Assembly (NCBI GenBank): GCA_034722955.1
Contig: JAYEOM010000014.1
Location: forward strand, 8,806-24,461
Length of the DNA: 15,656 bases
Direction: 5' to 3'
Source: Campylobacterota bacterium
Lineage (GTDB): Bacteria > Campylobacterota > Campylobacteria > Campylobacterales > Sulfurovaceae
In this document: positions 1-15,656 of the stretch, one piece after another
Numbering within the stretch: the stretch's first letter is position 1
Layout: every line of letters begins with the position of its first letter
Made by a program: the position numbers and the translations under genes
Notes under the pieces: model-generated
What the model saw: the letters and a program-made list of their open reading frames with translations, nothing else
Databases searched by the model: none
Told to the model about the DNA's origin: nothing

Positions 1-1
1 A

Positions 2-634
2 GGTCGCGGCACTAAAGTTCCACGATCGGGTTACGAAGTTGACTTGTTCAAAAAGATCAAGGATGCGTTGTCCAAAGGCAAAAGGATAGACCAAGAACAA
101 CTATTATTGATGGGTTTGGAATCAAGTATTGATAAAAAGGGAAATGTAAACCTTCAAGATGTTTTTCTTACGATACATAATGTTACCCGCTTGTTGGCTC
201 GTCCAGAGACATGGTGGGCACCTAAATATTATCCTGGCGTATTGATAGAGACTCCATTTGGCACCAAAGAGTTGACATCTGGTTCAATATACGGAGGACC
301 CAATATGAAGGGGGATAGCATCTATCCAATAATTAGGGATATTTATGATGACAGTCCGGTAGAAGGAGCTGGAAAAGGAGCAAAAACACTCGCACAATTG
401 ACAAAAATGAGGTTGGATAATAGAGTCAAAAAACAGCTTGAAAAACTCAAAATTGAGCTAAAAGTGGAGACTAACCCTGGCAAGAAAAAGAAAATTCAAG
501 AGAAAATTGATTCCCTTATCTACAATAAGGTGCTTTGTCTGAAGCTTTCTCGATTAAGTGCATCAAAAAAAAGAAAAAAAGCTCTGCCAAAAGCTGTCAG
601 CCTAAAGTACAGAAGTCCCGCAACAGCAAGCTGA
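2..634 (+). CDS. 5'-truncated hypothetical protein; probably the upstream part of a frameshifted giant gene continuing in 535..3996
   Basis: The frame is open from nt 2 (GRGTKVPRSGYEVDLFKK...), so the TTG at 44 is not necessarily the start. It overlaps the next ORF by 100 nt in a different frame, across an A-rich tract at 565-580. Confidence 0.6.
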   Translation, partial: GRGTKVPRSGYEVDLFKKIKDALSKGKRIDQEQLLLMGLESSIDKKGNVNLQDVFLTIHNVTRLLARPETWWAPKYYPGVLIETPFGTKELTSGSIYGGPNMKGDSIYPIIRDIYDDSPVEGAGKGAKTLAQLTKMRLDNRVKKQLEKLKIELKVETNPGKKKKIQEKIDSLIYNKVLCLKLSRLSASKKRKKALPKAVSLKYRSPATAS

Positions 635-3600
635 CAAGAGCTACAGTACCTTCAGCTGATGAAAAATCATTTAACAAACCACAGTTAATAACTTCTTTCG
701 GAGGCAGTTTCGAAGAGGAGCGTGTTGGTCATCCTTGTGATCCTTCTATCAAAAGTGGTCCGTTTAAGGTAATAGTGGGAGGCAAGATAGAGGTATGGAT
801 CAAGGGATCCCCACCTATCATCCCAAAGTGGAGCTTGGGTAACAGTAACTCTGGAATAACTATACTCTATGAACCATGGCTTAGCGGTAATAAATACGAC
901 TCCAGCCAAAAACTTATTCACACTTCTGGTGATCTCAAGAGTGGCGAGTCCAAGGTCACAGCTACTCTGCCTGGCCCGGGTCTGCTTACTGCTTGGGTTG
1001 GTCAAGCCGCTGGATCTGGACCACTCAGTGGCAGCTGCTTCAAGCAATCCTTTCAAGCTAGGGTATCACTGGTGGAGACGGTACTACACAGCCCTTTGCG
1101 GGCAGGGGTCAAACTCTCCAGTGATGATATGATAGAAACGCAAGGGAAAGGATACTGCATAATCTCTGTTCCCTGCATGGGCGACATGGTGGTGGGATCC
1201 GATAGCAAGGTTCAGATCAAGGATGATGGTCGTATTTTTGACCTGCAGAGTGGCATTCTACGCGGACGCTCCAGATCAGACTGCAGTGCACCTGCCATCA
1301 AAGCAGGAACCTATCTGATTACTCCTGACGGCACTGAATACCAAGTACACCGCACCGATACAGCCACCCTAGTGCGGGTTCTCTCAGGTAATGTAACGGT
1401 AACTGATCCCCAAGGAGAGTCAATTATAGTTTCAGCCGGATATGAACTCTCACTACCATCGGGCAAAATAGTTCCACTGCAGCCTGACCAGGATGATGGT
1501 GGCAGGGTAGACGGCATCCCTCTATCTGAAATGTTGCTGGATGACGAAGATCCCGAACCTTTTGGAATCTTTCCAGCTTCTCTCGGAAAACAGGGAATGG
1601 AAAACGGCTGGAAATTTATAGACCCAAAAAACGACGCAACGATAACTGCATCAACGGACAGTGGCTTCACTGTTACAGTTCCTAACGAAAATGATATATG
1701 GAGCGAACGGGGAGATGCACCACGCCTTTTTCACAAGGCAACAGGTGACTTTGACCTGGAGGCTGACTTGACAATGACCTGTGCCGGACAACATTTAGCC
1801 ATTAGTGAATTTGCCATAATGGCACCAGGTAGCCATCTGGGTTATTTATCAAAACAGATGACACTGGACTCACCGGCCAGTCATATACAACTTCTCGGTG
1901 GCGGTTGGTATCGTTTAGACAATCGAAACCGTCTTCCTCTGTGGGATAGTAAACTTGCTGAAGGATTTGATCCTGAAGATAGAGCGATACGGTTTCGCTT
2001 GAGTCGTCGGGGAGAGTGGTTTATCACCTGGTGGAGTGCTGACAACAACAAATGGAATCTGGCAGGCTTGCAAAAAATCAATGCCCCACAAACCCTCTGG
2101 ACTGGTCTTGCCTTTAAACGCATGGCTCATGATCACAAACCTGATGCATCCTCGGTAAATCATCTCCGAGAGCTGATCCTAACAACGGGTGAGCCGAGCA
2201 CATTATCTTTGCCTAAATGGTTGGATATCCAAGTCTATGGAAGCATTGCTGCTCAAGGCTTGGATTGGTCTTTCCAGCATGATCCAGACCGTATGGGTGC
2301 ACTGCGCAAGATTCTAAGTCAGCCGATTGCTGGTGACTTCGATGCAGTAGCAAAAGTGAATATGGGTAAAAGTAAAATTTTAGATGGTCAAGGGTATATG
2401 GCTGGCATTCAAGTAGTTGGAAATCATGAAAAAGATCGTACCTATGTGGTACTTAGTGATCATTTCACTCATAAGGGTCGTTATTTTACTGATATGAGCG
2501 TAGCTGGACACTGGGGTGATTATCAATGGAGGGATACAAAAGATAAAAAAGGCTGGGTACGCTTAGTTCGACAAAATGGTATAGTCAACTCCTACTATTA
2601 TAAAGATGGAGGATGGGTACGCTTAGACAAATTTGAGCGTAAATTTGAAGGAGAGCTGCACTTGGAACTTATTAGTAGTAGCAACTGGGATGCTAAGAAA
2701 TCATCAAATTTCATGTCAGAGATTCAATTGGAGAGACTAGTTACTGGGGCTGCGGTGGGTGGTGATTATCGACCTCAGGGATACACTCTAATGTCTGAAT
2801 TACCGTTGCCCTCTCTCAATCTCTCCCCTAATATTTCAGCCAAGCTCTTTCACGCTCCCTACCCAATACAGGGACCTTTTTTTGATCAAGCAGATAATCT
2901 TTATCTGTTTCCAAGTGACAAAAAGAGGCAGGTTTTGATCAAGTTAAACTATTCAGGTATTAGTAGTCAATTCAGCAAAAGTGCAATTTTTACTGGCTTA
3001 AACAGAAAAAGAGGATTATGGCAAAACGGTAAACTTCTTATGACAGTTGACGGTTGGCCAGACGGTGGCAACAGTCATACTGGACTCTATGAGGTAAACA
3101 GGGACGGAACCTTTAAAAAGATCGATCTAGGACGAGAATTGTGGGGACTGGCTGGAATCTCCTCCCTTCCTGATGGTAGTTTATTGCTTAGTGACTTTGA
3201 GTCTGATGGAGTTTGGAAATACGATAACATAGGAAAAATTAGTCAGTTATTAAAAAAACCGCCGACTTGCCCAATGGAATTGACCGTTGACCCGAAAGAA
3301 GGTGCTATTTATCTAGCCAACGCTGCCCAAGGTTATAGCTGTTCTGGAAAATCTGGTCTCTTTGAAGTCAAAAAAGATGGCTCCTTGAAAGAACTTTATC
3401 TCTCCAAGAATAACAAAAACTTGGGTGGTATGGCATGGCTGAATCAAGGTGTTTTCCCTGAAGGACTTTATGCCACGCTAACTGAGCAGGGAAAGCTGAT
3501 CAGGTTAGACAGTCAGGGCAGGACACATATCATTTTAGAAGGTTTGACCCATCCTAGTCAATTGGCGGTGACACAAGATAGTAGAACCTTGGCTATTTGT

Positions 3601-3996
3601 TTGGGCGAAAGGGATCTTTTATTGATTCGAAATAAAAACAGACTAATATCTGTAGATAAACAAGAAACTCTAAAAAAAGCACAGGAGCTATTGCAAAAAA
3701 GTCGTAAATTATGGAAACAGGGGCAACTTCAGCAAGCAGTAGCTACAGTTGAAAATGCTCGAAAACTTTCTAATAAAGATAAAGAGATTATCAAAACACT
3801 CAAAGCAATGAGAAAACAGAAAGAACAGCTTGACGATAAACTGCAGAAGGCTATTGATTTAATCAATCAAGGTAAATTGAAAGAGGCATATAGTGTTCTC
3901 TCTAGTGCTGCTATGATCAGTGATAAATATTCAAAATATATAAAAGTATTACAACAGCTAGAGGATGCAAAAAATATTAAAAGTACTAAAAAATAG
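535..3996 (+). CDS. Large modular protein: FecR domain, two ConA/DUF1349-like beta-sandwiches, NHL/SMP-30-like beta-propeller, C-terminal TPR-like helices
   Basis: 1153 aa ORF. FecR-like segment ~1090-1455 (LSSDDMIET...GTEYQV...VRVLSGNVTV). Lectin-like repeats ~1600-2180 (NDIWSERGDAPRLFHKATGDFDLEA) and ~2215-2740 (GDFDAVAKV...WVRLVRQNG). Propeller blades ~2840-3630 (LPDGSLLLSD, LTVDPKEGAIYLAN, GLTHPSQLAVTQD). TPR-like tail ~3660-3996. True start uncertain. Confidence 0.8.
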   Translation: MSEAFSIKCIKKKKKSSAKSCQPKVQKSRNSKLTRATVPSADEKSFNKPQLITSFGGSFEEERVGHPCDPSIKSGPFKVIVGGKIEVWIKGSPPIIPKWSLGNSNSGITILYEPWLSGNKYDSSQKLIHTSGDLKSGESKVTATLPGPGLLTAWVGQAAGSGPLSGSCFKQSFQARVSLVETVLHSPLRAGVKLSSDDMIETQGKGYCIISVPCMGDMVVGSDSKVQIKDDGRIFDLQSGILRGRSRSDCSAPAIKAGTYLITPDGTEYQVHRTDTATLVRVLSGNVTVTDPQGESIIVSAGYELSLPSGKIVPLQPDQDDGGRVDGIPLSEMLLDDEDPEPFGIFPASLGKQGMENGWKFIDPKNDATITASTDSGFTVTVPNENDIWSERGDAPRLFHKATGDFDLEADLTMTCAGQHLAISEFAIMAPGSHLGYLSKQMTLDSPASHIQLLGGGWYRLDNRNRLPLWDSKLAEGFDPEDRAIRFRLSRRGEWFITWWSADNNKWNLAGLQKINAPQTLWTGLAFKRMAHDHKPDASSVNHLRELILTTGEPSTLSLPKWLDIQVYGSIAAQGLDWSFQHDPDRMGALRKILSQPIAGDFDAVAKVNMGKSKILDGQGYMAGIQVVGNHEKDRTYVVLSDHFTHKGRYFTDMSVAGHWGDYQWRDTKDKKGWVRLVRQNGIVNSYYYKDGGWVRLDKFERKFEGELHLELISSSNWDAKKSSNFMSEIQLERLVTGAAVGGDYRPQGYTLMSELPLPSLNLSPNISAKLFHAPYPIQGPFFDQADNLYLFPSDKKRQVLIKLNYSGISSQFSKSAIFTGLNRKRGLWQNGKLLMTVDGWPDGGNSHTGLYEVNRDGTFKKIDLGRELWGLAGISSLPDGSLLLSDFESDGVWKYDNIGKISQLLKKPPTCPMELTVDPKEGAIYLANAAQGYSCSGKSGLFEVKKDGSLKELYLSKNNKNLGGMAWLNQGVFPEGLYATLTEQGKLIRLDSQGRTHIILEGLTHPSQLAVTQDSRTLAICLGERDLLLIRNKNRLISVDKQETLKKAQELLQKSRKLWKQGQLQQAVATVENARKLSNKDKEIIKTLKAMRKQKEQLDDKLQKAIDLINQGKLKEAYSVLSSAAMISDKYSKYIKVLQQLEDAKNIKSTKK
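565..580 (+). repeat. A8-G-A7 homopolymer tract within the overlap of the two frames
   Basis: Sequence AAAAAAAAGAAAAAAA read directly. It gives two A_AAA_AAA heptamers in the frame of the upstream ORF. Confidence 0.85.
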
Positions 3997-4008
3997 ATGT
4001 AGCCTAAA

Positions 4009-5094
4009 TCAAGGGTGGAGTCTCTCCAGCAGTGCCTCTATTGATAGATTGGAAGTAGGAAGCAGCCCTCTTTTGTTATAGCTTTTTCCATTTGGTGTAA
4101 TAATTTTACCATAAGTAAGGAGTAGAGCATCTCCACCTGTAAGGGGTATAAATTTCTGGACTACACCCTTGCCAAAACTCCTCTTTCCGATAGACTCTGC
4201 ACGATCATTTTGAGTAAGTGCAGCAATAAAAACCTCTGCTGCACTAGCAGTAAACTTATCTTGCAGCAGAAAGGTAGGTCTCCCCTCCATAAGGTCTGAA
4301 GTTGATGCATGATAGTCATTATGGCTCTTTGCAGTTTTTATGGAAGAGATTAGGGTATTTTTGGGAAGCAGCAGGTCAGCACTCTGCAGAGCTGCAAAGT
4401 AATCTCCTCCTCCATTGCCTCTCAGGTCGATTACGATAGGAATACTTTTGGGCCATTGACGCAATATGCCTTGAAGCTCCTGTGGAGTCTCTCCTGTAAA
4501 TCTAACAATTTGGATAATAGCTGTTCCGTTTTCTATAATCGGCTGAACACTCTGAAAGTGCTGCTCCGTGCGCTTGAGTGTGGTTGATTGCAGTTGACCA
4601 GATGATTTTCGTATCTCCAGTGTTACACTGCTATTTTTTTTGCCTCGTATCCAACTACTCACAAGATAAAAATTTTTACCCTCTACTGATCGACCATCTA
4701 CACTGACAAGTTCATCATATTTGGAAATTTTATCTTTTCCCAGATGTTTTTCAGTCGGTATACATAAAATTTTTTCGTATCTATTTTGTTGATATAAAAC
4801 CATACCAACACCTGCATATTCAGGAGTAAGAGTGTGCAAAAAAGCCTGATACTCTTCTTTGCTGAAGTAGTCACCATATCTATCAATCTTGCGGATATAT
4901 AGTTTAAGAATACTTTGTGGGATGCTATGGAGTGTGTCAACATATAGACTCTCCGAAGAGATTTTAGTCAGAGCTTCATAGAAGGAGACCATCTCATCAT
5001 TATTGTACCATTTAGAAGGATTACCATAGAGTGTAAATGTCATACCAATTATCAAAACACTCAGTAATTTACCTATAAATCTAAATTTTATCAA
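4009..5094 (-). CDS. S41A family C-terminal processing (tail-specific) protease, CtpA/Prc-like, exported
   Basis: Signal-peptide-like N-terminus; PDZ-like segment (YAGVGM...DELVSVDG...IRGKKNSSVTLEI); IVIDLRGNGGG; catalytic Ser in TASAAE and Lys in SFGKGVVQ. The TTG start overlaps the end of the upstream gene. Confidence 0.93.
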   Translation of the reverse strand: MIKFRFIGKLLSVLIIGMTFTLYGNPSKWYNNDEMVSFYEALTKISSESLYVDTLHSIPQSILKLYIRKIDRYGDYFSKEEYQAFLHTLTPEYAGVGMVLYQQNRYEKILCIPTEKHLGKDKISKYDELVSVDGRSVEGKNFYLVSSWIRGKKNSSVTLEIRKSSGQLQSTTLKRTEQHFQSVQPIIENGTAIIQIVRFTGETPQELQGILRQWPKSIPIVIDLRGNGGGDYFAALQSADLLLPKNTLISSIKTAKSHNDYHASTSDLMEGRPTFLLQDKFTASAAEVFIAALTQNDRAESIGKRSFGKGVVQKFIPLTGGDALLLTYGKIITPNGKSYNKRGLLPTSNLSIEALLERLHP

Positions 5095-5629
5095 GCAGTT
5101 CCATCTCTTTTAACAGTAGTTTCTGATTTTTTTTTATGAGCTCATATTCATTTTTCATCTGCTTGAGCTCATCATTTTTACTTTGTAGATTCTTAAGATT
5201 ACTACACCCACTCTTGTTGCCAAGTCTGCAAGACTTCTCATAATAGAGTTTTGCTTTTGTACTATTCTGCTCTGACCACTCCTCTGTAAAATAGAGATCA
5301 CCAAGATGACTGCATCCATCACTACTGTTTAATTTGCAAGCTTTATCATAATAGATTTTTGACTTATTATAATCTTTCTCTATCTCTGCTCCAAAGTAAT
5401 ATAGATCAGCCAAATTAATGCACCCTATAGAGTAACTCATAGCACAAGCTTTATCATAATAGAATTCTGCTTTTTCATAACTCTGCATAACACCCTGCCC
5501 CACTTCATAGAGGTAGGCAAGATCGTTACAGTTTTCACTGCTATTTGCATCACAAGCTACTTTGATCTTTTCAAATGATTGTGCCTCTATACCAAGTGTA
5601 AGAACCACTATAAGTAATATATATTTCAC
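5081..5629 (-). CDS. Secreted Sel1-like repeat, cysteine-rich (Hcp-type) protein with a C-terminal coiled coil
   Basis: Repeats LAYLYEVGQGVMQSYEKAEFYYDKAC and LADLYYFGAEIEKDYNKSKIYYDKAC, with four C-X7-C pairs. The likely start is GTG at 5629, 6 nt after AAGG, giving signal peptide MKYILLIVVLTLGIEA. Confidence 0.9.
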   Translation of the reverse strand: MKYILLIVVLTLGIEAQSFEKIKVACDANSSENCNDLAYLYEVGQGVMQSYEKAEFYYDKACAMSYSIGCINLADLYYFGAEIEKDYNKSKIYYDKACKLNSSDGCSHLGDLYFTEEWSEQNSTKAKLYYEKSCRLGNKSGCSNLKNLQSKNDELKQMKNEYELIKKNQKLLLKEMELLDKI

Positions 5630-5641
5630 TATCAACCTTAG

Positions 5642-5663
5642 GGAGGAGAGCGACTACTCCTCC
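5642..5663. other. Intergenic GC-rich hairpin (GGAGGAG-8 nt-CTCCTCC)
   Basis: Perfect 7 bp stem. A T-rich tail follows it only on the + strand; on the - strand it lies 2 nt before the RBS of the Sel1 gene. Confidence 0.65.
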
Positions 5664-5692
5664 TATTTTCTCTATATAAGTCGAGACTATAT

Positions 5693-5905
5693 CTATAGCT
5701 GTCTCTTCAAGCGGGCACTTTTGCGTTTTTGTGCAGCGGTGTCTTGTTCGATATCAGATAGGTGTCTCTCCCGATCATCTAGACGCTGTTCATAAGCTTT
5801 GGGATTGTAGCTAAACAACCCTCCTTGTCGAGGATCAGTTGTGGTTCCAGCACAACCCCCCAAGATTAAAATTGCTAAAATGCCAACCAAATATCTCTTT
5901 TTCAT
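5693..5905 (-). CDS. Small lipoprotein with a coiled coil
   Basis: MKKRYLVGILAILILGG-C lipobox; AAGGAG RBS; starts 12 nt downstream of the preceding gene. Confidence 0.85.
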   Translation of the reverse strand: MKKRYLVGILAILILGGCAGTTTDPRQGGLFSYNPKAYEQRLDDRERHLSDIEQDTAAQKRKSARLKRQL

Positions 5906-5917
5906 CGCTTCTCCTTT

Positions 5918-6550
5918 TTATACGGCTGCAAGTGCAGAGACTGATGCAAGAGCATTGGTATTTTCTCTCAACTGACTATTTTGTTGCTCCATAACCCTAA
6001 TCTCTTGCTCAAGACGGCTCGCTTCTGATCTTTTCCCCATCCTTTTTGCATCTCTCAATACACCTCTTTGTGCTTTTAGTTGGTACTGTGCATCTTTTAA
6101 GGCTTTATTTGCTTTTACCCTCTCTCTATCTATCATCTGTTTTTGTCTACGCATTTGTGTTCTTGAAACTTTATTTTGCCTATAGAGGCGTGCTAGTCTC
6201 TTGGTCTCTGCAATTTTATTTGATAGTTTTGCATTGTATGCCCTCGTATTTCTATTTACTTTACGAGCATCATAGATACAGGCATTCAGCCAATCCTCTT
6301 TGCGTGCATATTTAGCTTTTTCATTTGCTACATGAGAACCATAAGCATATCCTGCTGCGCCACCCAATGTAGCACCCCATGCAGCACCTCGTCTACCTCC
6401 AATAGCCGCTCCAAGCAGAGCACCACCTACTACGCCTACGCCAGTCCCTTCTGCTTTCGTCCGCTGAGAGTCAGTCATATTTTGCTGAGCACATCCAGTC
6501 AAACCTACAATCAGAGCGGCAGAAAATGATAATATAACTATACGCTTCAT
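5918..6550 (-). CDS. Glycine-zipper lipoprotein with a long basic coiled coil (TagQ-like architecture)
   Basis: LTG-C lipobox (Cys20); GTGVGVVGGALLGAAIGGRRGAAWGATLGGAAGYAYG glycine zipper; helical C-terminal half; AAGGATAAGG RBS. Confidence 0.88.
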   Translation of the reverse strand: MKRIVILSFSAALIVGLTGCAQQNMTDSQRTKAEGTGVGVVGGALLGAAIGGRRGAAWGATLGGAAGYAYGSHVANEKAKYARKEDWLNACIYDARKVNRNTRAYNAKLSNKIAETKRLARLYRQNKVSRTQMRRQKQMIDRERVKANKALKDAQYQLKAQRGVLRDAKRMGKRSEASRLEQEIRVMEQQNSQLRENTNALASVSALAAV

Positions 6551-6631
6551 ACCTTATCCTTGTAAACTATTATTAAATAGGTCTTATGCAAAACTTAACT
6601 TTATAAGCTATACCAGAATACCTATTGTTTT

Positions 6632-6637
6632 ATTATA
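6632..6637 (-). promoter_or_regulatory. Possible internal sigma70 -10 box upstream of the glycine-zipper lipoprotein gene
   Basis: TATAAT on the minus strand in the 115 nt intergenic gap; no TG extension. Confidence 0.4.
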
Positions 6638-6665
6638 GAGCAACCAACCTAATTTTTCTTTTAAT

Positions 6666-8246
6666 TTAGAGTAAAATATCATCTTCCCACTCTTTAGGGT
6701 TGACTCGTTTATTTTTCTGATACTCATCAACATGCTTTTGCATCTTGTTGATGAGTCGAACTTGTTCTGCATCATTGGCAAGCAGAAGAAAGTCTAGATA
6801 TTCAGCAAAACCTTGTCTGACGGCTTCTGGAGAAAAATCACTGATTTTTCGAATAGAGTCAGTATAGTTAGTAAATGTCTGTTTTATATTGGATCTTCTC
6901 TCTTCTTTACGCTTCTCATATCTCTCAACTTTTGGCATATCATTTTGTGATTTTGCAATACTGATGAGCAGATCGCTTCTCGTGACCAATAGCTTAGTCT
7001 CCCGTATAACAGCTCGTGCTTGTTCACCTGCATTCTTAATATTAAGATATGCGTTGTCCTTCTCAAATTTGAGACGAATAGTTGCCATATTTCGGATAGA
7101 ACTATCAAGGTATCCTAGAGTATTTTTGATTTCGCTGTCCTCAAAACCTCTCTGATTCAATCTTTTTTTGAGTCTATCCAGATATGAAAAGGCATCTTCT
7201 CCTCCTGCTGCCACTTGAGTGCTTATAGTACTTGTTGAGAGGGCTGCGGGTGTATTTGCACCAAGCATAGTGCGATACCCTTCCCACTCATTTGACATCT
7301 CCTTTTGTACCTTTCGGCTAGGAAATACCAAGGCAGAAATTATCAGACGAAATCCTAATGTTTTTTTTGTATGAGGCTTAAATACTCCCTTGCTATCAAA
7401 CCTATAGAAAGGCTGCTCTGTACGAAAAGATGAGCGCAATTTATTTTTTGCTGTTGTATAGTTATTGCCTTTGACGACAAATCCACCTGTCCGCCCCTGA
7501 TAATACTCCACTCTAAAAAGTGACATCGTTATCTCATCCGCATTTCCTAGCATGTCATGGAGTCCTAGAGGGTTCGGCTTGAGAACGCCAATAGGCTGTA
7601 GCTTGTAGTAAGAAGAGGTAGGTCCGCCATACCACTCATATTTTTGAATTGTATTGCTAGAGTATGGAGTTTTTTGATCAAAAACATCCTCACTTACAGC
7701 AGAACCGCCTCTAGCAGCAAATTCCCATTCAGCCTCCGTAGGAAGACGCACAAAACCATAAGAGTTATCAAATTTTGGAATCTCCTCTTTTGCATTAGCA
7801 TAGAGCCATTGATTATACCTATTGCTAAACTCCATAGCATCAAACCATGAAATATTAGTCACAGGATAGACCCTCTTCTTTTTGGGAAAAGGTTTCTCTG
7901 CTCTCATCAAAGAGGCATATTGCTTTTCAGTAATCTCATACTTTCCCATATAATAACACCACATTTTTTTACCATTTTTTTCTATAGGGAAAGAGCCGCC
8001 AAGAGCCATCGAAGTAGGATACTCCTTGAATCCGCCAGAGGGGTCGCCTAATTTAATTTTTTTCCAATCATACAAGCCACTGTTTTGATTGACACAAACT
8101 GGCATAAATTCCATAGTGATACCATTTGGCATGGGAAGGAGAAGTGAGTTATCTTTTTTATCTCCTACTGCTTCTGCAACACTTGAGCAGACTACAAAAA
8201 GGAGTATAAACCTTAGTACAACTGATAATCTATCTATTTTTATCAA
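6666..8246 (-). CDS. Exported FGE-sulfatase (SUMF1)-domain protein, TagR-like, with a helical C-terminal domain
   Basis: Signal peptide ending AEA; motifs MGKYEIT..QY, PVTNISWFDA, RLPTEAEWEFAARGG, PNPLGLHDMLGN, LGFRL; lacks the catalytic FGE cysteines. GFVRLPTE.EWEFAARGGSAVS, GGFVVKG.NY and C-terminal HV.EY...R..P match my recollection of Pseudomonas TagR. AGGAG RBS before the TTG start. Confidence 0.88.
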   Translation of the reverse strand: MIKIDRLSVVLRFILLFVVCSSVAEAVGDKKDNSLLLPMPNGITMEFMPVCVNQNSGLYDWKKIKLGDPSGGFKEYPTSMALGGSFPIEKNGKKMWCYYMGKYEITEKQYASLMRAEKPFPKKKRVYPVTNISWFDAMEFSNRYNQWLYANAKEEIPKFDNSYGFVRLPTEAEWEFAARGGSAVSEDVFDQKTPYSSNTIQKYEWYGGPTSSYYKLQPIGVLKPNPLGLHDMLGNADEITMSLFRVEYYQGRTGGFVVKGNNYTTAKNKLRSSFRTEQPFYRFDSKGVFKPHTKKTLGFRLIISALVFPSRKVQKEMSNEWEGYRTMLGANTPAALSTSTISTQVAAGGEDAFSYLDRLKKRLNQRGFEDSEIKNTLGYLDSSIRNMATIRLKFEKDNAYLNIKNAGEQARAVIRETKLLVTRSDLLISIAKSQNDMPKVERYEKRKEERRSNIKQTFTNYTDSIRKISDFSPEAVRQGFAEYLDFLLLANDAEQVRLINKMQKHVDEYQKNKRVNPKEWEDDILL

Positions 8247-8307
8247 AAACTCTCCTCTCTATTTCCAAATTGTTAGAATACAAAAAACTTCTGCAATACC
8301 CTATCTA

Positions 8308-8316
8308 TGGTATAAT
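8308..8316 (+). promoter_or_regulatory. Extended -10 promoter (TGnTATAAT), rightward
   Basis: TGGTATAAT, matching the Campylobacterota housekeeping-sigma consensus. Confidence 0.6.
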
Positions 8317-8337
8317 TCTCTACTAAAAATAGAGAAT

Positions 8338-8346
8338 ATTATATCA
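8338..8346 (-). promoter_or_regulatory. Extended -10 promoter (TGnTATAAT), leftward, for the five-gene cluster
   Basis: TGATATAAT on the minus strand, about 90 nt upstream of the 8246 start. Confidence 0.65.
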
Positions 8347-8427
8347 AGTTTATATAAAATACGAAATAAATTTTGCCAGGAGTTGTTGCTTGAAAATGTG
8401 TTTAGGGCACCCTTAAAGTTACTTCGA

Positions 8428-8433
8428 TATAAT
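8428..8433 (+). promoter_or_regulatory. -10 box of the probable rpmE operon promoter
   Basis: Perfect TATAAT about 150 nt upstream of the rpmE ATG, immediately before a structured region. Confidence 0.55.
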
Positions 8434-8439
8434 ACCGAT

Positions 8440-8581
8440 CTAAATTTTCATGAATTTTATGAAAAGTTGTCTCGGCAAAGACCGTTGCAACAACCCCTGT
8501 CTGATGATAGAGGAAGGGTACATTGATTGTGCCGGAGTGGGTTGGTTGCCCATCGATGAAATTATTTTAAAGGTTTATGTG
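8440..8581 (+). ncRNA. Candidate structured 5' leader of rpmE (putative L31 leader)
   Basis: Hand-folded: hairpin 8445-8465, then a three-way junction with P1 8487-8496/8539-8549, P2 8497-8501/8506-8510 and P3 8517-8522/8528-8533. Confidence 0.45.
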
Positions 8582-8782
8582 ATGAGAAAAGATATCCATC
8601 CAAATTATGTTGAGTGCCAAGTAACTTGTGCATGTGGAAATGAGTTTAAGATCAAGTCTGACAAAGATACTATGTCCATAGATATTTGTAATGAGTGTCA
8701 CCCATTCTTTACTGGCTCTGAGAAGATAGTTGATGCTGCCGGGCGTGTTGAGAAGTTTAAAAGCAAATATAAACTCTCCTAA
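8582..8782 (+). CDS. rpmE: 50S ribosomal protein L31 (Zn-binding C+ type)
   Basis: [42 protein letters not shown] at 8570-8573. Confidence 0.98.
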
Positions 8783-8855
8783 TCTACAGGGGAGACAGAG
8801 GCTTAATTGTGCTTTGCAAGATTTAACCAATCTCCCCAAAATACTCTAAACAATC

Positions 8856-9674
8856 ATGCTTACATTTATCCCCACCCCTATAGGCAACATCCAAGATATT
8901 ACACTTCGTGCTATGCATATGTTCGAAAGAGCTGATCTCTTTCTATGTGAAGATACCAGAGAGACAAAACGGCTTTTGAAGTTTTTGAGTGAAAGATTTG
9001 ACTTCACACTCCCGTCTCAAGCTATATATATCTCCTTTAATGAACATAATGGTCGATCAAGACTCATAGAGTGGGGCGATAAGCTCAGTGAACAAGAGGT
9101 TGTTTTTGTGAGTGATGCAGGTATGCCTGTGATCTCTGATCCGGGGCAGATTTTGGTAGAGTATTGCCAGAAGAACTCTATCTCTTATGATGTACTGCCA
9201 GGATCTTCGGCTGTAGTGACTGCTTATGCTGCTAGCGGTTTTGAGGAGGGTCAATTTCTCTTTTATGGTTTTTTGCCTCACAAGGGAAGCCAACGCAATA
9301 GAGCATTGAATGAAGTGCTAAATACAGGCTACAACACTATACTCTATGAGTCACCGCATCGCTTGATGAGACTCCTAGAAGAGGTCTCTATGGCTGATCC
9401 CGATAGGAGACTTTTTTTAGGAAAAGAGTTGACAAAAAAATTTCAAACCTATTATCTTGAGTCAGCAAAAGAGATGGTGGATCTTTTCAGGGAAGAGCAT
9501 ATTCGCGGGGAGTGGGTCGTCATCATAGCAGCACAAAAAGATGAGAGAGAAGCACTCTACTTAGAGGATATACTCTCACTAGATCTCGCACCAAAGCCCA
9601 AGGCTAAACTCCTTGCCAAACTTACAGGTGATAGTGTCAAGAGCTGGTATGAGAAGTTGATAGCATCACATTAG
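8856..9674 (+). CDS. rsmI: 16S rRNA (cytidine1402-2'-O)-methyltransferase
   Basis: PTPIGNIQDITLRA, CEDTRET, VSDAGMPVISDPG, YESPHRL, KELTKKFQ, RGEWVVI. Confidence 0.96.
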   Translation: MLTFIPTPIGNIQDITLRAMHMFERADLFLCEDTRETKRLLKFLSERFDFTLPSQAIYISFNEHNGRSRLIEWGDKLSEQEVVFVSDAGMPVISDPGQILVEYCQKNSISYDVLPGSSAVVTAYAASGFEEGQFLFYGFLPHKGSQRNRALNEVLNTGYNTILYESPHRLMRLLEEVSMADPDRRLFLGKELTKKFQTYYLESAKEMVDLFREEHIRGEWVVIIAAQKDEREALYLEDILSLDLAPKPKAKLLAKLTGDSVKSWYEKLIASH

Positions 9675-9704
9675 TTCAATATGGATTTTGAAGCAAAAGT
9701 TAGA

Positions 9705-9710
9705 TAAAAT
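9705..9710 (+). promoter_or_regulatory. Possible -10 box for a leaderless rlmB transcript
   Basis: TAAAAT, then 7 nt, then ATG at 9718; no Shine-Dalgarno sequence. Confidence 0.5.
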
Positions 9711-9717
9711 CTTTTTT

Positions 9718-10404
9718 ATGATTATTTATGGAAAACAGGTATGCTTATACACGCTTAAGCACCACCCAACACGCGTCAAAACTGTCTATCTCGCAAAAAA
9801 AGGATTGCTCTCCGGATCACTCTTTGATCAGTATAGACCTATGATCAAGTTTTTAGAAAACAAGTGGGCTCAATCGATGAGCAAGGGTGGCAATCATCAG
9901 GGTATCCTGCTGGAGATCAGTGATTTTGAATTGACCGATTTTGCACATATCAAAAAGAGTGATTTTATAGTTATACTCGATGGATTGACAGATACGGGAA
10001 ATATCGGTGCTATCGTCAGAAGTGCCTATGCATTAGGTGCAGATGCTGTGATAGCGACAGGAGTAAAGCAGTTAAACTTTTCGGCTATCACTCGCACTAG
10101 CTCAGGAGCACTGCTAGATATGCCTTTTATGATCTCTAGTAACATATTGGATATTTTCAATGAATTGCATCAGGTGGGATTTGTCTCTTATGGTGCCTCG
10201 ATGGATGGTAAAGCGATTGAGTCTATGACCTTCTCTCCCCAAAGGGTTTTAGTACTAGGGAGTGAGGGGGCAGGCTTGTCCAAAAAAGCAAAATCAAAAG
10301 TCAAAGAGATGGTATCGATCAAAATGAAGCATAGTTTTGACTCTCTCAATGTCTCAGCGGCAGCAGCTATTATAATACACAGGATGGGATATGCAGTTAA
10401 ATGA
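9718..10404 (+). CDS. rlmB: 23S rRNA (guanosine2251-2'-O)-methyltransferase, SpoU/TrmH family
   Basis: MIIYGKQ, NHQGI, LDGLTDTGNIGAIVRSA, LVLGSEGAGL, DSLNVSAAAAII. Confidence 0.92.
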   Translation: MIIYGKQVCLYTLKHHPTRVKTVYLAKKGLLSGSLFDQYRPMIKFLENKWAQSMSKGGNHQGILLEISDFELTDFAHIKKSDFIVILDGLTDTGNIGAIVRSAYALGADAVIATGVKQLNFSAITRTSSGALLDMPFMISSNILDIFNELHQVGFVSYGASMDGKAIESMTFSPQRVLVLGSEGAGLSKKAKSKVKEMVSIKMKHSFDSLNVSAAAAIIIHRMGYAVK

Positions 10405-11638
10405 ACTGATGGAAGAACAGACGGCAGATAGTATCGCAAAAAAAACACTTCTCTCAAAAAATGTTGTAGAGAGTCTTTTTAATAAAAAATTTGAATCATT
10501 GACACAATCACGAGCCCTTGGTGCTATCACGATCATAGAGCGAGAGTATGGTGTTGATTTGGATACATTGCGTCAAGAGGTCAAAGAGTATTTTGCTGAT
10601 CAATCATCAAATCAGAGTGGACTTATGGTGGGGGAACCCATAGTAAAAGAGAGCCGTCTCTTCTCTAAGCTTCTTACACTCATACTTATTGCTCTGCTTC
10701 TTTATGGCGCATGGTATTTTTTTGCCGGATACTATAAACAAAAAGTAGACCCTATGAATAGTGCAACAGAAAAATCTCTGATCACCATTATTTTGGAGGT
10801 AAAGGATACTATATTTGTAGCCAAAGAGGAGGAGGTCACAGAGAGTGACCTACCACTAAAAGAGGAGGAGAGTATAGAGCCAACTGATCACAGTGATACT
10901 TCAGATACAGTAGTTGACAGCTCTACGGATACCCCAGAGGAGAGCAGTAGAGTATCATCTCAAGACCCAGAGAGTACTACAGATAAAAATATCTCTACTG
11001 TAGTAAGAGAAAAAATAACTCTTATACCACACAATACCATGTGGTTTAAAGTGACCAATCTTGATACAAATGAGCAGATAGAGTTGAAGCGTCAAGAGAA
11101 GTATGATATTGACTTGAGTGAAAATAGCTGGCTTTTTGCCACAGAAGATGCTCTTTTTGCTTTTATAGATAATGATCAATTTGAAGAGTTTGGCAGTGAA
11201 GGAAAACTCTTCTTCAAGCTTGACCAGAGTGGTATCCATCCTCTCAGTGCCCAAGAGTATAGTATAGCCTCTGGCGAAGAGATCGCCATAGAGAAGAGTA
11301 CTCTTCAAGAGGAGAACCTATCAACAGTAGCAGAATCTAACCTATTTGAGACAGTAGGCGAGGAGCCAAAGATCATTACACTGATGCCAGGTGAAGATAT
11401 GTGGTTTAGGATGATTAACCTGACAACAAAAAAGAGACAAGCATTTAAGCAAAAGTCAAATTATAATATAGATGTGAGTTCTGATGAGTGGCTTTTTGCT
11501 GCACAAAATGTTAACTTTTCTTTTCGAGACGATAACAATACAGCTGCTTATGGCGGACGAGGGAAACTTTTTTATAAAATAGATCAGAGTGGCATCCACA
11601 AGCTAGGCGAAGATGAGTACAGAAGATTATCAAGATAA
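10391..11638 (+). CDS. RodZ-like bitopic membrane protein with a duplicated periplasmic C-terminal domain
   Basis: N-terminal HTH-like region (IAKKTLLSKNVVESLFNKKF...IIEREYGVDL), one TM helix (LLTLILIALLLYGAWYFF), acidic Ser/Thr linker, two ~85 aa beta-rich repeats. Its position between rlmB and the aminotransferase is as in Campylobacter. Confidence 0.7.
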   Translation: MQLNELMEEQTADSIAKKTLLSKNVVESLFNKKFESLTQSRALGAITIIEREYGVDLDTLRQEVKEYFADQSSNQSGLMVGEPIVKESRLFSKLLTLILIALLLYGAWYFFAGYYKQKVDPMNSATEKSLITIILEVKDTIFVAKEEEVTESDLPLKEEESIEPTDHSDTSDTVVDSSTDTPEESSRVSSQDPESTTDKNISTVVREKITLIPHNTMWFKVTNLDTNEQIELKRQEKYDIDLSENSWLFATEDALFAFIDNDQFEEFGSEGKLFFKLDQSGIHPLSAQEYSIASGEEIAIEKSTLQEENLSTVAESNLFETVGEEPKIITLMPGEDMWFRMINLTTKKRQAFKQKSNYNIDVSSDEWLFAAQNVNFSFRDDNNTAAYGGRGKLFYKIDQSGIHKLGEDEYRRLSR

Positions 11639-11670
11639 TTAAACAAGTTCTAGATAAAGGAAAAAGTAGT

Positions 11671-12909
11671 ATGTTTGAAGAGATTCAATTTGAAAAAATA
11701 AACAGATTACCGAAATATATTTTTGCAGAGATCAATGATCTAAAGATGGAAGCGAGACGAGCAGGTGAAGATATTATAGATTTCTCTATGGGAAATCCAG
11801 ATGCTTCTACACCACAGCCTATAGTAGACAAACTCTGCGAAACAGCACTAAAGCCCAAAACACATGGATATAGTGCCAGCAAAGGGATATATAAATTGCG
11901 TCTAGCCATGGCAAACTGGTATAAGCGAAAATATGGTGTAGATCTAGATCCAAACAGAGAGATCGTAGCTACTATGGGAAGCAAAGAGGGGTATGTTCAT
12001 CTAGTACAAGCGATCTCCAATCCAGGTGATGTAGCCATCGTACCCGATCCAACCTATCCTATCCACTCTCAGGCTTTTATACTAGCAGGTGCAAATGTCG
12101 AAAAGATGGAACTCGTATTTAATGAAGAGACTTTTGAAGTAGATGAAGATAGATTTTTGGATGATCTGGAGCAGGCACTTGACAACTCACTTCCAAAAGC
12201 GAAATTTTTGGTAGTCAATTTCCCTCATAATCCCAGTACTGCGACAGTAACACCGGAGTTTTATGAACGACTTGTTGCATTGGCTATAGAGAAAAGATTT
12301 TATATCATTTCAGATATTGCTTATGCAGATATCACTTTTGATGGCTACTCTACCCCATCGATACTATCTGTGGAGGGAGCCAAAGATGTCGCTGTAGAGT
12401 CATACACACTCTCAAAAAGCTACAATATGGCAGGATGGAGAGTAGGATTTATCGTAGGGAACCAGAAGCTCATAGGAGCACTGCAGAGTATTAAGTCTTG
12501 GTTAGATTATGGTATGTTTACACCTATCCAAGTCGCTGCAACAGTTGCACTTGATGAGCATGGCTATATACCTGATGAGCAGATAATACCTCTCTATCAA
12601 AAAAGGAGAGATGTCATGATAGAAGCCTTTGGCAATGCAGGGTGGCCTCTAGCCAAACCAAATGCCAGTATGTTTATCTGGGCAAAGATACCTGAGATAG
12701 CTATAGAGATGGGTTCACTGGAGTTCTCAAAACAGCTGCTAGTCAAAGCCGGTGTAGCAGTGAGTCCCGGGATAGGATTTGGAAAATATGGTGATCAGTA
12801 TGTACGGATCGCTTTGATCGAAAATGAAAAACGGATCCGTCAAGCAGCGAGAAATATCAAAAAATTCCTCAAAGAGTTAAAAATAGAACAAAATAGAGAG
12901 ATGTCATGA
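11671..12909 (+). CDS. PLP-dependent class I/II aminotransferase (AlaC-like; usually annotated LL-diaminopimelate or aspartate aminotransferase)
   Basis: DFSMGNPD, GSKEG, PDPTYPIH, NFPHNPS, DIAY, PLP-lysine motif SKSYNMAGWRVG; AAGGA RBS. Confidence 0.93.
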   Translation: MFEEIQFEKINRLPKYIFAEINDLKMEARRAGEDIIDFSMGNPDASTPQPIVDKLCETALKPKTHGYSASKGIYKLRLAMANWYKRKYGVDLDPNREIVATMGSKEGYVHLVQAISNPGDVAIVPDPTYPIHSQAFILAGANVEKMELVFNEETFEVDEDRFLDDLEQALDNSLPKAKFLVVNFPHNPSTATVTPEFYERLVALAIEKRFYIISDIAYADITFDGYSTPSILSVEGAKDVAVESYTLSKSYNMAGWRVGFIVGNQKLIGALQSIKSWLDYGMFTPIQVAATVALDEHGYIPDEQIIPLYQKRRDVMIEAFGNAGWPLAKPNASMFIWAKIPEIAIEMGSLEFSKQLLVKAGVAVSPGIGFGKYGDQYVRIALIENEKRIRQAARNIKKFLKELKIEQNREMS

Positions 12910-14168
12910 TCAATATAGGTATACTAGGTGTTGGAACAGTGGGTGCAAGTGTTGCAAAAATACTCGAAGAGAATAGTGATATCATCGAGGCTAGAGCTGG
13001 AGAGAAGATCGTTGCAAAAGCAGGAGTTGTAAAAAATCTCTCTAAGGATCGTGATCTCTCTATAGCTCTGAGTGATGATCCTCTCTCTATTATCAATGAT
13101 CGGGATATAGATATCGTTGTAGAGTTGATGGGTGGAGTAGAGAAGCCATATGAGTTGGTCAAAAAAGCTCTAGAGAATGGAAAACCTGTAGTGACTGCCA
13201 ATAAGGCACTATTGGCATATCATCGTTATGAGCTGCAAGCATTGGCTGGGAGTATCCCTTTCATGTACGAAGCTAGTACCGCTGGAGGTATTCCTATCAT
13301 CGGTGCATTGAGAAATGGTCTCTCTGCAAACCATATAGAGTCGATCAAGGGAATCATGAATGGCACTTGCAACTATATGTTAACCAAGATGATCAACGAA
13401 GGAGCCCAATATGATGAGATACTCAAAGAGGCTCAAGAGCTAGGATATGCAGAGGCAGATCCTACCTTTGATGTTGGTGGTTTTGATGCTTCACATAAGC
13501 TGCTCATCTTGGCAAGTATCGCCTATGGCATCGATGCTAAACCTGAAGATATACTCATAGAGGGCATAGAGAATATCACACAAACAGATGTCGCTTTCGC
13601 CAAAGAGTTTGGATACGAGATCAAACTACTAGGCATCGCCAAAAAAGTGGGGGATGGAGTTGAGCTGCGCGTACATGCAACTATGATACCTCAAGAGTCC
13701 ATGATAGCCAAAGTAGATGGTGTGATGAACGCTGTGACTGTAGTGGGTGATCGTGTAGGTGAGACGATGTATTATGGTCCAGGAGCAGGAGGTGATGCTA
13801 CCGCCTCAGCAGTTATAGCAGATATAGTAGATATAGTTCGTGGAAACCATGGACCTATGTTAGGCTACAAAAAAGGTTTGGAGAGTGGTCTGAAACTCCT
13901 CCCTAGAGATGAGATAGTAACACAATATTACCTCAGACTCGAAGTAGATGATGAGAGTGGTGTTTTGGCGACTATCACCTCTGCACTGGGTGAATTTGAT
14001 ATCTCCATAGAGTCAATGCTGCAAAAACCGACAAAAAATGAAGCGATCGCAAAACTGCTCTTCACAACGCATCATTGTGCAGAGAACAAGATGAAGGATG
14101 CCATAAAGGCACTCTCTTCGCTAGATGTAGTCCATAGTGACATTGCAATGATGCGTATAGAGAAGTAA
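12906..14168 (+). CDS. hom: Homoserine dehydrogenase with C-terminal ACT domain
   Basis: GILGVGTVG Rossmann motif, VVTANKA, EASTAGGIPII, NGTCNYML, GYAEADPTFDVGGFDASHK, GPGAGGDATASAV. Confidence 0.97.
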   Translation: MINIGILGVGTVGASVAKILEENSDIIEARAGEKIVAKAGVVKNLSKDRDLSIALSDDPLSIINDRDIDIVVELMGGVEKPYELVKKALENGKPVVTANKALLAYHRYELQALAGSIPFMYEASTAGGIPIIGALRNGLSANHIESIKGIMNGTCNYMLTKMINEGAQYDEILKEAQELGYAEADPTFDVGGFDASHKLLILASIAYGIDAKPEDILIEGIENITQTDVAFAKEFGYEIKLLGIAKKVGDGVELRVHATMIPQESMIAKVDGVMNAVTVVGDRVGETMYYGPGAGGDATASAVIADIVDIVRGNHGPMLGYKKGLESGLKLLPRDEIVTQYYLRLEVDDESGVLATITSALGEFDISIESMLQKPTKNEAIAKLLFTTHHCAENKMKDAIKALSSLDVVHSDIAMMRIEK

Positions 14169-14179
14169 AGGATTAGCAG

Positions 14180-14677
14180 ATGGCAAAAGATCACTATTTT
14201 GATATTACTGCAAAGCTGGATATGATGGAGTTGAAAAATGCACTTATCATGGCAGAGAAAGAGGTATCTAACCGTTTTGACTTTAAGGGTTTAGTAGCAG
14301 AGTTCGATCTCAATGAAAATGCAAAAACAGTGAGTCTAAGCTCTTCGAGTGATAGCAAAATAGATGCACTCAAAGATATACTGATCTCTAAACTGGTCAA
14401 AAGAGGTATAGCAGGAAAAGCTCTCGAAGAGGTTAAAACCGAAGGCATCAGCGGAGGAAACACCAAAGTGATCTACCGTATTGTTGACACTATAGACAAA
14501 GATGAAGCCAAACAGATAGTCAAAGCGATCAAGAGTATGAAGGTCAAGGTCACACCCTCTATCCAAGGCGATGAGGTGCGTGTCTCAGGCAAGAAGATAG
14601 ATGATCTTCAAGCAGTGATGGCAGAAGTAAAAACACTTGATCTGAAGGCACCATTGGTTTTTGGCAATTTCAAGTAG
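14180..14677 (+). CDS. yajQ: YajQ family nucleotide/c-di-GMP-binding protein
   Basis: FDITAKLD..E..NA...KEV.NRFDFKG, KVTPSIQGDEVRVSGKKIDDLQAVMA, terminal FGNFK. Confidence 0.95.
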   Translation: MAKDHYFDITAKLDMMELKNALIMAEKEVSNRFDFKGLVAEFDLNENAKTVSLSSSSDSKIDALKDILISKLVKRGIAGKALEEVKTEGISGGNTKVIYRIVDTIDKDEAKQIVKAIKSMKVKVTPSIQGDEVRVSGKKIDDLQAVMAEVKTLDLKAPLVFGNFK

Positions 14678-14691
14678 CAGGTTGACCTAGC

Positions 14692-15654
14692 TCATCTTCT
14701 CAGATAGGTTGCACTAGACCAGCCCGTTATGCTTCCCCATTTTACGATGCACCACCTGCCGCCTTTGCTGCTGTATCTACACTCTCCCAACTCAATACCT
14801 GTAGCATTGTATGGAAGGTCTCCAGTTTTATAGTAGTTGATACCAGGACCACTGCGTACAGAGAGCGTATCATCACTTCGAATATTAACGACTCTATATC
14901 CACCACTTCTCGAAACAGTGTAAGTATTATCTTGAGGCTTGATGCACCTAGCAACCACCCAGCCTCTCAAAGGATAACCGTTAGTTCTATGTTCGATCTG
15001 ACACCACTTGACCTTTTTATGGTTTTTTCTACAATAGAGGATCTTAATGTTTCTGGCATTGTGCTGCAGCTCACCAACTTTATTGTTTTTTGCAACAAAG
15101 GGGTTTGTTCGTACATTTAGCGTATCCCAGCTTGCTACATTGACTACTCTGTATTTAGTATAGTTTTCGGACTCTCTTTTTAGCTTTTCCTGTTGTAGTC
15201 GTGCTGCTTCCCTCTCAATCTCTGCTTTGGCTTCTCTCTCTGCTTTGTCTCTTCTATCTTGTTCAAGCTTTGCGAACTCTTCAGCTTTTATCTTAGCTTG
15301 TCGCTCTTTTTCATCTCTCTCTATTTTCCTGAGACGCTCCAACTCTTTTTGTTCTTTCTCATCTATTTTTTGTCTCTCTTTGAGTCTCAAGTGTGCTAAT
15401 TCTGATCTATCTGCATCTACTCTTTGTCTATCTTTGAGTCTTAAGCGTACTAGCTCTGCTCTATCTGCATCTGTCATAGTTGGGGATATGGCTAGAGGAG
15501 CTGAGGGTCTACTACCCCTCTCTCTAAGTTGAAAATAAAAATCCCCTATCACCGAAGAGCTAGTCCACGGCATCTGTTTTTCATCACTCTCCAGATATAC
15601 AGAAGCTCGTGTCCTCTTAAAGACTTCATTGAGTGTGAGATCAGATTGATTGAT
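14692..15654 (-). CDS. 5'-truncated caspase-family (peptidase C14) protein with a charged coiled coil and two C-terminal SH3b domains
   Basis: The frame stays open to the window edge: INQSDLTLNEVFKRTRASVYLESDEKQMPWTSSSVIGDFYF is the typical end of a bacterial caspase-like domain. Two YRVVN....DTL.VR..P...WC.....GW repeats are SH3b-like. Confidence 0.85.
   Translation of the reverse strand: MNQSDLTLNEVFKRTRASVYLESDEKQMPWTSSSVIGDFYFQLRERGSRPSAPLAISPTMTDADRAELVRLRLKDRQRVDADRSELAHLRLKERQKIDEKEQKELERLRKIERDEKERQAKIKAEEFAKLEQDRRDKAEREAKAEIEREAARLQQEKLKRESENYTKYRVVNVASWDTLNVRTNPFVAKNNKVGELQHNARNIKILYCRKNHKKVKWCQIEHRTNGYPLRGWVVARCIKPQDNTYTVSRSGGYRVVNIRSDDTLSVRSGPGINYYKTGDLPYNATGIELGECRYSSKGGRWCIVKWGSITGWSSATYLRR
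15364..15471 (-). repeat. Two tandem imperfect 54 bp in-frame repeats
   Basis: 15364-15417 and 15418-15471 encode DADRSELAHLRLKERQKI and DADRAELVRLRLKDRQRV. Confidence 0.85.
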
Positions 15655-15656
15655 AT

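Follow-up and report, generated by a model that had tools for sequence, protein, structure and literature searches.

The question raised by this locus is whether five neighboring genes for envelope proteins form a self-contained unit or part of a larger one, and what such a unit would do. The genes lie in a 15,656-nt stretch of DNA (the window) of a Sulfurovum-like genome, G000, at positions 8806-24461 of contig C14. A preliminary description had read them as an orphan TagR/TagQ-like pair associated with a Sel1 protein and a protease. We consider it probable that the five genes make up one of the two arms of a larger locus (C14:3854-17051), and that this locus is a type VI-independent, kinase-less, protease-coupled relative of the TagQRST-PpkA membrane-damage sensor of Pseudomonas aeruginosa.

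In the window, the minus strand carries five co-oriented ORFs. The first codes for an FGE-fold protein, the next two for lipoproteins, one with a glycine zipper and one of 70 aa, and the last two for a Sel1 protein and an S41 protease. From the first gene to the fourth, the gaps measure 115, 12 and 57 nt; the end of the Sel1 ORF then runs 14 nt into the start of the S41 ORF. Employing a custom script (not SignalP) for hydrophobic segments and lipoboxes, we found exactly one N-terminal hydrophobic segment in each protein. The cluster is flanked by a convergent ORF (535-3996) and the divergent gene rpmE (8579-8782); the rpmE/rsmI side of the locus is kept in L001. The 332 nt that part the divergent FGE gene and rpmE (8247..8578) presumably serve as the promoter region of the five-gene arm. 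In gene content, export signals and boundaries, the preliminary description was accurate; its statement that the cluster is complete in the window did not hold.

Contig C14 also holds, just outside the window, three more genes that converge on the cluster from a distance of 4.3-9 kb and end 257 nt to the left of the window. They encode a secreted vWA protein (C14:3854-6007), a TagT-like ABC ATPase (C14:6016-6747) and a TagS-like FtsX permease (C14:6744-8549), and are homologous to the vWA, TagT and TagS genes that flank TagR-like genes elsewhere. When Srf-locus proteins of two plasmids were used as tblastn queries against the G000 genome, strong matches were obtained on contig C14 only: the vWA protein at 28% over 688 aa (1.7e-87), the ABC ATPase at 44% (2e-44) and the FtsX permease in two segments (2e-28 and 5.5e-26). 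We also compared these proteins with those of L037, a TssM-TagF-PpkA-TagT-TagS-TagR-TagQ locus in which the names TagR, TagQ and PpkA rest on synteny and domains, not on P. aeruginosa sequences. Residues 376-989 of its PpkA-like kinase aligned to residues 42-717 of the vWA protein (27.8%, 6e-83), and TagT, TagS and TagR of L037 likewise matched proteins of the G000 locus. The AF2 model of the vWA protein (pLDDT 70) matched integrin I-domains with TM-scores of 0.70-0.76 (normalised to the target), and D271, T273 and S275 are invariant. Judged from these alignments, the vWA protein is a homologue of the entire periplasmic portion of a PpkA-like kinase and has neither a kinase domain nor a membrane anchor.

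The two arms are convergent in G000, on opposite strands with 3.9 kb of non-conserved ORFs between them, which counts against their forming one locus. This interval, between the TagS-like gene and the S41 gene, holds two overlapping plus-strand ORFs (44..3996): 44-634 (196 aa) and 535-3996 (1153 aa). Neither contains a hydrophobic segment; just the last ~90 residues match in G006, no match was found in G012 and L021 has no counterpart. Their membership in the module is doubtful. In G012, the arms are divergent and adjacent, with a 173-nt gap between the matched parts. In the fragmented assembly of G006 they are on separate contigs, which also counts against the two-arm reading. L021 is one collinear operon, vWA-ABC-FtsX-FGE-glycine zipper-lipoprotein-S41, with identities of 55, 44, 41, 43, 45, 45 and 40%, respectively. 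Orthologues of the vWA protein occur in G006 and G012, which are the two genomes with the FGE orthologue, and in none of the three other tested genomes of the genus. The module was found in 3 of 14 genomes of the genus (G000 included) and, in a sample of 401 genomes from the phylum, in one, G000 itself.

The 99.97%-complete G000 genome was searched for genes of related systems. No T6SS genes (TssC, Hcp, TssM, TagF) and no FHA or PpkA-type kinase genes were found; neither were SrfB and SrfC, in a search made without SrfA whose positive control matched. Of the absences listed in the preliminary description, those of T6SS, FHA and PpkA-type kinase genes therefore stand, but that of TagS/T does not, and the T6SS or Srf locus elsewhere in the genome for which it had allowed did not turn up.

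The FGE-fold protein (6666..8246, minus strand; 526 aa; PF03781 FGE-sulfatase, 1.6e-30) carries a signal peptide, followed by an FGE domain that is poor in cysteines (~98-300) and, towards the C-terminus, a helical domain (~349-525). FGE catalysis requires a cysteine pair. The mature protein has two cysteines, C51 and C97, and none of the invariant or near-invariant columns in an alignment of 20 family sequences is a cysteine, which fits the earlier view that the protein is non-catalytic. It aligned in full length with the FGE protein of L037 (28.6% identity, 570 aligned positions, E 1.8e-38). In a phylogenetic tree, a TagR-like clade including Srf- and T6SS-linked proteins was split from generic FGE proteins with 100/100 support, and the G000 protein fell in a separate S41-type subclade (98/100) inside it; the tree gives no supported order among the S41-, Srf- and T6SS-type clades. 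The AF2 model (pLDDT 68 overall, 80-93 in the C-terminal helices) best matched the non-enzymatic FGE-fold proteins TvpA, CarF, PvdO and PorK. These comparisons support the proposal that the protein is TagR-like.

The next gene (5918..6550, minus strand; 210 aa; PF13441/PF13488) encodes a lipoprotein (lipobox LTGC) that combines a glycine zipper with a coiled coil and whose conserved C-terminal tail ends in LASVSALAAV. The C-terminus is [A/S/T]-V in 81/87 homologues of the subclade, and three aligned Srf-type counterparts end in RIG or TLG. By hhalign, the protein matched an Srf-type neighbor at 99% over 196 columns and a T6SS-type TagQ-like protein at 97.3% over 77 columns. The latter likeness goes no further than the lipobox and a glycine zipper of biased composition, which counts against a close relation to the T6SS-linked system; the evidence supports calling the protein TagQ-like, as had been suggested, in position and N-terminal half. 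The 70-aa lipoprotein (5693..5905, minus strand) has an LGGC lipobox and the motif C-A-G-T-T-T-D-P-R-Q-G-G-L-F, and gave no family in Pfam or NCBIfam searches. Alignment shows it to be a shortened version of a coiled-coil lipoprotein of 161-182 aa that other loci encode after the TagQ-like gene (blast identity 77% in L001, 45% in L021 and 49% in L022).

The S41 C-terminal processing protease (4009..5094, minus strand; 361 aa; PF03572 Peptidase_S41, 2.4e-30) matched TIGR00225 over residues 57-351 (2.3e-51), and S284 and K309 are invariant in 24/24 aligned sequences. Pfam found no PDZ domain in it, which counts against our reading, but did find one in the L021 orthologue. It is the second S41 protein of the genome: a CtpA-like protein of ~450 aa, with 22-28% identity, is present in 61/61 genomes, the 361-aa paralogue only in G000 and G006. 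Downstream of the small lipoprotein gene, an S41 gene follows in L001/G006, L021 and L022, directly so in L021; in the S41-type subclade this holds for all loci reaching far enough (the Sulfurovum locus, G006 and two metagenome loci). Outside the Sulfurovum clade, the loci showing the link are two, L021 and L022, both from metagenomes, which counts against our reading; Desulfobulbus-type homologues in complete genomes are not in this count. Of ten close homologues of the FGE protein whose contigs reach 10 kb or more, eight have an S41 homologue on a contig of the same length, a proxy only for co-location. From gene order and phylogeny, the dedicated S41 protease defines a distinct subfamily of these modules.

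The Sel1-repeat protein (5081..5635, minus strand; 184 aa; PF08238, 1.2e-19) is secreted and belongs to the Helicobacter cysteine-rich (Hcp) type. It has four Cys pairs at i/i+8 with a period of 36; its best PDB matches were 1ouv (3.6e-49) and 1klx, 'Cysteine Rich Protein B' (3.5e-18). Its gene shows the identical 14-nt overlap in L001, was absent from L021 and L022, and turned up in the Sulfurovum versions alone (G000, G006), in which it is probably coupled translationally to the protease gene. The Sel1 gene is outside the conserved core. Of the five-gene order, the S41 link thus recurs in distant loci and the Sel1 part does not.

Homology and synteny together assign to the locus TagR-like, TagQ-like, TagT-like, TagS-like and vWA proteins, a small partner lipoprotein and a dedicated S41 protease. 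In P. aeruginosa, membrane damage induces a 2:2 TagQ/TagR complex, which is modelled as binding the periplasmic domain of PpkA, and TagST ATPase activity is required (PMC13713981). By analogy, envelope perturbation would cause a complex of the TagQ-like and TagR-like proteins to engage the vWA protein, and the ABC pair would be the source of ATP-driven work from the inner membrane. Because the module has no kinase, we infer that its enzymatic step and its output are periplasmic proteolysis by the S41 protease. The substrate would most likely be a component of the module, with the TagQ-like lipoprotein as the first candidate, its apolar C-terminal tail being conserved only in the S41-type subfamily. 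Cleavage may either transmit or reset the response, and the Sel1 protein may be an adaptor or inhibitor of the protease. No cytoplasmic output is visible in the module beyond the ABC ATPase, which counts against this scheme. TagQRST genes uncoupled from a T6SS were already reported in 2013, beside srfABC, and are by themselves no novelty (PMC3608642). We found no description, in the literature searched, of a kinase-less, T6SS-free TagQRST-like wiring with its own periplasmic protease; the protease-coupled module with a PpkA-like ectodomain would be a new variant.

A different function has been considered for the same components, namely dedicated lipoprotein handling: both lipoproteins would be pulled out of the inner membrane by the Lol-like TagT/TagS-like pair and chaperoned by the FGE and vWA proteins, and the S41 protease would trim the TagQ-like C-terminus as a maturation step. 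The conserved tail would suit this, as would the two lipoprotein genes that always adjoin the ABC/FGE genes, and homologous permeases beside srfABC have been termed LolF-like (preprint 10.64898/2026.09.18.752743, 2026). It leaves no role for the vWA protein with its conserved metal-site residues, however, and we regard it as rather unlikely. We give a slender chance to the view that the S41 and Sel1 proteins are a general pair controlling peptidoglycan hydrolases, of the LbcA-CtpA or NlpI-Prc kind, that merely adjoins the TagQR-like module. Among solved structures, those nearest to the protease are 7rpq/8sxe, 'carboxyl-terminal protease' (6.7e-32), followed by CtpB and Prc; adaptor-dependent C-terminal processing proteases that degrade cell-wall hydrolases are documented (PMC11021448, PMC8764530), and in P. 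aeruginosa a lytic transglycosylase is controlled by a small periplasmic Sel1 protein (PMC10746161). Yet the genome, like every relative, already has a housekeeping S41 protease, the 361-aa paralogue was found only where the module is, its gene keeps its place behind that of the small lipoprotein, at 40% identity, in a distant locus lacking Sel1, and the Sel1 protein is not a lipoprotein.

The two remaining readings are both highly improbable. A self-contained TagR/TagQ pair that had lost TagS/T and worked with Sel1 and the protease only, as the preliminary description had it, accorded with a window showing no ABC or vWA gene beside the five genes, but is contradicted by the TagT-, TagS- and PpkA-ectodomain-like genes on the same contig, by G006 and G012, which have them together with the FGE gene, and by L021, where all of these form a single operon. 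FGE-like proteins can be T6SS immunity proteins, and the sporadic distribution given above would suit an orphan immunity island in which the FGE-fold protein is a periplasmic immunity protein or decoy against incoming type VI effectors. FGE domains are also cited as protein-interaction modules 'including in T6SS related proteins' (PMC13713981). However, no effector gene adjoins, the protein groups with TagR-like and not generic FGE proteins, and it has the C-terminal helical domain and the conserved ABC/vWA/lipoprotein neighbors common to TagR-like proteins.

Compared with TagQRST-PpkA, the threonine-phosphorylation sensor module of the P. aeruginosa H1-T6SS, the locus that we read as its protease-coupled relative has a periplasmic FGE-fold protein that is extended at its C-terminus (FGE ~98-300 of 526; TagR is a 62-kDa protein with an FGE region at residues 127-359, PMC13713981), an adjoining glycine-zipper lipoprotein gene, a MacB/Lol-type ABC pair and a vWA ectodomain homologous over ~610 residues of the L037 kinase. 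Unlike that system, it has no kinase domain, its vWA protein being free and secreted, and the genome searches gave no FHA, TssC, Hcp, TssM or TagF. Its TagQ-like protein has 210 aa versus ~300, with a T6SS-type match over 77 columns only, the TagS-like permease is ~600 aa versus ~400, and the small lipoprotein, dedicated S41 protease and Sel1 protein are extra.

A vWA/Lol-like ABC/FGE cassette flanks srfABC in host-associated Deltaproteobacteria (PMC3608642) and in Haemophilus and Xenorhabdus (preprint 10.64898/2026.09.18.752743). Relative to such cassettes of Klebsiella and Haematospirillum plasmids, our locus has the same order (vWA, ABC, FtsX, FGE, glycine-zipper lipoprotein, small lipoprotein), shares the lack of a kinase and the independence from a T6SS, and has a glycine-zipper lipoprotein matching in full length (99%, 196 columns). 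It differs in the separate FGE clade (98/100), in the C-terminal tail of that lipoprotein, and in lacking an Srf-type TPR protein and, as far as found in the genome, SrfB and SrfC; its operon ends in an S41 protease instead.

NlpI-Prc of Escherichia coli, LbcA-CtpA of P. aeruginosa and CtpB of Bacillus subtilis are adaptor-dependent C-terminal processing proteases. With these enzymes, which give its best PDB matches, the module protease shares the S41 fold, the invariant Ser and Lys and a helical-repeat protein encoded with the protease. In our locus, however, that repeat protein belongs to the soluble Hcp-type Sel1 proteins rather than to the TPR lipoproteins, and the distant loci lack it; the protease is a short 361-aa paralogue beside a housekeeping CtpA. 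HcpB/HcpC of Helicobacter and the Sel1 inhibitor IltA (PA3978) resemble the Sel1 protein as small secreted protein-binding modules with a Cys pair in each Sel1 repeat; unlike theirs, its gene is apparently coupled in translation to a protease gene within a TagQRST-like locus.

ORF positions and Pfam searches bore out the cluster of five co-oriented genes that the preliminary description had placed at 4009-8246: all five are real, lie on the minus strand and encode the domains stated. The gene at 6666-8246 encodes a 526-aa TagR-like protein with an FGE-sulfatase domain (PF03781, 1.6e-30, residues 98-284), hereafter the FGE protein. It is followed by genes for a TagQ-like lipoprotein of 210 aa (5918-6550; Gly-zipper_YMGG/Gly-zipper_Omp, PF13441/PF13488; LTGC lipobox), a small lipoprotein of 70 aa (5693-5905; LGGC lipobox, no Pfam family), a Sel1 protein of 184 aa (5081-5635; Sel1, PF08238, 1.2e-19, 3 stretches) and an S41 protease of 361 aa (4009-5094; Peptidase_S41, PF03572, 2.4e-30). 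Intergenic gaps of 115, 12 and 57 nt separate these genes, except that the Sel1 and S41 genes overlap by 14 nt. Each of the five proteins has exactly one N-terminal hydrophobic segment, as determined with our own script rather than a signal-peptide predictor. The flanks were also as described, with a convergent 1153-aa ORF on one side and the divergent genes rpmE, rsmI and rlmB on the other. A scan of 3800-8900 predicted 23 promoter-like sites (15.4 expected) and 7 terminator-like sites (2.8 expected), none suitably placed to define an operon. Among the sequencing runs listed for 4009-8246 there is no RNA run; the four DNA runs belong to one study, and two of them may be the origin of this DNA, which occurs in brine or vent habitats.

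The convergent 1153-aa ORF (535-3996, plus strand) showed weak FecR, DUF1349, NHL-like and YfdX-like matches. It overlaps by 100 nt with a 196-aa ORF (44-634, plus strand) around an A8-G-A7 run at 565-580, where a one-base slip would fuse the two; no indel was seen in this run among contigs of four DNA runs from a single study. No signal peptide was found in either ORF. Because it is not conserved, the 1153-aa ORF was rejected as a part of the module. On the other flank, a 415-aa ORF (10391-11638, plus strand) between rlmB and the LL-diaminopimelate aminotransferase gene showed no Pfam or NCBIfam match.

The cluster had been considered complete in the window, with TagS/T absent. Both statements are wrong, because TagT- and TagS-like genes lie on the same contig (C14), outside the window, which starts at C14:8806. 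Employing tblastn with the FGE protein against plasmids, we obtained 220 records, 115 of them from Klebsiella, with query coverage of at least 80% in 2. On a Haematospirillum plasmid, the genes are arranged in the series SrfB, SrfC, TPR protein, vWA, ABC ATPase, FtsX permease and FGE homologue, followed by two 'hypothetical' genes; a Klebsiella plasmid carries the same Srf-cassette series as far as the FGE protein. Of the two 'hypotheticals', one is a lipoprotein of 235 aa with a glycine zipper and a coiled coil; the other is a small lipoprotein of 163 aa, whose N-terminus, C-A-S-N-T-D-P-A-Q-G-G-F, agrees with the N-terminus of the 70-aa ORF. We then searched the source genome (2.51 Mb, 140 contigs, 99.97% complete) with the plasmid vWA, ABC and FtsX proteins and found the matches just left of the window, at C14:3854-8549: a 717-aa vWA protein (C14:3854-6007), a 243-aa ABC ATPase (C14:6016-6747; ABC_tran, PF00005) and a 601-aa FtsX permease (C14:6744-8549; PF02687) with 4 hydrophobic segments. 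All three genes are on the plus strand, and this arm is therefore convergent on the five-gene arm.

Upstream of the vWA gene (C14:1998-3783), there are genes for a membrane protein of 263 aa with three helices and for a secreted FG-GAP protein of 330 aa; no counterpart of these was found upstream of the vWA gene of G006, a genome of the same genus. On the Haematospirillum plasmid (L015), a gene for a secreted trypsin-like serine protease (PF13365; L015:11669-12562) lies convergent, 8 nt past the Srf-type small lipoprotein gene; it is a second protease beside such a module, unrelated to S41.

[quoted passage not shown] In L037, TssM/IcmF, with four IcmF Pfam domains, comes first, then two small ORFs and a 989-aa protein whose Pkinase domain spans residues 8-249; genes for an ABC ATPase, an FtsX permease, an FGE protein (586 aa) and a glycine-zipper lipoprotein (336 aa) complete the series, and a near-copy is found in L038. 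We take the genes of the P. aeruginosa H1 cluster to be transcribed in this same order (tssM, tagF, pppA, ppkA, tagT, tagS, tagR, tagQ). The ABC ATPase was 41% identical to L037 TagT (1.4e-47), and the FtsX permease matched L037 TagS in two segments (1.3e-34 and 3.5e-28); a TagT homologue and a four-helix TagS homologue are thus encoded on the same contig as the TagR-like gene, on the opposite strand. In S41-type loci, in which the module is linked to an S41 protease, the TagS-like permease is about 600 aa long (601 aa here, 628 aa at L021:7947-9833 in a sediment metagenome), compared with 396-408 aa in Srf- and T6SS-type loci. The extra ~200 residues sit between the first and second membrane segments and are therefore periplasmic.

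Residues 42-717 of the vWA protein aligned to residues 376-989 of the L037 kinase, which is its entire non-kinase part (27.8%, 6e-83). PpkA is described as carrying an extracellular vWA sensor domain (PMC3224232). The 717-aa protein gave no Pkinase match and starts with a signal peptide instead, so its architecture is not that of PpkA. Its AF2 model (pLDDT 70) matched integrin I-domains at TM 0.70-0.76 (normalised to the target), and D271-x-T273-x-S275 is invariant and fits the vWA fold. The modelling therefore supports a predicted vWA fold for this protein, for which a sequence search of the PDB returned no significant match.

The FGE protein had been called non-catalytic, which fits its sequence: past the signal peptide there are only two cysteines, and none of the conserved columns in a 20-sequence alignment is a cysteine. 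Catalysis by the formylglycine-generating enzyme requires a Cys pair, and with no conserved cysteine column the FGE protein is not a canonical member of these enzymes. The best fold matches (model pLDDT 68, moderate) were all non-enzymatic FGE-fold proteins, namely a Treponema variable protein, CarF, PvdO and PorK. There was no TagR or TagQ entry among the PDB sequence matches, and a protein-atlas search returned generic FGE clusters only. The C-terminal domain (residues 340-526) matched 40 clusters at E ≤ 0.001 in a phmmer search of 1.84 billion representatives, nearly all of them at the C-terminus of their protein.

Compared with the FGE protein of L037, itself named TagR by synteny, the similarity was full-length: the two proteins are 28.6% identical across 570 aligned positions (residues 35-571 of the query with 24-517 of the window's protein; E 1.8e-38), C-terminal helical domain included. 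A quick tree of 40 FGE-fold proteins, 30 of them context-linked and 10 generic (from weaker metagenome loci), separated every context-linked protein from generic FGE at SH-aLRT 100 and contained a 15-row clade at 97, composed of the FGE protein of the window, those of L001, L021 and L022, and 11 added database homologues. For a careful tree of 30 rows, the TagR-like proteins of L027, L032, L033 and L036 and six outgroups were dropped for long branches or size; 26 TagR-like rows separated from 4 generic FGE rows at 100/100, and the identical 15-row subclade was recovered at 98/100. No branching order among the S41-, Srf- and T6SS-linked groups was supported. The proposed grouping with TagR thus holds at the family level, but the FGE protein belongs to a distinct subfamily.

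The TagQ-like gene is the next one after the FGE gene, and its product combines a lipobox with a glycine zipper. TagQ itself is described as resembling the Rickettsia 17-kDa antigen (PMC3608642). The TagQ-like orthologue of L021 matched PF05433 at 7.9e-4, below the family cut-off. By BLASTP, the TagQ-like protein gave no match to the L037 lipoprotein. Employing hhalign, we aligned a 24-member TagQ-like profile with the L037 lipoprotein at 97.3% (E 2.2e-11) over only 77 columns, which are the lipobox and the zipper, and with the Srf-type lipoprotein at 99% over 196 columns. The comparison to the T6SS type is the weaker one.

The C-terminus of the TagQ-like protein is [A/S/T]-V in 81 of 87 homologues, and the consensus ...T-x-x-L-A-S-[L/M/V]-S-A-x-x-A-V is kept down to 36% identity. 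The tail ends in MAV in L021 and ISV in L022, in RIG or TLG in three aligned Srf-type proteins, and in PNV in the T6SS type. C-terminal processing proteases read the C-termini of their substrates, and with such a conserved tail we infer that the TagQ-like protein may be the first candidate for a substrate or docking partner of the S41 protease. A complex prediction with S41 residues 28-361 and TagQ-like residues 76-210 (24-row alignments each) scored 0.00 in both runs, which gives no answer either way. The small lipoprotein is 70 aa long in the source genome and G006, compared with 161-182 aa in L021, L022 and the Haematospirillum plasmid; the Sulfurovum versions have lost the C-terminal coiled coil.

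The S41 protease matched the NCBIfam 'prc' subfamily model TIGR00225 at 2.3e-51 over residues 57-351. Ser284 and Lys309, presumably the catalytic Ser-Lys pair, are invariant in 24 orthologues. Pfam detected PDZ only in more distant S41 orthologues, such as that of L021, and the span of TIGR00225 suggests a PDZ part in the window protein as well. A second S41 protease of 469 aa is encoded on contig C42 of the source genome. One S41 protease of ~450 aa is present in each of the 61 genomes searched (61/61), at 22-28% identity to the 361-aa query, while the 361-aa form was found only in the source genome and G006; the module contig of G012, another genome of the genus, ends inside the FGE gene. 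The 361-aa protease is distinct from the housekeeping enzyme.

The gene order is conserved beyond the window. L001, apparently contig C17 of G006, retains the five genes, the Sel1/S41 overlap of 14 nt and the rpmE flank. In L021, whose FGE protein is 43% identical, a single strand encodes vWA (946 aa), ABC, FtsX (628 aa), FGE, glycine-zipper lipoprotein, small lipoprotein (166 aa) and S41 (396 aa), which are 55, 44, 41, 43, 45, 45 and 40% identical, respectively, to the proteins of the window locus. L022 (FGE 36% identical) ends 93 codons into the ORF after the small lipoprotein gene, and this partial ORF aligns with the N-terminal part of S41 family members (hhalign 92%, 5e-7, 65 columns). 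An S41 gene therefore lies past the small lipoprotein gene in 3 of the 3 subclade loci, besides the window, that extend that far (L001, L021 and L022); L020 is too short. As a proxy for co-location, we compared longest-contig sizes: 13 of the 43 closest FGE homologues, and 8 of the 10 whose contigs reach 10 kb or more, had a size in common with an S41 homologue, and the proxy also holds for 19 glycine-zipper homologues besides the window's own. The distant FGE homologues P0044-P0120 had no value in common with the best 120 of 3002 S41 matches, which says nothing either way. This TagR-like subfamily is marked by the S41 gene.

The Sel1 gene was seen in Sulfurovum module versions only. The protein has Cys pairs at 28/36, 64/72, 100/108 and 136/144 (i, i+8; period 36) and matched 1ouv (3.6e-49) and 1klx (3.5e-18) in the PDB. 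Being secreted, with Sel1 repeats that each contain a conserved Cys pair, it corresponds to the Helicobacter cysteine-rich proteins (Hcp).

The preliminary description had proposed a system uncoupled from T6SS, and the search of the whole source genome (99.97% complete) agreed with it. Family models for VipB/TssC, Hcp of T6SS and FHA gave no match, nor did that for SrfB (PF07520), which did detect SrfB on the Haematospirillum plasmid as a positive control; tblastn gave no match for TssM, TagF, SrfB or SrfC. The single Pkinase match above the cut-off was an LRR-kinase beside a patatin gene, so the TagR-like protein does not fit the role of TagR, which acts upstream of the PpkA kinase and a T6SS. 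The LRR-Ser/Thr kinase (436 aa) is encoded on contig C131 (L017:883-2972) and is followed, with a 4-nt overlap, by the patatin-like phospholipase.

Among 60 related genomes, a full-length FGE orthologue was present in 2, G006 (69%) and G012 (56%, gene cut by the contig end), and 12 others showed weak FGE-domain matches only; when the phylum was sampled evenly, none of the 400 further genomes matched at E ≤ 1e-30. Of five genomes of the genus tested, exactly G006 (74%) and G012 (56%) have the vWA orthologue, and in G012 the vWA gene adjoins the FGE gene divergently. Named whole-protein FGE homologues in a wider database came from Sulfurovum, Campylobacterota, Desulfobulbus, Syntrophobacteraceae, Desulfovibrio and Thermodesulfobacteriota (many homologues); records among them include Sulfurovum sp. 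CS9, Desulfobulbus propionicus, D. alkaliphilus and Thermodesulfobacteriota bacterium B35. The module is therefore an accessory cassette of sulfur-cycling bacteria with a patchy distribution. Three other metagenome loci show further wirings of the TagR-like/ABC/vWA cassette: FtsX, FGE, a separate 507-aa Pkinase and vWA in L032; FGE, four small ORFs, a 1087-aa Tubulin_2 protein, vWA and ABC, with a divergent TPR-kinase, in L027; and ABC, FtsX, FGE and a PAN-domain protein in L033.

In P. aeruginosa, membrane damage is reported to promote a 2:2 TagQ/TagR complex; on the basis of modelling and loop mutants, this complex is suggested to bind a pair of PpkA periplasmic domains, and the ATPase activity of TagST is needed as well, in a role that is not known (PMC13713981). 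Transferred by homology, the TagQ-like and TagR-like proteins would engage the free vWA protein. The ABC pair would provide energy, for which MacB/FtsEX-type mechanotransmission is an analogy. Since the module has no kinase, the S41 protease may do its enzymatic step on a component of the module itself, as output or reset, and the Sel1 protein of the Sulfurovum versions could act as an adaptor or inhibitor. As the final benefit to the cell, repair, remodelling and signalling are all possible. Rather doubtfully, we suggest that TagQ/TagR/TagS/TagT, together with a vWA ectodomain of the PpkA type, make up an ancient, portable sensor of envelope damage whose outputs can be exchanged (a fused kinase with T6SS, a kinase on its own, SrfABC or, in this locus, a dedicated S41 protease). 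In that case the S41 type would be phosphorylation-free and all-periplasmic: damage would expose the TagQ-like tail to the protease, and cleavage would trigger or reset local repair or remodelling powered by the ABC pair. The earlier idea of an envelope system with periplasmic proteolysis as its output was right in spirit, but it missed half of the locus, the vWA-ABC-FtsX arm.

The locus bears on how TagQRST senses membrane damage and on what TagST does. A natural version without the kinase, T6SS or Srf proteins indicates that the periplasmic core has an independent life; with the ABC ATPase and the protease as its only enzymes, it offers a minimal system for finding the partners of the core and the first biochemical output that it produces. 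The locus further places in context a widespread S41 paralogue without a name and a glycine-zipper lipoprotein family of sulfur-cycling bacteria such as Sulfurovum and relatives of Desulfobulbus. The texts consulted contain no link of TagQ/TagR to an S41/CtpA protease, and Figure 3 or the supplements of the 2013 paper (PMC3608642) might show further neighbours. The TagQRST response has been termed possibly unique among Gram-negative bacteria (2026 Nat Commun, PMC13713981). T6SS-independent tagQRST/ppkA-like genes next to srfABC have been described since 2013 (PMC3608642), and a 2026 preprint noted Lol-like ABC, vWA and FGE genes next to srfABC, in its text not named TagRST (10.64898/2026.09.18.752743). 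Compared with these systems, the locus is a new protease-coupled, kinase-less variant of the known TagQRST/PpkA-ectodomain sensor module.
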